Shown here one piece after another: positions 1 to 64,000 of a stretch of DNA of 64,000 nucleotides. Positions within the stretch are counted from its first letter, which is position 1. Each line of letters opens with the position of its first letter. The position numbers and the translations under genes are program-made. The DNA comes from a bacterium. GTDB lineage: Bacteria > UBA8248. The stretch spans positions 173,339 to 237,338 of the forward strand of contig OZ244906.1 in assembly GCA_965221655.1 (NCBI GenBank), given 5' to 3'. Below the pieces are notes generated by a model. It was not told the origin of the DNA, searched no databases, and saw only the letters and a program-made list of their open reading frames with translations.

Positions 1-601
1 GGCACAGGTGCTTGCAGCCTCGGCTCGCCTCGACTGCTCCCGCGAGGTGGTGCTCCCCGCCTCTTTCGAGATGCGCGTAGGAGTGCAGGGCGGGCAGCCC
101 GCCGCGCTCGGGCTTGCGGAGAGGAAACTTTTCGAGGTAGGGACCCGCGGTGTGCTCCCGCGTGGCTGCTCCGGGAATCTCCGCGTCGTCCGAGACGCCC
201 GCGAGTTTTTCCACCAGCCGCAGGAGCGGCCACTCGAACTCCCCGCCGATAGCCGAATCCCCGCCGTTCGCCAGCAGGTAGTCCCTGTTGAGCAGGCCGT
301 AGAGGCCGTAGAAGCAGACGTGGCACCCCGGATTTGCCGCGCGCACCCTGGCGGCCACCTCCACGCCGAGCCTCAAGGCGGTGTGCATCGGCACGCTGAT
401 GCCCACGAACTTCGCGTTGGCGATTCTGTCTGCAGAAAACTCCTCGGCTGCCACGTCCATTGCCCAGGGCTGAAAGCCCGCCGCGCGCAAAAAGGCCAGG
501 GGCGAGGCGAGGGAGATGGGCTGTCGCCCCAACTCGTAGCAGGAGACGAGCACGACGGCGCCCGGCGCCTGCCATTCGCGCGTTTTTCCGCCAGTGTTCA
601 A
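1..601 (-). CDS. B12-binding-domain radical SAM protein, N-terminal part (gene continues past the window start)
   Basis: Minus-strand reading frame is open from a TTG at about 601-599 down to position 1. It is preceded by GGAGGAGGA with a 6-nt spacer. Translation begins LNTGGKTREWQAPGAVVLVSCYELGRQPISLASP... and ends ...VEASRGCKHLC at the window edge, so it runs into a radical-SAM Cys motif. It is absent from the ORF track because there is no stop codon in the window. The plus-strand ORF 8..688 over the same DNA has low-complexity R/G/A composition. Confidence 0.5.
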   Translation of the reverse strand, partial: MNTGGKTREWQAPGAVVLVSCYELGRQPISLASPLAFLRAAGFQPWAMDVAAEEFSADRIANAKFVGISVPMHTALRLGVEVAARVRAANPGCHVCFYGLYGLLNRDYLLANGGDSAIGGEFEWPLLRLVEKLAGVSDDAEIPGAATREHTAGPYLEKFPLRKPERGGLPALHSYAHLERGGEHHLAGAVEASRGCKHLC

Positions 602-622
602 GGCGGCTCCTCCTCCCTCGTC

Positions 623-650
623 AAGAAAAAAGCCCCGGACGAACCGGGGC
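623..650 (-). terminator. GC-rich hairpin plus T-run (minus strand) right after the iscA-like stop and 10 nt upstream of the radical-SAM ribosome-binding site
   Basis: Plus-strand sequence aagaaaaaaGCCCCGGacgaaCCGGGGCttt. Read on the minus strand this is GCCCCGG-ttcgt-CCGGGGC followed by TTTTTTCTT. Confidence 0.4.
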
Positions 651-677
651 TTTCGGCGATAAGGCTCGGCTGCCCGC

Positions 678-1061
678 TCAGGTGGTGAACGACTTGCCGC
701 AGCCGCACATGCCCATGGCGTTGGGGTTGTTGATCTTGAAGCCCGAGCCCTGGAGGCTGTCGACGAAGTCTATCTCCGTACCCGCCAGGACGGGGTAGCT
801 CCCCGGGTCCACGAATACTTCGAACCCCTCGGCGGAGAACACCTTGTCCTCGGGATTGGCCGATTCCTCGAAGTAGAGCCCGTAGTTGTAGCCCGAGCAG
901 CCGCCCGCCGTTACGGCGAGGCGCAGGCCGTGGCCCGTCTTGCCCTCGGCCTCGAGAATCTCGAGCACCTTTCCGCTGGCCACCGGGGTGACCGAAATGC
1001 CCTCGGCGGGCTGGGGCTTGCTCTGGGTCTGATCGAAAAGGTTTATCGTTCCGCTCGACAT
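678..1061 (-). CDS. Fe-S cluster insertion/carrier protein, IscA/ErpA/HesB family
   Basis: 127-aa ORF ending ...MCGCGKSF, the characteristic IscA/HesB C-x-C-G-x-S-F C-terminal motif. Length is typical for the family. Confidence 0.8.
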   Translation of the reverse strand: MSSGTINLFDQTQSKPQPAEGISVTPVASGKVLEILEAEGKTGHGLRLAVTAGGCSGYNYGLYFEESANPEDKVFSAEGFEVFVDPGSYPVLAGTEIDFVDSLQGSGFKINNPNAMGMCGCGKSFTT

Positions 1062-1291
1062 CGTTCGTTTCTCCTTGTTGATGACGATAGGGCTTCGCCA
1101 ATAAACTTTATGGATGATACCACAACTACCTTAACCTTTTTCGCGTCTTGTGCAAAGACCCCCACGTCCCGAAAAACCCCCACGTGCACGGGCGAAGGCT
1201 CCTCCTGGCGTCTATTGTCTACCACGAAGAGGCGGGGCAGGCAACCGCCCAGGAGGAGCCGCAAAATATTTTACTATTTTGCGCAGAAAAG

Positions 1292-1320
1292 TTGACAACA
1301 AAAGACTAAGATTATATATT
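1292..1320 (+). promoter_or_regulatory. sigma70-like promoter upstream of clpB (TTGACA, 17 nt spacer, TATATT)
   Basis: Sequence gTTGACAacaaaagactaagattaTATATTcc lies about 125 nt upstream of the clpB ATG, in an AT-rich patch of an otherwise GC-rich region. Confidence 0.45.
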
Positions 1321-1345
1321 CCTCTTGTGTCGAGAGCACTCCGGA
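1321..1345 (+). promoter_or_regulatory. HAIR-like inverted repeat (possible HspR operator) immediately downstream of the -10 element
   Basis: CTTGTGT-cgagagc-ACTCCGG compared with the HAIR consensus CTTGAGT-N7-ACTCAAG. This is 6/7 and 5/7 half-site matches with the correct 7-nt spacer. hspR is encoded in the same gene run. Confidence 0.25.
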
Positions 1346-1445
1346 GAGCGAGGCTCCCGTCGCGGAAGGGAAAGAATACACGAAGTTTACGATATCCGCT
1401 CCGGGTTCGCACGTGTGGGCTCGGTGGGGGTGTGGAGAGAACGGC

Positions 1446-4067
1446 ATGAATTTCGACCGCTTTACGCACAAGACGCAAGAAGCCCTGCAATACGCCCAGG
1501 AGTCGGCGCGGCAGCACGGACACCAGGGCGTTGCGCCAGCGCACGTACTGCTGGCGCTTCTCGCCCAGCCCGAAGGAGTACTGCCCCCGCTGGTCGAGAA
1601 GGCCGGGGGGGAGTTGCACGTGCTTCACCGCGCCCTGGAGAGTTCCGTCGCGTTGTTGCCTAAGGTGTCGGGTGCCCCCGATAACCTCTACGTAACGCCG
1701 GAGTTGGCGAAGCTTTTCGAGGCGGCCGGCCGCGAGGCGGCGGCCATGGCGGATGAATACGTGAGCGGCGAGCATCTGTTGCTGGCGGCGTTCGAGAGTG
1801 CGGGGGCTGAGGCGGGGCGCATTCTGCGCGAGGCGGGTATCGACCGCGAGGCCGTGCTCGCGGCTCTCAAGGAAATACGGGGCAGCCAGCGCGTTACCGA
1901 CCCGGACGCCGAGAGCCGCTACCAGGCGCTCGAGCGTTTCTCCGTCGACCTCACCGCACAGGCGCGCGCGGGCAAGCTCGACCCCGTCGTGGGTCGGGGC
2001 GAGGAGATCAGGCGGGTGATGCAGGTGCTCTCGCGCCGCTCGAAGAACAACCCGGTGCTCATCGGCGACCCCGGCGTGGGCAAGACGGCCATCGTAGAGG
2101 GGCTGGCCCAACGCATCGTGGACGGCGACGTGCCCGAGGGCTTGCAGGGCAAGCGCTTGATCAGCCTCGATATCGGCTCTCTCGTGGCGGGCTCGAAGTT
2201 CCGGGGCGAGTTCGAGGACAGGCTCAAGGCCGTGCTCCAGGAGGTGAGCGAGTCGGCGGGCGAAATCGTTTTGTTTATCGACGAGCTCCACACCGTCGTC
2301 GGCGCAGGCGCGGCGGAGGGGGCGGTGGACGCCTCGAATCTCCTCAAGCCCGCACTCGCGCGCGGGGAGCTGCACTGCGTGGGCGCAACCACGCTCGACG
2401 AATACCGCAAGCACATCGAGAAAGACGCGGCTCTTGAGCGGCGCTTCCAGCCCGTGCTGGTCGAAGAACCCGGCATGGAGGACACCATCTCCATTCTGCG
2501 GGGTCTCAAGGAGCGCTACGAGATTCACCACGGCGTGCGCATTCTGGACAACGCCCTGGTGGCGGCGGCCGCTCTCTCGCATCGCTACATCGCCGACCGC
2601 TATCTGCCGGACAAGGCCATCGACCTTATCGACGAGGCCGCGAGCGGGCGGCGCCTCGAGCTCGACAGTCTGCCCAAGGAAATCGACGGCCAGGAGCGTG
2701 AACTCGTGCGCCTGCGCATCGAGGAGCACGCACTCGAGCAGGAAGAGGGCGCAGACAGCCGCGAGCGTCTTGAGCGCATACGCGAGCGCATCGCCGTCCT
2801 CGACGAGCAGACGCGCGAGCGGCGCGGCCGGTGGATGGAGGAGAAAGAATCCATCTCGCGGGTGCGCGAGCTCAAAGAGCGCGTCGAGGAGATGCGGGCC
2901 GAAGCCCAGCGCGCCGAGCGCGAGGGAGATTTGGGCCGGGCGGCGGAGTTGCGCTACGGCTCCATCATCGCGGCGGAAAAACAAGTCGAGCAGGCCGAGG
3001 CGCACCTCGAGGCGCACCACAACGGACGGATGCTCAAAGAAGAGATTACCGAGGACGACGTGGCCGCCGTCGTGAGCCGCTGGACGGGCATCAACGTGAG
3101 CAGGCTGCTTGAGACCGAACGCGAGAAGCTCCTCCACATGGAGGAGAACATCCACAAGCGCGTGGTGGGCCAGGAGCGCGCGGTCGAAGCCCTGGCGGAG
3201 GCCGTGCGCCGCGCCCGCGCGGGGGTCATGGACGAGAACAGGCCCATCGGCTCGTTCATCTTCCTGGGTCCCACCGGCGTCGGCAAAACAGAGCTCGCCC
3301 GCGCGCTGGCGGAGTTTTTGTTCGACGACGAGGCGGCCATGGTGCGCGTGGACATGAGCGAGTACATGGAGAAGCACGCCGTCTCGCGGCTCATCGGCTC
3401 CCCGCCCGGATACGTCGGCTACGAGGAGGGCGGGCAACTCACCGAAGCCGTGCGCAGAAGGCCCTACTCGGTGCTCCTGCTTGATGAGATCGAAAAGGCC
3501 CACCCCGAGACGTTCCACCTGCTCTTGCAGCTGCTCGATGAGGGGCGCCTCACCGACGGGCACGGGCGCACGGTTGATTTTCGCAACACCGTGGTCATCA
3601 TGACGAGCAACGTGGGCACGGCGGAGCTCTCCCACACCGAAATCGGCTTCACCGGCGGCGGCGTGGAGGAGGCGGACCGCTCCGGGCAGCTGCTCCGGGA
3701 GCTGCACCGGGTGTTCCGGCCCGAGTTCCTGAACCGGGTGGACGAGATTATCGCCTTCCGCGCCCTCACCCGGGAGCAGATAGGCGAGATCGTCGAGATG
3801 CAGGTGCGCGCTCTGCAAAAGCGCCTCGAGGCGCAAAAAATTACCTTGCGCCTCACCGAGGCCGCGAGAAGCTTCCTCGCCGAGCGCGGCTACGACCCCG
3901 CCTACGGAGCGCGGCCCCTGAAGCGGGCGATGCAGACCCACGTCATGAACCCGCTGAGCACGAAGCTGCTGGCGGGCGAGTTCGAGGCGGGCGAGACCGT
4001 GGAAGTCGACCACGTCGAGGGAGCGGAGATGCTCGCCTTCTCCGCCGCCGAGGCGGTGCGGGCTTGA
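1446..4067 (+). CDS. clpB: ATP-dependent chaperone ClpB
   Basis: Translation [27 protein letters not shown]... shows two AAA+ modules (GDPGVGKT and GPTGVGKT Walker A motifs) and a long middle coiled-coil typical of ClpB. The ATG at 1446 follows GGAGAG. Confidence 0.95.
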
Positions 4068-4176
4068 GCGCCTCCGGCGGGCGTGGCTTCTCTCCCGCAG
4101 GGGGAGGCGACGAAACGCAAGCACAGAATTTTGCGATGGTTTTGACGTACATTCCGGCACATAAGGAGAAAGATAG

Positions 4177-6084
4177 ATGTCGAAGGTAATCGGAATCGAT
4201 TTGGGCACCACCAACTCGGTCGTGTCGGTCATGGAGGGCGGACAGCCGACGGTGATCGCCAACCAGGAGGGCAACCGCACGACGCCCAGCGTCGTGGCGT
4301 TCACCGACGACGGCGAGAAGCTCGTCGGCCTCGTGGCCAAGCGCCAGGCGGTGACGAACCCCACGCGCACCATCTACTCCGTCAAGCGCTTCATGGGCAG
4401 GCGCTTCGACGAGGTGCCCGAGGAGGCGAGCATCGTCCCCTACGAGGTCGTGAAGTCCGACAACGGCGACGCGCGCATTCGCGTGGACGGGAAAGAACAC
4501 GCTCCGCCCGAGATTTCGGCCAGCGTGCTGCAAAAGCTCAAGCAGGCGGCGGAGGACTACCTGGGCGAGCAGGTGGGCGAGGCGGTCGTCACCGTGCCCG
4601 CTTATTTTAACGACAGCCAGCGCCAGGCGACGAAGGACGCGGGCAAGATTGCCGGTCTCGACGTGCGGCGCATCATCAACGAGCCGACGGCGGCGGCCCT
4701 GGCCTACGGCCTCGACAAGAAGACGGATCAGACGATAGCGGTCTACGACTTCGGCGGCGGCACGTTCGACATTTCCATCCTCGAGGTGGGCGACAACGTC
4801 GTCGAGGTGAAGGCGACGAACGGCGACACCCACCTGGGCGGCGACAACATCGACCAGCGGATCATCGAATGGATGGCCGAGGAGTTCCGGAGCGATCAGG
4901 GCATCGACCTCTCGGGCGACCCCATGGCCCTCCAGCGTCTGCGCGAAGAAGCGGAGAAGGCGAAGATCGAGCTCTCCAGCTCGATGGAGACGACCATCAA
5001 CCTGCCCTTCATCACGGCGGACGCCTCGGGGCCGAAGCACCTCAACCTCAAGCTCACGCGCGCAAAGCTCGAACAACTCACGGGCGAGCTGGTGGAGAAG
5101 ACCCTCGCCCCCTGCCGCCGCGCACTGGACGACGCCAAACTCCAGCCGGGCGAGGTTGACGAGGTGGTGCTGGTGGGCGGCTCGACGCGCATGCCGCTCG
5201 TCCAGGAGACGGTGCAAAAGTTCTTCGGCAAGGAGCCGCACAAGGGCGTCAACCCCGACGAGGTGGTGGCCGTGGGCGCGGGCGTGCAGGGCGGCGTGCT
5301 GGCGGGAGACGTGAAGGACGTGCTCCTGCTCGACGTAACCCCGCTCTCGCTGGGCATCGAGACGCTGGGCGGCGTGTTCACCAAGCTCATCGATCGCAAC
5401 ACGACCATACCGGTCAAGAAGAGCGAGATATTCTCCACGGCGGCGGACAGCCAGCCCTCCGTCGAGGTGCACGTGCTCCAGGGCGAGCGCGAGATGGCGA
5501 CGGGCAACCGCACCCTGGGCAAGTTCCACCTGGTGGGCATTCCGCCCGCACCGCGCGGCGTCCCCCAGATTGAGGTGACCTTCGACATCGACGCCAACGG
5601 CATCGTGAACGTCTCCGCCAAGGACCTGGGCACCGGCAAGGAGCAGGCCATCACCATCACGAGTTCGAGCGGGCTTTCCGAGGAGGAGATCAACAACATG
5701 GTCTCCGAGGCGGACGAGCACGCGGAGGAGGACAAGAAGCGCCGCGAGTCCGTCGAAGCCCGCAACATGGCCGACAGCATGGCCTACAACACCGAGAAGA
5801 CGCTCAAGGAGAACGAGGGCAAGGTTTCGCCCGAGGACAAGAAGGAGATAGAAGAGGCCGTTGCCGCCGTGCGCGCGGTGCTGGCGCGCGAGGACGCGAC
5901 GGTCGAGGAAATCACCGAAGCGCAGTCGAAACTCGAAGCCGCCTCCCACAAGCTCGCACAGGCGATGTACGAGCAGGCGAGCCAGGACGCGGGCGAGGGC
6001 GGCGGCGCGACGAACGGCGCCCCCGACGCGGGAGGCGACGTCGTGGACGCGGAGTTCGAGGAGGTCGACAAGGACAAGCCCTGA
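4177..6084 (+). CDS. dnaK: Molecular chaperone DnaK (Hsp70)
   Basis: [22 protein letters not shown]..., DLGGGTFD and a C-terminal [12 protein letters not shown]-type tail. This is unmistakable Hsp70. Confidence 0.97.
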
Positions 6085-6110
6085 CGACCCGCCCCTGATG
6101 AGGATGCACG

Positions 6111-7055
6111 ATGTCGAAGCGTGATTATTACGAGGTGCTCGGAATCGAGCGCGGCGCCTCGGATGCCGAACTCAAGCGCGCCTTCAAGAGGCTCGCGCGC
6201 AAGTGGCACCCCGACGTGAACCCCGGGGACGCGAACGCCGAGGCGCGCTTCAAGGAGATCAGCGAGGCGTACGCCGTGCTCTCCGAACCCGAAAAGCGTC
6301 GCCGCTACGACGCCATGGGGCACGCGGCCTTCGGCGGCGGCAGCCCCTGGGGCGAGGGGGGTGCGCCCGGGGTGGAGGATATCCTGCGCGAGTTCGGGCT
6401 GGGCGACGTCTTCGGCAACATATTCGGCAGCGCGCGCGGCGCGGGCAGGCGCTACGCGCGGCCCGACGCCCCCCGCCGGGGCCAGGACGTGAACTACTCG
6501 ATGGAGATAGGTTTTGACGATTCGCTCAAGGGTCTCGCCACCACCATCACCGTCCCCAAGGACACCCACGAGAACGGCGCGCTGCAGCGCACGACCGAGC
6601 GCATTCAGGTGAAGATACCGCCCGGCGTCTCGAACGGCTCGCGCATTCGTCTGGCGGGCAAGGGAGAAGCCTCGGCGAACGGGGGGGAGCAGGGGGATCT
6701 CTACATCGTCACCAAGGTGCGCGAACACCCCTTCTTCGAGCGCAAGGGGGACAACCTCTACCTCGAACTTCCCGTCAGCCTCGGCGAGGCGCTGCTGGGT
6801 GCGCGCGTCGAGATCAACACCTTCGAGGGCACGACCAAGATGACGATTCCCCCCGGCACCCAGAACAGACAGACGTTCCGGCTGCCGGGCAAGGGCGCCC
6901 CGCAGCTCAAGGGCGGGGGCAGGGGCGATTTGTTCGTGGCCATCAACGTTCGCCTGCCCGAAGGCATGGACGAGGAGAGCCAGGAGATAGTCCGCGAACT
7001 GGAGCGGCGCAACCCCACCGCACCGCGCGCCAAAATGACGGGCGTGAGCATGTAG
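6111..7055 (+). CDS. cbpA: DnaJ-family co-chaperone without zinc finger (CbpA-like, type II J-protein)
   Basis: J domain ([33 protein letters not shown]) and a G/F-rich linker, then DnaJ C-terminal beta domains. No CxxCxGxG repeats are present. Confidence 0.85.
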
Positions 7056-7106
7056 GTCGCAGGGAAGCGAACGAAAGGCCCCCGACGGGGGGCGGAGGAG
7101 GAGACC

Positions 7107-7517
7107 GTGGCGCGCAGAAGGGCGAGAAGCGGACGCTACACCATCGGCGCAGTGGCGGAGATGTTCGAGGTCCACCAGCAGACGCTGCGTTTCTACGAGC
7201 GCGAGGGCCTCATCGTTCCCGCCCGAAGCGAGGGCAGGACGCGCTATTACTCCGAAGAGGACATCGAGCGTCTCGACGTCATCATGACGCTCACGCGCGA
7301 AATGGGCGTGAACCTGGCGGGCGTGCAGATAATCATCGATCTGCGCGAGAAGCTCGTGAAGGCCCTGGGGCGCCTGGGCGAACTCGAGGAATTGCTCGAA
7401 AGCCGTGCGTTCGAGGACTTGCGCGCGCAGATGGACGACGCGACGCCCGAGATGCAGGCCATGATTCCCGCCCTTTCGGGCAAGCTCGTACGCGCCGCCA
7501 GGAGGAGAACATCGTGA
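7107..7517 (+). CDS. hspR: MerR-family heat-shock transcriptional regulator (HspR/CbpM-like)
   Basis: MerR helix-turn-helix motif [49 protein letters not shown]. The gene sits directly after the cbpA-like gene, as in known cbpA-hspR and cbpA-cbpM pairs. GTG start after GGAGGAGGAG. Confidence 0.75.
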
Positions 7518-8368
7518 GCACGAATTCCATCAAGACGTTCTTGTTGCTGGGTTTGCTGACGGGGCTGATTCTGCTGATAGGGAACCTGGTGGGCGGAACG
7601 GTGGGGCTGGTAATCGCCCTGGTGCTGGCAGTGGGCATCAACGGGTACAGCTACTGGTTTTCGGACCAAATCGTGCTCGCGAGCACCGACGCGCGCGAGG
7701 TGCTCCCCGAGCACGCGCCCGAACTCTACGGCATGGTGGAGGAGCTGGCGCGGCGCGCGCACCTGCCGATGCCGCGCGTCTACGTCATCCCCGAGGAGGC
7801 GCCCAACGCCTTCGCCACCGGCCGCAACCCCGAAAACGCGGCCGTGGCCTTCACCGAGGGCATCCTGCGCGATTTGAACCGCGAGGAGCTCGAGGGCGTG
7901 GCCGCGCATGAGCTCGCCCACATCAAAAACCGCGACATACTGCTTTCCACCGTTGCGGCCTCGCTGGCGGGCGCCATCATGTACATCGCGCAGATGGCGC
8001 AGTTCGCCGCGTTTTTTGGCGCATACGGCAGGGGCGACGATGAGGAAGGCGGGGGCGGCGGACTGCTCGGCATCATTCTCGCCGCCATCGTGGCTCCGGT
8101 TGCGGCGACCCTGCTGCAAATGGCGGTGAGCCGCTCGCGGGAGTATCTCGCCGACGCTACCGGGGCGCGCATCGCCGGCACGCCGGTTGGCCTCGCGAAT
8201 GCCCTGGATCGTCTCGATGCGGCCTCGCGCAGGGAGTACCTCTCCTGTGCGAGCGAGGCGACGGCCCATATGTACATCGTCAACCCGCTCGCGGGCGGGG
8301 GACTGGCGAACCTTTTCAGCACGCACCCGCCGATGGAGGAGCGCATTCGGCGGCTCATGGCGATGTGA
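7514..8368 (+). CDS. htpX: Zinc metalloprotease HtpX (M48 family)
   Basis: [10 protein letters not shown] zinc-binding motif, N-terminal transmembrane helices and a C-terminal HPPMEERI. The GTG start overlaps the hspR stop (GTGA). Confidence 0.9.
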
Positions 8369-8396
8369 CGCCCTGGCTTCGGGAGGAAGTGGCTGG

Positions 8397-9089
8397 ATGA
8401 AAGGCGAGAAGGTGGAGGTCAAGACGGAAGGGGACGAAACGCCCCCGACGGAGGAGGAAACTGCCGCCGGGGAGGAGGAGAGGCCGCGCGTCGTCGACAG
8501 GCGGCGGATTCGCGCGGACGGCGAGGCGAGCGAGGAGGCCGACGGAGACGACGCACCTGAGCGGCGCGTGCCCGCCTACGTCGAGCAGTTGCAGGCGAAG
8601 GTCGCCGCGGCCGAGGAGAAGTTTCGGCAATACGTCGAGAAGATCGACAGGGAAACGGCCGAGTTTCGCGCGCGTCAGGAGCGCGAGATGGAGCGGCGCG
8701 CCCGCGAGGTGAAAAAACAGGCGGTGTCGGGCTTTTTGGACATTGCTGATGATCTGGCGCGCGCAACGGCGGCGGCCGAGGGGGGTGCCGCGAACGAGGG
8801 CGCTCTCGAAACCCTGGTGCAGGGTGTGCGGATGATCCAGGGCCGTTTTTTTCAGGAGCTCTCGAATCTGGGGGTGGAGCCCCTGGCGGCAGTGGGTGCG
8901 GCCTTCAACCCCGAGGAGCACGAGGCGGTGCGGGTGGTCGAGGTGAACGAGCAGTCCCGCGACGGCCTCGTGGTCGAGGAGCTCTCCTGCGGCTACAGGC
9001 TGGGTGAGGCGGTTTTGCGGCCCGCGCGCGTCTCGGTGGGCAAGTACGCGAGCGGCTCTGCGCCCCTTGAATCGGGCGGCGGCTCATAG
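8397..9089 (+). CDS. grpE: Nucleotide exchange factor GrpE
   Basis: Acidic N-terminal tail followed by coiled-coil and C-terminal beta domain (...FNPEEHEAV...RLGEAVLRPARVSV). The ATG at 8397 follows GGGAGGAAG. The longer ORF 8187..9089 has a spurious N-terminal extension. Confidence 0.85.
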   Translation: MKGEKVEVKTEGDETPPTEEETAAGEEERPRVVDRRRIRADGEASEEADGDDAPERRVPAYVEQLQAKVAAAEEKFRQYVEKIDRETAEFRARQEREMERRAREVKKQAVSGFLDIADDLARATAAAEGGAANEGALETLVQGVRMIQGRFFQELSNLGVEPLAAVGAAFNPEEHEAVRVVEVNEQSRDGLVVEELSCGYRLGEAVLRPARVSVGKYASGSAPLESGGGS

Positions 9090-9122
9090 TATCTTCGCGT
9101 GTTTCGATTTCCGGGGTAGGGC

Positions 9123-10241
9123 ATGAGCAAGCGTGATTATTACGAAGTGCTGGGCGTAGGGCGCGAGGCGAGCGACGCCGAAATCAAAAAGGCGTATCGC
9201 GTCCTGGCGATGGAGTTGCATCCGGATCGCAACCCGGGCGACGCGAAGGCCGAGGAATCCTTCAAGGAAGCTTCTGAGGCCTACCAGGTGCTGAGCGACC
9301 CCGAGAAGCGCGCGGCCTACGACCGCTTCGGGCACGACGGCCTGCGCGGCATGGGGCACCAGGGGTTCTCGAATTTTGAGGACATCTTCTCCTCATTCGG
9401 CGATATTTTTGGCGATATCTTCGGCGGCGTCTTCTCCGGCGGGCGCGCGCGGCGCGGCGGGCCGCAAAAGGGCCGCGACCTCGCCTACCAGATGGACATG
9501 ACGTTCGAGGAGGCGGCCTCGGGCATCGAGCGCGAGATTGCGTTTGAGCGCTCCGTCGAGTGCGTCTACTGCGGCGGCAGCGGAGCCAAATCCCCCGACG
9601 CCGTGCGCACGTGCAGTGCGTGCGGCGGCAGTGGGCAGATGTCCTACCGCCAGGGGTTCATGACCTATTCCACTACGTGTTCGACCTGTGGGGGAGCGGG
9701 CAGGGAGATTGTGGAACACTGCTCCGAGTGCGAGGGCGCGGGCCGCCGCATGGAGCGGCGAAACGTGAAGGTGCGCATCCCCCCCGGCGTGGACGAGGGG
9801 GCGCGACTCCGCCTCCGCGAGGAGGGAGAAGGAGGGGCCAAGGGCGGCCCTGCGGGCGATTTGTTCGTCGTGGTCTCGCTGCTCGAGCACGAAGAATTCG
9901 AGCGCAACGGGACGGACGTGGCGAGCCGGGTGTCCGTCACCTTCTCCCAGGCGGCGCTCGGCGACACGGTGCGCGTGCGAACGCTGTATGGGGAATCGGA
10001 ACTCGAAATCCCCAGGGGGGTGCAATCCTCCGAGGTGTTGCGCCTCAGGGGCGAGGGTTTTGCGCGCCTCGACGGGCGCGGGCGCGGCGACCACATGTTT
10101 TTGGTGCAGGTGTGCACGCCGAGCAAACTCACCTCCGAGGAGGAGCGCCTGTTCGGCGAGTTGGCGGAAATCGAGCGGGACAAGGCGGAGAAGAACGGAA
10201 AAAAGGGCGTTCTCGGCAAACTGGGTTCTCTTTGGGGATGA
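9123..10241 (+). CDS. dnaJ: Chaperone DnaJ (type I, with four CxxCxGxG zinc-finger repeats)
   Basis: J domain, G/F region, then [24 protein letters not shown] and CSECEGAG repeats, followed by C-terminal domains. Confidence 0.95.
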
Positions 10242-10281
10242 GCACACCCCCCGGGCGAGGTGTACAGGCCGGGTCGGGAGG

Positions 10282-10779
10282 ATGACGATGGAAGAGGAAA
10301 ACGTAGAAAACAAGGGTTTCAAGATTTCGGACAGAAGGCTCTCCGTACGCGGCTACGAGGACGAGGAGGAAGCGGCTGCGCAACCCCCCGCACCTCCCCG
10401 GGAGGATGAGCGGGCGGGCTTCGGCGCACCTGCGCCCGCGCCGCCCGAGGCGCGAGAACCCGCCCCCGCACCGCCGCAGAGGCCGGAGCCGGAGCCTGCC
10501 GGGGAGCCAGAGGACGCAGAGGAGGCGGAGGAGGACAAGAGCTTCGACATGCTCGTCGCCATCATGCAGACCAACGCCCTGGCGGCGATGGGCATCCACC
10601 CCCAGACGGGCGAGCGCATCGGCGCTGCGGACCCGAGAAGCTCAAAAATGTTCGTCGACCTGTTCACGGCCCTCAAGGAGAAGACGCGGGGGAATCTCTC
10701 CGCCGAGGAGGAACAGCTCCTCAACCAGGTGCACTCGGACTTGCAGATGGTGTACGTGCGCGAAGTCGGGTTCGGCTAG
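10282..10779 (+). CDS. DUF1844-like protein (acidic N-terminal region plus conserved C-terminal helical domain)
   Basis: The C-terminal ...FDMLVAIMQTNALAAMGIHPQTGERIGAADPRSSKMFVDLFTALKEKTRGNLSAEEEQLLNQVHSDLQMVYV is DUF1844-like. Start at ATG 10282 or 10288, after GGGAGGA. The listed ORF beginning at 9988 carries a spurious extension. Confidence 0.6.
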   Translation: MTMEEENVENKGFKISDRRLSVRGYEDEEEAAAQPPAPPREDERAGFGAPAPAPPEAREPAPAPPQRPEPEPAGEPEDAEEAEEDKSFDMLVAIMQTNALAAMGIHPQTGERIGAADPRSSKMFVDLFTALKEKTRGNLSAEEEQLLNQVHSDLQMVYVREVGFG

Positions 10780-10835
10780 GGTCGGGCACTGCGCGCGCCG
10801 CCGGTCATACTTTCATCTCTCACGCAGGAGGCGAC

Positions 10836-11108
10836 ATGGCAGCAACGACCTACGACGAGATGTTCGAAGAGGCTCTCCACGTCGTCAAGAACCGCTTTTT
10901 GCTCTCTGTGCTGCTCGCCAAGCGGGTGGCGCAGCTCAGGCGCGGAGCGGAGCCGCTGGTGTTTTCCCACCCCCACGAGACGCCCGAGCAGGTCGTGTTC
11001 CGCGAGATAATCGAGGAGAAGCTCGAGTGGCGCAAGACGGCGTCGGAGTTCGACATGGAGGAGATGGGCCAAAGCCTTGATAGCGGGGGGTTTGACGACG
11101 AGGCTTGA
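10836..11108 (+). CDS. rpoZ: DNA-directed RNA polymerase subunit omega
   Basis: 90-aa protein with KNRFLLSVLLAKRVAQLRRGAEPLV, matching the RpoZ core signature (NRF..V..AA.RARQL..G..P). Ribosome-binding site AGGAGG. Confidence 0.75.
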   Translation: MAATTYDEMFEEALHVVKNRFLLSVLLAKRVAQLRRGAEPLVFSHPHETPEQVVFREIIEEKLEWRKTASEFDMEEMGQSLDSGGFDDEA

Positions 11109-11121
11109 GCCGCCTCTACGG

Positions 11122-11158
11122 CCGCCGTCCGCTGCGCCGGGCGGCGGTTTTTTTTATC
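11122..11158. terminator. Bidirectional rho-independent terminator between rpoZ (+) and the aminotransferase gene (-)
   Basis: GCCGCC-gtccgctgcgccg-GGCGGCGG followed by TTTTTTTTA. Confidence 0.55.
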
Positions 11159-12305
11159 GGCTTGCGAGAAACGCGCCCACCCGCTCCAGCCCCGCCTCGA
11201 TGTTCTCGATGGAATTGCAGTAGGAGAAGCGCAGAAAGCCCTGGCCCGCCGGGCCGAAGTCCGGCCCCGGAGCGATGGCCACGCCGGTGGCGTCGAGAAT
11301 CTCGCGGGCGAGCGCCAGGCTGTCCGCCGCGTGTGCGCGCGCGTCGGCAAAGGCGTAGAACGCCCCCGTCGGCTCGTGCAGCATTTTGAGGCCGATGCCC
11401 TCGAGCCGCGCGAGCATGACCTTGCGCCTCTCGTCATACATCGCGCGCATGCGCTCGGCCTCGGGCACGCCTTCGCGCAGGGCGGCTATCGCCGCGTGCT
11501 GGACGAAGGAGTTGGGCGAGACGAAGTAGTTTTGCTGCAGTATCTCGAGCGTGCGGACGTATGCCTCGGGTGCGATGACGTAGCCGACGCGCCAGCCCGT
11601 CATGGCGAAATACTTGGAAAACCCGTTGATGACAAAACAATCCTGCGTGAACTCGAGCGCGGTGTGCTCCTCCCCGGCGTAGTTGAGGCCGTGGTATATC
11701 TCATCGGACACGATGGTCCTGCCCAGCCCGGCCAGGCTTTCCAGCTCCCCTGCGGAGAGCGACGCCCCCGTGGGGTTCGAGGGGGAGTTCAGGAGGATGG
11801 CGCGGGTCTTCTCGGTGATGAACCCGCGCGCCGCCTCAGCCTCCATGGCGAAGCCCCGCTCCGCGCGCGTGGGCACGCGCACGGGCTTGCCCAGGGCCGA
11901 GAGGATGAAGGCGGGGTAGCAGGCGTAGTGCGGATCGGTGATGAGCACCTCATCCCCCGCCTCTAAGAGTGCGGAGAAGAGCATCAACAGGGCGGGGCTG
12001 GTGCCGTTCGTCACCATGACGCGCGCGGGCGATACCTCCACCCCGTATTTTTCGCCGTAATGCTCTGCAATCGCCTCGCGCAGCGCGGGAATCCCCAGCG
12101 CTGCTGTGTAGTGGGTGTGGCCCGCGCGCAGGGCCTCTTCCGCGGCGCGGAGGACGACCTCGGGGGTGTCGAAGTCGGGTTCGCCGACTTCTAGGTGAAT
12201 CACCTCCCGGCCGGCGGCCTCGAGGCGATGGGCGCGCTTCATGATGTCCATCACCAAAAAGGGCTTGATGCCCGCGACGCGCGCGGGCACTGCATATTCC
12301 GCCAT
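11154..12305 (-). CDS. Pyridoxal-phosphate-dependent class I/II aminotransferase (aspartate aminotransferase-like)
   Basis: SKYFAMTGWRVGY lysine motif and an N-terminal GEPDFDTP-type region. Probable start MAEYAVPARVAGIKPF... (12305). The ORF could extend to 12356. Confidence 0.85.
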   Translation of the reverse strand: MAEYAVPARVAGIKPFLVMDIMKRAHRLEAAGREVIHLEVGEPDFDTPEVVLRAAEEALRAGHTHYTAALGIPALREAIAEHYGEKYGVEVSPARVMVTNGTSPALLMLFSALLEAGDEVLITDPHYACYPAFILSALGKPVRVPTRAERGFAMEAEAARGFITEKTRAILLNSPSNPTGASLSAGELESLAGLGRTIVSDEIYHGLNYAGEEHTALEFTQDCFVINGFSKYFAMTGWRVGYVIAPEAYVRTLEILQQNYFVSPNSFVQHAAIAALREGVPEAERMRAMYDERRKVMLARLEGIGLKMLHEPTGAFYAFADARAHAADSLALAREILDATGVAIAPGPDFGPAGQGFLRFSYCNSIENIEAGLERVGAFLASR

Positions 12306-12502
12306 CTCGGTCGGGCTCCGGGGACTTCGGGTGTGCGGGCGCTTGCTCAGTGGCAAGGCTAGTGATAAAGTTTCCGAAATTCAAGAAGCCTCCGCAATAT
12401 ATCGACAAACTGCCGGTGGACGAACCAGAGGATTCTCGCTTCGCATCTCGTGGAGGTTCGCTTCGTCTCGCGTGAGGCGCCGCCAAAGGGGGAGGGATTC
12501 CC

Positions 12503-12796
12503 ATGACGAAGATCGACATCATCAACCTCGTCTCGGAAGACACCGGCCTCAGCAAGGTGAAGGCGGGTGAGGCCGTCGAGACGATTATCGACACCATCAA
12601 GGAATCGCTCGAGGCGGGCGAATCCGTCATTCTCAGGCGCTTCGGTTCCTTTCAGGTGCGCAACAAGAACGCGCGCGTGGGCCGCAACCCCAAGACGGGC
12701 GAGGAGGCTCCCATCTACGCGCGCAAGGTCGTGCGCTTCAAGGCGGGCAACCACTTCAAGGAAGCGGTGAACGGCGCGGAGGTGAGCTTCTACTGA
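12503..12796 (+). CDS. HU/IHF-family nucleoid-associated DNA-binding protein
   Basis: 97 aa with ...RRFGSFQVRNKNARVGRNPKTGEEAPIYARKVVRFKAG, the HU/IHF beta-arm signature. Ribosome-binding site GGGGGAGGGA. Confidence 0.85.
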   Translation: MTKIDIINLVSEDTGLSKVKAGEAVETIIDTIKESLEAGESVILRRFGSFQVRNKNARVGRNPKTGEEAPIYARKVVRFKAGNHFKEAVNGAEVSFY

Positions 12797-12800
12797 AGCG

Positions 12801-13829
12801 CTAGTCGATCAGCACGGCGTCCCCGTAGGAGTAGAAACGATACCCCTCCCGCACCGCCTCGGCGTAGGCGCGCAGCACGTTCTCCCTGCCTGCGAACGCC
12901 GAGACGAGCATGAGCAGGGTCGAGCGCGGCAGGTGGAAGTTCGTGAGCATGGCGTCCACCACCTGGAAGCGAAACCCGGGCCGGATGAACAGGCCGGCGC
13001 GAAACTCCCCCGTTTTAAGCAGATGCCCCTCCGCGGCCTGGATGCGCGCGGATTCGAGCGTGCGCACCACCGTCGTCCCCACGGCGAGCACGCGGCCGCC
13101 ATGCGCCCTGGTCTCCTCGACGGCGCGTGCGGTCTCCTCGGGCAGGATGCAGCGCTCCGACTCCATCTTGTGGTCTTCTAAGTCTTGCGCCCGCACGGGC
13201 GTGAAGGTGCCCGCCCCCACGTGGAGGGTGAGGCGGGCGAGGCGCGCCCCTGTGCCGCGGATGGCGCCGAGCAGCTCCTCGCTCAGGTGCAGGCCCGCCG
13301 TCGGTGCGGCCACGGCCCCCGGACGCTCGGCGAAGACGGTCTGGTAACGCTCGCGGTCGACGGCCTCGGCCCTTCTGCCGAGGTAGGGCGGAATCGGCAT
13401 CTCGCCCGCGGATTCGAGCCACGCGGGCAGACCCTCGGCGGATTCGAACGCGATTTCGCGCTCCCGGCCCGGCGGCCCGAGGACGGCGCGGCGATTCGGT
13501 ACGAAAAGAATCGTCTCGCCCTCGGCGAGGGGGCGATTCGCGCGCACCATGGCGCGGAATTTGTGTGCGGTGAGCCTCTCGAGCAACAAAACCTCAACCC
13601 CGCCGCCGCTCTCGCGCCTGCCCCGAATGCGCCAGGGGTTTACCCGCGTATCGTTCACGACCAGCAAATCGCCCGCGCGCAGCAGTGCGGGCAGGTCGGT
13701 TATCCCGAGGTGGGAGAGCGGCCCGCCCGCGCGGGGCAGGCGCAGGAGCCGCGCGTCCTCGCGCCGGGGCGGCGGGTAGCGGGCGATGCGGTCCTCAGGC
13801 AGATGGAAGTCGAAGTCGTCGAGGTTCAT
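12801..13829 (-). CDS. queA: S-adenosylmethionine:tRNA ribosyltransferase-isomerase
   Basis: MNLDDFDFHLPEDRIARYPP..., PIPPYLGR and GTTVVRTLES motifs. The true start is the M at residue 137 of the listed ORF (position 13829). The upstream 136 residues are spurious. Confidence 0.85.
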   Translation of the reverse strand: MNLDDFDFHLPEDRIARYPPPRREDARLLRLPRAGGPLSHLGITDLPALLRAGDLLVVNDTRVNPWRIRGRRESGGGVEVLLLERLTAHKFRAMVRANRPLAEGETILFVPNRRAVLGPPGREREIAFESAEGLPAWLESAGEMPIPPYLGRRAEAVDRERYQTVFAERPGAVAAPTAGLHLSEELLGAIRGTGARLARLTLHVGAGTFTPVRAQDLEDHKMESERCILPEETARAVEETRAHGGRVLAVGTTVVRTLESARIQAAEGHLLKTGEFRAGLFIRPGFRFQVVDAMLTNFHLPRSTLLMLVSAFAGRENVLRAYAEAVREGYRFYSYGDAVLID

Positions 13830-14644
13830 GCGTTCGGCGGGAGGTTTTGCCCCTCCTCCGCAGGGGGCGGGCCGGCGTTTTCGGCAGCGTCGGGGTGGAG
13901 GAGCTTCCAGATTGCCTGACGCAGTACGCCGCGCATCACCCGCACCTCGCGCTCGCTGGGTCCCAGCCTGTCGAGCATGCCGCGGAAGGTGCGCGCCACG
14001 CGCGCAGGGTCGTTGTGGGGCACGAAGCCGATGCGCTCCATCGATTCGAGCAGATGATCCACCAAACCCTCTATCTCCTCGCGCGCGGCGGCCTCTTCCG
14101 CCGCCGCCGGGAGCTCGCGGGGCCGGGCCGCCGCCTGGTTCGCGCAGAAAATCTCCCACAAGACGACGAGCACGGCCTGGGAGAGATTGAACGACTCCCC
14201 GCCGGGCAGTGCGGGAATGAGGAGCCGCTCCTGGCACAGGTCCATCTCCTCGGTGAACAGCCCCTTGTCCTCCTGGCCGAAGACGAGGGCGACCCTGGCG
14301 GCGCCTGCGCGCGCGAGCAAGGCGGGGGCGTCCTCTCTCGCGCGCATGGTGGGCTGGCGCTTTCTGCCCAGGCGCCTCGAGGTGCCCACCAGCCAGCCGC
14401 AGTCGCGCGTCGCCGCACGCAGGTCGACAAAGTGTTTCGCCCCCAGAAGGAGGGGCTGCGCGCCCATGGCCATGGAGCGCGCCTCCACGCTCTTCACGTC
14501 GCAGTGGGGGGCGACGACGCGGAGATCCGACACCCCGAAGTGCGACATCACGCGGGCGATGGCGCCCACGTTGCGCGCCCCCCGCGGGCGCACGAGGACG
14601 ACGGCGAAATCGGTCGTCGCATCCAAAGAGAGAGGTTCGTCCAT
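13826..14644 (-). CDS. SpoU/TrmH-family RNA 2'-O-methyltransferase
   Basis: MDEPLSLDATTDFAVVLVRPRGARNVGAIARVM... and a C-terminal LIPALPGGESFNLSQAVLVVLWEI SPOUT-knot region. The stop overlaps the queA start by 4 nt. Confidence 0.75.
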   Translation of the reverse strand: MDEPLSLDATTDFAVVLVRPRGARNVGAIARVMSHFGVSDLRVVAPHCDVKSVEARSMAMGAQPLLLGAKHFVDLRAATRDCGWLVGTSRRLGRKRQPTMRAREDAPALLARAGAARVALVFGQEDKGLFTEEMDLCQERLLIPALPGGESFNLSQAVLVVLWEIFCANQAAARPRELPAAAEEAAAREEIEGLVDHLLESMERIGFVPHNDPARVARTFRGMLDRLGPSEREVRVMRGVLRQAIWKLLHPDAAENAGPPPAEEGQNLPPNA

Positions 14645-14857
14645 TGCGTAGGGCCGGGGCGTCGTGGGAACGGGAACCGTGCTCGCCCGCGCGCGGGAAG
14701 CGTTCTTTCTATAGCACGAACGGCGTGGCCTGTCATAAACGAACCGCAGTCTTGCCCGGAGGTTTTGCCCGGAGCGGGCGCGCCGCCTGGTGCGCCGGGA
14801 AAATTTCCGCCGCCGCCCCGTGCGGTGCGGTGCGCTTTGGCGTAAGATGGCCCCGCC

Positions 14858-15250
14858 ATGACGAACGACATGACCCGAACCTTCGAACGCGGAAACCTGC
14901 ACGAGCTGGCCGCCTTTTTGGTGACGCCCGCCCGTTCGGGCATACTCCTCACGCGCACCCGCATCCGCACGCTCGCGGAGGAGATGGGCCTGCGCGCAGG
15001 CGTGCAGAACCGCGCCAGAATGCTGGAGAACCTCTTTCGGGAGGCGGGTTCGGAGAACCGGGTGGAGGAGTTGCTCGAGCGCGTGGACGCCCTCGCCGCG
15101 CGCAGCCTCGCCCAGTACCGCGACTGGTCGAAGGCGTGCCCGCCCGCGCGCGGTGCGTGGCGCCCGTGGCGCCAGAAGACGCGGGCGTTGCGGCGCCACC
15201 TCGCACAGGCCCGCAACTGGGCGCACGACGCGCAGCAAGACGCTTCGTAG
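14858..15250 (+). CDS. Hypothetical small helical protein (weak call)
   Basis: 130-aa ORF in the intergenic region between the trmH-like and torD-like genes. No recognisable ribosome-binding site. Composition is plausible but unsupported. Confidence 0.3.
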   Translation: MTNDMTRTFERGNLHELAAFLVTPARSGILLTRTRIRTLAEEMGLRAGVQNRARMLENLFREAGSENRVEELLERVDALAARSLAQYRDWSKACPPARGAWRPWRQKTRALRRHLAQARNWAHDAQQDAS

Positions 15251-15289
15251 CTCCCGATACGGGGGCGTCCGCCCTGCCGAAGTTACTTC

Positions 15290-15922
15290 TTAGAGCAGCC
15301 CCGCCACGTATTTTCTGTCCGAGAAGGCGAATTCGCGTATCCACTTCGCCAGTGCGCGGTAGAGGTGCGTTTGGGCGTCTTCTTCCACGCCCGCGGTATA
15401 GAGGGGCATCCACCGCATGAGGTGTTGATCCATAAACTCCGCGGCGGCGGAGAGTTTTTCGCGCGCGGAGTCTGCGCTCTCCTCCCAGGCCAGGGCTTCT
15501 TCGTCCGCGAGACAGGCGAGGAATTCGAGCTCCACGCTCAGATGGTCCATCGCCAGAATGCTGGGGTGGTCGAGACCCGCGCTGCCCCGCCCGGGGTTGT
15601 AGCCGTTCGCCCGGTAGAAGTCGGCCACTGCGTCGGTCGTCTTCGCGTTCAGGTGGCCGCTCTCGTCGATGAGCGCCGCTTCGTAGGGGGGCGAGGAGAG
15701 GACGAAGAGGTTCGTGAAGTCCACCCGCATCTCCCGGAGCGAGGTTTCTGAAACCGCAAAACCCTCGGGAAGCAGGAAGGGGTAGTTCTCACCCAGGAAC
15801 GCGGCGAGTTCCGCGTCTGGCGGATCGAGCATCGCGCAGGCTTGGACCCGGTAGAGTTGCGCGCGCAGCCTGGCCTGTTCGGCGCATTGCGCGGCAGAGG
15901 GGCGCCGCCTCCAGGGGTTCAT
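15290..15922 (-). CDS. TorD/DmsD-family molybdoenzyme maturation chaperone
   Basis: ...YEAALIDESGHLNAKTTDAVADFYRANGY...LSVELEFLACLADEE... The ATG overlaps the stop of the upstream oxidoreductase gene (ATGA). The remainder of the 791-aa ORF 15290..17665 is antisense artefact. Confidence 0.7.
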   Translation of the reverse strand: MNPWRRRPSAAQCAEQARLRAQLYRVQACAMLDPPDAELAAFLGENYPFLLPEGFAVSETSLREMRVDFTNLFVLSSPPYEAALIDESGHLNAKTTDAVADFYRANGYNPGRGSAGLDHPSILAMDHLSVELEFLACLADEEALAWEESADSAREKLSAAAEFMDQHLMRWMPLYTAGVEEDAQTHLYRALAKWIREFAFSDRKYVAGLL

Positions 15923-18795
15923 TCGGAGATGGTGTAGGCCTCGGCCCGCGGCTTGTTCGGCCGCGCGAACCACAGGGGCCGCCGCAGGTTGTCGGGGCCG
16001 GGAGCGGGCCGGGTCATCTCGAGCCACTGCTTGTAGTGCGCAAAGCTCTTCTTCGTGTCCACGCTGATGTCGCCGTAGCGATCCGCAGCCCCCGCCCTTG
16101 TTACGCGCACCTTCTGGTGCCAGCAGTGCATTCCGCTCACCGGGTCGGGGTTGACCGGGAAGGTGAGGTTCTGGTTCACGCCCACCTCGCGCCACCAGAT
16201 GCGCTCGGTGTCGGGGTCGTCGCTGCGGAAGGGCTGGACGCCGTGCACCTGGCGCATGGCGTATTCGCCCTCGGCCTTCTCCTCGATGCGCACGACGGCG
16301 GAGGCGATTCTGGGCGCACCCCGATCCTCGCTGAGGCGCCAGCGCCCCAGGTGGTGGGCCATGGCGACGATGCCGGGCCGCACCCCCTCGGTAACCCAGC
16401 ACCTGGTGACGAAGTGGCCTATCGCCGTCTCGACCTTTGCCAAATCGCCCGTGCGCAGCCCGAGGCGCTTCGCGTCGTCGGTGTGTATCCACAGCGGGTT
16501 GTTGTGGGTGATCTCGTAGAGCCACTTTACCGCCGAGCGCGTGTGGATGAGGGTGGCGAGGCGGTAGTTCGGCAACAGGTCGAACTCGTTCTCGTCGCGG
16601 TTCATGTCGCGCCAGTAGACGTGGGTCTTCATGTATTGGGGCGTGGCCGCCTCGGGCCAGTTCCAGGCTTCCATGGTGGGGCTGTAGAACTCGAGCTTTT
16701 TGGACGGCGTCGGGAAGCCCACCCTCGCCTTGCCCTTGCTCATGTTGCCGATGAGGGCGCCTTCTTTCCAGACGCCGCCTGTCGCCTCGTCCACCTCGGC
16801 GCCTTCCATCTGCTCGCCCGATACCTCGTGCATGTGGGGTTCGTAGACGTTTTCCTGCACGGCGAAAACCCCGTACTTGCGCATGTAATCGAGCGGCGTG
16901 AGCCCCTCCTTGGCGGCGGCTTCGGGAAGGCCCGGCACGCCGTTTTCGAACATCCATTGGTAATACTCGGTAACGGTAATCTTCTCGCCCGGCCTGTAGG
17001 GACTCTCGAAATACCGGCGGATGCCGAGCGAGCCGTCGGGGTCGATGCGCCAGGAGAGCTCGATGTGGAGTTCGTCCTCCTCCCAGACCTCGCCGGGGTT
17101 CGTCTCGCGCGAGGTCTCGAAGGTCTCTCCCATTCTCTCGCGCAGGGAGCGGAGGACAGGCTGGCGGAAGCCCACCCACTTCGTGGGGTGCGTCTCCTGG
17201 CTCTGGTTGTCGTGGCGCTCGGTCGCGTTGCCCATGGGCAGAATGTAGTCGGCGAACCAGGCCGTCTCGCTCCAGGTGGGGGTGAGGGCCACGTGGCAGC
17301 CGATCTTGTCGTGATCCTTGAGCATGTCCACCCACATGAAGCCGTCGGGGTTCGTCCACACCGGGTTGTAGACCCGCGTGAAGTAGACGTCGACGCTGTG
17401 GCCCTTGTCCTTGACGAGGTGGGGCATCAAAAAGCTCATCTCGAAAAACGCGAGGGGGTATTCCCGCGGGAAGAGGAGCTCGTTCCACTCCTCGGGGCCG
17501 GGTGCGGGGTTGGGGTGTTTGGGCACGAACTTGTGCGTGCTCGCCAGGTGGGTGCCGCCCACGGTGCCCACCGCCCCGGTGAGGGAGGGGAGGAAGTGCA
17601 GGCATCGCCCCACCTGCCAGCCGTGGAGGTTGCCCGTGGCGGCCGCGCGCCAGACGTGGACGCACAGACGGCTGCCCGCGCGGGCGACGACCTGGGCGAC
17701 CTCGGCGATGAGGTCTGCGTCGACGCCCGTCTCCTCGGCCGCGTAGGCGAAGGTGAACTCCGCGTATTCTTCCTTGAGCTTCTCGATAAAATTCTCGAAC
17801 GTGGCCTCTTCATCCGGATGGAGGGCGCGCATGTATTCGCCCCAGTTCATCCACTCCTCGACGAACTGCGCGTCGAACTGACCCGTCTCCAGCAGGTAGC
17901 GGACGATGGCGAGCAGAATCGCGCTCTCGGTTCCGCTGTAGGCGGGGAGCCAGTAGTCGGCCTTCGCCGCCGTGTTCGAGAGCCTGGGGTCGATGACGAT
18001 GAGTTTCGCCCCGCTGGTTTGCGCCTCGATGATGCGCTGGGCCGAGGGGTTGTAGTAGTGGCCGGTGTCTAGATGGCTGCTGATGAGCAAAATGGCGTCG
18101 GCGTTGGTGAAATCAGGCGAGGGCCTGTCCGAGCCGTTCCACAGGAACTGGCCGATGCGCGCGGAGGAGCTGCACACGTTCGTGTGGCTGTTGTGGCCGT
18201 CCACGCCCCAGCCCGCCAGCGTGCGGAACATGTAGCCGTCCTCGCCGGGGCGCCCCACGTGGTAGATGACGCCGTTGCGGCGGTCCGCGAGTATCGCCTC
18301 GCGGATGCGGCCTGCGATGTCGTCGAGCGCCTCGTCCCAGCTCACGCGCTCCCACTGGCCGCCGCCGCGTTCGCCCACCCTCTTGAGGGGATGGAAGATG
18401 CGGTCGGGGTCGTAGACCTGGTTGAGCGTAACCCAGCCCTTCGCGCAGTTGCGCCCGCGCGAGGCGGGGTGGAGCGGGTTGCCCTCGATTTTGCGGATCT
18501 TCATGTCGTCCTTGTCGACGTAGGCCAAGAGCCCGCAGCCCGCCTCGCAGTTGAAGCACAGCGTGGGGACGAGGGCGTAGTTGCGCGCCACGCGCCGGGG
18601 CCACTCGGTGCTCTCGTATTCCGTCCAGTGGTCCCACTTGTCCGGGCTCGGATAGGAGACCAGCGCGCCGTTCGTGTTCGTGTAGTCGAGCTGACCCGCC
18701 GGGGCCGGGGGCGGGGCTTTGGCCAGCAGGTCGGGACGACCCAGCGAGGCGACGTCGCGCGCTCCCTTGCCGACTTGGAGATGGCTTGTGCTCAT
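15919..18795 (-). CDS. Molybdopterin oxidoreductase catalytic subunit (MopB/DMSO-reductase superfamily), no Tat signal
   Basis: 958 aa. N-terminal [4Fe-4S] motif CFNCEAGCGLL...C. MopB domain signatures are present throughout. The N-terminus MSTSHLQVGKGARD... lacks an RRxFLK motif. Confidence 0.9.
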   Translation of the reverse strand: MSTSHLQVGKGARDVASLGRPDLLAKAPPPAPAGQLDYTNTNGALVSYPSPDKWDHWTEYESTEWPRRVARNYALVPTLCFNCEAGCGLLAYVDKDDMKIRKIEGNPLHPASRGRNCAKGWVTLNQVYDPDRIFHPLKRVGERGGGQWERVSWDEALDDIAGRIREAILADRRNGVIYHVGRPGEDGYMFRTLAGWGVDGHNSHTNVCSSSARIGQFLWNGSDRPSPDFTNADAILLISSHLDTGHYYNPSAQRIIEAQTSGAKLIVIDPRLSNTAAKADYWLPAYSGTESAILLAIVRYLLETGQFDAQFVEEWMNWGEYMRALHPDEEATFENFIEKLKEEYAEFTFAYAAEETGVDADLIAEVAQVVARAGSRLCVHVWRAAATGNLHGWQVGRCLHFLPSLTGAVGTVGGTHLASTHKFVPKHPNPAPGPEEWNELLFPREYPLAFFEMSFLMPHLVKDKGHSVDVYFTRVYNPVWTNPDGFMWVDMLKDHDKIGCHVALTPTWSETAWFADYILPMGNATERHDNQSQETHPTKWVGFRQPVLRSLRERMGETFETSRETNPGEVWEEDELHIELSWRIDPDGSLGIRRYFESPYRPGEKITVTEYYQWMFENGVPGLPEAAAKEGLTPLDYMRKYGVFAVQENVYEPHMHEVSGEQMEGAEVDEATGGVWKEGALIGNMSKGKARVGFPTPSKKLEFYSPTMEAWNWPEAATPQYMKTHVYWRDMNRDENEFDLLPNYRLATLIHTRSAVKWLYEITHNNPLWIHTDDAKRLGLRTGDLAKVETAIGHFVTRCWVTEGVRPGIVAMAHHLGRWRLSEDRGAPRIASAVVRIEEKAEGEYAMRQVHGVQPFRSDDPDTERIWWREVGVNQNLTFPVNPDPVSGMHCWHQKVRVTRAGAADRYGDISVDTKKSFAHYKQWLEMTRPAPGPDNLRRPLWFARPNKPRAEAYTISE

Positions 18796-18813
18796 GTTCT
18801 CAAAACCCCCCGG

Positions 18814-20334
18814 TTACGAAAGGGGAACGGCCTGGCCGGCCTTCACCCAGATTTTGTCCCACACGTAGGCGCCCGCGGTGGCGAGCACCCCCGCCAGCAC
18901 CGCGCCGTAGCCGCCGAAGCCGAAGAGCCACAACAGGGCGAGGGGCAAAACGCATCCCGCGCCGACGGCGCCCCTCCAGAAATCATCGCTGAACGGCCCG
19001 GTGCGCAGCAGGTCTATCGCCCGCTCGTGGGCCACCGAGCCGAAGCGGTGCACCAGCACCGAGAACACCAGAATCGCCAGGTGCAGCACGAGGAGAACGG
19101 CCAGCAGCCCGCCCAGCACGTTCAGGGCGGCGGCCTGCTGCGCGACGGGGAAGAGCGTGGCGAACAGAATCAGTATGGCGACGCCCTTCAGGCCCGACTG
19201 CACGCCGACGTCGAGCGTGTTCTCGCTGCCCTTCCACAAATCCCGCGCCGACGCCTGGGCGAAGAAAAAGCCCGTGTATATCGAGGAGAGAACCCCCATG
19301 GCGATGGTGGGCCACAGGATGAGGCGCAACAGGCCCGTCGCCCCCGCCATCGCCCCCAGCAGCCACAGGAGGGTGAGGACGCCGTTGAGGGCGATGAACC
19401 ACGTGCCCCACGCCATCCAGCTGCCCCAGTTCGAGCGCAGAAGAATGTAGTAGAACCGCTCGGGCCGCTTGAGATCGGCGATGAGCACCGCTCCCGTAAC
19501 CGCGAGGAGGATGCCGCTCAGCGCGGGCATCCAGAACGAGAACAAAGAGCTCGTGAACCCGAACGCCCACAGAAAGAGGCTCACGACCAGAAGGCCCGTG
19601 CTCGCTCCCTTGGTCATGAGGTAGGTGATGATTTTCGTCTCCCACGGCACGTGGTGAAAGGTGTCGTAGACGGTGCGGCTCTCGCCCGGCTTGTTCTCCC
19701 ACTCGGGGACAGCGTCCTCGCGCTGGGCGTCCATCTCGCCTTGCTTGTAGATGCCCGACTGGCCCGCCTCGGTGGGGTCGAGCAACTGGCGGCTGCCCTC
19801 CAGGTAGTAGATGTTGGGCGCCGTGTTGTACTCGGGCTTGCGCACGTGGTAGGGGCGCTGGGTGGTGAGGCGCGAGATTTTCGAGTCCGCGTCCTCTACG
19901 TCGCCGAACACGCGGCACTGCGTGGGGCAGACGACCACGCAGGCGGGCTCGAGGCCGGCCTCGAGGCGGTTCGCGCAGAAGTTGCACTTCTCGGCCGTCA
20001 GCGTGTCGGGGTCGATGAAGAGCTGGTCGTAGGGACACGCCGCGATGCAGGACTTACACCCGATGCACCAGTCCGCATCCAGATCGACGATGCCGTCGCT
20101 GCGGCGGAAAAGCGCCTTGGTCGGGCAGATGTTCTGGCAGGGCGCGTCGTCGCACTGGTTGCACAAGACGGGCAGGAACTCCCGCCGCGTGCGGGGGAAC
20201 GAACCCTTTTCGACTTCTTTTACCCAGCATCGCCAGACGCCGATGGGGATTTCGTGCTCGGATTTACAGGCGATCGTGCAGGCGTGGCAACCGATGCAGG
20301 ATTCCAGGTCGATTGCCATGGCGTATTTGGTCAT
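18814..20334 (-). CDS. 4x[4Fe-4S] ferredoxin-type subunit (PsrB/NrfC-like) fused to an NrfD/PsrC-like integral membrane anchor
   Basis: N-terminal half carries CIGCHACTIAC, CNQCDDAPC, CIGCKSCIAAC and CNFC...C cluster motifs. The C-terminal ~250 aa is hydrophobic with multiple predicted helices. Ribosome-binding site GAGGA. Confidence 0.85.
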   Translation of the reverse strand: MTKYAMAIDLESCIGCHACTIACKSEHEIPIGVWRCWVKEVEKGSFPRTRREFLPVLCNQCDDAPCQNICPTKALFRRSDGIVDLDADWCIGCKSCIAACPYDQLFIDPDTLTAEKCNFCANRLEAGLEPACVVVCPTQCRVFGDVEDADSKISRLTTQRPYHVRKPEYNTAPNIYYLEGSRQLLDPTEAGQSGIYKQGEMDAQREDAVPEWENKPGESRTVYDTFHHVPWETKIITYLMTKGASTGLLVVSLFLWAFGFTSSLFSFWMPALSGILLAVTGAVLIADLKRPERFYYILLRSNWGSWMAWGTWFIALNGVLTLLWLLGAMAGATGLLRLILWPTIAMGVLSSIYTGFFFAQASARDLWKGSENTLDVGVQSGLKGVAILILFATLFPVAQQAAALNVLGGLLAVLLVLHLAILVFSVLVHRFGSVAHERAIDLLRTGPFSDDFWRGAVGAGCVLPLALLWLFGFGGYGAVLAGVLATAGAYVWDKIWVKAGQAVPLS

Positions 20335-20467
20335 GCCGTATCCTCGGCTTGTGATGAAGCGCGTTTGCTGTAACCTGACTCTGGTAGCCCATTACTAGAA
20401 CTTTGCGGTGGGCGTGTCAACGCGCGGGGGCTGCAAACCGCCTGCGCGCTCTCGAGGGAGGCTGAGC

Positions 20468-21010
20468 ATGGGCAGATGGTGCGTGCCTCTGGCGAGGAGC
20501 CTCACGCTCGGGCGCGTCGCGGCGACGCCCGCGTTCGTGTGGGTCTGGATGCGGCTCGAGGCCGCCCCGCAGGAGGGCGCCGCTCGCCTCGCGCTGCTCG
20601 CCATCTACGTCTACGCGGTGGCGAGCGATTTGGGCGACGGCCCGCTGGCGCGGCGTGGGGGTGCGGTGCGCGCGTCCTGGGGGCGGCTGGACGCCTTCTC
20701 GGACGTGGCCTTTAACGCCGCCGCCCTCGCGGTTGCCGCATGGACGGGGCGCATCGGCCCCTGGGCGGCGCTGGGCGTCGCGGCGCTGGGGGGGAGGTTT
20801 TTGTGGCGCTGCCGAAGCCTGCCCGAAGGCGCGGCCCTGCCCGAGGACGGGCCGGGCAAGTGGGCGGGCGTCGCGTTCTACGCGCTGGTGGGCGCGCTGG
20901 TCGCGGACGCCGCCTTCGCCCCGCCGGGGCTGGGGAGTCTGCTGCCCTGGCTCGCGAACCTGGCCTTTTTCTACACGCTGTGCCTTCTGCTCAGACCCGC
21001 ACCGCGCTAG
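20468..21010 (+). CDS. CDP-alcohol phosphatidyltransferase-family membrane protein
   Basis: D-L-G-D-G-P-L-A-R-R-G-G-...-G-R-L-D-A-F-S-D resembles the DG(x2)AR(x8)G(x3)D(x3)D motif. Hydrophobic. Ribosome-binding site GGGAGG with a 6-nt spacer. Confidence 0.6.
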   Translation: MGRWCVPLARSLTLGRVAATPAFVWVWMRLEAAPQEGAARLALLAIYVYAVASDLGDGPLARRGGAVRASWGRLDAFSDVAFNAAALAVAAWTGRIGPWAALGVAALGGRFLWRCRSLPEGAALPEDGPGKWAGVAFYALVGALVADAAFAPPGLGSLLPWLANLAFFYTLCLLLRPAPR

Positions 21011-21953
21011 CGCGCCCCTTGCCGAACAGGTCCGCATACGCCTTGGGCATGAAGAGCAGGCCGATGGTTCCGTTCGCCAGCATGAAGGTGAGGTGCGAGA
21101 CGAGACTGTAGGCGAGCAGGTCGGCCTCCGCCGCGTAGTCCTGGAAGAAGAAAATCCACGCGGCCTGCGAGGTGCCCAGGTGCGCCACCGTGACGGGCAG
21201 GGCGCCTATCATGAAGACGAGGGGCAGGAACGTCAGAAGCCGGATAAGCGGTATGTCGATGCCGAAGAGCGTGAGCGCGTATTTGTGCACGAACAAGGAG
21301 AGCAGAAACACGCTGCCCTTGAGCGCCAGGACGATGAGCACCTGGCCGGGGCGAATCGCCCGGAACGTCTGCAGCAGGGTGTGGCTCCCGATTTTTCTGC
21401 CCAGGGCTCCCAGACCGCCGCGCGCCACCCGCGTTATGAGCAGCCAGAACGCCGCGAGCCCCACCGGCAGGGCGAAGAGAACGGGCGGCGCTCCGCCCGG
21501 GAAGGCGAGCAGCCCGATGGTGGCGAACGAGAGGAGGTTCGTCACCTCCAGGAGGATGAGCGTGGCGACGGTGCTCGTGATCTCCGCGAGCGGGGTGGAG
21601 AACCGGCGGTGAAAATACAGCGCGAGCGCCACCTGGGCGAGCTGCGTGTTAATGATGGAGACGACGTAGGTAACCGCCCGCACGGGGAGCAGCGTCGGGA
21701 AGGTGAGCGGACCGTGGAACCAGCGAATCATGCGGCTTAAGACGAAGGTGTCCATCAAGAAAAAGCAGATGGAAAAGCACGCCATGAGCGTGAGAAAGGG
21801 TGCGAGCCGCGCCTTCGATATGGCGAGGGCGAACTCGTGGAAGGGAATGCGCCAGAAGATAACGAGAAAGATGACGATGGTGAGCACAATGGGGATGATG
21901 CGCCCCGCCCTGCTCGTCTGGTGTGCGGCTTGCCCGGTTGTTCGTTCGTCCAA
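20991..21953 (-). CDS. Lysylphosphatidylglycerol-synthase-like/UPF0104 flippase-like multi-pass membrane protein
   Basis: Hydrophobic multi-helix protein (...IIPIVLTIVIFLVIFWRIPFHEFALAISKARLAPFL...). The N-terminal 111 residues of the listed ORF are spurious. Best start is TTG at 21953 after GGGGAG with an 8-nt spacer. Confidence 0.6.
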   Translation of the reverse strand: MDERTTGQAAHQTSRAGRIIPIVLTIVIFLVIFWRIPFHEFALAISKARLAPFLTLMACFSICFFLMDTFVLSRMIRWFHGPLTFPTLLPVRAVTYVVSIINTQLAQVALALYFHRRFSTPLAEITSTVATLILLEVTNLLSFATIGLLAFPGGAPPVLFALPVGLAAFWLLITRVARGGLGALGRKIGSHTLLQTFRAIRPGQVLIVLALKGSVFLLSLFVHKYALTLFGIDIPLIRLLTFLPLVFMIGALPVTVAHLGTSQAAWIFFFQDYAAEADLLAYSLVSHLTFMLANGTIGLLFMPKAYADLFGKGRASAVRV

Positions 21954-21976
21954 AGCGTGAGACTCCCCTTGGCGTA

Positions 21977-22855
21977 TCAGGCTTGAGGCGGCAGCGAGAG
22001 GTCGAGCGCCTCGTCCACCCCGGTGCGCGGGATGGGCGGGCCGTCGTCCTCGTAGAGATGTTCGTAGAAAACGACGTCGTACACGGTGCGGCCCATGGGC
22101 GAGGAGGGCGCGACCTTGCCGATGATGGTCGAGACCAGCCGGCCCAACCCCCGGGGAATGGGCACGATGCGCGGCTGCCTGCCCAGCCTGCGCCCCGCGC
22201 GGCGCAGGAGGTCGGCGTAGGGCAGGGTGTCCGGCCCGAGGAGGTGCATGACCCGCAGCGGCTCCTCCGTGTGGAGCAGCGCCCACTCGATGGCGCGCAC
22301 CACGTCGCCCACGTATACGGGCTGTATGCGCACGCGGCCCCCCGCCACCAGGGGTGTGAGCGCCGCGCTTGTGAGCCTGTGCATCTGCCGCACCGCGGGG
22401 GTGTCGGCCCCCAGTATCATCGGAACGCGAAACACCGCGCCCCTCGTGAAGTTTTGGCGAACCAGCGCCTCGGCCTGTCCCTTGGTGCGCAGATATTCGT
22501 TGGAAGAATCGGGGTCGGCACCGGGGAAGCTCAGATAAACAAAGCGCTCGACCCCCCGGGCGAGGCTCGCCTCCACCACGTTGCGGGTGATGGCGAGGTT
22601 CGATTCGGCAAGCGAATCACCACTTCTGGGAACCAGCGCACCCGCAAGATGCGCTACGCCGCGCGCGCCCTTGAGAGCATCCTCCAGACTTTGCGCGTCC
22701 GCGTAGTTCACCTCCACCACTTCGGCGGGCAGGCCGCGCAGGTTTTCCGCCCGCGCAGCGCTTCGCACGAGTGCCCTGGGGCGGGCGTCCGCGCCCAGGC
22801 GTTCGATGAGTGCGCGCCCGACGGCGCCGTTCGCGCCCGTGATGGCGATGTCGAT
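21977..22855 (-). CDS. NAD(P)-dependent epimerase/dehydratase (NmrA/atypical SDR-like), start codon uncertain
   Basis: The Rossmann motif IDIAITGANGAVGRALIERL is encoded in frame upstream of the first listed start (22768). The only start with ribosome-binding-site support is ATC at about 22855 (GGGAGG-cgaacc-ATC). Confidence 0.65.
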   Translation of the reverse strand: MDIAITGANGAVGRALIERLGADARPRALVRSAARAENLRGLPAEVVEVNYADAQSLEDALKGARGVAHLAGALVPRSGDSLAESNLAITRNVVEASLARGVERFVYLSFPGADPDSSNEYLRTKGQAEALVRQNFTRGAVFRVPMILGADTPAVRQMHRLTSAALTPLVAGGRVRIQPVYVGDVVRAIEWALLHTEEPLRVMHLLGPDTLPYADLLRRAGRRLGRQPRIVPIPRGLGRLVSTIIGKVAPSSPMGRTVYDVVFYEHLYEDDGPPIPRTGVDEALDLSLPPQA

Positions 22856-22875
22856 GGTTCGCCTCCCGCGCGTGC

Positions 22876-24102
22876 CTATACCGTGAGGAGCCTATGCGTT
22901 GGCGCCGTCATTCTCTCGATGGGCAGCCCGTGGGTGCAGGAGCCCGCGCACGCCTGGTGGGTGCAGTCCAGGCAAGCCCCCGCGCCTGCCCCCAGCAGGG
23001 AGTACTCCGCCCGGGCGAGGCGCAGGTCGCGATAGTCCCGCGCGTACATGCGGGTGCGCAGCACGTCGGCGATGGGCACGTTTTCCGGACACGCCCCCGC
23101 GCAGTCGTTGCACGCATGGAGGCAGTAGGAGGCGCCGTTCAGCTGTGCGTATTTCTTGAGAATCGGCAGGTCGCGGCGCGAGGTGCGCTTCCAGCCCGAA
23201 CCGCCCAGGAATTCGGTGATGCGCTCTTTGCTCGTCATCGAGATGACGAGGGCGTCCACGTTGGGGTTCGACAGCACCCAGCGGAAGGCGGCCTGCGCGT
23301 AGGTGGCGCCCCCCTGCTCGTAGGGCCGCATGTCGTTGAGGCGCGCGCCCATGAGCGTCTTCATGGCGACGACGCCGATGCCCGCGGCCTTCGCCCGCTC
23401 GAGCGTGCGGGGGAGTGTGGGGAAGCGGGCGATGAAGTCGAAGCCCCGCGTAAAGCGCTGGTAGAAGGCCGGGTCCTGCCCGAAGTTGTAGGCCACGAGG
23501 AACACGTCCACCGCGTTGTGATCGACACAATACTCGAGGCACTCGATGAGGTTGCCCGCGTGGCCAGACATGCCTGAGTACCTGATTTTCCCCTGCTTCT
23601 TCGCGAGGGCCACGAACTCGCTCCACTCGGGGTTCTTCATCCTGTCCACGTCGTTCACGGCGTGGTTGAAGTAGACGTCCACGTAATCCGTCTGGAGCCT
23701 GCGCAGGCTTTCCTCGAGAGAGCGCATCATCGTCGCCTTGTCCTCGCCCGCGCTCGCGTAGGTTTTCGAGATCAGATAGACCTTGTGGCGCTTGCCCTTC
23801 AGAGCGTTGCCGATGGTGACTTCCGACTCGCCGCCCGTGTAGCTCTCCGCCGTGTCGAAGTAGTTGATACCCGAGTCGAGGGCGTGAAGAACGAGGTCCT
23901 CCTCGCCCGCGCCCAGCCTGCTGCCGCCGAAGGAGACGTCGGACATCGTGATGTCCGTCTTGCCCAGGCGCACGTAGCGGCGCACGCGGTTTTGCGCAGC
24001 ACCTGCAGTGCGGGCCAGGGGCAGCAACCCCGCGCCGACGCCCGCGAAGGCGCTTTTTTTGAGAAAATCGCGTCTCGGCAACAGTTTCGAGCGTTCGCTC
24101 AT
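22876..24102 (-). CDS. Tat-secreted aldo/keto reductase with C-terminal Cys-rich (Fe-S-like) extension
   Basis: Tat motif SKLLPRRDFLKKSAFAGVG. AKR core (GINYFDTAESYTGGESE...). C-terminal CLHACNDCAGACP and CLDCTHQACAGSC motifs. True start is M20 of the listed ORF, after GGGGAGG. Confidence 0.8.
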   Translation of the reverse strand: MSERSKLLPRRDFLKKSAFAGVGAGLLPLARTAGAAQNRVRRYVRLGKTDITMSDVSFGGSRLGAGEEDLVLHALDSGINYFDTAESYTGGESEVTIGNALKGKRHKVYLISKTYASAGEDKATMMRSLEESLRRLQTDYVDVYFNHAVNDVDRMKNPEWSEFVALAKKQGKIRYSGMSGHAGNLIECLEYCVDHNAVDVFLVAYNFGQDPAFYQRFTRGFDFIARFPTLPRTLERAKAAGIGVVAMKTLMGARLNDMRPYEQGGATYAQAAFRWVLSNPNVDALVISMTSKERITEFLGGSGWKRTSRRDLPILKKYAQLNGASYCLHACNDCAGACPENVPIADVLRTRMYARDYRDLRLARAEYSLLGAGAGACLDCTHQACAGSCTHGLPIERMTAPTHRLLTV

Positions 24103-24258
24103 CGTCCATCCTCCCCGGCCAGGTGAACGTTCCCCGCGCGCTTGCAAACGGCGCTGCATCCGATCTCAACCCATTTTCACCATCGGGTCAATAGGCAAAA
24201 TTCTCGTTTGCCGCTGCGTGCCCAAAGCGAGGAGGGGAGCCCGCCGCCACGCGCGCAC

Positions 24259-24804
24259 TTATGAGGCGGCGATGAGCATCAACAACGCGGCGGCTATCGC
24301 CGCCAGGATCACCAGCTTGCACCCGCACCCGAGGGCAGACCTCTTCTTCTTCCCGCGTCCCGGTGCGGATCTCCCTTCCGTGAAAACGCGCTCAAAGGGA
24401 ATCGGTTCCACGCCGGTGATCTCACAAAAACGCTCCTCGCTTTGGTCTCTCAGCGACTTGAGGGCTGCCTCGAATTGCGCGGCTTCCGTGCGGGTGGACA
24501 GGGGGCCGGACTGCCAAATCAGTTTCGGGTCGCCGTGGGCGGTGGAGGGAACTTCTCCCTCGCGGTGGGCGCGCAGACGCCCCCGCACGTGGGCGGTGTG
24601 TCCGACGTAGTGGCCGTAGTGGGTCTCGAGCACGTAGACGTAAAACGCACTACGCCCCAGGGCCGCGTCGCGTGCGGCCAGACCCTCGATGCGTTCGGGG
24701 TCGTGCCATCCGCCCCGGCGGCGACGCACGTGGCAGTCGTAGCAGCGGACGTAGCCGCTGCCCATCGGCCCTCCGCAATCGGGGCAAACCCTCGATGCGC
24801 ACAC
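24259..24804 (-). CDS. GIY-YIG nuclease-domain protein with N-terminal zinc ribbon and C-terminal transmembrane helix
   Basis: N-terminal CPDCGG...CYDCH zinc ribbon. GIY-YIG core FYVYVLETHYGHYVGHTAHVRGRLRAHREG. C-terminal KLVILAAIAAALLMLIAAS hydrophobic helix. Confidence 0.55.
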   Translation of the reverse strand: MCASRVCPDCGGPMGSGYVRCYDCHVRRRRGGWHDPERIEGLAARDAALGRSAFYVYVLETHYGHYVGHTAHVRGRLRAHREGEVPSTAHGDPKLIWQSGPLSTRTEAAQFEAALKSLRDQSEERFCEITGVEPIPFERVFTEGRSAPGRGKKKRSALGCGCKLVILAAIAAALLMLIAAS

Positions 24805-24820
24805 GCAGCCGCCCGGTCCC

Positions 24821-26053
24821 CTATGCGTCGATGATGCGGAAGGTTCTGTCCTGGGGAATCAGCGGCTCCCAGCCGTTTTCCTTCACGATGACCGAGTACT
24901 CGATCTGGTATCCGCCGTAGCCGAACGTGCCCACCGGGGCTTCGATGTTGATCACCGAATCGACGGGCAGGGGAATTTCCGAGGTTTCGGGATAAAACGG
25001 CTGCTCGTGTCTGGATTCCGGCCCCATGATGAAGGGAAACTCGCGCGCCTCGAGCCCCACCGTGTGGCCCGCGAAGGGGGCGTCGAACTCCGGGAAGCGC
25101 GACTGAATGCCCCGCAGCAGCGCCTGGTATATCTGGTTGCCCGTACAGCCCGCCTTGATGACGTCCAGGCACTCGTGAAAGCCCTCCTCGATGCCCTTCC
25201 ACTCGCGCAGCGTCTGCGCGCTCGGCTCGCCGATGGAGCCGCAGCTGCCCGTGTCGGCGTTGTAGTTGCGGTAGAAGAGCCCTGCGTCGAACATGAAGTG
25301 GTCGCCGCGCTCGAGCTTTCTCTCCGTGGGCGGGAAGATAAAGACGCTCCTGGGGCCGCTGTTGAAGTGGAACCAGTGCCACATGCCGCCGGGCTTCGCC
25401 ACGGCCTCGCGCCAGACCTCGGCCACCTCGCGCTCGCTCACGCCCGCGCGCACGAAGTCGAACACCCGGCCGATGGCGTCTTCGTTCACCTGCGCCGCCT
25501 CGCGCAGGCGCTCGAGTTCTTCCGCCGTCTTGACGAGCCGCGTCATCAAAAACAGGCCCGAGCCGGGGATGAACTCGCAATTCGGCAGCTTCTCTCTGAG
25601 TGCGGCGAACAGGCTGTCCGGACAACCCTCCTCATCCAGGGCGATTCTGCCCGAGGTGATGCCGCGGGCCTTAAGCGCCGCGAGGAGCCCGTCGAGCAGG
25701 GTGGCGTGCTTCGCCCCGCTCTCGTGGAGTGCGCGGTACCGGCGCATCTCCTCGTCGTGGGCTTCGTAGCCTGCGGGTTCGATGTGATACGCCTGCCCGC
25801 CCCAGACGTAGACGTTCTCGGCGTGTCCGCCGTAGGCGGCGTAATAGGTGTTGTCCGCGCGGTTCATGATGAGGTCGGTGCCCGCTCCTGGGTCGTTCGC
25901 CATCACGGCGTAGCTCTTGCGCGCGCGGTAGACGCGCTGCGCCCAGCCGATGTGGCCCGTCAGGTAGGTTACGTTCTCAAGCGTCGTGCCGATCATCGCG
26001 ACGACGTCGTTCTCCCGCATCAGTTCCAGTGCGCGCTGCCTGTTGTAGAGCAT
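24821..26053 (-). CDS. M24-family metallopeptidase (creatinase/Xaa-Pro aminopeptidase-like)
   Basis: N-terminal creatinase-like domain. C-terminal pita-bread fold with HTVGLEAREFP and IEYSVIVKENGWEPL. Probable start MLYNRQRALELM (26053) after TGGAGA. Confidence 0.8.
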   Translation of the reverse strand: MLYNRQRALELMRENDVVAMIGTTLENVTYLTGHIGWAQRVYRARKSYAVMANDPGAGTDLIMNRADNTYYAAYGGHAENVYVWGGQAYHIEPAGYEAHDEEMRRYRALHESGAKHATLLDGLLAALKARGITSGRIALDEEGCPDSLFAALREKLPNCEFIPGSGLFLMTRLVKTAEELERLREAAQVNEDAIGRVFDFVRAGVSEREVAEVWREAVAKPGGMWHWFHFNSGPRSVFIFPPTERKLERGDHFMFDAGLFYRNYNADTGSCGSIGEPSAQTLREWKGIEEGFHECLDVIKAGCTGNQIYQALLRGIQSRFPEFDAPFAGHTVGLEAREFPFIMGPESRHEQPFYPETSEIPLPVDSVINIEAPVGTFGYGGYQIEYSVIVKENGWEPLIPQDRTFRIIDA

Positions 26054-26184
26054 GGCGTTCTCCAGGGGGTCATGGAAAAAGGTGTATGCGGCCAAGCGTC
26101 CCGATGCCGCATATGTAGCACAACCCCCGCGCGCCGCGCGAGGCGGGAGGGCCTTGACACGAACGCCGCGAAACGCAAGGGTTT

Positions 26185-26505
26185 GGTGCTGCGTGCGTTG
26201 GACATCAGGCTGTGTTTCGCGGAGCGGAGACTGCGCAGAGAGGAGCCGGGCGCGCGGGGCAGAGTATGCTGCGTGCGTCGGACGTCAGCCCGTGTTTTGT
26301 GAGGCGAAGGCCGCGCGGGGAGCAATCGACCGCGCGGGGCGGAGCATACTTCGTGCGCCAGGCGGCGGATCGTGTTTTGTGAGGCGAAGGCCAAGCGGGG
26401 AGTGGCGCTTTGCGGGGAGGAGCCGGGCGCGGGCCCGAACCATGCTTCGCACGTGCCGGAGCAGGGGACGTTCGGCGGAGCGGGACAGCGAGGGGAGGAG
26501 GCGAG
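26185..26505. repeat. Degenerate ~83-bp tandem repeat, 3-4 copies, in a divergent intergenic region
   Basis: The units share blocks such as (c)atgcttcgtgcg...ggacgtc...CGTGTTTTGTGAGGCGAAGGCC...gcggggag... About 75% identity between copies, with a 22-nt identical core in copies 2 and 3. Confidence 0.5.
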
Positions 26506-26506
26506 C

Positions 26507-27082
26507 GTGGAACTGGATCGTGCGCGTGCCGAAGCGCTTTTGTTCGAGTGGACGAAAAGCCCGAACCTCAGGGCGCACGCCCGGGCGGTGGAGGCCGCAC
26601 TGCGCGCCTACGCGCGCAGGTTCGGGGAGGACGAGGAGCTCTGGGGCATCACGGGCCTGCTCCACGACATGGACTACGAGAAGCACCCCACGCCCGAGGA
26701 GCACCCCGAGACCGGCTGCGCGGTGCTGCGCGAGGCGGGCTATCCCGAGGAGATGATACAGGCGATTCTCGGGCACGCGCAGTATCTCGGCGTGGTGCGG
26801 GAGACGCGCCTGGCCCGCGCGCTTTTCGCCGTGGACGAACTGGTGGGCCTCATCACCGCCGTTGCGCTGGTGAACCCCGCGAAGGACGTGCGCGCGGTGA
26901 AGCCGAAAAGCGTGCGCAAAAAATGGAAGGACAAGGCCTTCGCCCGGGGCGTGGACCGCGGCGACGTGGAAAGGGGCGCGGCCGAACTCGGCGTGCCGCT
27001 CGATGAGCACGTCGCCTTCACGCTCGAGGCCATGCAGGGGGCGGCGGCCGAGCTGGGGCTCGACGGCGCGCTCGCGCGTTGA
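26507..27082 (+). CDS. HD-domain (HDIG) metal-dependent phosphohydrolase
   Basis: ...ITGLLHDMDYEKHPTPEEHPETGCAVLREAGYPEEMIQAILGHAQY... carries the H-D signature. GTG start at 26507 after GGGGAGGAGG. The longer ORF starting at 26372 runs through the repeat tract. Confidence 0.7.
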   Translation: MELDRARAEALLFEWTKSPNLRAHARAVEAALRAYARRFGEDEELWGITGLLHDMDYEKHPTPEEHPETGCAVLREAGYPEEMIQAILGHAQYLGVVRETRLARALFAVDELVGLITAVALVNPAKDVRAVKPKSVRKKWKDKAFARGVDRGDVERGAAELGVPLDEHVAFTLEAMQGAAAELGLDGALAR

Positions 27083-27123
27083 GGCGCGGCCGGATTTTTT
27101 TATGAAAAAAATTTTATTTTGCG

Positions 27124-27152
27124 TTGACGGGCCGCAAGGTTTTGCGCATAAT
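27124..27152 (+). promoter_or_regulatory. sigma70-like promoter with AT-rich UP-like element upstream of korA
   Basis: TTGACG, 17 nt spacer, CATAAT. It is preceded by ggatttttttatgaaaaaaattttatttt and lies about 155 nt upstream of the korA ATG. Confidence 0.4.
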
Positions 27153-27307
27153 CGGCGGTCGGCTGAACGGTCAACCAAACACATCGCTCGTACACGGAAT
27201 GGACATCGGCGAAGACATGCGCTACACACGGCGTTTCGCAACGATGAGAATCCCTCCTGAAAGCGCTCCCACACCAGAGTCGAACAAGATAGAGGACATC
27301 CGAAACG

Positions 27308-29164
27308 ATGGCTGAATCTTCACGTAAAAACGGGGCTGCAAAGCAGCTGGTCGAACTCGAAACGGTGGCGATTCGCTTCGCGGGCGACTCCGGCGACGGA
27401 ATGCAGCTCACGGGCGACAGGTTCACGAACGCGGCGGCCATCGCCGGCAACGACCTGAGCACGTTTCCCGACTTTCCCGCCGAGATTCGCGCGCCCGTGG
27501 GCACCCTGGCGGGCGTGAGCGGATTCCAGATCAACTTCTCGAGCAAGGACATCCACACGCCGGGCGACGCCGTGGACGTTCTCGTGGCGATGAACCCCGC
27601 CGCGCTCAAGACCAGCATCGGCGACCTCAAGAGCGGCGGCATCGTCATCGCCAACGTGGACAACTTCGGCGCGAAGAACCTCCAGAAGGCGGGCTATGAG
27701 TCCAACCCGCTTGAGGATGAGGATTTTCAGAACAACTACCAGGTGCACGAGGTGAAGATTACCTCCATGACGCGCCAGGCGCTCGAGGACATGGAGCTGC
27801 AGTCGAACCTCGCCGACAGGTGCAAGAACTTCTTCGCCCTGGGGCTGATGTACTGGATGTATTCGCGCCCCCTCGAGCCGACCCGCCAATGGATAGAGGA
27901 GAAGTTCGGCAAGCGCCCCGAGTTCGTCCAGGCCAACACGCGCGCCCTTGAGGCGGGGTATTTCTTCGGCGAGAACACCGAGGTCTTTACCAGCAACTAC
28001 ATCGTGCGCGAGGCGACCTACCCGGCGGGCAGATACCGCAACATATCGGGCAACGTGGCCCTGGCCTACGGCTTCATCGCCGCGACGAAGAAGATGGGCC
28101 TGAACCTTTTCTGGGGTGCGTATCCGATAACGCCCGCGAGCGACGTTTTGCACGAGCTCTCGCGCCACAAAAACTTCGGCGTGCACACCTTCCAGGCAGA
28201 AGATGAGATAGCCGCCGTATCCGCGGCCCTGGGAGCCTCCTTCACCGGTGCGCTGGGCGTTACGTGCTCGAGCGGGCCGGGCATCGCGCTCAAGGCCGAG
28301 GCCATGGGGCTGGGCGTGATGACCGAACTCCCCATGGTCATCGCCGACATCCAGCGCGGCGGCCCCAGCACGGGCCTTCCCACCAAGACCGAGCAGGCCG
28401 ACCTGCTCCAGGTGATGTTCGGGCGCAACAGCGAAAGCCCGCTGCCCATCGTGGCGGCGGCGACGCCGGGCGATTGCTTCTGGACGGCCATCGAGGCCTG
28501 CCGCCTGGCGGTCAAGTACATGACGCCCGTGGTGTTGCTGAGCGACGGCTACCTCGCCAACGGCTCGGAGCCCTGGCTGCTGCCCAAGGCGTCGGACATT
28601 CCCGAAATGCCCGTAACCTTCCGCACGGACCCCGAGGGTTTCCTGCCCTATGAGCGCGACCCCGAAACCCTCGCGCGCCCGTGGGCGGTTCCCGGCACGC
28701 CGGGGCTTGAGCACAGAATCGGCGGCATCGAGAAACAAGACGGCACGGGCAACGTCAACTACGAGCCCGAGAACCACGAGTTCATGGTGCGCACGCGCGC
28801 GGCGAAAATCGCAGGCATCGCCAAGGACATCCCGCCTGCCGAGGTCATCGGCGAGAGCAGCGGCAAGGTGCTCGTCATCGGCTGGGGCGGCACCTTCGGC
28901 GCCATCACGGCGGCGGTGGAGGCGCTGCAGGCGCGGGGCGCCTCGGTCTCCCAGGTGCACCTGCGCCACCTCAACCCCTTGCCGGCGAACCTCGAGGAGG
29001 TGATGGCGGGTTTCGAGAAGATTCTCGTGCCCGAGCTCAACATGGGGCAGCTCTCGAAGATGCTGCGCTACGAGTACATGGTCGAGACGATTGGCTTCAA
29101 CAAGATTCAGGGCAAACCCTTCAAGGTCGGAGAACTGATTACCAAGATTGAGGAGCTACTCTGA
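27308..29164 (+). CDS. korA: 2-oxoacid (2-oxoglutarate):ferredoxin oxidoreductase alpha subunit
   Basis: 618 aa. MAESSRKNGAAKQLVELETVAIRFAGDSGDGMQLTGDRFTNAAA... is typical of the KorA/OFOR alpha subunit (fused alpha/gamma architecture). Confidence 0.9.
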   Translation: MAESSRKNGAAKQLVELETVAIRFAGDSGDGMQLTGDRFTNAAAIAGNDLSTFPDFPAEIRAPVGTLAGVSGFQINFSSKDIHTPGDAVDVLVAMNPAALKTSIGDLKSGGIVIANVDNFGAKNLQKAGYESNPLEDEDFQNNYQVHEVKITSMTRQALEDMELQSNLADRCKNFFALGLMYWMYSRPLEPTRQWIEEKFGKRPEFVQANTRALEAGYFFGENTEVFTSNYIVREATYPAGRYRNISGNVALAYGFIAATKKMGLNLFWGAYPITPASDVLHELSRHKNFGVHTFQAEDEIAAVSAALGASFTGALGVTCSSGPGIALKAEAMGLGVMTELPMVIADIQRGGPSTGLPTKTEQADLLQVMFGRNSESPLPIVAAATPGDCFWTAIEACRLAVKYMTPVVLLSDGYLANGSEPWLLPKASDIPEMPVTFRTDPEGFLPYERDPETLARPWAVPGTPGLEHRIGGIEKQDGTGNVNYEPENHEFMVRTRAAKIAGIAKDIPPAEVIGESSGKVLVIGWGGTFGAITAAVEALQARGASVSQVHLRHLNPLPANLEEVMAGFEKILVPELNMGQLSKMLRYEYMVETIGFNKIQGKPFKVGELITKIEELL

Positions 29165-29165
29165 G

Positions 29166-30188
29166 ATGGCTACCACGACGCCGAAGAACGGGGGCGGGCT
29201 GGGACTCACCCGTAAGGATTTTCAGTCCGACCAGGTGGTGCGCTGGTGCCCGGGTTGCGGGGATTACGCGATTCTCGCCCAGATGCAAAAGGTGTTGCCG
29301 GCTCTCGAGATTCCCCGCGAGAAGTTTGTCTTCGTCTCCGGCATCGGGTGTGCGGCGCGCTTCCCCTACTATATGAACACCTTCGGTTTCCACACGATCC
29401 ACGGGCGCGCGCCTGCGTTCGCCACGGGTGTTAAGGTGAGCAACCCCGATCTGTCGGTCTGGGTCATCAGCGGCGACGGCGACGCGCTGAGCATCGGCGG
29501 CAACCACCTCATCCACTCCATGCGGCGCAACGTGGGCGTGAAGATCGTGTTGTTCAACAACCGCGTCTACGGCCTGACCAAGGGCCAGTACTCGCCGACC
29601 TCGCTTTTGGGCTCGCGCACGAAGTCCACGCCCATCGGCTCGGTGGACTACCCTCTCCACCCGCTCACGCTGGCTCTGGGGGCGGAGTGCAGTTTCGTCG
29701 CGCGCACCTCGGACAGGGATCAGCGCCACATGGCCGCGATGTTCGAGGAGATGGCGAACCACGAGGGCACGTCTCTCCTCGAGGTGCTGCAAAACTGCAT
29801 CGTCTTCAACGACGGCGCGTGGCACAAGTACACAGAAAAGGGCCTGAAGGAGCAGAACGTCATCTATCTCGAAGACGGCCAGCCGCTCGTCTTCGGCCCC
29901 GAGGACGACCGCAAGGGCATTGCGCTCGATGACTACAAGGTGCGCCTGGTGGAAGCGGATTCTCCCGAGGTGACGGTCCACCGCGTGAACGACGAGACGG
30001 GCGGCTACGCCCACACGCTCAGCCGCGTCGAGCTCGAGGGCGGCCCGGTGCCCCTGGGCATCTTGCGAAAAGTCGAACGCCCCCCCTTCGAGGAACTCAT
30101 GACCGAGCAGGTCGTCTCGGCCCAGGGCAAGGGCGAGGGCGACATCGACGCACTCCTGAGCTCCGGAGACACCTGGGAGCACCACTAG
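29166..30188 (+). CDS. korB: 2-oxoacid:ferredoxin oxidoreductase beta subunit (TPP-binding)
   Basis: CPGCGDYAILAQMQK..., the GIGCAARFPYY TPP motif and GDGDALSIGGNH. The ATG lies 1 nt after the korA stop. Confidence 0.9.
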   Translation: MATTTPKNGGGLGLTRKDFQSDQVVRWCPGCGDYAILAQMQKVLPALEIPREKFVFVSGIGCAARFPYYMNTFGFHTIHGRAPAFATGVKVSNPDLSVWVISGDGDALSIGGNHLIHSMRRNVGVKIVLFNNRVYGLTKGQYSPTSLLGSRTKSTPIGSVDYPLHPLTLALGAECSFVARTSDRDQRHMAAMFEEMANHEGTSLLEVLQNCIVFNDGAWHKYTEKGLKEQNVIYLEDGQPLVFGPEDDRKGIALDDYKVRLVEADSPEVTVHRVNDETGGYAHTLSRVELEGGPVPLGILRKVERPPFEELMTEQVVSAQGKGEGDIDALLSSGDTWEHH

Positions 30189-30202
30189 CCGCGATCACAC
30201 CT

Positions 30203-30238
30203 GCAAAGGCCGCCGGGATTCGTCGCGGCGGCCTTTTT
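30203..30238 (+). terminator. Rho-independent terminator after korB
   Basis: GGCCGCCG-ggattcgt-CGCGGCGGCC followed by TTTTTG. Confidence 0.6.
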
Positions 30239-30266
30239 GCGCGCCTTCAGGCGCGCGCGGAACCCC

Positions 30267-31127
30267 ATGTCCAAAACATTTACTCTCCTTCTCGTCCACG
30301 CCCATCCCGACGACGAGTGCAGCGGCACCGGCGGCCTGATCGCAAAGAGTGCGCGCGCAGGCCACCGCGTTGTTCTCATCACCTGCACGAACGGAGAGAT
30401 GGGGGAGACGAAGCACCTCGGGCTCGACGCGAAGGTGGAGGCCGACAGGGAGCGGCTCGGCGCGGCCAGGTGCGAGGAATTGGCGCAAGCGGCGCGCATA
30501 TTGGGCGTCGCGCACCTACACCCGCTCGGCTACCGCGATTCAGGCATGGAGGGCTGGGAGGGGAACGGCGACCCGCGCGCCTTCATGAACGCGGAAGAAG
30601 GCGAAGTCGTCGGCAAGCTCGTCGCCCATCTGCGCCGCTACCGTCCCGAGGTGGTCATCACCTACAACGAAGGCGGCGGCTATGGCCACCCCGATCACGT
30701 GATGGCCAACAAGGCCACGACGAAAGCGCTCGAGGCCGCGGCCGACCCCGCATTCTATCCCGAGGCGGGCGAGGCGTGGCGCACGCCCAAGTTTTACCAC
30801 ACGGCGTGGGCGCGCTCGCGCATGATGCGCACCTGGCGGTGGATGCGCTTTTTCGGGCGCAAGACGCCGCTGGACGACCCCGACTTTCGGGAAGACAAGT
30901 ACGGCACGCCGGATGAGGTTATCACCACGCGCGTGAACGTGGGCAAGCACCTGCGGCGCAAATGGCGCGCCCTGAACGCGCACAAGAGCCAGATAACGGG
31001 CAACTTTTTCTGGTGGTTCATTCGGCTGACGGGCCGCTGGCTCTATGAGGAGGAAACCTTCGTGCGCGTCCGCTCGGACGTGGAGACGCCCGAAGAAGAA
31101 CGCTCGGTGTTCGATGGTCTATCCTAG
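30267..31127 (+). CDS. PIG-L/LmbE-family N-acetylglucosaminyl deacetylase/amidase
   Basis: LLLVHAHPDDECSGTGG, the HPDDE zinc-binding signature, and a downstream GHPDHV histidine motif. Confidence 0.8.
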   Translation: MSKTFTLLLVHAHPDDECSGTGGLIAKSARAGHRVVLITCTNGEMGETKHLGLDAKVEADRERLGAARCEELAQAARILGVAHLHPLGYRDSGMEGWEGNGDPRAFMNAEEGEVVGKLVAHLRRYRPEVVITYNEGGGYGHPDHVMANKATTKALEAAADPAFYPEAGEAWRTPKFYHTAWARSRMMRTWRWMRFFGRKTPLDDPDFREDKYGTPDEVITTRVNVGKHLRRKWRALNAHKSQITGNFFWWFIRLTGRWLYEEETFVRVRSDVETPEEERSVFDGLS

Positions 31128-31499
31128 CGGCCTGCTCATCTCGATCAGGAACCCGCTCGGGTCCTCGACCATGAACATGCGCACCCCCCAGGGCACGTCG
31201 CGCGGGGGAAACAGGGGCGCCACCCCTTTTTCGAGGAGGCGTTCGTACGCGGCGTCCACGTCCTCGGGCGTGAGGGTAACCACCACCCCCGCGCCCCTTG
31301 GCTCACGCAAGGGGGGGAGGTTCCATTTGCGCATTTCCGCATCGGGTATCGGCGCGTGGACGACGAGTGCCGCGCTCCCCAGGTCGTAGCGCACGTGGTC
31401 TTTCGCCCGGCTCGCTTCTTTCAGTTCCAGCGTTTCGGTATAAAAAAGACGTGAGGCCGCAAAGTCCGTGGCGATGAGGAATACGGTGGACAAAAGCAA
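31119..31499 (-). CDS. VOC-family (glyoxalase/bleomycin-resistance fold) protein
   Basis: ...ATDFAASRLFYTETLELKE...GVRMFMVEDPSGFLIEM. TTG start at 31499 after AGGGAG with a 7-nt spacer. The longer listed ORF would overlap the divergent ABC gene start. Confidence 0.6.
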   Translation of the reverse strand: MLLSTVFLIATDFAASRLFYTETLELKEASRAKDHVRYDLGSAALVVHAPIPDAEMRKWNLPPLREPRGAGVVVTLTPEDVDAAYERLLEKGVAPLFPPRDVPWGVRMFMVEDPSGFLIEMSRPLG

Positions 31500-31542
31500 G
31501 ACGAATCTCCCTGATTTGCGCGGACGCGCGCCCGGAGAAACC

Positions 31543-32220
31543 ATGCCCCTGATAGAGATGCAAGAAGTCAGCAAGCACTACGCCGGGGGCGACGCTCCCG
31601 TGCGGGCGCTTGTGGACGTGCGCTTTCGCGCCGGGCAGGGGGAGTTTATCACGGTCTCGGGGCCGAGCGGCTCGGGCAAGAGTACGTTCCTGCATCTGCT
31701 GGGGGCGGTGGACGTCCCTTCAAGCGGGCAGGTGTTCTTCGACGGACGCGACATCTCGCGCCTGAGCGATGAGGCGCTCAGCCGCATTCGGCTCGAGGAG
31801 ATGGGCTTCGTCTACCAGTTTTTTCACCTCATGCCCACGATGACCGCGCACGAGAACGTGGCCCTGCCGCTCATCCTGCAGGGCAGGCGGCGCGCAGAAG
31901 CTGCGCGGACCGCCGAGGAAGCCCTGTCTCGCGTGGGGCTCGGGGACCGTATGCGGCACTACCCCTCCCAGCTCTCGGGCGGGGAGATGCAAAGGGTGGC
32001 CGTCGCGCGCGCCGTTGTCCACGGCCCCCGCCTCGTGCTGGCGGATGAGCCGACGGGCAACCTGGATTCGGAAAACTCCCACCGGGTGATGGACCTCGTC
32101 TCGCAGTTGCACGAAGAGGACGGCTTCACCATCGTCATGGCGACCCACGACAAGATGCCCCTGCGCTACGCCACCCGGCGCCTCGAGGTCGTCGACGGAC
32201 GCTTGCGGGAGGAGGCGTGA
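31543..32220 (+). CDS. ABC transporter ATP-binding protein (LolD/MacB-type)
   Basis: MPLIEMQEVSKHYAGGDAPVRALVDV..., GPSGSGKST Walker A, LSGGEMQRVAVARA signature and LVLADEPTGNLD Walker B. Confidence 0.85.
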   Translation: MPLIEMQEVSKHYAGGDAPVRALVDVRFRAGQGEFITVSGPSGSGKSTFLHLLGAVDVPSSGQVFFDGRDISRLSDEALSRIRLEEMGFVYQFFHLMPTMTAHENVALPLILQGRRRAEAARTAEEALSRVGLGDRMRHYPSQLSGGEMQRVAVARAVVHGPRLVLADEPTGNLDSENSHRVMDLVSQLHEEDGFTIVMATHDKMPLRYATRRLEVVDGRLREEA

Positions 32221-34811
32221 GCGCCCTCGTTTCGCTCCTGCGCCTTTTGGCCTGGCGGAGACTCAGGCAAGAGCCCTTCCGGCTGCTCCTCACGCTGGTG
32301 GGCGTGGGGCTGGGCGTCGCCGTTTTCATCGCCATCAAGCTGGCGAACACGGCCTCGGTGCAGGCGTTTCAGAACAGCCTGGAGGTCATCTCGGGCAAGA
32401 CGCAACTGGAAGTCTCGGGCGGCGACCCGGGCGTGGCCGAAGACCTGATTCTCACGCTCGCGGCCATGCCGGAGGTGAAGCGCGCCTCTCCGGTCATCCG
32501 CGGCCACGTGTGGGTGCGCAAGGCGGGCGTTTCGGACGCGCGGTGGCGCCGCGGGGCTTCCTCTGAGGGGCGCTCCGCCCTCGTGCTCGGACTCGACCTG
32601 TTGGGGGATTCGGATTTTCGCACCTATTCGTTCGAGCGCGACTACGTGCGCGACGAGGTGCTTGAGCGCATCGCCGACCCGGAGGGCGTTTTTCTCACGC
32701 GGACGATGGCGCGCGCGATGGGCGTGAAGGCGGGCGATTTCGTCGAAATCGAAGCCGGGCGCAGAATGCGCTTTCGCGTGCGCGGCGTTATGAAGCCCGA
32801 AGGGGTGGCGAAGTCGATGGACGGCCGCCTCCTCATGATGGACGTGGCCGTCGCACAAGAAGCCCTGGATCGCCTGGGCAAACTCGACCGCATCGACCTG
32901 ATTCTCAAAAACGCGGGCGAAGTGGAGGCGGCGCGCGAGAAGATTCGCGCCGTGTTGCCGCCCGGCGTGGTGGTGTCGCGGCCCGAGAGGCGCGGGCGCG
33001 ACGTGGAGAAGATGCTGGCGTCGTTTCAGCTCAACCTCACGGTGCTGAGCGTCATCGCGCTGCTGGCGGGCTGTTTTCTCATCTACAACACCATGTCGGC
33101 CTCGGTACTCAGGCGCAGGGGGGAGATAGCCACCCTGCGCGGGCTGGGGGTGACGGCCAGAGGCGTCGCGCTCCTCTACGGGGCGGAGGCGCTCTGCATC
33201 GGGCTTGCGGGTGCGTGCCTGGGCCTTGCGGCGGGGGCGTTCATGGCCCGGGGCGCGCTTTCGGTCGTCTCGCAGACGATCAGCAACCTCTTCGCGTTTC
33301 TGGAGGTGGGCCGCGTCGCCCCCACGGGCGTCGACCTTCTGGAGGGGCTCGGCGTGGGGGTGGGCGTCGCGTTCGTATCGGGCGTTTTTCCCGCGGTGGT
33401 CGCCGCGCGCCAAAGCCCGCGCCGGGGTCTGGCCGAGCGGGGCGGCAAGGTGCAGGTGCGCCCGCGCACCGTGGCGCTCCTGCTCGGCGGCGCACTCCTC
33501 GCGGGCGCCGTCGCCTGGTGGCTGGGAGGGCAGGCGCTCGCCCGCGGCACGCCGGCGCCCGGCTATCTCGCGGCGGGTGCGGTGATTACCGCCACCGCCC
33601 TGGCGAGCCTCCCGCTCCTCTTATCGGGTTCGTTTGCGCTGCGCGAGGCGCGGGGTCTTTCGGTAAACGGCAGGCTCGCCGCCCACGGCCTGGGCAGACA
33701 CCCGCAGAGAAACGCCGTTACCCTCGCCTCGCTGGCCATCGCCGTTTCCATGCTGGTGAGCCTTTTGCTGATGATAGAGAGCTTCCGCTCGACGGTGGAA
33801 GTCTGGACGCACCAGACGCTGCGGGCGGATTTTTACGCCGCACCCGCTTCGGGCTTTATCAAGGGTGCGCGCACGAGCGTTTCCGAAAACTTGCTGCGCT
33901 CCGTGCGGAGCGTGCCGGGCGTCGCGGCGGTAGATGGCTTTCGCGCGATGCGCCTGCCCTGGCGCGGGGAGCGCATCTCGCTTGCGGGGGGTGATTTTCG
34001 CATCGTGGCCGAGCGGGGCAGGTTGTTGTTCCTGGAAGGCGACGCACGCGCGATTCTCACGCGGGCGCGGACGCGCGGAGAGGCGGTGATAACCGAGACC
34101 TTCGCCAACGCCCACGGAATCAGGCGCGGTGACGTGCTCACGCTTCCCGCACCCGCGGGCGAGGTGCGCGTGCGCGTGGCGGGCGTCTATTACGACTACA
34201 CCACTGACGGCGGCTACGTGGTGGTGGATCGCGCGTTTCTCAAAAAGCACTGGGGCGACGCCCGCCTGAATTCGCTCGCCGTGTACATCGAGGAGGGTGC
34301 GCGGCCCCAGGCGGTGCGCGCCGGGCTCGAGAGCGTTCTCGACCCCGCCGTGGCCATCGTCTCGAACGCGCGCCTCAAGCGGCGCGTGCTGCGCATTTTC
34401 GATCAGACGTTCGCCATCACCTATGCGCTCGAGTTCATCGCCGTTTTGGTGGCCCTGCTCGGCGTCGCCACCGGGCTGGGTTCGAACGTGGTGGAGCGCG
34501 CGCACGAAATCGGCGCGCTGCGCGCGATGGGCGCGACGCGCGCGCGGGTGGGGGCCATCGTCATGGGCGAGGCGGCCATGCTGGGTGCGCTCTCGGTGTT
34601 GCTCGGCCTTGCGGCGGGGGTGTGCCTCGCCTCCATCCTGATCTTCGTCGTCAACAAGCTGAGCTTCGGGTGGACGATTCAGTACGTCTTCCCCTGGCGC
34701 GAGGTGGGGGCCTATCTGCTGCTCGTGGTGTTCGCGGCGCTGGCTGCGGGCTGGCTGCCCGCCCGGGCGGCGGCGCGCGTCTCCATCGGGGAGGCTGTGG
34801 GACGGGAATGA
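32217..34811 (+). CDS. ABC transporter permease with duplicated FtsX domains (MacB-like, two 4-TM modules)
   Basis: 864 aa. Two hydrophobic FtsX-like blocks separated by large extracytoplasmic domains. GTG start overlaps the ATPase stop (GTGA). Confidence 0.85.
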   Translation: MSALVSLLRLLAWRRLRQEPFRLLLTLVGVGLGVAVFIAIKLANTASVQAFQNSLEVISGKTQLEVSGGDPGVAEDLILTLAAMPEVKRASPVIRGHVWVRKAGVSDARWRRGASSEGRSALVLGLDLLGDSDFRTYSFERDYVRDEVLERIADPEGVFLTRTMARAMGVKAGDFVEIEAGRRMRFRVRGVMKPEGVAKSMDGRLLMMDVAVAQEALDRLGKLDRIDLILKNAGEVEAAREKIRAVLPPGVVVSRPERRGRDVEKMLASFQLNLTVLSVIALLAGCFLIYNTMSASVLRRRGEIATLRGLGVTARGVALLYGAEALCIGLAGACLGLAAGAFMARGALSVVSQTISNLFAFLEVGRVAPTGVDLLEGLGVGVGVAFVSGVFPAVVAARQSPRRGLAERGGKVQVRPRTVALLLGGALLAGAVAWWLGGQALARGTPAPGYLAAGAVITATALASLPLLLSGSFALREARGLSVNGRLAAHGLGRHPQRNAVTLASLAIAVSMLVSLLLMIESFRSTVEVWTHQTLRADFYAAPASGFIKGARTSVSENLLRSVRSVPGVAAVDGFRAMRLPWRGERISLAGGDFRIVAERGRLLFLEGDARAILTRARTRGEAVITETFANAHGIRRGDVLTLPAPAGEVRVRVAGVYYDYTTDGGYVVVDRAFLKKHWGDARLNSLAVYIEEGARPQAVRAGLESVLDPAVAIVSNARLKRRVLRIFDQTFAITYALEFIAVLVALLGVATGLGSNVVERAHEIGALRAMGATRARVGAIVMGEAAMLGALSVLLGLAAGVCLASILIFVVNKLSFGWTIQYVFPWREVGAYLLLVVFAALAAGWLPARAAARVSIGEAVGRE

Positions 34812-35905
34812 AAAAAACGCTTGCCTGCTTTATGGCGGCGCTCCTGCTTGCGAGCGCCGCGGCCGCCTGGGCCGACGCTTGGCGCCGCGCCCTGCCGGGC
34901 TATCGCTACGCTTTTCCGCGCGATCACGGCGCGCACCCCGCGTTTCGCACGGAGTGGTGGTATTTTTCGGGAAATCTCCAAGACGCGCGCGGGGGAAAAT
35001 ACCCCTTCATGCTCACCTTCTTTCGGGCGGGGCTGCGCCCCCCCGGCGCGGGGCGAAAATCAAAGAGCCGCTGGGCGCTGCGCAACATCTACGCCGCGCA
35101 CTTCTCCGTTCTCGACGCCCAAAGCGGAGAACACCGCACCTCGGAGCGTATGAGCCGCGGCGCGCTCGAGCAAGCCGGAGCGGAACAAGGGAACTTGCGC
35201 GTCTGGCTGGGCGCGTGGCGCGCGCACAGCACAGGCGGCGCGTTTCGCGTCGAGGCGTCAGGCGAGAAGGCCGCCCTGCGCCTCACGCTCACTCCGCAAA
35301 AGCCCCTCGTGGTGCACGGAGAGGACGGCGTGAGCCAAAAGGCGCCCGGTGCGGGGCGCGCCTCGCACTACTACTCGTTCACGCGGCTGCGCGCCGGGGG
35401 CGTGCTCGAACTCGACGGGAAAACCATTCCCGTGCGGGGGACGGCGTGGATGGACCACGAGTTCGGCTCGAACCAACTCGGCCCCGCCCAGGCGGGGTGG
35501 GACTGGGTGAGCCTGCAGTTGTCCGACGGGCGGGATTTGATGTTATATCTTCTGAGACGAAAAGACGGGGGCGTGGAGCCTACGAGCAGCGGCACCATCG
35601 TCGAGGCGGACGGGCGCGCCGTCCATCTGCGCCTGGGGGATTTTACGCTGCGCGCGACGGGCACCTGGAAGAGCCCGAAGAGCGGGGCGGTCTACCCCAT
35701 GGGGTGGATGGTCGAAGTGCCCGCCCACGGCCTGCGCCTGCGGGTGGAGCCCTACGCCCGCGCACAGGAGATAGAAACGCCGGGCAGCACGCGCATCACC
35801 TACTGGGAGGGGGGCGTGTTCGCCGAAAGCCCCGCGGGCGGCCCCGCCGGCGTGGGTTTTATCGAAATGACGGGCTACGCCTCCGAGGGGCGGCCCAGGT
35901 TTTGA
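34808..35905 (+). CDS. AttH/CrtC-like lipocalin-fold secreted protein
   Basis: Signal peptide MKKTLACFMAALLLASAAAAWA. TEWWYFSGNL and WMDHEFGSN motifs match the AttH/hydroxyneurosporene-synthase-like family. The ATG overlaps the permease stop (ATGA). Confidence 0.75.
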   Translation: MKKTLACFMAALLLASAAAAWADAWRRALPGYRYAFPRDHGAHPAFRTEWWYFSGNLQDARGGKYPFMLTFFRAGLRPPGAGRKSKSRWALRNIYAAHFSVLDAQSGEHRTSERMSRGALEQAGAEQGNLRVWLGAWRAHSTGGAFRVEASGEKAALRLTLTPQKPLVVHGEDGVSQKAPGAGRASHYYSFTRLRAGGVLELDGKTIPVRGTAWMDHEFGSNQLGPAQAGWDWVSLQLSDGRDLMLYLLRRKDGGVEPTSSGTIVEADGRAVHLRLGDFTLRATGTWKSPKSGAVYPMGWMVEVPAHGLRLRVEPYARAQEIETPGSTRITYWEGGVFAESPAGGPAGVGFIEMTGYASEGRPRF

Positions 35906-35944
35906 TTTCTGCGGGGTTGCGCCCCGCGAGCGTGGAGAGAAGAC

Positions 35945-36841
35945 ATGGCGGACGGCGCAAGCGTCGGAATCGTGGGGCTCGGGCTGATGGGAACGGCCAT
36001 GAGCCAAAAGCTCATGGAAGCGGGCTACCGGGTGCAGGGGTTCGACGTCGATGGGAGCAGAATGGAGGTGCTGGCCCAAAACGGTGGCACCCCCGCCGCA
36101 TCTGCGGGCGAGACGGCCCGGGACGCGGACTTCGTGCTCGTCTCGCTGCTCTACAGCAGCGTCGTGCGCGAGGTGTGCCTGGGCGAGGGGGGCGTGGCGG
36201 ACTCTGCGCGCGCGGGGCTCGTCGTCATCGACACTTCGACGTCCAGCCCTGATGATTCCGAGCGTCTCGGTGCGGATTTGCGCGCGCGCGGGGTCGGCTT
36301 CGTGGACGCCAGCCTCAGCGGCTCGCGCAACCAGGTGCTTGAGGGCAACATCGTCTCGGTGGCGGGCGGGGAGCAGGGCGATTTTGACGCGGCAAAGCCG
36401 CTGCTTGCCACCTTCGCCCGCTCCATCCACCACATGGGGCCGAACGGGGCCGGGGCGCGGACGAAGCTCGTCATCAACCTCGTGCTTGGCCTCACGCGCC
36501 TGGCCCTCTCGGAGGGGCTCGTGCTCGGCATGAAGTCGGGCCTCGAGATGGAAGGCCTGCTCGAGGTGCTCAAGGACAGCGCGGCCTACAGCAAGGCGAT
36601 GGATCAGCGCGGCGCGCGAATGGTGCACGCCGACTACGACGAACCCCTCTCGCGCATACGCCAGCACCACAAGGACGTGCGCCTCATCATCGAGCAGGGC
36701 CAAAAGCTCGGCGCGCCGATGCTGCTGAGCTCGATCCACCAGCAAGTACTCCAGGCCGCCGAGATGGGCGGGCTGGGCGACGCGGACAACTCGGCGGTCA
36801 TCGAAGTACTCAGGCGCATGGCGGGCATTCCCTCCCGCTAG
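35945..36841 (+). CDS. NAD-binding beta-hydroxyacid dehydrogenase (3-hydroxyisobutyrate/2-hydroxy-3-oxopropionate reductase family)
   Basis: VGIVGLGLMGTAMSQKL Rossmann motif plus a 6-phosphogluconate-dehydrogenase-like C-terminal helical domain. Confidence 0.85.
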   Translation: MADGASVGIVGLGLMGTAMSQKLMEAGYRVQGFDVDGSRMEVLAQNGGTPAASAGETARDADFVLVSLLYSSVVREVCLGEGGVADSARAGLVVIDTSTSSPDDSERLGADLRARGVGFVDASLSGSRNQVLEGNIVSVAGGEQGDFDAAKPLLATFARSIHHMGPNGAGARTKLVINLVLGLTRLALSEGLVLGMKSGLEMEGLLEVLKDSAAYSKAMDQRGARMVHADYDEPLSRIRQHHKDVRLIIEQGQKLGAPMLLSSIHQQVLQAAEMGGLGDADNSAVIEVLRRMAGIPSR

Positions 36842-36860
36842 CGCGTACATGGGAGGAAGA

Positions 36861-38441
36861 ATGGTGAAGGATATATCCCCGGTTGAACTCAAGAGCCTGA
36901 TGGAAAGCGGCGGCGCGTACGCGGTGCTCGACGTGCGCGACCCGATGGAATTTCACGAAAAACAAATATTCATGACGACGAACGCCCCGCGCTCCGCACT
37001 GGAGTTTCTCGCCCCCCGCCTCGTGCCCGTACGCGCGACGCGCGTGGTGGTGGTGGACGAGGGCGGCCCCCGCGCCGGGCGCGCGGCGGCCCTGCTCGCA
37101 GAGAGCGGCTACGCGGACGTCTCGGTGCTCACAGGCGGCCTGCGCGCCTGGGAGGAGGCGGGCTTCGCGACGGTATCGGGCACCAACGTGCCGAGCAAGG
37201 ACTTCGGCGAGCGGGTGCACGTGGAAAACGCCGTGCCCGAGATTACGGCGGAAGACCTCTTCGCACTCATCGAGGCCGACCCGCCGCCGCGCATATTCGA
37301 CACGCGCACCGAGGTGGAGTTCGAGCGCTTCTGCGTCCCCACCGGGCGCAACCTGCCCGGCGGGGAGCTGATTCTCCACGCCTGGGATTTGGCCCAGGAC
37401 ACCGAGACGCCTCTCATCATCAACTGCGCGGGCCGCACCCGCAGCATCATCGGCACGCAGGCGCTCCACCGTCTGGGCGTCACCCAGGCGCGCGCTCTCA
37501 AAAACGGCGGCATGGGCATCATGCTGGCCGGGCTGCCGCTGGCAGAAGGCGTGGCGAGCGAGATTCCCGCACCCTCCGCGCAAAGCCGCGCCCACGGGGA
37601 GACGCTCGGCGCACAAATTGCGGAGGAGGAGGGAATTCCCTTCGTCTCGCCCGAAGAGCTGCGCGCACTCATCGACGGGGCGGAGAACGAGACCCTCTAT
37701 CTGCTCGACGTGCGCCTGGCGCCCGAATTCTCAGGCGGCCATCTGCCGGGGGCGATCTCCATCCCCGGCGGGCAGGCCGCCCAGCGCACGGATGAGGTAA
37801 TCGCCGTGCGCGCGGGACGGGTGGTGACCTATTGCGACCAGAACGCGCGCGGGATTATGGCGGCCTACTGGCTGCGGCAGATGGGGCTCGACGTAAGCGT
37901 CCTGCGCGGGGGGCTCGCCGCGTGGACGCAAGCCGGCGGCGCACTGGAGAAATCCGACGCCGCCGCCTCGGGCGAAAGCCCCGCCCAGGCCGCGGGCGTC
38001 CTGGGACTGGAAGAAGCCATGCGCGCGGCGCGCGCGTATACGGCACAAGAAACGGCGGAGTGCGGAGTCGTGCTCGACGTGGATACGAGCGCCTCCTACG
38101 AGGGCGGCCACCTGCCGGGCTCAAGCTGGGTGTCGAGGGGGCTCATAGAAGAAGAAGCGCCCGCACAAGCGGGCGACGCACCCCTGGTCTGCGTCTGCGA
38201 GGATGGGCGCAAGTCCGCCCTGAGCGCGCACGCACTCGCGCGGCTGGGCCACGACGCGGGCTACCTCGCGGGCGGCAAGGCGGCCTGGCGGGCGGCGGGC
38301 CGCACACTGCAAACCGGGCGCGCAGGGCTGGGCGACAAACCGAAGGACGTGCAGCTCAAGCCCTACGACATCGGGCGCGGCGCCATGGAGGCCTACCTCA
38401 CCTGGGAGGAGAACCTGGGCCACAAGTACGAGCGCAAGTAG
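36861..38441 (+). CDS. Multi-domain rhodanese (sulfurtransferase) protein, about four tandem rhodanese domains
   Basis: Repeated ...YxxGHIPGA... and CxxGxR active-site loops (NCAGRTRS, YCDQNARG, VCEDGRKS). Confidence 0.85.
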   Translation: MVKDISPVELKSLMESGGAYAVLDVRDPMEFHEKQIFMTTNAPRSALEFLAPRLVPVRATRVVVVDEGGPRAGRAAALLAESGYADVSVLTGGLRAWEEAGFATVSGTNVPSKDFGERVHVENAVPEITAEDLFALIEADPPPRIFDTRTEVEFERFCVPTGRNLPGGELILHAWDLAQDTETPLIINCAGRTRSIIGTQALHRLGVTQARALKNGGMGIMLAGLPLAEGVASEIPAPSAQSRAHGETLGAQIAEEEGIPFVSPEELRALIDGAENETLYLLDVRLAPEFSGGHLPGAISIPGGQAAQRTDEVIAVRAGRVVTYCDQNARGIMAAYWLRQMGLDVSVLRGGLAAWTQAGGALEKSDAAASGESPAQAAGVLGLEEAMRAARAYTAQETAECGVVLDVDTSASYEGGHLPGSSWVSRGLIEEEAPAQAGDAPLVCVCEDGRKSALSAHALARLGHDAGYLAGGKAAWRAAGRTLQTGRAGLGDKPKDVQLKPYDIGRGAMEAYLTWEENLGHKYERK

Positions 38442-38447
38442 GGCGCT

Positions 38448-38804
38448 CTACGCGGAGGGTGTGTCCGCTTTTGCCGCTCCTTGTGCGCGGGATTCCGCGT
38501 TGTACGCGCGCACCTGTCTGGGAATGGTGAATAAATCCACGAATCGCCACATGGTGTAGGGCAAAAAGGCGATGAAGATGATTGCTTTCGTCTGCACGCC
38601 CATGTCGGGCAGGGATATCGAGGTGAGAAAGCCGACAAAAAACGCGGCGGAATAAAGCAGGGCTGAGCGCGGTTTTTCCAGATAGAAGTGGTGTGCCCCC
38701 AGCCAGTCCAAGGCGAGCCACAGCACATAAGCCAAGGCGATCGATTTTTCGCGCGGGCCGGAGCCGCCTCTGCTGGAGACGTGGGGCTTGCCTGCGTTCA
38801 TCAT
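38448..38804 (-). CDS. TM2-domain membrane protein (paralogue 4, shorter and diverged)
   Basis: ...WLALDWLGAHHFYLEKPRSALLY... TM2 signature (G-x-H-x-FYLG) and shared C-terminal motif WRFVDLFTIPRQVRAYN. Confidence 0.7.
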   Translation of the reverse strand: MMNAGKPHVSSRGGSGPREKSIALAYVLWLALDWLGAHHFYLEKPRSALLYSAAFFVGFLTSISLPDMGVQTKAIIFIAFLPYTMWRFVDLFTIPRQVRAYNAESRAQGAAKADTPSA

Positions 38805-39277
38805 CGCCCGTGGGTGCGGGGGGCGTCCGGAAAGCGGCCGGAGAGCCCCTCGGGCGCGGGGTCGGGCGTCGTTCCGGACGCCGGCAGGGAGGCGATGATC
38901 TCCATCTCCAGGTTTTCGTTATAGGCGCGCACCTGCCGGGGGATGGTGAACAGGTCCACGAACCACCACGCGCTGAAGGCGAGCAGGCCGAGCAAACCGA
39001 TGGCGATGGGGACGAGCGCCGCCTGGGAAGAGGTTTCCGCCAACGCACCGCCCGCCGCGATGAATACGACCGCAACGAAAGACTCGATGACGTAGAGAAT
39101 GCCTTTGCGCTTCTTGCCTAAATAAAATTTATGAGAACCGAACCCGCTCAGGAAAAACCACAAGGCGTAGGTGGTGAGCGTGGATTTTCTGCGCCGCCTG
39201 AGTTCGCTCTCCACCGCGCGGAGTTCGTGCGGACTGAGCCTGCTCTTCATGGCGGGGAGTGTGGTTGCCGGCTGCAT
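38801..39277 (-). CDS. TM2-domain membrane protein (paralogue 3)
   Basis: YALWFFLSGFGSHKFYLGKKRKGILY... and WWFVDLFTIPRQVRAYNENLE. Confidence 0.75.
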   Translation of the reverse strand: MQPATTLPAMKSRLSPHELRAVESELRRRRKSTLTTYALWFFLSGFGSHKFYLGKKRKGILYVIESFVAVVFIAAGGALAETSSQAALVPIAIGLLGLLAFSAWWFVDLFTIPRQVRAYNENLEMEIIASLPASGTTPDPAPEGLSGRFPDAPRTHGR

Positions 39278-39321
39278 TTTTTGTTTCTCCTCTCAGAAGC
39301 GGGTCTGCCTGTTTTCGCTCA

Positions 39322-39798
39322 TCATCGCCCGTGGGTGCGGGGGGCGTCCGGAAAACGGCCGGAGAGCCCCTCGGGCGGGGAGTCGGGCGTCGTTCCGGAC
39401 GCCGGCAGGGAGGCGACGATCTCCATCTCCAGGTTTTCGTTGTAGGCGCGCACCTGCCGGGGGATGGTGAACAGGTCCACGAACCACCACGCGCCGAAGG
39501 CGAGCAGGCCCAGCAAACCGATGGCGATGGGGACGAGCGCCGCCTGGGGAGAGGTTTCCGCCAACGCACCGCCCGCCGCGATGAATACGACCGCAACGAA
39601 AGACTCGATGACGTAGAGGATGCCTTTGCGCTTCTTGCCTAAATAAAATTTATGAGAACCAAACCCGCCCAGGAAAAACCACAAGGCGTAGGTGGTGAGC
39701 GTGGATTTTCTGCGCCGCTTGAATTCGCTCTCCACCGCGCGGAGTTCTTGCGGACTGAGGCTGCTCTTTATGGCGGGGAGTGTGGTTGCCGGCTGCAT
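39322..39798 (-). CDS. TM2-domain membrane protein (paralogue 2, about 93% identical to paralogue 3)
   Basis: Near-identical protein encoded by a near-identical ~525-bp DNA unit. Confidence 0.75.
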   Translation of the reverse strand: MQPATTLPAIKSSLSPQELRAVESEFKRRRKSTLTTYALWFFLGGFGSHKFYLGKKRKGILYVIESFVAVVFIAAGGALAETSPQAALVPIAIGLLGLLAFGAWWFVDLFTIPRQVRAYNENLEMEIVASLPASGTTPDSPPEGLSGRFPDAPRTHGR

Positions 39799-39851
39799 TT
39801 TTTGTTTCTCCTCTCAGAAGCGGGGCAGGCGGGTCTGCCTGTTTTCGCTCA

Positions 39852-40346
39852 TCATCGCCCGTGGGTGCGGGGGCCGTCCGGAAAGCGGCCCGAGAGCCTC
39901 TCGGGCGGGGAGTCGGGCGTCGTTCCAGGCGTCGGCAGGGAGGCGATGATCTCCATCTCCAGTCTTTCGTTATAGGCGTTCACCTGCCGGGGGATGGTGA
40001 ACAGATCCACCAGCCACCATATCCCGTAGGCGAGCAGGCCGAGCAAACCGACGGCGGTGGGTGCGACCGCCGCATTGGGAGAGGTTTCCGCCGCCGCGAC
40101 GCCCGCAAAGATGAAGACGACCGCAACGAAGGGCCCGATGACGTAGAGGATGCCTATGCCCGGCTTGCCCAAATAGAATTTATGAATCCCGAACCCGCTC
40201 AGGAAAAACCACAGGCCGTAGGTGAGCAGCGTGGACTTTCTGCGCCGCACGAGTTCGCTCTCCAGTACGAGGAGTTCGTGCGCACTCAGCCTGCTCTTCA
40301 TGGCGGGGAGTGGGGTTGTCGGTCGCATGTTCGTTTTTCCTCTCAA
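39852..40346 (-). CDS. TM2-domain membrane protein (paralogue 1, more diverged)
   Basis: YGLWFFLSGFGIHKFYLGKPGIGILY... and WWLVDLFTIPRQVNAYNERLE. Confidence 0.7.
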   Translation of the reverse strand: MRGKTNMRPTTPLPAMKSRLSAHELLVLESELVRRRKSTLLTYGLWFFLSGFGIHKFYLGKPGIGILYVIGPFVAVVFIFAGVAAAETSPNAAVAPTAVGLLGLLAYGIWWLVDLFTIPRQVNAYNERLEMEIIASLPTPGTTPDSPPERLSGRFPDGPRTHGR

Positions 40347-40362
40347 AAGCGGGTTTGCGTGG

Positions 40363-41028
40363 TCATTCCCATTTTCTGCGCATCATCCGGACGAGTTCGG
40401 TTCCCGATTCACCCGCATCGAACCTGCGGGTGAACTCCTCTTCTACTTCCATCACGATGCGGGTGCGCTCGCGCACGGCCTCGGCGTGGTCGAGCGGCAC
40501 CACGGCCACGCCGTCCGCGTCGGCAACGACAATGTCTCCCGCCGCGACTTGTACGCCGCAGCATATGACGGGCGCGTCGCGCTCGACCAGCACCAGCCGC
40601 CGCGAGTAGGGCAGGGGCCGCACGCCGCAGGACCATACGGGCAGGCCGAGTGCGCGGATTTCGAGCACGTCGCGCGCCCTGGCGTCCGTCACCACGCCCG
40701 CGGCTCCGCGCCTGTGGATGACGCGCGCCCCGTTCGCCCCCAAAACGGCCATGTCGCTCCCGCCGGTGGCGATCACCACGAACCTGCCCGGCGGCGTCTG
40801 CTCGTGAGCGCCGTAGAGGCTCACGCGCTCGGGCGGCATCTCCCCCGCGTCGTCCACGGGTGCGAAGCGCATGGTGGCGGCGGGGGCGGCCACCCGCGTC
40901 TGCGTGAAGGGCGTGAGGGGGGCGACGTCGCGCATCACCAGGTCCAGCCCCAGGTAAATCGAGGCGTCCGCGATGGCGGTGGTCGGTGCGCGCGAGAAGA
41001 ATTCCAGGGCGTCGTGCATGGCGTTCAC
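40363..41028 (-). CDS. RraA-family protein (RNase E inhibitor / 4-hydroxy-4-methyl-2-oxoglutarate aldolase-like)
   Basis: ...GRFVVIATGGSDMAVLGANGARVIHRRGAAGVVTDARARD... is the RraA/MenG-like fold signature. The start overlaps the cyclase stop. Confidence 0.8.
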   Translation of the reverse strand: MNAMHDALEFFSRAPTTAIADASIYLGLDLVMRDVAPLTPFTQTRVAAPAATMRFAPVDDAGEMPPERVSLYGAHEQTPPGRFVVIATGGSDMAVLGANGARVIHRRGAAGVVTDARARDVLEIRALGLPVWSCGVRPLPYSRRLVLVERDAPVICCGVQVAAGDIVVADADGVAVVPLDHAEAVRERTRIVMEVEEEFTRRFDAGESGTELVRMMRRKWE

Positions 41029-41717
41029 TCCACGACGGCCACGGCCCGGCAGGGGGAGCCTTCCACGCCGGGCATCTTGAGCGGCAGGGCGATGACCTCG
41101 AAGCGCTCGCGTCCGATGGCCGCAAGGTTCGTCATGTGCTCGATCTGGACGACCCCGTTTTCGAGCAGCGTTCGGTGGACGACGTACCGCTCGGGCACGT
41201 TGTGGGGAATCTTCTTCACCTCCTCTTCCTGGAGAAAATCAAAGCCCGCCGCCTTCGCCCCCTTGTCCACGAGCCAGCGCGCGCCCTCGCCCGTGAGGTA
41301 GGGCGAGTGGCGCAGGTAGGCGTCCGAACCCCAGAATTTGTCGGTGAAATCGGTGCGCAGGAGCACGATGTCGCCTGCGCGCACCAAGGGAGCATACGCC
41401 TCCAGATCGTCCGCGGTGATGGCGTCGTCGCGCCCTTTGGCCGAGAAATCGAGCAGACAGGCCGGACCCATGAAGCGCTCCAGAGGCACCTGGTCGGTTG
41501 TCTGCCCCCAGCGAAAGATGTGGCGCGGGCAGTCCAGATGCGTACCCGCGTGGGCGAATATGGAGAGCCAGCTGTCCACGAAGACCACGTCGGGCTCTTC
41601 GCGCGGCGGGAAATACTTGCGCCGCACGGAGGTTTCCGCCCCCATCATCTGGCCGACGGCGGCGGCCACCGGGTCCATCTCGTCGTAGTGGGCGAGGCTC
41701 AGGTCGATGACGGGCAT
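41025..41717 (-). CDS. Putative cyclase-family metal-dependent hydrolase (kynurenine-formamidase-like)
   Basis: ...SIFAHAGTHLDCPRHIF... is the HxGTHxDxPxH motif. True start MPVIDLSLAHY (41717) after GGAGAGGAG. Confidence 0.8.
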   Translation of the reverse strand: MPVIDLSLAHYDEMDPVAAAVGQMMGAETSVRRKYFPPREEPDVVFVDSWLSIFAHAGTHLDCPRHIFRWGQTTDQVPLERFMGPACLLDFSAKGRDDAITADDLEAYAPLVRAGDIVLLRTDFTDKFWGSDAYLRHSPYLTGEGARWLVDKGAKAAGFDFLQEEEVKKIPHNVPERYVVHRTLLENGVVQIEHMTNLAAIGRERFEVIALPLKMPGVEGSPCRAVAVVE

Positions 41718-42093
41718 GGGGCTCCTCTCCCGCGTGGGCGTCGATGCTCCCATGGTGTCATAAAGCGGGCGGTTTGAGAATCTGCGGCAGAGCAGGCGGC
41801 GAAACCCGCGAGAATTGATAAGCGTGGGCGCGACCTCTCCGTACAAATCGGGTTGTAGTGAGGTGGCTTTCTCAAAGGGTGCGGATTTTTCAGTGTGCGG
41901 CCCCGTTCATGCCTGTGTTTCGTCGGTTTGCAGAAAAGCGGTGCGCCCTATGGCCTCTCAACGAAATCCCGCCTGCGGCGGACGGAGCCTGAACCGAAGG
42001 CCATGCGCAGCCGCGGTTTATGGAGGGGCGCGGAGGTTCTCCCTCTGCAGTTTGTTTCTTGCGATCCGTTCGCGTGGGTTCGGTGCGACGGGT

Positions 42094-44349
42094 TCAGGCC
42101 TTTTCCACTTCGACGCGGTAGCTGTTGAAGGTGGCGTTTTCGTATTCGGAGAGCGCGTCGCCGGTGACGTGGTTCGCCGCGCCGTCCTCGGGCAGTCCGC
42201 CCGCGGGCACGTGCACGACGCCGGGGCGGATGTCCTCGCTCACCCTGGCCTGGAAGACGGAGGCGCCGAAATGGTTCTTGAGGCGTACGCGGTCGCCGGA
42301 GGCGATGCCGCGCGCGCCGGCGTCTTGTGGATGGAGCGTCGCCACGTTCCACCCGTGGCGCAGCAGCTTGCGCGCGTTGTTGAAGGTGGAACTCGCCCGA
42401 AAGTATGTCTTGGGCGTGAGGAGGTGGAGGGGGTGTAGGGCGTCGTCCGCCTCCTGTTGGGGCGGGAAGTGCGCGGGCACGCGCTCTGCGAGATTCTCAA
42501 AGTACACCTGCGCGCGCCCGTGCGGGGTGTCGAGGCGCCAGCTCGGGCGGGCTTCGGGGACGTTCAGGGTAACGTAGCCCTCCGCCTCGAGGCGCTCGAG
42601 CGTAACGTCTTTGAACCAGGGGAAGCGCGCGTCCGCGCGCGCCGCGCCGAGGAGCTCCTCCACCCACTCCCTGGATGATTTCCACGGAAAATGCGCGCCG
42701 TAGCCCATCTTCTCCGCCAGGCGGCAGACGATCTCGAAATCATCGAGAGACTCCCCGCGCGGGGGGAGGGCGCCCGGCGTGTAGAGGAGGACGTGCTGCG
42801 GCTGCATCTCCGGTATGAGGTGGTGGAAGGTCGCGCCCGTCTCGAGCCCCTCGGTGATCGCGCAGCGCTCGAGCCACGTCGAGGCGGGCAGCACCACGTC
42901 GGCGCAGCGGGCCGTGGGCGTCATGAAGACGTCGGCCACCGCGCAGAAATCGAGCGAGCGCAGGGCGCGCTCGGTCTTGCGGGCGTTGCCCGCCTGGCCG
43001 ACCGGGTTGCCCCACATGATGAGGGCGGCGTGCACGGGGCCGCCGTAGGACTCAGGCTGCAGGATGGCCTCGCCGACGCGCCCGGTGGGAATCGTGCGGG
43101 CGACGGGGTTGGGCACCGCCCAGCGCTCGGCCATCACCTGGGCGAGGCCGGTGCCGTGCGCCGTCGCGGGCAGGCCCGCCCCGTGGCGCAGCACCCCGCC
43201 GAAGCCGCCCGTCACCAGGTTCAGGACGTGGAGGGCGCGCACGGCCTGCTCGCCGTGCAGGGTGCGCTGGTAGGAGCCGTAGTAGACGATCACCTTGCCC
43301 CTGGCGAGTGCGCGGGCGAGCGCGCGCACGTGCGCCGTCGATACGCCGCATTCTCGCGCCGCGCGCTCGGGCGTCCAGGCTTCCGCCGCCGCGCGCAGGT
43401 GATCGAACGCGGTGGCGCAGCGCGCATCTCCCACGCGAAAAGAGCCGCGCAGCGCAGGCTTCGCGCAGGCGGTGAAGGGCCGTGCGGCCCCGGTGTTCTC
43501 GTCCCAGACGAGGGGTGCGCCGCCCGCGTCGGTGCGGAAGCGCCCCGTCTCCTCTTCCACCAAAAACGCGGCGTTGGTGCGCGCGCGCAAAAACTCCTCG
43601 TCGAGGGTTTCTTCGGCGAGGATGAGGCGCAGCACGGCCAGGGCGAGGGCCGTGTCCGTCGAGGGGCGCACCGGCACGTGAAGCTCGGCGAAGCGCTCCG
43701 CCGTGCGCGTGCGCACCGGGTCGACGACGATGAAGCGCGTTCCCCCGCGCTTCGCGTCCTGAAGCGATTGCAGCAGGCCGCGGTAGCCCGTCTCGACGGG
43801 GTTGTTCCCCCACAAGACGATCCACTCGCACTCCGCGTTTGGTCTGTGGCGCACCTGCCAGTGGCCGAATACGTCCTCGCTCCCTCCGAGATACGCTTTC
43901 CAGCACAGGCTGCCGCGCACGTAGGGCTGCACGGCGCCTCCCCACATGTTGAGCAGGCGCATGATGGTGGCGGGCTCGGCGTCGCGCCCACCGGGCAGGG
44001 TGTGCTGGGCGGAGTAGTGATACATCATCACGGACTCGTTGCCGCCCTTCGCCTTCGCCGCCTCGAGACCCTGTGCGACGGTTTCGAGCGCCTCGTCCCA
44101 GCTCACGCGCTCGAAGCGGTTTGCACCCCCCTTGCCCGAACCCTTCGCACCCACGCGCCGCAGGGGATAGAGCAGCCTGTCGGGGTGGCTGTATCTGTCG
44201 GGCAGCTGAAAGCCCTTGATGCAGGGTTTGATGCGCATCCGGCTGTTCGCGCCGAACGAGGCGATTTCCCCACCTCGCGTCTCGACCTCGAAGCTGCACG
44301 GGTTGTTCCCGCAGTGGGGGGAGCAGAGCGTGAAGGTTTTCTCGGGCAT
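42094..44349 (-). CDS. Cytoplasmic molybdopterin oxidoreductase (MopB superfamily, formate-dehydrogenase/assimilatory-nitrate-reductase-like)
   Basis: 751 aa. N-terminal CSPHCGNNPCSFEV...C [4Fe-4S] motif, MopB core and a C-terminal molybdopterin-dinucleotide-binding beta barrel. No signal peptide. Confidence 0.85.
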   Translation of the reverse strand: MPEKTFTLCSPHCGNNPCSFEVETRGGEIASFGANSRMRIKPCIKGFQLPDRYSHPDRLLYPLRRVGAKGSGKGGANRFERVSWDEALETVAQGLEAAKAKGGNESVMMYHYSAQHTLPGGRDAEPATIMRLLNMWGGAVQPYVRGSLCWKAYLGGSEDVFGHWQVRHRPNAECEWIVLWGNNPVETGYRGLLQSLQDAKRGGTRFIVVDPVRTRTAERFAELHVPVRPSTDTALALAVLRLILAEETLDEEFLRARTNAAFLVEEETGRFRTDAGGAPLVWDENTGAARPFTACAKPALRGSFRVGDARCATAFDHLRAAAEAWTPERAARECGVSTAHVRALARALARGKVIVYYGSYQRTLHGEQAVRALHVLNLVTGGFGGVLRHGAGLPATAHGTGLAQVMAERWAVPNPVARTIPTGRVGEAILQPESYGGPVHAALIMWGNPVGQAGNARKTERALRSLDFCAVADVFMTPTARCADVVLPASTWLERCAITEGLETGATFHHLIPEMQPQHVLLYTPGALPPRGESLDDFEIVCRLAEKMGYGAHFPWKSSREWVEELLGAARADARFPWFKDVTLERLEAEGYVTLNVPEARPSWRLDTPHGRAQVYFENLAERVPAHFPPQQEADDALHPLHLLTPKTYFRASSTFNNARKLLRHGWNVATLHPQDAGARGIASGDRVRLKNHFGASVFQARVSEDIRPGVVHVPAGGLPEDGAANHVTGDALSEYENATFNSYRVEVEKA

Positions 44350-44495
44350 GGCGTCTCCCCCCGTTTCGGTGCGGACGTGCGCTTTACACGGCATGTTCGG
44401 CATTCTACCATAGGCATTATTCCCTTTGCGGGCAAATGCCGTTCGGTGCCGTCGCCGCTTCGGTCTCCATTCGAATTTCGGGAGGAAAACAGAGA

Positions 44496-45656
44496 ATGGC
44501 CAAGGAAGAAACGACCCAAACCGAGGAGTTCGTGCCCCCCACCTGGGACACCAAGATGCCTCTGCCGTCGAACCCCGAGACGGGCGAGGACGCGAACGAC
44601 TACTACATCATCGACTGCGAAACGCACGTGATGCCCGAGGACTACCGCCGCTTCATCAAGTACTTCGAGGGCACGAGCACCTTCGAGTACGCCCACAAGA
44701 TGTGCAACCAGTGGCAGTGGATCGACCACCGCAACAACAGGCCCTCCGCCATCCACCCGGGCATGGACTGGCACATCGACAAGATTATCGGCGACATGAA
44801 CCGCTCGGGCGTGGACCAGATTGCCCTCATGCGCGAGTCGTTCATCGACACGGCGGGCGACAGTGCGCCCTTCTCGACGAACCAGCACGTCATCGACGCC
44901 ATCGAGAAATACCCCGACCGCGTCATCGGCGTCTCGAACGTCGGGCCCTTCTCGAAGCGCAAGACCAAGGATTTCCTGTGGGAGATGGAGTACCTCCACG
45001 ACAACTACAACTTCAAGTTCACCAAATTCTATCAGCCCGAAGACTGCCCCATTAACGATCGCAGGCTCTGGCCGGCGTACGAGATGTGCCAGGACAAGGG
45101 CATCGTCGCCTTCTTCCACACGGGCATCACCATCCGCATGGGGCCGACGCGCTACACCCTGCCGATTCTGCTCGACGAGGTGGCCTCGGACTTCCCCGAC
45201 CTCAAGATCGTGGCCTACCACGGCGGCTATCCCTACTGGGAAGACCTCGTCATGCTGCTGTGGAAGCACCCCAACGTCTACGTGAGCTACTCGATTCTGC
45301 TGCCCTGGCTCATGCGCGCCCCGCATCGTTTCGCCCACATGGTCGGCACGACGCTGCAAATCGCCGGTCCCGACCGCTTCGTGTGGGGCAGCGACTGGCC
45401 CGCCTCCGACCCCTATCAGTCGGTCGAGGCGATTTTGAAACTCTACATCGACGAGGAACTGCAGGAGAAGTGGGGCTATCCCGCCATCACCAAGAGCGAC
45501 AAGGCGAACTTCCTGGGCGGCACGCTCGCGCGGCTGGCGGGCATCGACCCGGTGAAGAACCACCTGAAATTCCCGGGCATGAACGGCGCTCCGAAGGGAA
45601 AGACGCCCGAGGGCGACATCACCCGCGCCATCATGGCGAAGCGCTCTGCCGAATAG
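44496..45656 (+). CDS. Amidohydrolase-2 family (TIM-barrel metal-dependent hydrolase/decarboxylase)
   Basis: ...YIIDCETHVMPEDY..., FHTGITIRMG and AYHGGYPYWEDL match PF04909-like proteins. Confidence 0.8.
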   Translation: MAKEETTQTEEFVPPTWDTKMPLPSNPETGEDANDYYIIDCETHVMPEDYRRFIKYFEGTSTFEYAHKMCNQWQWIDHRNNRPSAIHPGMDWHIDKIIGDMNRSGVDQIALMRESFIDTAGDSAPFSTNQHVIDAIEKYPDRVIGVSNVGPFSKRKTKDFLWEMEYLHDNYNFKFTKFYQPEDCPINDRRLWPAYEMCQDKGIVAFFHTGITIRMGPTRYTLPILLDEVASDFPDLKIVAYHGGYPYWEDLVMLLWKHPNVYVSYSILLPWLMRAPHRFAHMVGTTLQIAGPDRFVWGSDWPASDPYQSVEAILKLYIDEELQEKWGYPAITKSDKANFLGGTLARLAGIDPVKNHLKFPGMNGAPKGKTPEGDITRAIMAKRSAE

Positions 45657-45676
45657 GCATGCAGTACCGGAACCAC

Positions 45677-45708
45677 GCCCCGCCCGGCGCGCCCGGGCGG
45701 GGCTTTTT
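45677..45708 (+). terminator. Rho-independent terminator (convergent gene pair)
   Basis: GCCCCGCCCGG-cgcg-CCCGGGCGGGGC followed by TTTTTCG. Confidence 0.6.
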
Positions 45709-45769
45709 CGTCTGCTGGGGAATCGCCGGTCTCGCGGTTGGCCGCGTCGGCGCCGCGCCGGGGAGGCGG

Positions 45770-46522
45770 CTAGAATTTCGCCAGGGCGAACTTGACCACG
45801 AGGCTCGTGGCGATCAGGAACAGAAAAACGCGGATGAGCCTGAAGAACAGCGCCTGATCGATGCGCTCGCGCACGCGAATCCCCGCCCAGTAGCCCACGT
45901 AGACGGGCACGATGGCGAGCAGCCCCTCCGCCAGGCGCGGCTTGGTGTAGAGGCCCGCCAGGGCGAGGCTCGCTATCATCACCGTCATCCCTACCGAGTT
46001 GAAGGCGTTCATCAGAAAGATGAAGGGGTTTTTCGGCAGGCGGAGCATGCTGAAGTAGATGGTATTTATCGCTCCGCTGATGGTCGTCGTCCCGTAGACG
46101 AAGCCCAGCGTCGCGCCCATGAGCGCGCCGAGTGCGCGCTGCAGCCCCGCACCCAGTTCCCGAAACGAGCCGAGGCGGCTCTCCACGACGAGGTAGGCGT
46201 AGGCCATGAGGCCCATCATCAAGCGGATGGCGTCCGGATCCCCGAAGCCCAGATACCATACCCCCACCGGTATGCAGGCGAGGGCGCATGCCAGGTAGAG
46301 CCGTATTTCGCCGAGGGCGCGCCACTCTGCGCGCAGCCGCCAGGTGTCGGTGACGTTCGAGACCAAAAGCGAGATCGCGAGCAGCGTGGCGACGTTTCTG
46401 GGCGGCAGGAGAAGTGCGAGAAACGGAGCAGCCACCAGCGGCGTGCCGAAGCCGATGGAGCCCTTTACGAACCCGCCCAGCAGGAGAACGCAGACGACGA
46501 AAATGGTTTCGGGATGGGTCAT
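45770..46522 (-). CDS. TauE/SafE (TSUP, DUF81) family sulfite/anion exporter-like membrane protein
   Basis: 250 aa, 7-8 hydrophobic helices, GFVKGSIGFGTPLVAAPFLALL and the internal duplication typical of TSUP proteins. Confidence 0.8.
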   Translation of the reverse strand: MTHPETIFVVCVLLLGGFVKGSIGFGTPLVAAPFLALLLPPRNVATLLAISLLVSNVTDTWRLRAEWRALGEIRLYLACALACIPVGVWYLGFGDPDAIRLMMGLMAYAYLVVESRLGSFRELGAGLQRALGALMGATLGFVYGTTTISGAINTIYFSMLRLPKNPFIFLMNAFNSVGMTVMIASLALAGLYTKPRLAEGLLAIVPVYVGYWAGIRVRERIDQALFFRLIRVFLFLIATSLVVKFALAKF

Positions 46523-46646
46523 GTCGTGCCCGAAAAAGGGGAGGCGCTGCGCGGCGGCCGCGCACGTCCGCTCGGCGGTGCATCACGCGCGGGGCGGGGG
46601 CTCCTCCCCGCGGGGAAAGGGAGAAGCGCTCCCGGGTGTGTGCGCC

Positions 46647-47453
46647 TCAGCCCGCGATGTCCTCGCCCCCGTCCACGCGAATCAGGTCTCCCGTCATCCA
46701 CTGGGTGCCCGAGGTGGCGAGGACTGCAATGGCGTCGGCGACTTTTTGCGGCGTCGTCAACTCTCCGTGGGGGTTTATGGTCTTGGTGTGGGCGATCATC
46801 TCGGCGTTTCCGGGAATCTTGCGCAAAGCGGGCGTGTCGGTAACACCCGCCTGGATGCTGTTCGCCGTGATGCCCAGAGGAGCGAGCTCGACGGCGAGCT
46901 GGCGTATGTGGCTCTCGAGTGCCGCCTTGGCCGCCGAGACGGCGCCGTAGGTCTTCCAGATGCGGTGTCCGCCCGCACTCGTCATGGCGTAGATGCGGCC
47001 TCCGCGGCCCATCAGCCCGCGCCGTACGAGCGACTGCGTCCAGTAGACGAGGCTGTTCGCCATGACGTCGAGCGTCATCTCGAGTTGTTTGGGCGCAATG
47101 GCGTCCTTCTCCTCCTCGGCGATGTAGGGCTTGAGCGTGCCGAAGGCCAGGCTGTGCAGCAGAATGCGCACCGCCCCCTGCGCATCCGCGCCCAGGTGCG
47201 CCTCCATCCGGTCGAGCACGTCTTCGCGCTCCTCGTGGCCCGCCGCGTTGACGTTGAAGAACATCTCCTCCGCGCCGTTTTGCCTGATGCCCTCCTGAAT
47301 GCGCTCGACGTTGGGCAGCGTGGCCCTTCTGTCGAGATGAACGCCGAAGACGTTGACGCCCAGGCTCGAGAGCTTGAGCGCGTTCGCCTCACCGAAACCA
47401 CTGCTCGCGCCCAGTATGAGCGCCCAGCTTCCCGCCGCGTCCGTTTTGCTCAC
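46647..47453 (-). CDS. Short-chain dehydrogenase/reductase (SDR) family oxidoreductase
   Basis: ALILGASSGFGEANALKL glycine-rich motif. YGAVSAAKAALES is the catalytic YxxxK motif. Confidence 0.85.
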   Translation of the reverse strand: MSKTDAAGSWALILGASSGFGEANALKLSSLGVNVFGVHLDRRATLPNVERIQEGIRQNGAEEMFFNVNAAGHEEREDVLDRMEAHLGADAQGAVRILLHSLAFGTLKPYIAEEEKDAIAPKQLEMTLDVMANSLVYWTQSLVRRGLMGRGGRIYAMTSAGGHRIWKTYGAVSAAKAALESHIRQLAVELAPLGITANSIQAGVTDTPALRKIPGNAEMIAHTKTINPHGELTTPQKVADAIAVLATSGTQWMTGDLIRVDGGEDIAG

Positions 47454-47593
47454 CTTGGCTGTCTCCTTTCGGGCTGCGTCAATCGCTGTTCCGGTGGTTT
47501 ATAGCACATCCCCCCGCCTCGTGCGCGTGCAGCAGCAGGGGGCAGAGATGCCGCCGCAAAACCCCTCTGGCCTCACGGGGAGGAGCCGCCCGA

Positions 47594-47875
47594 AGATTTT
47601 ATGGCTCGAAGATTTTATGGCTTGAAGGCTTTATGGCTTATGGGGAAGACTGCATGGGGAAGACTCTGTAGGGAGGCGCGCCGCACGGCCCACTCCTGCC
47701 GGGCATTCGCGCTGGCGGTCTCCACGGGTGCGCGGTCGATGCGTCGGGCGTATCTGCCGAATTCCTCGAATCGAAACGGGAGGGCGCACGGGTTTTCCCG
47801 CATGAAATGCAAAAAATGCCATAAACCCGGGAAAACCCGGTAAAACCCGGGAAAACTCGCAAAAACACGGGAACG
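47594..47875. repeat. Intergenic short tandem repeats (TTTTATGGCT x3, GGGGAAGACT x2, AAAACCCGG x3) with a flanking inverted repeat
   Basis: The first tract reads agATTTTATGGCTcgaagATTTTATGGCTtgaaggCTTTATGGCTtatGGGGAAGACTgcatGGGGAAGACTctg. The second reads CGGGTTTTCCCG ... ataAACCCGGgAAAACCCGGtAAAACCCGGgaaaac. Confidence 0.6.
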
Positions 47876-48115
47876 AAAAAAGGCGGTTCGATTGAAATTT
47901 TTAATGAATGGCGGCGTTTCATGCGGGAGGTGTGGCGGGCCGGGAGCGGGGTTCGACGCATTCTGCGAGAAAAGACTCGATTTTCCCCACGCGGGATGCT
48001 AGGTTATGAAGGAGCAGAGATGAAAGGGAGAGGACTCTGCCGTGGGTGCGCCCGGCGGGCATTTCGAGCCGGGTGCAGGTGCGCAAAGCCAAGAACCGAT
48101 GGGAGATGGAGAGTC

Positions 48116-48373
48116 ATGCAAAAGACGATGGGTACGTTTCTGGCGGTGTTGCTTTTGCTGGTTGCGGGGTGTGCAGTCCCGCATAACGTGTGGGTAAAGC
48201 AGGACGTGAGCATGGAGCAGGCACTCAAGGAGATGAGCGCGTGTGCCGAGAAGGCGGGGCTGGTCTACCTCTCAAAGACCGAGTCGGGCGATCCCGAGGT
48301 TGTCGGTGCCCTGGGCAGCCGCGTTTCCGATTTTGAGCCCTGCATGAAGGACAACGGGTTCAAGAAGAAGTAG
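48116..48373 (+). CDS. Small lipoprotein (85 aa)
   Basis: MQKTMGTFLAVLLLLVAGCAVP is a signal peptide plus lipobox (LVAGC). Ribosome-binding site GGAGATGGAGAG. Confidence 0.5.
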   Translation: MQKTMGTFLAVLLLLVAGCAVPHNVWVKQDVSMEQALKEMSACAEKAGLVYLSKTESGDPEVVGALGSRVSDFEPCMKDNGFKKK

Positions 48374-48408
48374 ACGTCCCCGCGCGCGCGCCGGGCGAGG
48401 AGACGAAC

Positions 48409-48966
48409 ATGAACCAGGCGGACGGCCCGTCGCGCGGAGAGGTCGAGCGAGCGGCGGAGCGCAGGACGTTCGAGGAGCACCGCGCCGAGGGGCCCGACGT
48501 CGTTACGTGCGGTGTACTCACGGTGAGCGATACGCGCACCGAGGAGACCGACACGAGCGGCAAGCTCATCCGCAACATGCTCGTCGACGCAGGCCACGAT
48601 GTCGCCTTCTACCGCATCGTGAAGGACGAACCCACGCAGATTCGCGAGTCGTTGCTCGAAGCCTGCGCGAACCCCGAGATACAGGTGGTGATATCGAACG
48701 GGGGGACGGGCATCACGAAACGGGACACGACGTACGACGTCGTGGTCTCCTTGCTCGAGAAGGAGATGCCCGGCTTCGGCGAGTTGTTCCGCCACGTGAG
48801 TTTTGGGGAAATCGGCACCGCCGCCATGCTCACCCGTGCGACTGCGGGGACGTGCCGCGACACGATCATCATGACGCTTCCGGGTTCGGGAAACGCCTGC
48901 CGCACGGGGATGGAGAAAATCATCCTGCCCGAAATCAGCCACATGGTGCGCGAGGTGCTGAAGTAA
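48409..48966 (+). CDS. moaB: Molybdenum cofactor biosynthesis protein MoaB/MogA family
   Basis: ...GVLTVSDTRTEETDTSGKLI... and VVISNGGTGITKRD...MPGFGELFRHVS match the MoaB/MogA fold. Confidence 0.85.
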   Translation: MNQADGPSRGEVERAAERRTFEEHRAEGPDVVTCGVLTVSDTRTEETDTSGKLIRNMLVDAGHDVAFYRIVKDEPTQIRESLLEACANPEIQVVISNGGTGITKRDTTYDVVVSLLEKEMPGFGELFRHVSFGEIGTAAMLTRATAGTCRDTIIMTLPGSGNACRTGMEKIILPEISHMVREVLK

Positions 48967-49109
48967 GGGCGACGCGGGCCGCCGGGCGACCGCCTGCCTT
49001 TGGCCTCCCAAGTTGACACGCAGCCTCCAAAGCGACTAGGTTGAACGCGGTTTTCGCACGGGTCGGTGCGTTCCAGCCGGCCCGCCCGCTCGGAACAAGG
49101 TGCGTTTGC

Positions 49110-49595
49110 ATGGAAAGTCACGCCGTCTACCCCGGAACGTTCGATCCGCCCACGAAGGGGCATTTCGACATCGTTCGCAGAAGCCAGAGGCTTTTCTCGA
49201 AAGTCACCGTGGCGATTTCCGCGCATCCCTCGAAAACCCCCTTGTTCTCCTTCGATGAACGCAAGAACTTCTTTTTGGAGGAGTTCGGCGCCTCCGACCG
49301 CCTCGAGGTCACGGGCTTCGAGCGCGAACTCCTCGTGGACTTCGCCGTCAACGTGAACGCACAGGCCATCATCCGCGGCCTGCGCGCGGTGAGCGACTTC
49401 GACTACGAGATGCAGATGACGCTCATGAACAGGAGGCTGAACGAGGAGATCGAGACGATTTTTCTCATGCCCAGCGAGCAGTTCAGCTTCCTGAGTTCGA
49501 GCCTGGTCAAGGAAGTCGCCTCCCTGGGAGGAGACGTGAGCGAACACGTGTCCTCATCCGTGCGCGATGCCCTGAGTGCGCGCTTTCGCCGCTGA
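49110..49595 (+). CDS. coaD: Phosphopantetheine adenylyltransferase
   Basis: AVYPGTFDPPTKGHFDIVRRS is the T/HxGH nucleotidyltransferase motif. About 160 aa. Confidence 0.9.
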   Translation: MESHAVYPGTFDPPTKGHFDIVRRSQRLFSKVTVAISAHPSKTPLFSFDERKNFFLEEFGASDRLEVTGFERELLVDFAVNVNAQAIIRGLRAVSDFDYEMQMTLMNRRLNEEIETIFLMPSEQFSFLSSSLVKEVASLGGDVSEHVSSSVRDALSARFRR

Positions 49596-49626
49596 CGCCC
49601 CCTTTTTCGCAACCCGGAGTTTCCCC

Positions 49627-50823
49627 ATGCGCTTCGCATCCAGAATGAGCAAGCTGCCCCCGATTCCGACGCTGGCCATGAACACCAAGGCGGCGGAAAT
49701 GAAGGCCCAGGGAGTCGACGTCATTTCCTTCGCGGCGGGCGAGCCCGATTTCGACACGCCCGAGCACATCAAGGAGGGCGCCATCCAGGGGCTGCGCGAC
49801 GGGGCCACGAAATACACGGCGGTGCGGGGGTTGCCCGCCCTGCGCGAGGCGATTTGCGACTGGGTGGAGGAGCACAAGGGGCTGCGCTACGACCCGAAGA
49901 CCGAGGCCATCGTCACCGTGGGCGGCAAGCAGTCGGTCTTCAACGTCTTGCACGTGCTCGTGGAGGAGGGCGACGAGGTGGTGGTGCCCGCCCCCATCTG
50001 GGTGGCCTACGAGCCCGTCGCCACGCTCACGGGGGCGACGCCGGTTCTGGTGCAGACCACCGAGGAGAACGGCCACAAGATGACCGCCGCGCAACTGCGC
50101 GCCGCCATATCCCCGCGCACGCGGATCGTGGTGCTCAACAGCCCGTGCAACCCTTCGGGCTGCGTTTACACGCGCGCGGAACTCGAGGCCATCGCCGAGG
50201 TGGTGCTCTCCACCGACGCCATGGTGTTGTCTGATGAGATTTACGGGAAGATCACCTACGACGGCGAGGAGCACGTCTCGATAGCGAGCCTCTCGCCCGA
50301 GATGAAGGCGCGCACCCTGTTGCTCGACGGATTCTCGAAGACCTACGCGATGACGGGCTGGCGCCTGGGCTACACGCTCGCCGACGCGCGAATCGTCGAG
50401 GCCATGGACACCCTCCAGGGCCAGAGCACGAGCAACGCCACCTCGTTCGCCCAGCACGGGGGAATCGCGGCCCTGCGCGGCTCGCACGATTTTCTCGCGG
50501 AGTGGCTGGCGCAATACGACGAGAGGAGGCGGGCCATCGTCGCGGGCTTCGGCGCCATGGAGGGCGTCAGCGTCGTCAACCCCAAGGGGGCGTTCTACGT
50601 CTTTCCCCGGGTGAGCGGGATATTCGGGCGTCAGGGGCCGAACGGGGTATTGAAAAATTCAATGGATGTGGGGCTGTATCTTTTGGAGCACGCCCACTGC
50701 GCCGGCGTCCCCGGCGCAGGATTCGGCAACGACGATTACGTGCGCTTCTCCTACGCGACCTCTCTCGAAAACGTAAAAGAGGGCATAGATCGCATCAAGG
50801 CGGCTTTGGGACAACTGGGCTGA
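49627..50823 (+). CDS. Aspartate/aromatic aminotransferase (class I)
   Basis: ...DVISFAAGEPDFDTPEHIKE..., the SKTYAMTGWRLGY lysine motif and NPKGAFYVFP. Start at 49627 or 49645. Confidence 0.85.
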   Translation: MRFASRMSKLPPIPTLAMNTKAAEMKAQGVDVISFAAGEPDFDTPEHIKEGAIQGLRDGATKYTAVRGLPALREAICDWVEEHKGLRYDPKTEAIVTVGGKQSVFNVLHVLVEEGDEVVVPAPIWVAYEPVATLTGATPVLVQTTEENGHKMTAAQLRAAISPRTRIVVLNSPCNPSGCVYTRAELEAIAEVVLSTDAMVLSDEIYGKITYDGEEHVSIASLSPEMKARTLLLDGFSKTYAMTGWRLGYTLADARIVEAMDTLQGQSTSNATSFAQHGGIAALRGSHDFLAEWLAQYDERRRAIVAGFGAMEGVSVVNPKGAFYVFPRVSGIFGRQGPNGVLKNSMDVGLYLLEHAHCAGVPGAGFGNDDYVRFSYATSLENVKEGIDRIKAALGQLG

Positions 50824-51030
50824 TGTATGGTCTGGGGCGCGCTCTACAAATCCTCGCCATGGTGGATTGTGCCATTGCGCTGTTCGTCGGCATGGTGAAT
50901 CCTGCGGCCTATGCCGTACAACTCGCCATTCTGGGGTCGGCTGTCGTCTTGTTCGCCGCCGGGCGTTTGATACAGCAAAAGGCGCCCGCGCCGGGTAGAC
51001 GTCGTCTCTCCTCCGCGCGGGAGAGCGAAT
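50824..51030 (+). CDS. Hypothetical small membrane protein (69 aa, weak)
   Basis: The ATG directly follows the aminotransferase stop. Two hydrophobic helices (LAMVDCAIALFVGMV..., LAILGSAVVLFAAG). Confidence 0.3.
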
Positions 51031-52417
51031 GAGGGCGTCTCGCCTGGGACGGCGCAGGGCGTTTTATGATTGGTGGGAATCGTCCTCTCAGTTTTACTTC
51101 CGCGAGAATTTCGGTGATGTAGGCGAGGAAATTAGAAAAAATTTCGCCGAAATACTTTTCCCTCCTCACGCGGAACCTACACTGCCTGAGCTGGCCTTGC
51201 CGGTTTCTTTCATCCATTTGAGGCTCTTGGCCGGGGAGGAGCTGGGTTTCGTGTTGCGACGAGTGGAAAACCTGGCGGCGCTTTTCGGCGCGCGGGCCGC
51301 AAAGCCTACGATCGGCCTCTTGTATCTGGTCTTGACGGCTCTCACGTCCAGACACGCGAAACTCTCGTCCATGGCGAGGGCGCAAACCGCGTTCTTCAGC
51401 CTGTTGCTTCGCCGCGTGGCGCATATGCTCGATGACGGAGTAGATGAAGATACCATACGCGAAGAGCTTTCCGGTGTATGGGAGATTCGTACTGAAGCGA
51501 TCGCAAACGCCACGCTGGCGAGTGGTCGCGGTCTTTGGCGACGCCTCGGCGATGCGCATCTTGGATTGACGCCTTTGCCCATGAACCTGGACGTGTGGCT
51601 GGAGAGCAACGGGCTGACCAATAGGGTGGCCCGGACCCGAAAAACGTACGGGAGGGTGGAGGAGAGCCATCATCTGTTCGAGGTATTCAATCGTCTGGCG
51701 GCGATAGAGGGTTTGGGAATTGCCATGGCGTCCGCAGAGTGTGCTGGCAGAGAGGCGGCATGGGAAGACGTGCGGATTGGCTTGGTGAGGAGTTTGGAGG
51801 GCGCCATGAATGGCATTACGCCCTGGGAGTCGGCGGTTTTGCGTGCCGGGTCGCCACGACTGCTTTCCCTGCTTTCATGGGCGAACAAACTCCAGTTGTT
51901 GCATGAGGGGGAAACACCCACGGCTTACCCCGGACGTGAGAAACTCCCCGATTGGCTGGAGGATTTTCTGAGCGACAAAAACGAAAATGAAAACGACGGT
52001 ATTCTCTCGTCGGGGCGATTCATCGTGGGCGGAGAAACGTACATCGTGGTCGGGGTCGATGCGGCGGCTTCGCCCGAGTTGCTGTCGGTGGCTTTGGGTG
52101 CACCTGAGTGTGTCGAGGCGAATGTGCTGGGTCTCGGGGTTCGTTTCGGGGACGGGACGCACAGGTCGTTTCCCTTTCGACTCGATGAGGGGAAAGACCT
52201 TTTGGCGGCGATATATTTGGCCGAGCAGGATGACGTGCGGCTGGACTTTATCGTTCGAGGGGAGGACAGGAATTGGCGGTTCGGCGCCTCTTCGTATCTG
52301 GTGATGACGCAAGAGCATCGAAAGATGTGGGTGGCATGTCTGCTTTCTTATCTGTCGAAAAAATTCCAAGGCGATGAAGGCAGGATTCAGCTGGAAATTT
52401 TGAGGGGCATGAAGTGA
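51029..52417 (+). CDS. Hypothetical protein (462 aa, no recognised domain)
   Basis: Long ORF with ordinary amino-acid composition in the lower-GC block. No motif I can assign. Confidence 0.5.
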   Translation: MRASRLGRRRAFYDWWESSSQFYFRENFGDVGEEIRKNFAEILFPPHAEPTLPELALPVSFIHLRLLAGEELGFVLRRVENLAALFGARAAKPTIGLLYLVLTALTSRHAKLSSMARAQTAFFSLLLRRVAHMLDDGVDEDTIREELSGVWEIRTEAIANATLASGRGLWRRLGDAHLGLTPLPMNLDVWLESNGLTNRVARTRKTYGRVEESHHLFEVFNRLAAIEGLGIAMASAECAGREAAWEDVRIGLVRSLEGAMNGITPWESAVLRAGSPRLLSLLSWANKLQLLHEGETPTAYPGREKLPDWLEDFLSDKNENENDGILSSGRFIVGGETYIVVGVDAAASPELLSVALGAPECVEANVLGLGVRFGDGTHRSFPFRLDEGKDLLAAIYLAEQDDVRLDFIVRGEDRNWRFGASSYLVMTQEHRKMWVACLLSYLSKKFQGDEGRIQLEILRGMK

Positions 52418-52483
52418 GAAAGTAATGGATGTCGACGCCGTTGCGCTGGTGAGGCGCACAGACTTTCGGCGGGGATTGCTCCA

Positions 52484-53761
52484 TTAGGCGCGCACTCTCC
52501 AGACGAGGGCTACGGCAATGAATCTGCTCGCCGCCATGGCCGTGAACACCCAAAACCATCCGTCCGAAACGCTGAGAGACAGCCATCCGAAGAATATTGC
52601 CTGAAGGGCTCCGTAAATGTAGCCATGGGCGTCCAATACGCCCGCGGCCGTTCCGGCGAGTCGTCTGCCGGCGAGATCGACGCCCAGTGCCTGCACGGTG
52701 GACATGTTGACGCAAAATCCGCCGACGATCAGCAAAACGACGGCGAGTGGAATGTTATCGGCGGGCGCATAAGCGATTCCTATCATCGCGGCAGCGCTCA
52801 AAAAAGCGGCGAGGATGATGACGATGGAGCGGTTGCTCTTGAAGAATCGATCGGAAATGATGCCGCCAAATATAGGGCCGAATAAATATCCAAGCGGATA
52901 GGCGAAGGTGAGCAGACCCATTTGCTTCAGGTTGAAACCGCCCATTTGTGCGTAATACAAGGGCGCCCAGGAGACGACGCCGTAGCGAACTACGTTGTCC
53001 AGCCCTTTTACGTGGCACGCCAGGAAGAAGCGCAAATTGGTCATTAGGTGCAAGTATGCCTTTAGGCCACGCTCACTCTCTTCGCCTGCTGTTTCCGCTT
53101 CCCGGGAGACGGCGTCTGCTTCCTGATATTCGGGAAGGTTCAGTTCTGCGGGCTTGTCTTTCGCGATGACGTAAAAAATGATTCCCATGAAGGCGATGAT
53201 CATCGGGGGATAGCGAATCGCGGCGCGCCAGCCGTATTGCGCCGCCACCCAGGGTACGATTGCCCAAACGATGAGGAGAGCTATTCCCGCGGACGTTCCC
53301 ACGAGTCCAATCGCCTGGCCGCGCTCACGTCTGGGCCACCATTGCGCCACGAGGCCGAGCCCTGGCCCCCACGTCGCCGCGTTCACGAAACCAACCACCG
53401 CCCAGGGGATGGCAAGTGTGGAGATGGAATTGCCGAAGCTTGCCACGAAGTTGAAAAGCGACGTGGTGATTGCGGCAAAGAGAATTGTGTTTCGATACCC
53501 TACTTTTTCTGCGATTCGCCCAAAGATCAGATCACCGAAGGCGAATCCCCAAAACATCCACGAGTTGATCCATCCGGTATCGGCTCGCGTGATGCCCAAA
53601 TCCTGGATGACGGCGTATTGCACCAGGCTGAAGTTGAATCTGCCCAGATAGTTGAAGGCATAGAAAACGCAAAAGGCGATGAGAACGCGCCATTTCCATC
53701 GATGAAACTCGGGAGGCAGGTCGTGATATTCGACTTGGTTCGGATTTCCCGGAGTATTCAT
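52484..53761 (-). CDS. MFS transporter (oxalate/formate or organophosphate antiporter-like)
   Basis: 425 aa, 12 hydrophobic segments, YLGRFNFSLV and GFAFGDLIFGRIAEKVGYR motifs. Confidence 0.85.
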   Translation of the reverse strand: MNTPGNPNQVEYHDLPPEFHRWKWRVLIAFCVFYAFNYLGRFNFSLVQYAVIQDLGITRADTGWINSWMFWGFAFGDLIFGRIAEKVGYRNTILFAAITTSLFNFVASFGNSISTLAIPWAVVGFVNAATWGPGLGLVAQWWPRRERGQAIGLVGTSAGIALLIVWAIVPWVAAQYGWRAAIRYPPMIIAFMGIIFYVIAKDKPAELNLPEYQEADAVSREAETAGEESERGLKAYLHLMTNLRFFLACHVKGLDNVVRYGVVSWAPLYYAQMGGFNLKQMGLLTFAYPLGYLFGPIFGGIISDRFFKSNRSIVIILAAFLSAAAMIGIAYAPADNIPLAVVLLIVGGFCVNMSTVQALGVDLAGRRLAGTAAGVLDAHGYIYGALQAIFFGWLSLSVSDGWFWVFTAMAASRFIAVALVWRVRA

Positions 53762-53889
53762 GTTCGGAGGGTTTCATCGGCAGATTCGAGACGCGCGCTC
53801 GTTTTACCCGTCTGTGGATGTCTGGCGTTTTTCAAGGAAGTATTGCTCACCTCGCGTACAAGAGTGTAATGGGTGGTGCCCATATCGAC

Positions 53890-55155
53890 TTATCGCTCGA
53901 ACTCTATCAGATGGTAGTTCTTTTTTCCCTTTCTCAAAAGAACATATCGATTGAAGAGTATGTCGTCGACGGACAACATACTGTCCTCCCCCGTAATACG
54001 GCGATTGTTCACGTAAATTCCGCCGCCTTTCAGGTCTTTGCGCGCCAGGGACTTCGACTTGCAAAGCCCGGTTTCCACCAGTGCGTCGATCAGGGGATAG
54101 GGTGGTGATCCTACTTGTCGGGTGCTCGGCATTTCCTCTGCCGCCGATAGCAAGTCGTTTTTCTCGATACCGTCGAGTTCGGCGCCAAAAAGAATTTTAG
54201 CGGCACGCTCCGCACTCCGCGCCACGTCTGCGCCATGCACGAGCGTCGTCAATTCCCTGGCGAGGCGGCGTTGTCCCTTCCGTTTTTCCGGCGACTCGAG
54301 ATGCTCCCTTTCGATTTCGTCGATCTCCCGGGTTGACAAGAAGGTAAAGTATTTCAAGAACCTGCCTACGTCCCTGTCGTCGGTTTGAATCCAGTATTGC
54401 GAGAATCGATATGGGCTCGTCCGCTTCGTGTCCAGCCAGATATTTCCTTCTTCCGTCTTGCCGAATTTTCTCCCGTCCGAAGTGGTGATGAGCGGAAAAG
54501 TCATTCCGTATGCGGGTTTTCCGTGCGTACGGCGAATCAATTCGATTCCTGCCGTGATGTTACCCCACTGATCGGAGCCGCCGATTTGCAGGGTGCAATT
54601 CTCCCGTTCGAATAAATGAAGGAAGTCATATGCCTGGAGCACCATGTAGCTGAACTCGGTGTACGATATGCCAGCATCGGCGATGCGTGCCTTGACGGAT
54701 TCTTTCGCCATCATGTAACCGATGGGAAAATGCTTGCCTACGCTACGAAAAAAATCGATGAGGGGCATTTGGTTCAGCCATTCCGCGTTGTTCAACATCC
54801 GCGCGGCATAAGGGCCTGCCCCGAAATCCAGGAACTTCTCCAGTTGGGTTCTGATGCCTTGGAGGTTGTGCTCTAACACTTCCGGGGTCAGGAGGTTTCT
54901 TTCTTCGGATTTCCCCGAGGGGTCTCCTATCATACCGGTTCCGCCTCCAACGAGCGCTATGGGTCGGTGCCCCGCGCGCTGAAAACGCATGAGTCCCATG
55001 ATGGGAACCAAATTGCCGATGTGCAGGCTGTCGGACGTGGGGTCGAAGCCGCAATAGAGGCTCATGCCGCCTTTTTCAAGAGCTCCCTGCATCTCCGCCT
55101 GATCCGTATGATCATGCACGAGGCCGCGAACTCTCAGTTCATCCAGCAAACTCAT
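53890..55155 (-). CDS. tyrS: Tyrosine--tRNA ligase
   Basis: YCGFDPTSDSLHIGNLV is the HIGH motif region. KFGKTE is the KMSKS-equivalent. C-terminal S4-like domain. Confidence 0.9.
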   Translation of the reverse strand: MSLLDELRVRGLVHDHTDQAEMQGALEKGGMSLYCGFDPTSDSLHIGNLVPIMGLMRFQRAGHRPIALVGGGTGMIGDPSGKSEERNLLTPEVLEHNLQGIRTQLEKFLDFGAGPYAARMLNNAEWLNQMPLIDFFRSVGKHFPIGYMMAKESVKARIADAGISYTEFSYMVLQAYDFLHLFERENCTLQIGGSDQWGNITAGIELIRRTHGKPAYGMTFPLITTSDGRKFGKTEEGNIWLDTKRTSPYRFSQYWIQTDDRDVGRFLKYFTFLSTREIDEIEREHLESPEKRKGQRRLARELTTLVHGADVARSAERAAKILFGAELDGIEKNDLLSAAEEMPSTRQVGSPPYPLIDALVETGLCKSKSLARKDLKGGGIYVNNRRITGEDSMLSVDDILFNRYVLLRKGKKNYHLIEFER

Positions 55156-55315
55156 GGGTACTCTCCGGATTGCTCCCGTTATTTCGAAGCAGTTGGATAA
55201 TGTTTCCCGTCAGGGAAATATGTAATCCTTCCGCCGATATTGTATCTTATTCGATATATATCAAGGCACGGGACTTGCCGAAAGTTGAATCACTCATTTC
55301 GAGAGAAACGGGATA

Positions 55316-56059
55316 GTGCTTCGGTTTGATTTTCAGGGCAGAAAAGTGGTTCTGACGGGGGCCACGGGGGATGTAGGCAAGGCGCTTGCCCAGGGATTTC
55401 TGGACGTGGGGGCGAAAGTCGTCGTCACGGGGAGAAATTCGGAGAAATTGCGTCTCATTGCGGGTTCCTACGAAATGATGAAGAAAATACCCTGCGATTT
55501 GGAAAATCTCGATGAAGTGAAAGCCATGATTGGGGAGGCAACTGCATGGCTGGGAGGATGTGACATCTTCGTGCACGCGGCAGCGAATATGGTGGTGAAG
55601 CCCCCTCTCTCGCTTGATGCGTTTGATTGGAGGCGTGCGCTGCATGTAAATCTCCTTGCTCCCTATTTTTGCATTCAGGGGGTGCTGCCGGCGCTCAAGA
55701 CTTCTCCGGCGGGGCGAATAATTCTCTATGGTTCCGGAGCCGGGAAATCGGGCGGCTTGGGCCATAATCTCACATACGGAGCTTCGAAAGGCGGTATTTT
55801 GGCCATGACGTTCAATCTCGCTCGTGCCTTGGCGAAAACGAAGGTGACGGTGAACTGTCTGGTTCCCGGTCCGATCGATGGGTCGTTGATGCGGGAGTTC
55901 GGCCCGGATTTGTATGACAAGGCGATAAAGAAACATCCCATGGGCAGATTCGCCCTGCCCTCAGAATTGGTGCCTGCTACCCTGTTTCTCGCCAGTGAGG
56001 AAGCCGCCCACATCACGGGAGAAGCACTGGACGTCAATGGAGGCTATTTTACCGATTAG
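55316..56059 (+). CDS. SDR-family oxidoreductase (3-oxoacyl-ACP-reductase-like)
   Basis: VVLTGATGDVGKAL glycine motif. YGASKGGILAMT is the YxxxK catalytic motif. Confidence 0.8.
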   Translation: MLRFDFQGRKVVLTGATGDVGKALAQGFLDVGAKVVVTGRNSEKLRLIAGSYEMMKKIPCDLENLDEVKAMIGEATAWLGGCDIFVHAAANMVVKPPLSLDAFDWRRALHVNLLAPYFCIQGVLPALKTSPAGRIILYGSGAGKSGGLGHNLTYGASKGGILAMTFNLARALAKTKVTVNCLVPGPIDGSLMREFGPDLYDKAIKKHPMGRFALPSELVPATLFLASEEAAHITGEALDVNGGYFTD

Positions 56060-56129
56060 GTATGTTCCCAGAAAATGGGAGCGGAACGTTCTCATCTTTC
56101 AAGAAACGATTTCAGGCGGGGAGTGAATT

Positions 56130-57098
56130 TTGCACGATCAAACGGCAGGCAATGAAGAATCAGGGGCACGGATCCTTGAAATAGCCGGCATATCTTTGCG
56201 TTTAAGCAGGCCTGCTGAGCAAGATCTAGAGTGGATCGGTCAGACAGAAGTGTTGCGCCAACTTCACGCTTGTTGGCTGGTCGTGGCGGAAGAGGATTTT
56301 GCTCTCTCCCCGAGAATCGTCGGTCCCCCGGGAATCGGGAAAACGACCTTGGCGATGGCAGCGGCACGGGAGAGAAATCAGGAACTTTTTATTTTTCAGT
56401 GTACTTCCGATACCCGCCCGGAGGATTTGTTGATTACGCCCGTGCTGGCGGAATCGGGGAAAATTGCCTATCACGCATCCCCTCTGGTTACGGCGATGAT
56501 AAGGGGGGGAGTCTGCGTGCTGGATGAAGGCAACCGCATGAGCGAAAAGAGCTGGGCTTCGCTGGCGCCGCTGCTCGATCATCGTCGTTACGTGGAGTCC
56601 ATCGTGGCGGGCATTACGATAAGGGCGCACCCGGATTTTCGCTGTTGCGTGACCATGAACGAGGATGCCTCGACGTACGAAGTGCCCGATTACATTCTAT
56701 CGAGGCTACACCCCACTTTGGAGCTTGCGTTCCCAAACAGGAGAGACGAACTGTCTATCCTCAAATATCATTTGCCGTTTGCTCCAAGCGAGATGTTGGC
56801 CTTGACAGTGGAATTCTTGCAGGAGTCCCATGAGTTGGATCTCGATTATTCTCCCCGGGACGGAATTCATCTTCTTCAATACGCACTAAAACGTCTCGCG
56901 CAGGACCCGGAGCATCCGCTTTCGCAAGACGAAGCCTGGAGAGAAGCACTCGCGAAGGTTCTGGGGGATGAAGCATTGGATCTGAAGGAGCTTGCGCGCA
57001 GGAGGCGCAAAGCACTCGGTGACGAACCGCCACCGATCGATTTCGGAGATCTGTTTTTTGGCGGCGACGCCCCGCTGCCTCCTGAACACGGCGATTGA
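56130..57098 (+). CDS. MoxR/CbbQ/NorQ-type AAA+ ATPase (AAA_5)
   Basis: [11 protein letters not shown] Walker [11 protein letters not shown] Walker B (the LDE.NR form typical of the MoxR clade). TTG start after GGGGAG. Confidence 0.8.
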
Positions 57099-57101
57099 TC
57101 C

Positions 57102-59075
57102 ATGAGTGCGCAAGATTTTCTTGCAATCACTAATCGAATCATCGTCCTCCCCGTCGTCCACGGCTCGGGAGATTTCGCCGTTGAAGTGCGCGACAGGATT
57201 TTGGAAATCGAGCCTGATTGCGTTGCGGTTCCACTGCCACCTTCTTTCCAGGAGGAAGTAGAGGCGGGAGTGGATGCTCTTCCGTATGTATCCATGGTGT
57301 CGGTACATGAGGATGTCGAACCTCATCTCCAGGGCGACGATACGTATCCGGATGTATCATGGGACGCTTATCCGCCTCTGGAAGGTGATGCGCAAGACGA
57401 AGAAAAATTCTCGTCGAATGAATCCGACGCATCTTCTCATAATTATGTGCCTATCGACCCATGTCAGCCTGTAATTTCTGCTCTCAGGGTGGCGATGGGA
57501 GAGCATATCCCCAGGGCTTTCGTTGATTTGGAAGTGGGGCGGTTTCATGCAGAAACTCATGCACTGCCCGATCCCTATGGACTCAAGAAAGTACCGCTGG
57601 AAGCGTTTGCCGCTTCTCTCTTGACGGTAGCACCAAGACCCTCCGCTTTGTCACAACGTGCGGCGAGAATCCGCTGGATGGCCAACGCCTTACTGGAACT
57701 CGAAACGAAATACGAGCGCATCGTCTTCGTCTGCTCCGCGATGGATTGGCCCTGGATTCGGGCGGCTTGCCGCAACGGATCATCGGGTGATGAAACATTG
57801 TTCGAATCCCATATGGGTGTATCTCTCCACGAACCTCGAAGGCACGGGGTATCGGAGAATACCCTGGCTTTTTTTCTGGGCGAACTTCCTTACCTAACGC
57901 ATTTGTATGAGGAGAAGCGTGAACAATTCATGGTTGATTCAAATTTGGGTATTGACGGCGTCAAAGAACTTCTCATGGAGGCGAGAGCGGCGTGGCTCGC
58001 AGAATATCGACCGACCCGGAATTGGGCTACCCCCCAAAGGCTCCAGATATTTTTGCAATATGCCCGAAATTTGACGCTTCAAGGCAGAAGGTTGACGCCG
58101 GACTTATTTACCCTTGTCCTTGCCGCCAAGCAGACTGTCGGCGATGCCTTCGCTCTCTCGCTGCTCGAGACCGCTAGGGAATATCCCTATCAACGTGAAG
58201 GTTCTTCATTTGCTGAAGATGAACTTGTCCACGTAGGCGTGGGTCGTGCATTGTTCCCCGACGAGGGTGTCGGAATCACCAAAAACAGGTTAGGGGGCTC
58301 GGCTGTCGTTTGGAGGAGCATTTCCCTCAAACCAAAGCCCACCCCGTTTGAAAAACGCAAATGGGCACAGAGGTGGAACCCCTTTGGCATGTGTTCCTGG
58401 CCACCGGAAGATCAAGCCATAGAAAGTTTTCATACCCATGTGCGTGAGCAGGCCAAAGCGCTCCTGGGAGAGGATTTGGCCCGCACCGAAAAGTTCACGA
58501 CGTCCATAAAGGATGGCCTCGACATCAGGGAAACGCTCCGCAACTGGCATACGGGCGATCTGTACGTAAAGGACATTCCTCCGGCGCGCGGGGGTCTGGA
58601 AGTCGTCGTTTTTTTATTCGATACCCCAGCGGATGCCGAGAAATATTCGTGGCGTACGATGTGGTACGCGGAACACGAAAATGAATCGACTCTTTGTATG
58701 TATGCCACCCCGTTCGAGAACGATTTGGTGGGACCGGGGATTGCGGAATCGCAATACGGCGGGGCGTTTTTTGTTTTCCCTCCCCGGCACGTTGAAGATG
58801 TGTGGCGGGATGCGCGATTTCAGTATACGCACACGCTGGAGGAGCGGTTGATTGCCGGGGCCTGTTTTCACTCCCGAGAGCGGTTCATCGCCCTGGTGAG
58901 TCCGCATCCACCTGGTGCGAGTTGGCGCCGCATTGCAAGGTTTTATCAAAAGCACTTGATCTACATCCCCATCGCTCGATTTTCCGGAGAAACCATCGCA
59001 CGCATCCGTCGCTTTCATGTTCTCGGAGGAAAGAACGTCAGAAGCTATGCCGCGAAGTTCATTAGAGAGATGTAA
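57102..59075 (+). CDS. Uncharacterised 657-aa partner of the AAA+ ATPase (possible degenerate VWA-like C-terminus)
   Basis: The ATG lies 3 nt after the ATPase stop. There is no MIDAS DxSxS motif. A VWA-shaped stretch LEVVVFLFDTPADAEKYS sits where a MIDAS loop would be. Confidence 0.6.
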   Translation: MSAQDFLAITNRIIVLPVVHGSGDFAVEVRDRILEIEPDCVAVPLPPSFQEEVEAGVDALPYVSMVSVHEDVEPHLQGDDTYPDVSWDAYPPLEGDAQDEEKFSSNESDASSHNYVPIDPCQPVISALRVAMGEHIPRAFVDLEVGRFHAETHALPDPYGLKKVPLEAFAASLLTVAPRPSALSQRAARIRWMANALLELETKYERIVFVCSAMDWPWIRAACRNGSSGDETLFESHMGVSLHEPRRHGVSENTLAFFLGELPYLTHLYEEKREQFMVDSNLGIDGVKELLMEARAAWLAEYRPTRNWATPQRLQIFLQYARNLTLQGRRLTPDLFTLVLAAKQTVGDAFALSLLETAREYPYQREGSSFAEDELVHVGVGRALFPDEGVGITKNRLGGSAVVWRSISLKPKPTPFEKRKWAQRWNPFGMCSWPPEDQAIESFHTHVREQAKALLGEDLARTEKFTTSIKDGLDIRETLRNWHTGDLYVKDIPPARGGLEVVVFLFDTPADAEKYSWRTMWYAEHENESTLCMYATPFENDLVGPGIAESQYGGAFFVFPPRHVEDVWRDARFQYTHTLEERLIAGACFHSRERFIALVSPHPPGASWRRIARFYQKHLIYIPIARFSGETIARIRRFHVLGGKNVRSYAAKFIREM

Positions 59076-59284
59076 AGACGGTTTCCCCTCTCGAAGTTTC
59101 TTCGCAGGCGATGATTGCACGTTGTGAACGCCACTTTGCTCACCGGGTTTCGTACGTAACGCAGTCCATGGTTATCCCCAAAGAGCTAAAACCCCTCGAC
59201 CCGGCAGGGGTGCTCACGCAACGTATGGTAGACTGCGCAGGTGATTGCATTTGAAGCGAGCCACCCAATCAAGGAGTTGCGGCG

Positions 59285-59620
59285 ATGAACGTCCAGGAAC
59301 TCGTAGCCAGATTTCCCGAAATCCCCGAAGATTTGCTTGGTGAGGAAGTGTTGGCGCAATTTGCGGATGTTTTTGGCTATCCTCTTTCTATCGCCCAGAA
59401 ACCCTCTGCATGTTCCACGGAATACGACTCGGGAAACCACTATTACATGAAACTTGTAAACCCGATGGGCATCTATCGTATCGGATTGATGAAGCGCGAT
59501 ATGTTGCTCGCCCAAATAGGCGAGTTGGTCGAAAAACAGCAGGCGGACCCGAGTTTTGCCGAGACGTTGGTGCCGTCCGATGTCGCGGTGAGAGAGGTTA
59601 GGGGGCCAGGCTGTGGATGA
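59285..59620 (+). CDS. Hypothetical protein (111 aa)
   Basis: Plus-strand ORF with a ribosome-binding site (AAGGAG), preferred over the competing minus-strand ORFs that have low-complexity sequence. Confidence 0.4.
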   Translation: MNVQELVARFPEIPEDLLGEEVLAQFADVFGYPLSIAQKPSACSTEYDSGNHYYMKLVNPMGIYRIGLMKRDMLLAQIGELVEKQQADPSFAETLVPSDVAVREVRGPGCG

Positions 59621-59695
59621 GGGTAGCGTGTGTAGAAATTCCCTGGCTCCCTTAGGGAAAAGCGGGTTTTTCCCGCTGGGTACAGCAATCCTTTC

Positions 59696-60643
59696 ATGAT
59701 GCAGGTCTCTGCTTTGCCGAACATTTCCCGAGTGGTTCTTGCAGGATCGTTCGCCAAGGAATTTCTCGACGCACCGGGCAAAGCGCGAATCATCAGTGTA
59801 TTCCGCAGAAGTTTGTACGTGGAAAATACGTCCGGGCGAATCGTGTGCATCGGGGCACGGGATATCGGCCCGGGACCGTTGAACGCGCTTTGTGAATTCT
59901 CCGGCGACGTGGATTTCAAAAAACAAATGCTCTCTTCGGTGGACGCTTTGGTCGCAAACGGTTTTGTTCGCCTCGGCCAGGGCGTAGGGCTCGATACCTC
60001 GCAAATCGAAGAATGGAAACCTGAGCCCTTCCCCGTTTTCCGGGATTTTGAGTCTCTGCTATGTAATCTCTCTTTTGTCGCTGCGTGGATAGACGATAGA
60101 GGGCCTCGAGAAGGTCTGGCTCCACTCGTTCCGCACATTATAAGATGTGAAGATCTGTCAAGCGACGACGTTTTTCGACAAATTGCGTGGAAGGCGATTT
60201 CTGAACTCGGCAACTGGTTGTCGCGTCGCCTGAGCGGAAGGGCAAGTCTCGATTTTTCCTCGGTGGACAATCAACTCGTCGGTCTGGGGCCGGGGCTCAC
60301 TCCGTCCGGAGATGATTTTTGGTGTGGTGTGATGATAGCGCTGTCTGCTCTGGGACGTTTTGACGTCTTGGGGGAGGTGGGCACTACCTTATTGCAACAG
60401 GCCAGGGCGCGAACGAACAAAATCAGTTGCGCGCATTTGGAATGTGCGGCCAATGGACAGGGAGCGCATGCCCTGCATGAAGTGCTCGCGGCGATTACCA
60501 CAAAGGGTGAGCATCTTGTGGGTCGCGCCTTGCGTGTGCTGGGTAGAATCGGACACACCTCCGGCTGGGATTCTCTGGCCGGGCTGGTGTGTGTTTTGAT
60601 GTGTATGCCGTCTTTGCTGCAATGCCGGCGTGTTTCGACATAA
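59696..60643 (+). CDS. Hypothetical protein with GLTPSGDD motif (possibly DUF2877/AllH-like)
   Basis: 315 aa. The central LGPGLTPSGDDFWCGVMIAL stretch is the basis for the tentative family guess, which comes from memory only. Confidence 0.45.
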   Translation: MMQVSALPNISRVVLAGSFAKEFLDAPGKARIISVFRRSLYVENTSGRIVCIGARDIGPGPLNALCEFSGDVDFKKQMLSSVDALVANGFVRLGQGVGLDTSQIEEWKPEPFPVFRDFESLLCNLSFVAAWIDDRGPREGLAPLVPHIIRCEDLSSDDVFRQIAWKAISELGNWLSRRLSGRASLDFSSVDNQLVGLGPGLTPSGDDFWCGVMIALSALGRFDVLGEVGTTLLQQARARTNKISCAHLECAANGQGAHALHEVLAAITTKGEHLVGRALRVLGRIGHTSGWDSLAGLVCVLMCMPSLLQCRRVST

Positions 60644-60662
60644 ACCTCATGGATGGGGACAC

Positions 60663-61553
60663 ATGAGCAAGGTAGCGGTGTTGGGAGTCGGGGCGATTGG
60701 TGGTGTGTTCGGGGTTCGGTTGTGCCGAGCGGATGGGCACGACGTGACACTCTGCGTGCGAAAGCCCATCGATAGGCTCGTGGTGGAAACACCCGGGTCG
60801 GTTGTCGAATCCAGGGTGACATGCGCTACGGAACCCTCACAGATAGGAGCCGTCGATTGCGTCATCCTTGCGGTGAAGGGGTACCAGGTGCGAGGTGTTG
60901 CTTCTTGGCTCGAAACCCTTATAGGGGCCGATACCATCGTCGCCGTTTTGCAAAATGGTGTGGAACACGAAGAAAGAGTCGCCCCATACGCCAAAGGAGC
61001 AGAAGTCGTTCCGGTGGTGGTGAATTGTCCGGCGGACAGGTTGGCTCCCGGTCATGTGGTGCAGCAGGGAGGCGCCCAACTTGTTCCCCAAGAGGGTCGG
61101 GGAGCACGTTTTCTCGTGTCCCTTTTCGAGGGTACGGACATTCCGGTGAGGCCGACAACTGATTTCACGACTGCTTCTTGGGCGAAGTTGTGCAACAACA
61201 TCGGCGCCGGTCCCGCCACTGCGCTGACCGATAAGGGGAGAGGGGTGCTGCACGAGCCCGACATTGCCGAACTTTGTTGCGCGCTCGTACGTGAATGTGC
61301 CTCGGTGGGCAGGGCAGAGGGTGCGAAATTGGCGGACGACATTGCCGAGCGAACGATAGAGCGTCTCCACGATGCGGACCCGGAGGCGACTACCTCCATG
61401 CTCGTCGACAGAAGATCGGGGCGAAGAATCGAGGCGGACGTCATGACGGGGGCGGTCGTTCGCTTGGGTGCCAAGCATGGAATCGCCACACCCCTCAACA
61501 GTGCGGTTCACGCCCTCCTTTGTTCCATCAACATGGCCGGCAATATAAAATAA
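60663..61553 (+). CDS. panE: 2-dehydropantoate 2-reductase (ketopantoate reductase, PanE/ApbA family)
   Basis: MSKVAVLGVGAIGGVFG Rossmann motif. C-terminal ApbA_C-like helical domain with ...ASMLVDRRSGRRIEAD. Confidence 0.8.
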   Translation: MSKVAVLGVGAIGGVFGVRLCRADGHDVTLCVRKPIDRLVVETPGSVVESRVTCATEPSQIGAVDCVILAVKGYQVRGVASWLETLIGADTIVAVLQNGVEHEERVAPYAKGAEVVPVVVNCPADRLAPGHVVQQGGAQLVPQEGRGARFLVSLFEGTDIPVRPTTDFTTASWAKLCNNIGAGPATALTDKGRGVLHEPDIAELCCALVRECASVGRAEGAKLADDIAERTIERLHDADPEATTSMLVDRRSGRRIEADVMTGAVVRLGAKHGIATPLNSAVHALLCSINMAGNIK

Positions 61554-61592
61554 GACGGTTGTCTGGAAACGAGATTTCGTTTGTGGTGCGAT

Positions 61593-62153
61593 TCAGGGTT
61601 TCCAGGCCTTCGGCGGATCGGCAGCGTCCCGGGCGTGGCCGTCCCGGGCTAGCCGATCTCGGAACCACGTTTCGTTAATTCGGTTCGTATAAGGGTCCAT
61701 GACGGCCAAGTCGCAGAAGATTTCGATGCAATTCCCGGACGGGTCCGAGATGTAGAGTGCGTGATTCTCGCCCCAGAATCCGTCTCCCTCGGGATGCGTC
61801 GGGCTGTGGATGGACGGTCCCCAGAAAATTTCTATTTCTTTGTCGCTCAGATATGAGGCCCAGGCTTCGAGTTCGGTTCTGTCGTTTACCTGAAACGCGA
61901 TGTGATGAAGCCCCGTTCGAAGGGTGTCGAAGGTGCGCCCCTCGGGTGGGGGAGGACCCTCTCCCTCCGGCCAGAATACGAGATTAAGGTCGTGGTGAAG
62001 TTCCGTGCACCTCATGAAGCACAAGCCGAAAGGAAAATCCCCCACTGTGCCAGGCGGGTAGATTTCCGAGATACTGAAGCCCAGGATATTTACGTAGAAA
62101 TTCTTTGCTGCCTCGATGTCATGTACCTTGATGGCGGCATGCTGAAGTCGCAT
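61593..62153 (-). CDS. VOC-family enzyme (extradiol-dioxygenase/glyoxalase-like, two-module)
   Basis: MRLQHAAIKVHDIEAAKNFYVNILGF in the first module and LHHIAFQVND in the second. Confidence 0.75.
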   Translation of the reverse strand: MRLQHAAIKVHDIEAAKNFYVNILGFSISEIYPPGTVGDFPFGLCFMRCTELHHDLNLVFWPEGEGPPPPEGRTFDTLRTGLHHIAFQVNDRTELEAWASYLSDKEIEIFWGPSIHSPTHPEGDGFWGENHALYISDPSGNCIEIFCDLAVMDPYTNRINETWFRDRLARDGHARDAADPPKAWKP

Positions 62154-62195
62154 TAAACCCTGTGATGGTCTTTGCATGAAAATTCTCCCCTGGTA

Positions 62196-63335
62196 TCACG
62201 AGTCGATGCACGTCCAGGAATCCCGGCCCAAATCTCCCAATCCCTCGCACCCGTCTTGTGTGACGGCGACCGCATCTTCAATCTTCACATGACCGACCTC
62301 CGGATGGCGGATGTCGCATTCTACCGAAACCACCATGCCTGCCTCGAGGGTTCGGTTCACCTCGGGGCCGAAGCGTGGCAATTCCTGCTGCACCATGCCT
62401 ATTCCGTGCACTTCAAAGATCCCGAAATCGGAAAACCCCGTATCCTGAAATGCCCGATACCCGCGCTCATGAACCGAAGCGCAACTGGCTCCGTGCCGGA
62501 TGGCGTCTCGGCATTGATTGACGGAATGGAGACAGGCCTTATGTAATTCCTCGGCGAGAGGAGATGGTTGGCCCCGGACCCCCATGCGACAGATGTCCGA
62601 CATGTAGCCCGCCTCCGAGCCGCCTGCGTCGATGTGAAGAATTTCTCCCCTTTCCCAGATTGTATCGGATGGCTCACGCCGCATGGCAGCTCCTGCGGCG
62701 GTGAAGGCGTAGTGAAAATGGAGCCCGCGTCGCACCATCTCTTCTTCTACTCTGCGGGCCACCTCCCGTGTGGTGACGTCTTGCGTACCGGCTTGAAAGC
62801 CGGCCTGTATGGCTTCTGCGTCCGCAAGGGCGGCACGTCGAAATATCTCCAGTTCGTCTTCTCTTTTTACGGCGCGGAGTTCTTCGAGAATTTCGAGTGA
62901 ATCGACGAATCGGGCACCGCGCATCTCGTTCGCTAGCGTTTCCATCGCATCGACCGGCAAGAAAGCGCGCTCGACGGCTATGGTCCCCCCGTCCAGGGCC
63001 CGATTTCGAATTGCTTCGGCAGCCGTTTTCGCTGCGCCGACCGTTCCTCTTGCCTTCGTATAAATGACGTCGGGTACCCAGGTTTTTACCTCGTTGCGAG
63101 GAGACGCTTCGACGCGCCAAGCGACTTGAAAGGAGGTTTCCGTACGTTTTTGGGGAATCCCGACGAAGGGGAGGTACTGACTTGGGCCAATCGCGGCTAT
63201 CCTCTCGCGAAAGTGAAAGTAGTACCCCCCCGTCAGATAACGAAGGTTGTGGGGCGTGTGCGCGAGTATCAGATCGACGCCGGCTTCTTCCATCAGGCGT
63301 TCGAGTTTGGTCTGGTCATAAGGGGGCTTTATCAT
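62196..63335 (-). CDS. M24-family metallopeptidase (creatinase/prolidase-like), paralogue 2
   Basis: ILHIDAGGSEAGYMSDICRMG and HGIGMVQQELP motifs. Probable start MIKPPYDQ (63335), overlapping the upstream M24 stop as ATGA. The ORF could extend to 63350. Confidence 0.8.
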   Translation of the reverse strand: MIKPPYDQTKLERLMEEAGVDLILAHTPHNLRYLTGGYYFHFRERIAAIGPSQYLPFVGIPQKRTETSFQVAWRVEASPRNEVKTWVPDVIYTKARGTVGAAKTAAEAIRNRALDGGTIAVERAFLPVDAMETLANEMRGARFVDSLEILEELRAVKREDELEIFRRAALADAEAIQAGFQAGTQDVTTREVARRVEEEMVRRGLHFHYAFTAAGAAMRREPSDTIWERGEILHIDAGGSEAGYMSDICRMGVRGQPSPLAEELHKACLHSVNQCRDAIRHGASCASVHERGYRAFQDTGFSDFGIFEVHGIGMVQQELPRFGPEVNRTLEAGMVVSVECDIRHPEVGHVKIEDAVAVTQDGCEGLGDLGRDSWTCIDS

Positions 63336-64000
63336 TCGACTACGACCCAATCTTCGCGTCCCAGATCCCCTAGAGGTTCATATCCATCGGTTGTCACCGC
63401 CACGGCGTCTTCCACTTTGACGTAACCGACCTCGGGGTGTCGGATGTCGGTCTCTATCGAAATCACCATTCCCTCTTCGAGTTTTCTCTCGATTCCCGGA
63501 CCGAAATGCGGCTGTTCGTGCGAGACCATGCCGATGCCGTGGATGATGAAATGGCCATATTCACCGTGTCCGGTGCTTTTAAGTTGATTCCAGCCCCGTT
63601 CGTAGATGTCGCCGCACACTGCACCCGGACGCAATGCGCTTCTCACGTGGTCTTGCGTGTGCAGGCAGGCCTTGTAGAGTTCATCGGCCAGGGCAGATGG
63701 TTTTCCTCTCACGCCCATTCGGCAGATGTCGGTGAGGTAGTCGGCCTCCGAACCACCTGCATCGAGATGCAGTACTTCGCCCTTTTCCCACACTTTCTGG
63801 GAGGGGGCGCGCAACATTCCCGGCCCTGCTGCTGCAAAGACCCACAAGAAGTGCAGACCTCTGTTCGTCATGCCCCTTTCCACGGCATGGGCGACTTCCC
63901 TCGTGGTCGCCCCGGGTTTCGCAGTTTCGAAGCCTTCACGGATTGCCTCGGCGTCCGACTGAGAAATACGGCGGTAGCGCTCGATTTCCTCTGGCGTTTT
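63332..64000 (-). CDS. M24-family metallopeptidase, paralogue 3 (C-terminal part; gene continues past the window end)
   Basis: ...VLHLDAGGSEADYLTDICRMGV...HGIGMVSHEQPHFGP... The stop is at 63332. Confidence 0.7.
   Translation of the reverse strand, partial: KTPEEIERYRRISQSDAEAIREGFETAKPGATTREVAHAVERGMTNRGLHFLWVFAAAGPGMLRAPSQKVWEKGEVLHLDAGGSEADYLTDICRMGVRGKPSALADELYKACLHTQDHVRSALRPGAVCGDIYERGWNQLKSTGHGEYGHFIIHGIGMVSHEQPHFGPGIERKLEEGMVISIETDIRHPEVGYVKVEDAVAVTTDGYEPLGDLGREDWVVVE

What the first reader, a model, noticed from the sequence alone, without database searches (positions are those of the whole stretch)
38448..40380. Four TM2-domain genes in tandem, three on near-identical ~525-bp direct repeats
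Bacterial TM2-domain proteins (G-x-H-x-FYLG signature between two helices) are functionally uncharacterised. Here four paralogues sit head-to-tail at the end of a minus-strand cyclase-RraA operon. Copies 2 and 3 are about 97% identical at the nucleotide level over whole 525-bp units that include the ribosome-binding site. Copy 1 is about 85% identical and copy 4 is shorter and diverged. This looks like an ongoing tandem amplification by unequal crossing-over. The proteins differ mainly in the N-terminal cytoplasmic segment and the extracytoplasmic loop, suggesting diversification rather than pure dosage. Assemblers often collapse or mis-count such repeats, so the copy number itself needs confirmation.
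Basis: seen in the sequence. Interest (0 to 1): 0.6.

Follow-up and report, generated by a model that had tools for sequence, protein, structure and literature searches.

The report
Recent tandem expansion of TM2 genes
An uncultured bacterium carries three recently duplicated copies plus one old, degenerate copy of a small membrane-protein gene of unknown function where its relatives have one, which is a real but fairly ordinary case of young gene duplication.

Summary
Four intact minus-strand TM2-domain (PF05154) genes lie head-to-tail at 38448-40328. Repeat units are 530 and 521 bp. Units 2 and 3 are 96.9% identical, and unit 1 is 84-85% identical to them. A second assembly of the same strain has an identical array.

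Five syntenic relatives carry a single long-type TM2 gene at this spot, and none of 219 other loci has more than two. c1-c3 form one clade (93% bootstrap), so the triplication is recent and lineage-specific.

The paralogues evolve at dN/dS 0.72-0.83, against 0.23-0.27 for single-copy orthologues. Their differences avoid family-conserved columns, so the copies are still functional with relaxed or diversifying peripheries.

c4 is different: old, shortened, missing 25 of 47 consensus residues, and almost an orphan. Its origin is unresolved.

The link to the cyclase-RraA operon is not conserved, because relatives have other genes in between. The differences between copies are not concentrated in the N-terminus and loop.

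Function remains unknown. There were no hits in defence or NCBIfam libraries, no solved structure, no conserved neighbourhood and no functional literature on bacterial members. Multi-module TM2 proteins elsewhere hint that TM2 modules work as oligomers.

Verdict: a new member of a known kind, of low to moderate interest.

The parts
39852..40328 (-). c1, long-type TM2-domain gene (158 aa). It is the copy closest to the single-copy orthologues.
   Evidence: ORF. Pfam TM2 at 44.3 bits. The ATG start agrees with the gene call in L001. It is 53-57% identical to the L002-L004 orthologues.
39322..39798 (-). c2, long-type TM2-domain gene (158 aa).
   Evidence: It is 93% identical in protein to c3.
38801..39277 (-). 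c3, long-type TM2-domain gene (158 aa).
38448..38804 (-). c4, short and highly diverged TM2-domain gene (118 aa). Its ATG overlaps the c3 stop codon (ATGA) and it has no Shine-Dalgarno sequence of its own.
   Evidence: Pfam TM2 at 42.9 bits. It keeps only 22 of 47 family-consensus residues. P0015 is its only close relative. The overlap is visible in the sequence.
39322..39851 (-). Repeat unit 2 (530 bp): a spacer containing a Shine-Dalgarno sequence, followed by c2.
38801..39321 (-). Repeat unit 3 (521 bp): a spacer containing a Shine-Dalgarno sequence, followed by c3. It is 96.9% identical to unit 2.
39852..40362 (-). Repeat unit 1 (511 bp, from the RraA stop codon to the c1 stop codon). It is 84-85% identical to units 2 and 3.
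39799..39851 (-). c1-c2 spacer (53 nt). It holds a vestigial ATGATGA, a 9-nt insertion that creates a small hairpin (39823-39840), and the Shine-Dalgarno sequence GAGAGGAG at 39808-39815.
   Evidence: Sequence, alignment, hairpin found by the terminator scan.
39278..39321 (-). c2-c3 spacer (44 nt), with the Shine-Dalgarno sequence GAGAGGAG at 39287-39294. It aligns 28/32 with the region upstream of c1.
40329..40362 (-). RraA-c1 spacer (34 nt), with the Shine-Dalgarno sequence GAGAGGA at 40338-40344. This is the left boundary of the duplicated unit (CACGCAAACCCGC).
40363..41028 (-). Upstream neighbour (context only): RraA-like/aldolase family gene.
   Evidence: Pfam RraA-like at 97.8 bits. All NCBIfam matches are below their cutoffs.
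36849..38441 (+). Convergent downstream neighbour (context only): a four-domain rhodanese gene whose stop codon lies 6 nt from the c4 stop codon. Its adjacency to the TM2 gene is conserved in relatives.

Best explanation
An ancestral single long-type TM2 gene sat next to the convergent rhodanese gene. In this lineage it was duplicated in tandem twice, together with its ribosome-binding site.

The first event (c1 versus the c2/c3 ancestor, dS about 0.2) must have joined non-homologous ends. The unit boundary lies at CACGCAAACCCGC upstream of c1 and just past the stop codon, at the ATGATGA start of c4. This suggests a microhomology-mediated join, but that is not proven. The second event (c2 versus c3, dS about 0.04) is most simply unequal homologous recombination between the first two copies.

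All three copies remain intact. They encode small inner-membrane proteins of 158 aa with an N-terminal amphipathic helix, three hydrophobic helices carrying the conserved H-K-F-Y-L-G and W-x-V-D-L-F-T-I-P-R-Q motifs, a C-terminal helix and a disordered proline-rich tail. Purifying selection still protects the family-conserved core. The rest evolves about three times faster than in single-copy orthologues. This is the pattern expected for young duplicates kept for dosage, or in the early stage of divergence.

c4 is a separate and much older diverged paralogue, or a gene acquired from elsewhere. It was already downstream and is translationally coupled to c3.

Shown: anatomy, copy number, monophyly, single copy in relatives, and the rates. 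Inferred: the recombination mechanisms, expression, membrane topology, and any role of the proteins. My best guess for that role is oligomeric membrane assemblies built from TM2 modules.
For: - Anatomy and identities.
- Same array in a second assembly, with no differences inside it.
- Five syntenic relatives (L002, L003, L004, L083, L084; flanking proteins 75-85% identical) have one long-type TM2 gene next to the rhodanese gene.
- Of 219 other loci, only about five have a pair and none has three or four.
- Tree: c1+c2+c3 at 93% bootstrap, c2+c3 at 100%.
- dS is 0.04 (c2-c3) and 0.18-0.22 (c1-c2/3), against 1.0-1.6 to the orthologues.
- omega is 0.72-0.83 in paralogues against 0.23-0.27 in orthologues. 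The excess over 0.25 gives p = 3e-6, 1.5e-6 and 0.03.
- Differences are depleted at 47 family-conserved columns (p = 0.012 and 0.0005), and c1-c3 keep 39-43 of 47 consensus residues.
- Each copy has its own GAGAGGA(G) Shine-Dalgarno sequence 8-10 nt before the ATG.
- The spacer aligns 28/32 with the region upstream of c1.
- The AlphaFold model has pLDDT 82, with helices at 16-29, 33-46, 56-80 and 84-129.
- c4: dS is saturated, 22 of 47 consensus residues are kept, and P0015 is the only close relative in two searches.
- Fused 2-4-module TM2 proteins exist, and the three metazoan TM2D genes 'function together' (PMC8714088). Both fit oligomeric use of TM2 modules.
Against: - omega of 0.72-0.83 is not distinguishable from 1 (p = 0.17-0.38). 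An open frame after 73 random substitutions is expected 13% of the time. One or two copies could therefore be drifting towards loss.
- Gene conversion could make old duplicates look young. The 3' 150 nt are more similar between c1 and c2 than the rest (p = 0.006), although a longest-identical-run test is not significant (p = 0.55).
- The homology between the spacer and the c4 5' end is too short to be significant beyond ATGATGA (shuffle p = 0.34), so the microhomology model is only suggestive.
- All single-copy syntenic relatives belong to one sister clade, so a single loss in that clade is formally possible.
- There is no expression data, no read-level data, and only one strain.
- Nothing here tests the protein's function.
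Confidence: 0.62

Rival explanations
1. Adaptive diversification. The copies are kept because they differ: they are subunits of a hetero-oligomeric TM2 membrane assembly, or variants with different partners or topology, rather than extra dosage.
For: - omega is raised about threefold over the orthologues while the core stays conserved.
- In c2/c3 the loop after the H-K-F-Y-L-G motif became GKKRKG (+4), against GKPGIG in c1 and GRIATG-type loops in all relatives. That is 5 nucleotide changes in 9, and it removes the K+R bias across the membrane (+3 in c1; 0 and +1 in c2 and c3).
- 55 of the top 150 c4 hits have at least two TM2 modules in one chain, and 24 have exactly four.
- The metazoan TM2D1-3 genes act together.
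Against: - No test here separates positive selection from relaxation.
- c2 and c3 differ at only 11 residues.
- The four-module proteins are metazoan, with two-helix modules.
- Pairs are rare and larger arrays absent among 219 bacterial, metagenomic and viral loci. A multi-gene requirement is therefore not general for the family.
Confidence: 0.2
2. An old paralogue array homogenised by gene conversion (concerted evolution), with the extra copies lost in the sister clade. On this view the low divergence dates the last conversion event and not the duplication.
For: - The 3' 150 nt of c1 and c2 are significantly more alike than the 5' part (13/150 against 60/327 differences, p = 0.006).
- c4 shares QVRAYN and its GTGCGCGC codons with c2/c3 but not with c1 or the orthologues.
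- All syntenic single-copy loci form one clade (95% bootstrap).
Against: - More distant family members are also single-copy wherever enough flank is available.
- No significant identical tract was found (p = 0.55).
- The spacers carry the same junction in both repeats, as expected for serial duplication of one unit.
Confidence: 0.1
3. Assembly artefact: a single gene, or two strain haplotypes, wrongly laid out in tandem.
For: The source is an assembly of an uncultured organism, with no reads available here. The two assemblies are of essentially the same strain (99.98% identical) and may share raw data.
Against: - The copies differ by 3% and 15%, so they are distinguishable rather than collapsible.
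- Each unit is complete, in frame, and has its own Shine-Dalgarno sequence and a clean junction.
- Two contigs of different length (69 kb and 2.93 Mb), which differ elsewhere by indels, agree base for base across the array.
- A 2-kb array is easily spanned by long reads. The use of long reads is my inference from the megabase-scale contig and is not shown.
Confidence: 0.03
4. Decaying duplicates: only one copy is functional and the others, c4 especially, are on the way to becoming pseudogenes.
For: - omega is not different from 1.
- c4 has lost the invariant G of FYLG (now E) and 25 of 47 consensus residues. It lacks the N-terminal helix and has lower GC3 (0.73, against 0.85-0.89 in flanking genes).
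Against: - All frames are open.
- Conserved columns are protected in c1-c3.
- c4 keeps all 12 residues that are invariant across the 18-sequence alignment.
- A second contig encodes a version of c4 that is 98-99% identical (P0015).
Confidence: 0.05

Closest known systems
Bacterial single-module TM2-domain proteins (Pfam PF05154), long-type subfamily of about 145-155 aa. Examples are P0038, P0005 'TM2 domain-containing protein [Nitrospinae bacterium]' and P0176 '[Nitrospiraceae bacterium]'.
   Same: The same domain and the same full-length architecture. This comprises an N-terminal L-x-x-L-K-x-x-L-x-x-x-E-L helix ending in RRRKS, the GxHKFYLG motif, the WW-x-VDLFTIPRQ motif and a C-terminal NE-x-LE-x-EII helix. 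c1 is 50-57% identical to these proteins.
   Different: Every relative examined has one copy, and here there are three plus c4. c1-c3 have a lineage-specific longer proline-rich tail, and c2/c3 have a unique KKRK loop.
Metazoan TM2D1/TM2D2/TM2D3 (biscotti, amaretto, almondex).
   Same: The TM2 domain, with a [D/H]-[R/K]-F motif between the hydrophobic helices. There are several paralogues per genome that, according to PMC8714088, function together.
   Different: The metazoan proteins have a signal peptide, a divergent extracellular N-terminal domain and two helices. Their genes are dispersed and their role lies in Notch/gamma-secretase signalling. The proteins here have no signal peptide, a basic N-terminal helix, and an extra hydrophobic hairpin inserted within the second helix of the domain.
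Multi-module TM2 proteins: four modules in Mactra antiquata KAL4233538.1 and six matched stretches in Lingula anatina XP_013400308.1 (the sequence looks like two concatenated three-module copies), and two to three modules in the metagenomic proteins P0033, P0041, P0043 and P0051.
   Same: Several complete TM2 modules, including the DLF-x-x-P-x-x-V-x-x-x-N end motif, lie side by side as a result of tandem duplication.
   Different: Those modules are fused into one polypeptide, whereas here they are separate genes, each with its own ribosome-binding site or translational coupling. The metazoan modules have two helices.
Bacterial tandem gene duplication and amplification by unequal recombination (general, established knowledge).
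   Same: Head-to-tail direct repeats of a whole gene with its ribosome-binding site, the same junction in successive units, and a single copy in relatives.
   Different: Classical amplifications are near-identical and unstable. These copies have already diverged by 3% and 15% and are fixed in both assemblies, so this is a retained paralogue family rather than a transient amplification.

Membership tests
Pfam TM2 domain (PF05154) | The sequence matches the family HMM above the curated gathering score (27.9 bits). | tested here: met
   c1 scores 44.3 bits, c2 51.5, c3 47.0 and c4 42.9.
Pfam TM2 domain (PF05154) | Two hydrophobic helices joined by a short loop that carries the conserved [D/H]-[R/K]-F(-Y) motif. 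| tested here: met
   c1-c3 have H-K-F-Y-L-G and c4 has H-H-F-Y-L-E, which departs from the motif at the basic residue and at the G. The helices at 33-46 and 56-80 are modelled at pLDDT around 90. The Pfam match covers only profile positions 2-36/40 in c1-c3, because a hairpin of about 30 aa is inserted before the W-x-x-D-L-F end of the domain.
Metazoan TM2D1-3 family | An N-terminal signal sequence and an extracellular domain before the TM2 domain. One-to-one orthology to TM2D1, TM2D2 or TM2D3. | tested here: not met
   The N-terminus is a 32-residue basic amphipathic segment (7-8 K/R, ending RRRKS) and not a signal peptide. All the closest relatives are bacterial. The features of the family are taken from PMC8714088.
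Recent tandem gene duplication (paralogue array) | Same-strand, head-to-tail repeats, each containing a complete gene and its translation signals. | tested here: met
   Units of 530 and 521 bp, each with a GAGAGGAG Shine-Dalgarno sequence and an intact 158-codon ORF.
Recent tandem gene duplication (paralogue array) | The copies are each other's closest relatives, and orthologous loci in related genomes hold a single copy. | tested here: met
   The c1-c3 clade has 93% bootstrap support. There is one copy in L002, L003, L004, L083 and L084.
Recent tandem gene duplication (paralogue array) | Copy-number variation between strains or within the population, which is what 'ongoing' amplification would mean. 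| not testable with these tools
   Only one strain is available, in two assemblies with identical arrays. No reads are available. The 7.6-kb contig encoding P0015 could not be retrieved.
Known anti-phage defence systems (PADLOC) | A match to a defence-system protein model. | tested here: not met
   No hits at E <= 0.1 for c1, c2, c4, RraA or the cyclase.
Phage-encoded TM2 proteins (PHROGs) | A match to a phage protein family, together with a phage genomic context. | tested here: inconclusive
   There are matches to phrog_8793, phrog_10680 and phrog_10292 (E 1e-9 to 3e-14), all annotated 'unknown function'. The locus has no phage genes within 10 kb. Viral-contig matches cover only the core of about 35 residues.

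The most novel reading that the evidence does not exclude
The four adjacent genes encode the subunits of one hetero-oligomeric TM2 membrane assembly. This would be the gene-by-gene bacterial counterpart of the single-chain four-module TM2 proteins of molluscs and brachiopods, and of the three metazoan TM2D proteins that act together. On this reading the KKRK loop gained by c2/c3, which cancels the positive-inside charge bias seen in c1 and in all orthologues, changes orientation or partner choice within that assembly. The array would then capture the birth of a heteromer from a homomer.
Probability: 0.1. Interest if true: 0.55.

Novelty: new member of a known kind. Interest (0 to 1): 0.27.

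Why it matters
The TM2 domain is ancient. It is shared by bacteria, phages and animals, where TM2D3 variants are linked to Alzheimer's disease and Notch signalling, and it has no known molecular function and no solved structure. This locus does not answer that question.

It does offer a clean, datable example of a TM2 gene going from one copy to three, with a conserved core and freely changing peripheries. Together with the fused multi-module proteins, it also adds comparative support for the idea that TM2 modules work as multimers.

Its practical value is limited. The organism is uncultured, only one strain is known, and tandem duplication of small membrane-protein genes is common.

Tried and rejected
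- Tandem Repeats Finder reported nothing because its period limit is 500.
- PADLOC and NCBIfam gave no hits for the TM2 proteins. PHROGs gave only 'unknown function' families.
- Rfam (gathering threshold) and tRNA scans of the whole window found nothing.
- The promoter and terminator scan was at background level. It found no terminator between RraA and c1 or after c4.
- Literature: 'TM2 domain' mostly means 'second transmembrane helix', as in the Cap1 preprint. I found no functional study of a bacterial PF05154 protein.
- The contig carrying P0015, the only close c4 relative, is not on record.
- The junction homology between the spacers and the c4 5' end is not significant beyond ATGATGA (p = 0.34). 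I therefore keep the microhomology model as a suggestion only.
- A gene-conversion test on the longest identical run was not significant (p = 0.55).
- A neighbourhood analysis of 59 long-type loci found no family-wide conserved neighbour.
- I considered an envelope-stress link, because four relatives have a secreted protein directly upstream. Its LTXXQ/Metal_resist match is below threshold (18.8 against 24.3 bits) and the gene is absent from this window, so I rejected it as evidence.
- I considered horizontal acquisition of the array. GC3 of c1-c3 (0.80-0.81) is only slightly below the flanking genes (0.85-0.89), and the orthologues sit at the same site, so c1-c3 are native. The question stays open for c4, which has GC3 0.73.
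Full report
OBSERVATION. Four ORFs lie head-to-tail on the minus strand: c1 39852-40328, c2 39322-39798, c3 38801-39277 (158 aa each) and c4 38448-38804 (118 aa). All four match Pfam TM2 (PF05154) at 42.9-51.5 bits, against a gathering score of 27.9. The repeat finder gives start-to-start spacings of 530 and 521 bp. In a gapped alignment of whole units, from the previous stop codon to the unit's own stop, units 2 and 3 are 96.9% identical (16 mismatches and one 9-nt indel). Unit 1 is 84.3% and 85.3% identical to them. Each long copy has its own Shine-Dalgarno sequence, GAGAGGA(G), 8-10 nt before an ATG. c4 has none, and its ATG overlaps the c3 stop codon as ATGATGA. GC3 in the called frame is 0.80-0.81 for c1-c3 and 0.73 for c4, against 0.85-0.89 in flanking genes. 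This supports the minus-strand frames over the long plus-strand ORFs, which are typical of GC-rich DNA.

IS THE COPY NUMBER REAL? The exact c2 protein is encoded on two contigs, one of 2.93 Mb and an ENA contig of 69 kb. The 69-kb contig matches the window at 99.98% over 20.5 kb. The differences are one substitution and two indels at window positions 33214, 34766 and 31336, all outside the array. Two separately built contigs of the same strain therefore agree base for base over the array. The copies differ by 3-15%, so collapse or artificial expansion is unlikely. Read-level confirmation was not possible.

COMPARISON WITH RELATIVES. The source species is not among the 185,579 species representatives, where the best hit is 58% identical. 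It is an uncultured bacterium. The closest genomes are MAGs labelled only 'bacterium', and more distant family members are labelled Nitrospinae, Nitrospiraceae or Binatia. Five loci (L002, L003, L004, L083, L084) are syntenic. They carry molybdopterin oxidoreductase, cyclase and RraA-like genes upstream, and convergent rhodanese and 3-hydroxyisobutyrate-dehydrogenase-like genes downstream, with proteins 75-85% identical to those of the window. Each has one TM2 gene, of the long type (148-153 aa), lying next to the convergent rhodanese gene. Across the other 219 loci fetched from genomes, metagenomes and viral contigs, five loci representing about three distinct cases (L051, L096/L097, L139/L152) have two TM2 ORFs in tandem. 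None has three or four. In a neighbour-joining tree c1+c2+c3 form a clade (93% of 500 bootstraps) and c2+c3 group at 100%. Synonymous divergence is 0.04 for c2-c3, 0.18-0.22 for c1-c2/3 and 1.0-1.6 between c1 and the orthologues. The simplest history is two successive tandem duplications in this lineage, both well after it split from the L002-L004 clade.

THE OPERON CLAIM. In the window c1 starts 34 nt after the RraA-like stop codon, and no terminator-like site lies between them. In L002, L003, L083 and L084, however, RraA and the TM2 gene are separated by a conserved 94-99-aa ORF and a secreted protein of about 200 aa, whose stop codon sits directly before the TM2 start. In L004 the second of these is replaced by a DUF429 gene. 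None of these genes is in the window. The conserved neighbour is therefore the rhodanese gene and not cyclase-RraA, and the interval between RraA and rhodanese is a variable spot. The 200-aa protein gives only a sub-threshold LTXXQ/Metal_resist match (18.8 bits against 24.3). I do not treat it as evidence for an envelope-stress role.

HOW THE UNIT WAS MADE. The c2-c3 spacer aligns 28/32 with the 34 nt upstream of c1, from CACGCAAACCCGC onwards. That fixes the left end of the duplicated unit. At the right end, both spacers begin with ATGATGAGCG(AAAA)CAGGCA, which resembles the c4 start ATGATGAACGCAGGCA. This would mean the unit extended a few bases into c4 and that the first join used a short CA(G/C)GCA(A/G)(A/G)CCC microhomology. 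Beyond the ATGATGA, which belongs to the end of the long gene itself, the similarity is too short to be significant (shuffle p = 0.34), so this step is suggestive only. The second duplication needs nothing more than unequal homologous exchange between two 0.5-kb repeats, which is established general knowledge. The c1-c2 spacer has a 9-nt insertion that creates a small GGCAG/CTGCC hairpin. Both spacers contain a 10- or 13-codon mini-ORF that starts at the vestigial ATGATGA and stops inside the next Shine-Dalgarno sequence. It is probably a relic.

SELECTION. Single-copy orthologues (L002-L004) give dN/dS of 0.23-0.27. The three paralogue pairs give 0.72, 0.83 and 0.74. These values exceed 0.25 (binomial p = 3e-6, 1.5e-6, 0.03) but are not distinguishable from 1 (p = 0.17-0.38). 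The changes are not random with respect to the family. At 47 columns conserved in at least 9 of 11 outgroup sequences, c1 differs from c2 at 6 and from c3 at 3. At 83 variable columns the figures are 28 and 27 (Fisher p = 0.012 and 0.0005). c1-c3 retain 39-43 of the 47 consensus residues. The core is therefore still under purifying selection and the rest is relaxed or diversifying. This is not the picture of pseudogenes, and it does not prove adaptive diversification either. The differences are spread over all regions: for c1-c2, N-terminus 12/32, helices 3/15, 5/22 and 6/22, loops 4/11 and 2/8, C-terminal part 7/48. The 3' 150 nt are more similar between c1 and c2 than the rest (p = 0.006), which leaves room for some gene conversion. 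A longest-run test is not significant (p = 0.55). One local oddity stands out. The loop after HKFYLG is GKKRKG in c2/c3, against GKPGIG in c1 and GRIATG-like in all relatives. That is five nucleotide changes in nine, and it removes the K+R bias between the two membrane faces (+3 in c1; 0 and +1 in c2 and c3).

c4. c4 is 37-40% identical to c1-c3. It lacks most of the N-terminal helix, seven residues of the middle helix and the tail. It has E in place of the invariant G of FYLG and R in place of the second W of the WW-x-VDLF motif, and it keeps only 22 of 47 consensus residues. Synonymous sites against c1/c2 are saturated (dS 1.7-2.9). Its placement in the tree is unresolved (31% with c1-c3). 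Two searches, one word-indexed over 5.8 billion proteins and one exhaustive over 1.84 billion representatives, find a single close relative. This is P0015, 98-99% identical and on a 7.6-kb contig. Its N-terminus, MNTDKPREKS, lacks ten codons present in c4. That contig could not be retrieved. The next best single-module hits are long-type proteins of 145-155 aa at 44-46% identity. c4 therefore derives from the long type, is much older than the c1-c3 expansion, and is either a fast-evolving local duplicate lost in the sister clade or an acquired gene. The syntenic relatives lack it.

THE PROTEIN. An AlphaFold2 model of c2, built on a 15-sequence alignment, has mean pLDDT 82. It shows helices at 7-12, 16-29, 33-46, 48-52, 56-80 and 84-129, with a disordered tail from 136. 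Hydropathy gives three hydrophobic segments (33-47, 59-80, 89-110), a basic N-terminus and an acidic eight-residue loop between the second and third segments. Shorter TM2 proteins align to positions 31-65 and 95-133 of the family profile. The long type therefore carries a hairpin of about 30 residues inserted into the second helix of the classical domain. No solved structure resembles it by sequence or by fold. The viral structure hits are unannotated phage TM2 proteins. No defence-system or NCBIfam model matches. No gene neighbour is conserved across 59 long-type loci. I found no functional study of a bacterial member.

A COMPARATIVE HINT. Among the 150 best hits to c4, 55 have two or more TM2 modules in one chain and 24 have exactly four. 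The four-module examples I checked are metazoan (Mactra antiquata, Lingula anatina). Two- and three-module proteins occur on metagenome contigs, and Pfam confirms 2-4 TM2 domains in those tested. [quoted passage not shown] Tandem multiplication of TM2 modules is thus a recurrent theme, and it fits modules acting as oligomers. That is the mechanism I consider most likely for these proteins, but it is inference and was not tested here.

VERDICT. This is a young, lineage-specific paralogue array of a known but uncharacterised domain family, sitting next to an older degenerate paralogue. It is a tidy example and not a surprising one: a new member of a known kind, interest about 0.27.

Noticed in passing
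L002 5047-6013; L003 5066-6013; L004 4554-5964 (also L083, L084): In syntenic relatives the interval between RraA and the TM2 gene holds a conserved 94-99-aa ORF with no Pfam match. After it comes either a secreted protein of about 200 aa (sub-threshold LTXXQ/Metal_resist match, stop codon directly before the TM2 start) or, in L004, a DUF429 gene. None of these has a match in the window, so this interval is a variable spot in the lineage.
   Followed up: partly
window 39619-39633 (c2) and 39098-39112 (c3), codons 56-60: The loop after the HKFYLG motif is GKKRKG in c2 and c3, against GKPGIG in c1 and GRIATG-like in every relative. Five nucleotide changes in nine add three positive charges and cancel the K+R bias across the membrane. 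The cause is unexplained.
   Followed up: partly
window 39821-39851 and 39291-39321 (minus strand): Each spacer carries a mini-ORF (MMSENRQTRLPRF* and MMSENRQTRF*). It starts at the ATGATGA that overlaps the preceding stop codon, at the position c4 uses after c3, and it ends at a TGA inside the next Shine-Dalgarno sequence. It is probably a relic of the duplication junction. A role in translational coupling was not tested.
   Followed up: no
P0027-P0059 (hits); P0031 = Mactra antiquata KAL4233538.1, P0028 = Lingula anatina XP_013400308.1: Many proteins carry several complete TM2 modules in one chain. Four is the commonest number (24 of the 150 best hits), and one protein of 3655 aa has 40 matched stretches. 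The four-module ones I checked are lophotrochozoan, with Q- and P-rich tails. They appear to be distinct from the TM2D1-3 family described in the literature.
   Followed up: partly
window 32217-34811 (+): This is an 864-aa MacB/FtsX-type ABC permease ORF (Pfam FtsX and MacB_PCD). No gene is called across it in the second assembly (L001 15380-17581). That assembly differs here by a substitution at 33214 and a 2-nt indel at 34766, so one of the two assemblies may carry a frameshift error.
   Followed up: partly
window 26187-26402: An 80-nt tandem repeat of 2.7 copies with 77% matches, in a region covered by overlapping long ORFs on both strands. I did not examine it.
   Followed up: no
window 47591-47638 and 47823-47873: Two short tandem repeats: a 16-nt unit in 3 copies (CGAAGATTTTATGGCT) and a 10/20-nt unit in 5 copies (AAACCCGGGA). 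They lie in a lower-GC stretch (0.57) between ORFs that end at 47504 and start at 47921. This may be a regulatory intergenic region.
   Followed up: no
window 1-64000: The whole 64-kb window has no tRNA gene and no Rfam family at gathering threshold.
   Followed up: yes
L097 5965-7209 (also L096): A bioreactor-metagenome contig has two long-type TM2 genes in tandem that are only 46% identical (61/132). This is an independent and much older duplication in the same subfamily.
   Followed up: partly

Follow-up and report, generated by a model that had tools for sequence, protein, structure and literature searches.

Two genes lie side by side on the forward strand of the window, the whole 64,000-nucleotide stretch of DNA analysed here, to which all positions refer. 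The first encodes a MoxR-class AAA+ ATPase and the second a larger protein, called the partner below. Their features are listed in Table 1. Both open reading frames (ORFs) are where an earlier annotation made from the letters alone (the sequence-only reading) had placed them, and the partner gene does begin 3 nt past the ATPase stop codon. A Shine-Dalgarno-like GGGGAG is found 5' of the TTG start of the ATPase gene.

Table 1. Features of the ATPase-partner locus, in positions of the window
Feature	Positions	Strand	Description and basis
MoxR-class (AAA_5) AAA+ ATPase	56130..57098	+	322 aa, TTG start; ORF, Pfam AAA_5
ATPase Walker A, GPPGIGKTT	56322..56348	+	residues 65-73; nearly invariant in 46 orthologues
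ATPase Walker B region	56511..56540	+	residues 128-137; LDEGNR (131-136) invariant in 46 orthologues
ATPase-partner junction, TGA-TCC-ATG	57096..57104	+	3-nt gap, both ORFs in the same frame
Partner, member of a large unnamed family	57102..59075	+	657 aa; ORF, homologue searches
Partner N-terminal module	57138..58124	+	residues ~13-341; TIKI/TraB/ChaN-fold domain and helical region
Variable acidic insert of partner	57321..57425	+	residues 74-108; pLDDT <50; missing from most homologues (alignment A1)
Partner C-terminal conserved domain	58203..59075 (stop codon included)	+	residues 368-657; best conserved part of the family
LEVVVFLFDTPADAEKYS, strand 1 and next loop of C-terminal domain	58596..58649	+	residues 499-516; 'VWA-like' stretch of the sequence-only reading

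The ATPase and its class

The product of the first gene is a MoxR-class ATPase, as the sequence-only reading had proposed, and both of its Walker motifs, A and B, are intact. It matches Pfam AAA_5 (PF07728) with an E-value of 2.8e-20 and 73.2 bits (cut-off 22), and its nearest solved sequences (PDB) are the AAA modules of midasin (2e-23), followed by CbbQ (1.5e-11) and NorQ (1e-8). In other phyla its orthologues share 63-84% identity with it. Seven MoxR subfamilies have been defined by Snider and Houry: MRP, APE0892, RavA, CGN, APE2220, PA2707, and YehL (PMC3893208). Among solved structures the window ATPase is nearest to CGN members, the APE2220, PA2707, and APE0892 references lying outside this comparison. 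Likeness to YehL is detected neither by phmmer (E above 10) nor by BLASTP. The NCBIfam GvpN model gives 34 bits, far below its cut-off of 267, and the ATPase is therefore not GvpN. The best PADLOC match (E 0.016) covers the P-loop only and is not significant.

A scan for promoters and terminators across 55.1-59.75 kb finds no terminator between the ATPase and partner genes, and fewer sites than in shuffled sequences. The possibility that read-through of the stop codon joins the two ORFs, which share a frame, was dropped because relatives carry overlaps or different spacers.

Architecture of the partner protein

The partner has no match in Pfam, NCBIfam, or PADLOC. More than 3463 close homologues exist, every one of them named hypothetical. 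The view of the sequence-only reading that the module is undescribed is supported. The family forms 1027 clusters at 50% identity, and partner identity across phyla is 47-80%.

The protein was earlier thought to belong to no assignable family. This does not hold for its N-terminal ~340 residues, which have the TIKI/TraB/ChaN fold and are a remote homologue of DUF5682/YehM. The core fold shared by TIKI, TraB, ChaN, and Ere proteins, a parallel beta-sheet with flanking helices, is present. In hhalign, a broad alignment of the partner family (A2) matches an alignment of DUF5682/YehM proteins (A3) with a probability of 96.2% and an E-value of 2.2e-9 over 268 columns, and it matches YehM alone at 92.9%. 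Note that the broader alignment is needed for this signal; the narrow alignment A1 gives a probability of just 0.6% against a single YehM sequence. The match stops at about residue 341 of the partner and residue 320 of YehM, and the C-terminal halves remain unaligned. Pfam DUF5682 (PF18934) does not match the window partner at E <=1. At the same threshold DUF5682 is matched by 24 of 75 distant family members (N-terminal stretches only, in the matches examined) and TraB_PrgY_gumN by six of the 75.

Both proteases (TIKI, RRSP) and esterases (Ere) belong to the TIKI superfamily (PMC6254334). The pair could then be an ATP-dependent hydrolase, in which the AAA+ ring unfolds substrates or presents them to a TIKI/TraB-type protease or esterase domain. 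In the outgroup of the partner family (79 representatives) the His, Glu, Glu, and His positions of the predicted 2His/2Glu site are conserved, with E, E, and H kept in 60-70 representatives, so this reading may apply to the wider family. For the window clade, however, it is quite unlikely. H20 is kept there, but alignment-based mapping places P44, I190, and D215 where the family has Glu, Glu, and His (E44 to P, E190 to I, H215 to D), and D122 and E126 are likewise substituted. These substitutions are themselves conserved in 35 clade members. In RRSP all four residues are essential and mutation of any one of them abolishes activity, and PMT, which lacks the 2His/2Glu set, is inactive (PMC6254334). 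Since most of the family-conserved residues of the predicted site are substituted, the N-terminal domain of the window clade is probably not a hydrolase, as judged from alignment columns rather than from a superposed active site. R189 is kept in the clade. C121, C211, and D215 are invariant and could form a different site.

The C-terminal domain, an alpha/beta domain of no known family, contains the residues that are conserved throughout the partner family and is likely the functional core of the partner. It is modelled confidently with the topology beta-beta-beta-alpha-beta-alpha-beta. Its structural neighbours in the PDB are creatinase-N, ASKHA, and RNase H-like proteins; VWA is not among them, and no close solved relative is found among PDB structures. 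The first three strands run as a meander with no helix after strand 1, unlike the VWA fold. The stretch LEVVVFLFDTPAD, once described as a VWA-like strand-loop, is actually strand 1 of this non-VWA domain. A regular-expression search finds neither DxSxS nor D.[ST].[ST] in the partner, and none of 75 family members matches a VWA family at E <=1. The sequence-only reading was thus right: the partner lacks a MIDAS motif and any detectable VWA domain, and a confident VWA- or CbbO/NorD-like match did not emerge. A cryptic VWA domain is rejected on four tests, including structure comparison, hhalign against YehP, and Pfam searches on the 75 members.

One form of the VWA explanation deserves separate mention. 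The partner might be a MIDAS-less VWA (CoxE-type) adaptor, made of a YehM-like N-terminus and a degenerate YehP-like C-terminus and working as in the classical MoxR-VWA chaperones. Residues ~470-507 resemble YehP ~177-226, sharing D-x-[KR]-x-T-L-R, W-H, and G-x-L-Y-[IV] in this order and then a hydrophobic strand ending in D (hhalign E 0.003), and such a fusion would explain why no separate VWA gene lies nearby. But the hhalign probability of this match is just 10%, and 1.8% against a six-sequence YehP alignment, which is not significant. The resemblance also ends before the VWA core. With the meander strands and the motif and family searches above also against it, this explanation is very unlikely.

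Linkage, surroundings, and distribution of the pair

Of 75 informative loci of the close clade, 55 have the ATPase gene upstream of the partner gene and on its strand. The pair is found in four phyla: Nitrospinota, Tectomicrobia, Planctomycetota, and Chlamydiota. Pairing persists even where partner identity falls to 27-28% (loci L021 and L022, and L109 on a Neochlamydia plasmid). The ATPases of L021 and L022 match the window ATPase at E ~1e-100 and are thus still orthologous, indicating that both genes have been inherited together. Spacing is much more variable. In 51 loci with an upstream ATPase the spacer lies anywhere between -4 nt and more than 2.5 kb; about 20 loci have 25 nt or less, and 13 to 19 loci, depending on the measuring method, have 150 nt or more (maximum ~2.6 kb), some with inserted ORFs. 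As spacers are often tens to hundreds of nucleotides, translational coupling does not hold for the family in general. The tight coupling claimed from the window sequence therefore survives as a conserved and often closely spaced pair, but not as a family-wide rule. In the remaining 20 of the 75 loci, which cluster in several sublineages, the ATPase is absent within the examined flanks (<=7 kb per side). There the partner may act alone, or the ATPase may be encoded elsewhere.

These 20 loci, the long spacers, and the inserted ORFs are what would be expected if the two genes were merely neighbours with no joint function. Such a coincidence is improbable: an orthologous ATPase gene is kept upstream on the same strand in four phyla, down to 27% partner identity, and every other neighbour turns over. 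This turnover is seen in 259 neighbouring ORFs (123 upstream and 136 downstream) from about 85 loci, chosen with the guidance of GC3 and scanned with Pfam. No Pfam family occurs in more than nine members of this set, so there is no conserved third gene and the ATPase and partner make up a two-gene module. A VWA gene is not among the 25 commonest families listed per scan. Nor is any enzyme gene recognisable by Pfam a conserved neighbour of the pair, and hence there is no co-localised candidate for a client. The clients suggested earlier, an SDR (55316) and the ORFs at 51029, 59285, and 59696, are not supported: they are syntenic within Nitrospinota only and are absent beside the pair in the other phyla.

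The window region is syntenic with the housekeeping genes TyrRS, CoaD, and PanE throughout a Nitrospinota lineage. From roughly 51 kb onward, GC content falls from ~0.66 to ~0.55. The block is thus compositionally atypical, as had been noted, but syntenic Nitrospinota relatives show the same dip, which makes it an inherited lineage feature and not a recent insertion. Nor are the surrounding ORFs wholly unannotatable, as the C-terminus of the one at 59696 matches PF11392 AllH (6.7e-24). The small ORF at 59285-59620 has no similarity to a TerB-like ORF located downstream in a Pirellulaceae locus. An Rfam scan of 48-64 kb gives no match.

In McrB-McrC, a two-gene system, an AAA_5 GTPase comes first and is accompanied by a nuclease. 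The window pair resembles it in gene order, with an AAA_5 NTPase gene and then a larger partner gene. It could accordingly serve in conflict or defence as a McrBC-type system, with the RNase H-like topology of the partner marking a nuclease-like effector. LigA or Lhr helicase genes are found downstream in a minority of loci, and one relative, on a Neochlamydia plasmid, lies beside toxin-antitoxin and recombinase genes. The balance of evidence nevertheless makes a defence role unlikely. There is no significant PADLOC match and no Pfam McrBC match, the partner folds differ, there is just one plasmid match, and no relatives are found in phage or IMG/VR collections. The partner has no conserved acidic residue after strand 4, where RNase H-like nucleases have one. 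In addition, the region keeps its synteny with TyrRS, CoaD, and PanE, and the very high conservation across phyla is, in our assessment, untypical of defence genes. The high conservation suggests a cellular role instead.

A candidate two-gene module and its relation to known systems

We lean towards the reading that the pair is a self-contained two-gene module, in which a MoxR-class ATPase acts with or on a dedicated partner of a different build and the client is encoded elsewhere. The partner would sit where the VWA adaptor sits in CbbQ-CbbO and NorQ-NorD, but would be built differently. Its N-terminal TIKI/TraB-fold domain would most likely serve as a scaffold or binding surface in the window clade, because most of the conserved residues of the predicted hydrolase site have been lost. 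Driven by ATP, the ATPase ring would give the partner, or a client held by the partner, a different conformation or assembly state, and the gene for such a client would not lie near the pair. A bolder proposal, which we regard as possible but doubtful, is that the pair is a hitherto unrecognised, VWA-independent AAA+ machine with the C-terminal domain as its core, performing a conserved cellular task (e.g., assembly or maturation of a specific complex) in the four phyla.

The pair resembles CbbQ-CbbO, NorQ-NorD, and CoxD-CoxE in the AAA_5 class of the ATPase, with similarity to CbbQ and NorQ, and in that the ATPase gene adjoins a dedicated larger partner gene. It differs from these systems and from RavA-ViaA in having a partner that lacks both a VWA domain and a MIDAS motif. 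Unlike CbbQO, NorQD, and CoxDE, it also has no conserved neighbouring enzyme gene that Pfam recognises.

Another related system is yehL-yehM-yehP-yehQ of E. coli and its proteobacterial relatives. Here too, a MoxR-family AAA_5 ATPase is directly followed by a large protein, and the first ~300 residues of YehM (the TIKI/TraB-like domain and helical region) are homologous to the N-terminus of the window partner. The canonical yeh context, found in loci L023 and L104-L108, consists of WGR/DUF4132, AAA_5, DUF5682, VWA_CoxE, and SWIM genes, but VWA_CoxE, SWIM, and DUF4132 genes are absent around the window family. The ATPases are of different lineages, with no phmmer link between them, and the C-terminal halves of YehM and the window partner cannot be aligned. 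The His, Glu, and G-x-x-H residues substituted in the window clade are still present in YehM. No functional study was found in the literature on DUF5682, YehL/YehM, or DUF4132. The window clade likewise departs from the TIKI/TraB/PrgY/ChaN/erythromycin-esterase superfamily: substitutions have removed both Glu and one His from the predicted 2His/2Glu set, and the domain continues into a large, unrelated C-terminal domain and has an AAA+ ATPase linked to it.

The usual way to interpret a MoxR-class ATPase is by its VWA/MIDAS partner, and here is one whose partner has no detectable VWA domain. That partner belongs to a large and strongly conserved family, which exceeds 1000 clusters at 50% identity, occurs in at least four phyla, and bears no public name but 'hypothetical protein'. 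Recognition of the N-terminus of DUF5682/YehM as a TIKI/TraB-type module gives a first handle on these uncharacterised proteins, and one large branch has exchanged the predicted active site yet retained the ATPase. If the pair is a VWA-independent machine, it would stand for a new subfamily of MoxR, and its adaptor or effector for a new class. Learning what the window pair or the yeh system does would bring to light a new class of AAA+-driven processes.

The ATPase, its partner and their linkage

The first gene of the pair encodes an AAA_5 protein in Pfam (E 2.8e-20; 73 bits, cut-off 22), with the motif GPPGIGKTT at residues 65-73 and a 10-residue Walker B region at 128-137. By sequence, the solved structures closest to it are the AAA modules of midasin (2e-23), CbbQ (1.5e-11) and NorQ (1e-8). 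These matches bear out its assignment to the MoxR class in the sequence-only reading. No equivalog threshold of NCBIfam is reached by this protein; GvpN, for example, gives 34 bits where 267 are required.

Close homologues of the partner number more than 3463, and all the named ones are called "hypothetical protein". Named sources include Nitrospinota, Tectomicrobia, Pirellulaceae, Isosphaeraceae, and a Neochlamydia plasmid. In an exhaustive search the family forms 1027 representative clusters at 50% identity. The feature is real and widespread. A public gene call, apparently from the same genome, begins at Met193 (465 aa, 100% identical to residues 193-657) and drops a conserved N-terminal part of the protein. 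The 657-aa form is backed by all homologues.

In the window, the ATPase stop codon TGA is followed by one codon (TCC) and then by the partner, and both ORFs are in one frame. Programmed read-through across the TGA is nevertheless unlikely, judging from relatives with a 4-nt overlap or different spacers. While the tight coupling noted earlier is found in the window, it is not a general property of the pair, because the exact spacers at 51 loci vary between an overlap of 4 nt and a gap of over 2.5 kb and are 25 nt or shorter in about 20 of them. In one sublineage (seven loci: L040, L043, L044, L049, L051, L053, and L064), the two genes are set apart by an additional, inserted ORF (~120-225 aa), with spacers of 557-1074 nt.

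The two genes are linked well beyond close relatives. Among 85 loci of the clade formed by the partner's closer relatives, 75 have sufficient upstream sequence. The ATPase gene is within 150 nt upstream of the partner in 36 of these and farther upstream on the same strand in another 19 (55/75 in total), and it was not found in the flanks examined of the remaining 20. These 20 loci are spread over several sublineages, which suggests that the two genes became separated secondarily. About 15 Nitrospinota genomes are syntenic with the window, mostly or wholly, from CoaD to PanE. Beyond Nitrospinota (L012, L015, L019, and L020), the ATPase is the sole gene kept beside the partner. No third gene is conserved: in Pfam scans of 259 neighbour ORFs no family turns up in more than nine members, and VWA is not among the families listed. 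DUF6881 is matched by three of the upstream neighbours scanned.

An AAA_5 gene still precedes partners that are just 27-28% identical to that of the window (L021, L022, and L109), and the ATPases of L021 and L022, an intermediate subfamily labelled DUF5682, match the window ATPase at E ~1e-100. The two genes have thus descended together. In both L021 and L022 a Zn_ribbon_TFIIB protein gene is found close to the AAA_5 gene or directly upstream of it. L109, on the 231-kb plasmid pS13 of the chlamydial Neochlamydia sp. S13, is the sole plasmid match among 72,556 records. RefSeq annotates its pair, separated by 5 nt, as "AAA family ATPase" and "hypothetical protein", close to an AbiEi antitoxin, a recombinase, and a group II intron.

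Coordinates of features in the window and in loci of relatives
Feature	Position	Strand	Remarks
Low-GC block	window 51000-61500		unknown 462-aa ORF, MFS transporter, TyrRS, SDR, ATPase, partner, 111-aa ORF, AllH-like ORF
ATPase ORF	window 56130-57098	+	322 aa, TTG start
ATPase-partner junction	window 57096-57104
Partner ORF	window 57102-59075	+	657 aa, ATG start
Part dropped by public call	window 57102-57677		192 residues, with HGSGD and PIDPCQ motifs
Motif shared with YehP	window 58509-58622		counterpart: L023 11968-13104
AllH-like ORF	window 59696-60643		315 aa
Paralogous adjacent ORFs	window 62196-63350 and 63332-63883	-	in relatives, second copy ~53% identical beside first
Zn_ribbon_TFIIB gene	L021 2505-2984	-
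Zn_ribbon_TFIIB gene	L022 6628-7170	+
Plasmid pair	L109 138151-140864
Five-gene yeh cluster	L023 4280-14945		E. coli

Two halves of the partner and the yeh cluster

The partner has no match in Pfam, NCBIfam, or PADLOC. Its N-terminal half resembles the Ere-like proteins 2rad (7.2) and 2qgm (6.9) and EreC (6.8), and belongs to the TIKI/TraB/ChaN/erythromycin-esterase superfamily. Distant family members match Pfam DUF5682 at their N-termini: of 75 scanned at E <=1, 24 match DUF5682, six TraB_PrgY_gumN, and two ChaN. When profiles of the broad family and of a DUF5682 alignment are compared, the probability is 96.2% (E 2.2e-9, 268 columns), and the match is limited to residues ~13-341 of the window partner and ~4-320 of YehM.

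TIKI enzymes need a 2His/2Glu set: RRSP loses its activity when any one of these four residues is mutated, and PMT, which does not have the set, is inactive (PMC6254334). In 79 more distant representatives of the family, H20, E44, D122, E126, R189, E190, G212, and H215 are conserved, as mapped by alignment columns and not by structural superposition. The window clade has H20, P44, Q122, S/A126, R189, I190, S212, and D215 at the same columns, and its replacement residues are conserved in turn. Since both Glu and one His of the predicted 2His/2Glu set are replaced, the N-terminal domain of the clade most likely does not act as a TIKI-type hydrolase.

The DUF5682 family proper includes E. coli YehM (E 2.4e-98), encoded in the order yehL (AAA_5), yehM, yehP (VWA_CoxE), and yehQ (SWIM). 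The canonical cluster has five genes: WGR/DUF4132 (~1300 aa), AAA_5, DUF5682, VWA_CoxE, and SWIM. Besides E. coli (L023), it is kept at L104-L108 in Serratia, Variovorax, Chitinivorax, a Rhodanobacteraceae MAG, and, at a fifth locus, with a DUF5682 protein recorded under the name Erwinia rhapontici. What the window pair has in common with this cluster is limited to the large protein's N-terminal module. The window ATPase is of another AAA_5 lineage, with no phmmer match to YehL, the C-terminal half of the partner is unlike that of YehM, and none of the three accessory genes is present. Literature searches turned up no work on what either system does.

Nearly all residues conserved family-wide fall in the C-terminal half of the partner and are kept in the window protein. 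With a deeper alignment, residues 368-657 were modelled at pLDDT 93.8, so alignment depth probably explains why confidence was low for residues 425-497 in the first model. In the predicted topology, a meander of three strands leads into alpha-beta-alpha-beta-alpha. The 657-aa sequence has no DxSxS motif, as had been reported. The stretch LEVVVFLFDTPAD, previously read as a VWA-like strand-loop, is instead strand 1 of this domain, and no VWA structure is among the matches listed in two structure searches.

A short resemblance is found to YehP. The motif D-x-[KR]-x-T-L-R ... W-H ... G-x-L-Y-[IV] is common to partner residues ~470-507 and YehP residues ~177-226, and in both a hydrophobic strand ending in D follows; then comes the MIDAS DQSGS in YehP versus DTPAD in the partner. 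This pre-VWA resemblance, which stops short of the YehP VWA core, is not statistically significant (hhalign E 0.003, probability 10%; 1.8% against a six-sequence YehP alignment). The motif could be a common MoxR-docking element; the resemblance is unexplained and is not counted as evidence.

Genomic setting and proposed role

GC content falls from ~0.66 to ~0.55 from roughly 51 kb of the window on; over the ~10-kb block it is 0.52-0.57, compared with ~0.66 upstream. The compositionally atypical block described earlier is present and is old in the lineage, because all six syntenic Nitrospinota profiled (L003, L005, L007, L009, L016, and L018) carry the same dip, returning to 0.60-0.65 downstream. 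A lineage-conserved compositional island with an aminoacyl-tRNA synthetase inside is unusual. The AllH-like ORF matches Pfam AllH (oxamate carbamoyltransferase subunit, E 6.7e-24) over its last ~107 residues only, with ~190 N-terminal residues outside the match, and runs 14 nt over the PanE start. The paralogous adjacent ORFs look, by eye, like genes for M24-type peptidases or creatinases. Neighbours had been proposed as clients of the pair; they accompany it within Nitrospinota only, which leaves that proposal unsupported.

A defence system is an unlikely reading of the pair, because sequence identity is high across phyla, synteny in the region takes in housekeeping genes, PADLOC gives no match, and the family was not found in phage and IMG/VR collections. 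The reading with the best support is that of a two-component AAA+ module. Linkage of the two genes is shown; we infer that their proteins interact, that the ATPase is the one that acts, and that there is a client. In this reading, remodelling by the ATPase would affect the partner itself or a client bound by it. The pair joins a MoxR-class ATPase to its own dedicated partner, distantly tied to DUF5682/YehM, and this partner would hold the place of the VWA adaptor of other MoxR systems, with a different build.
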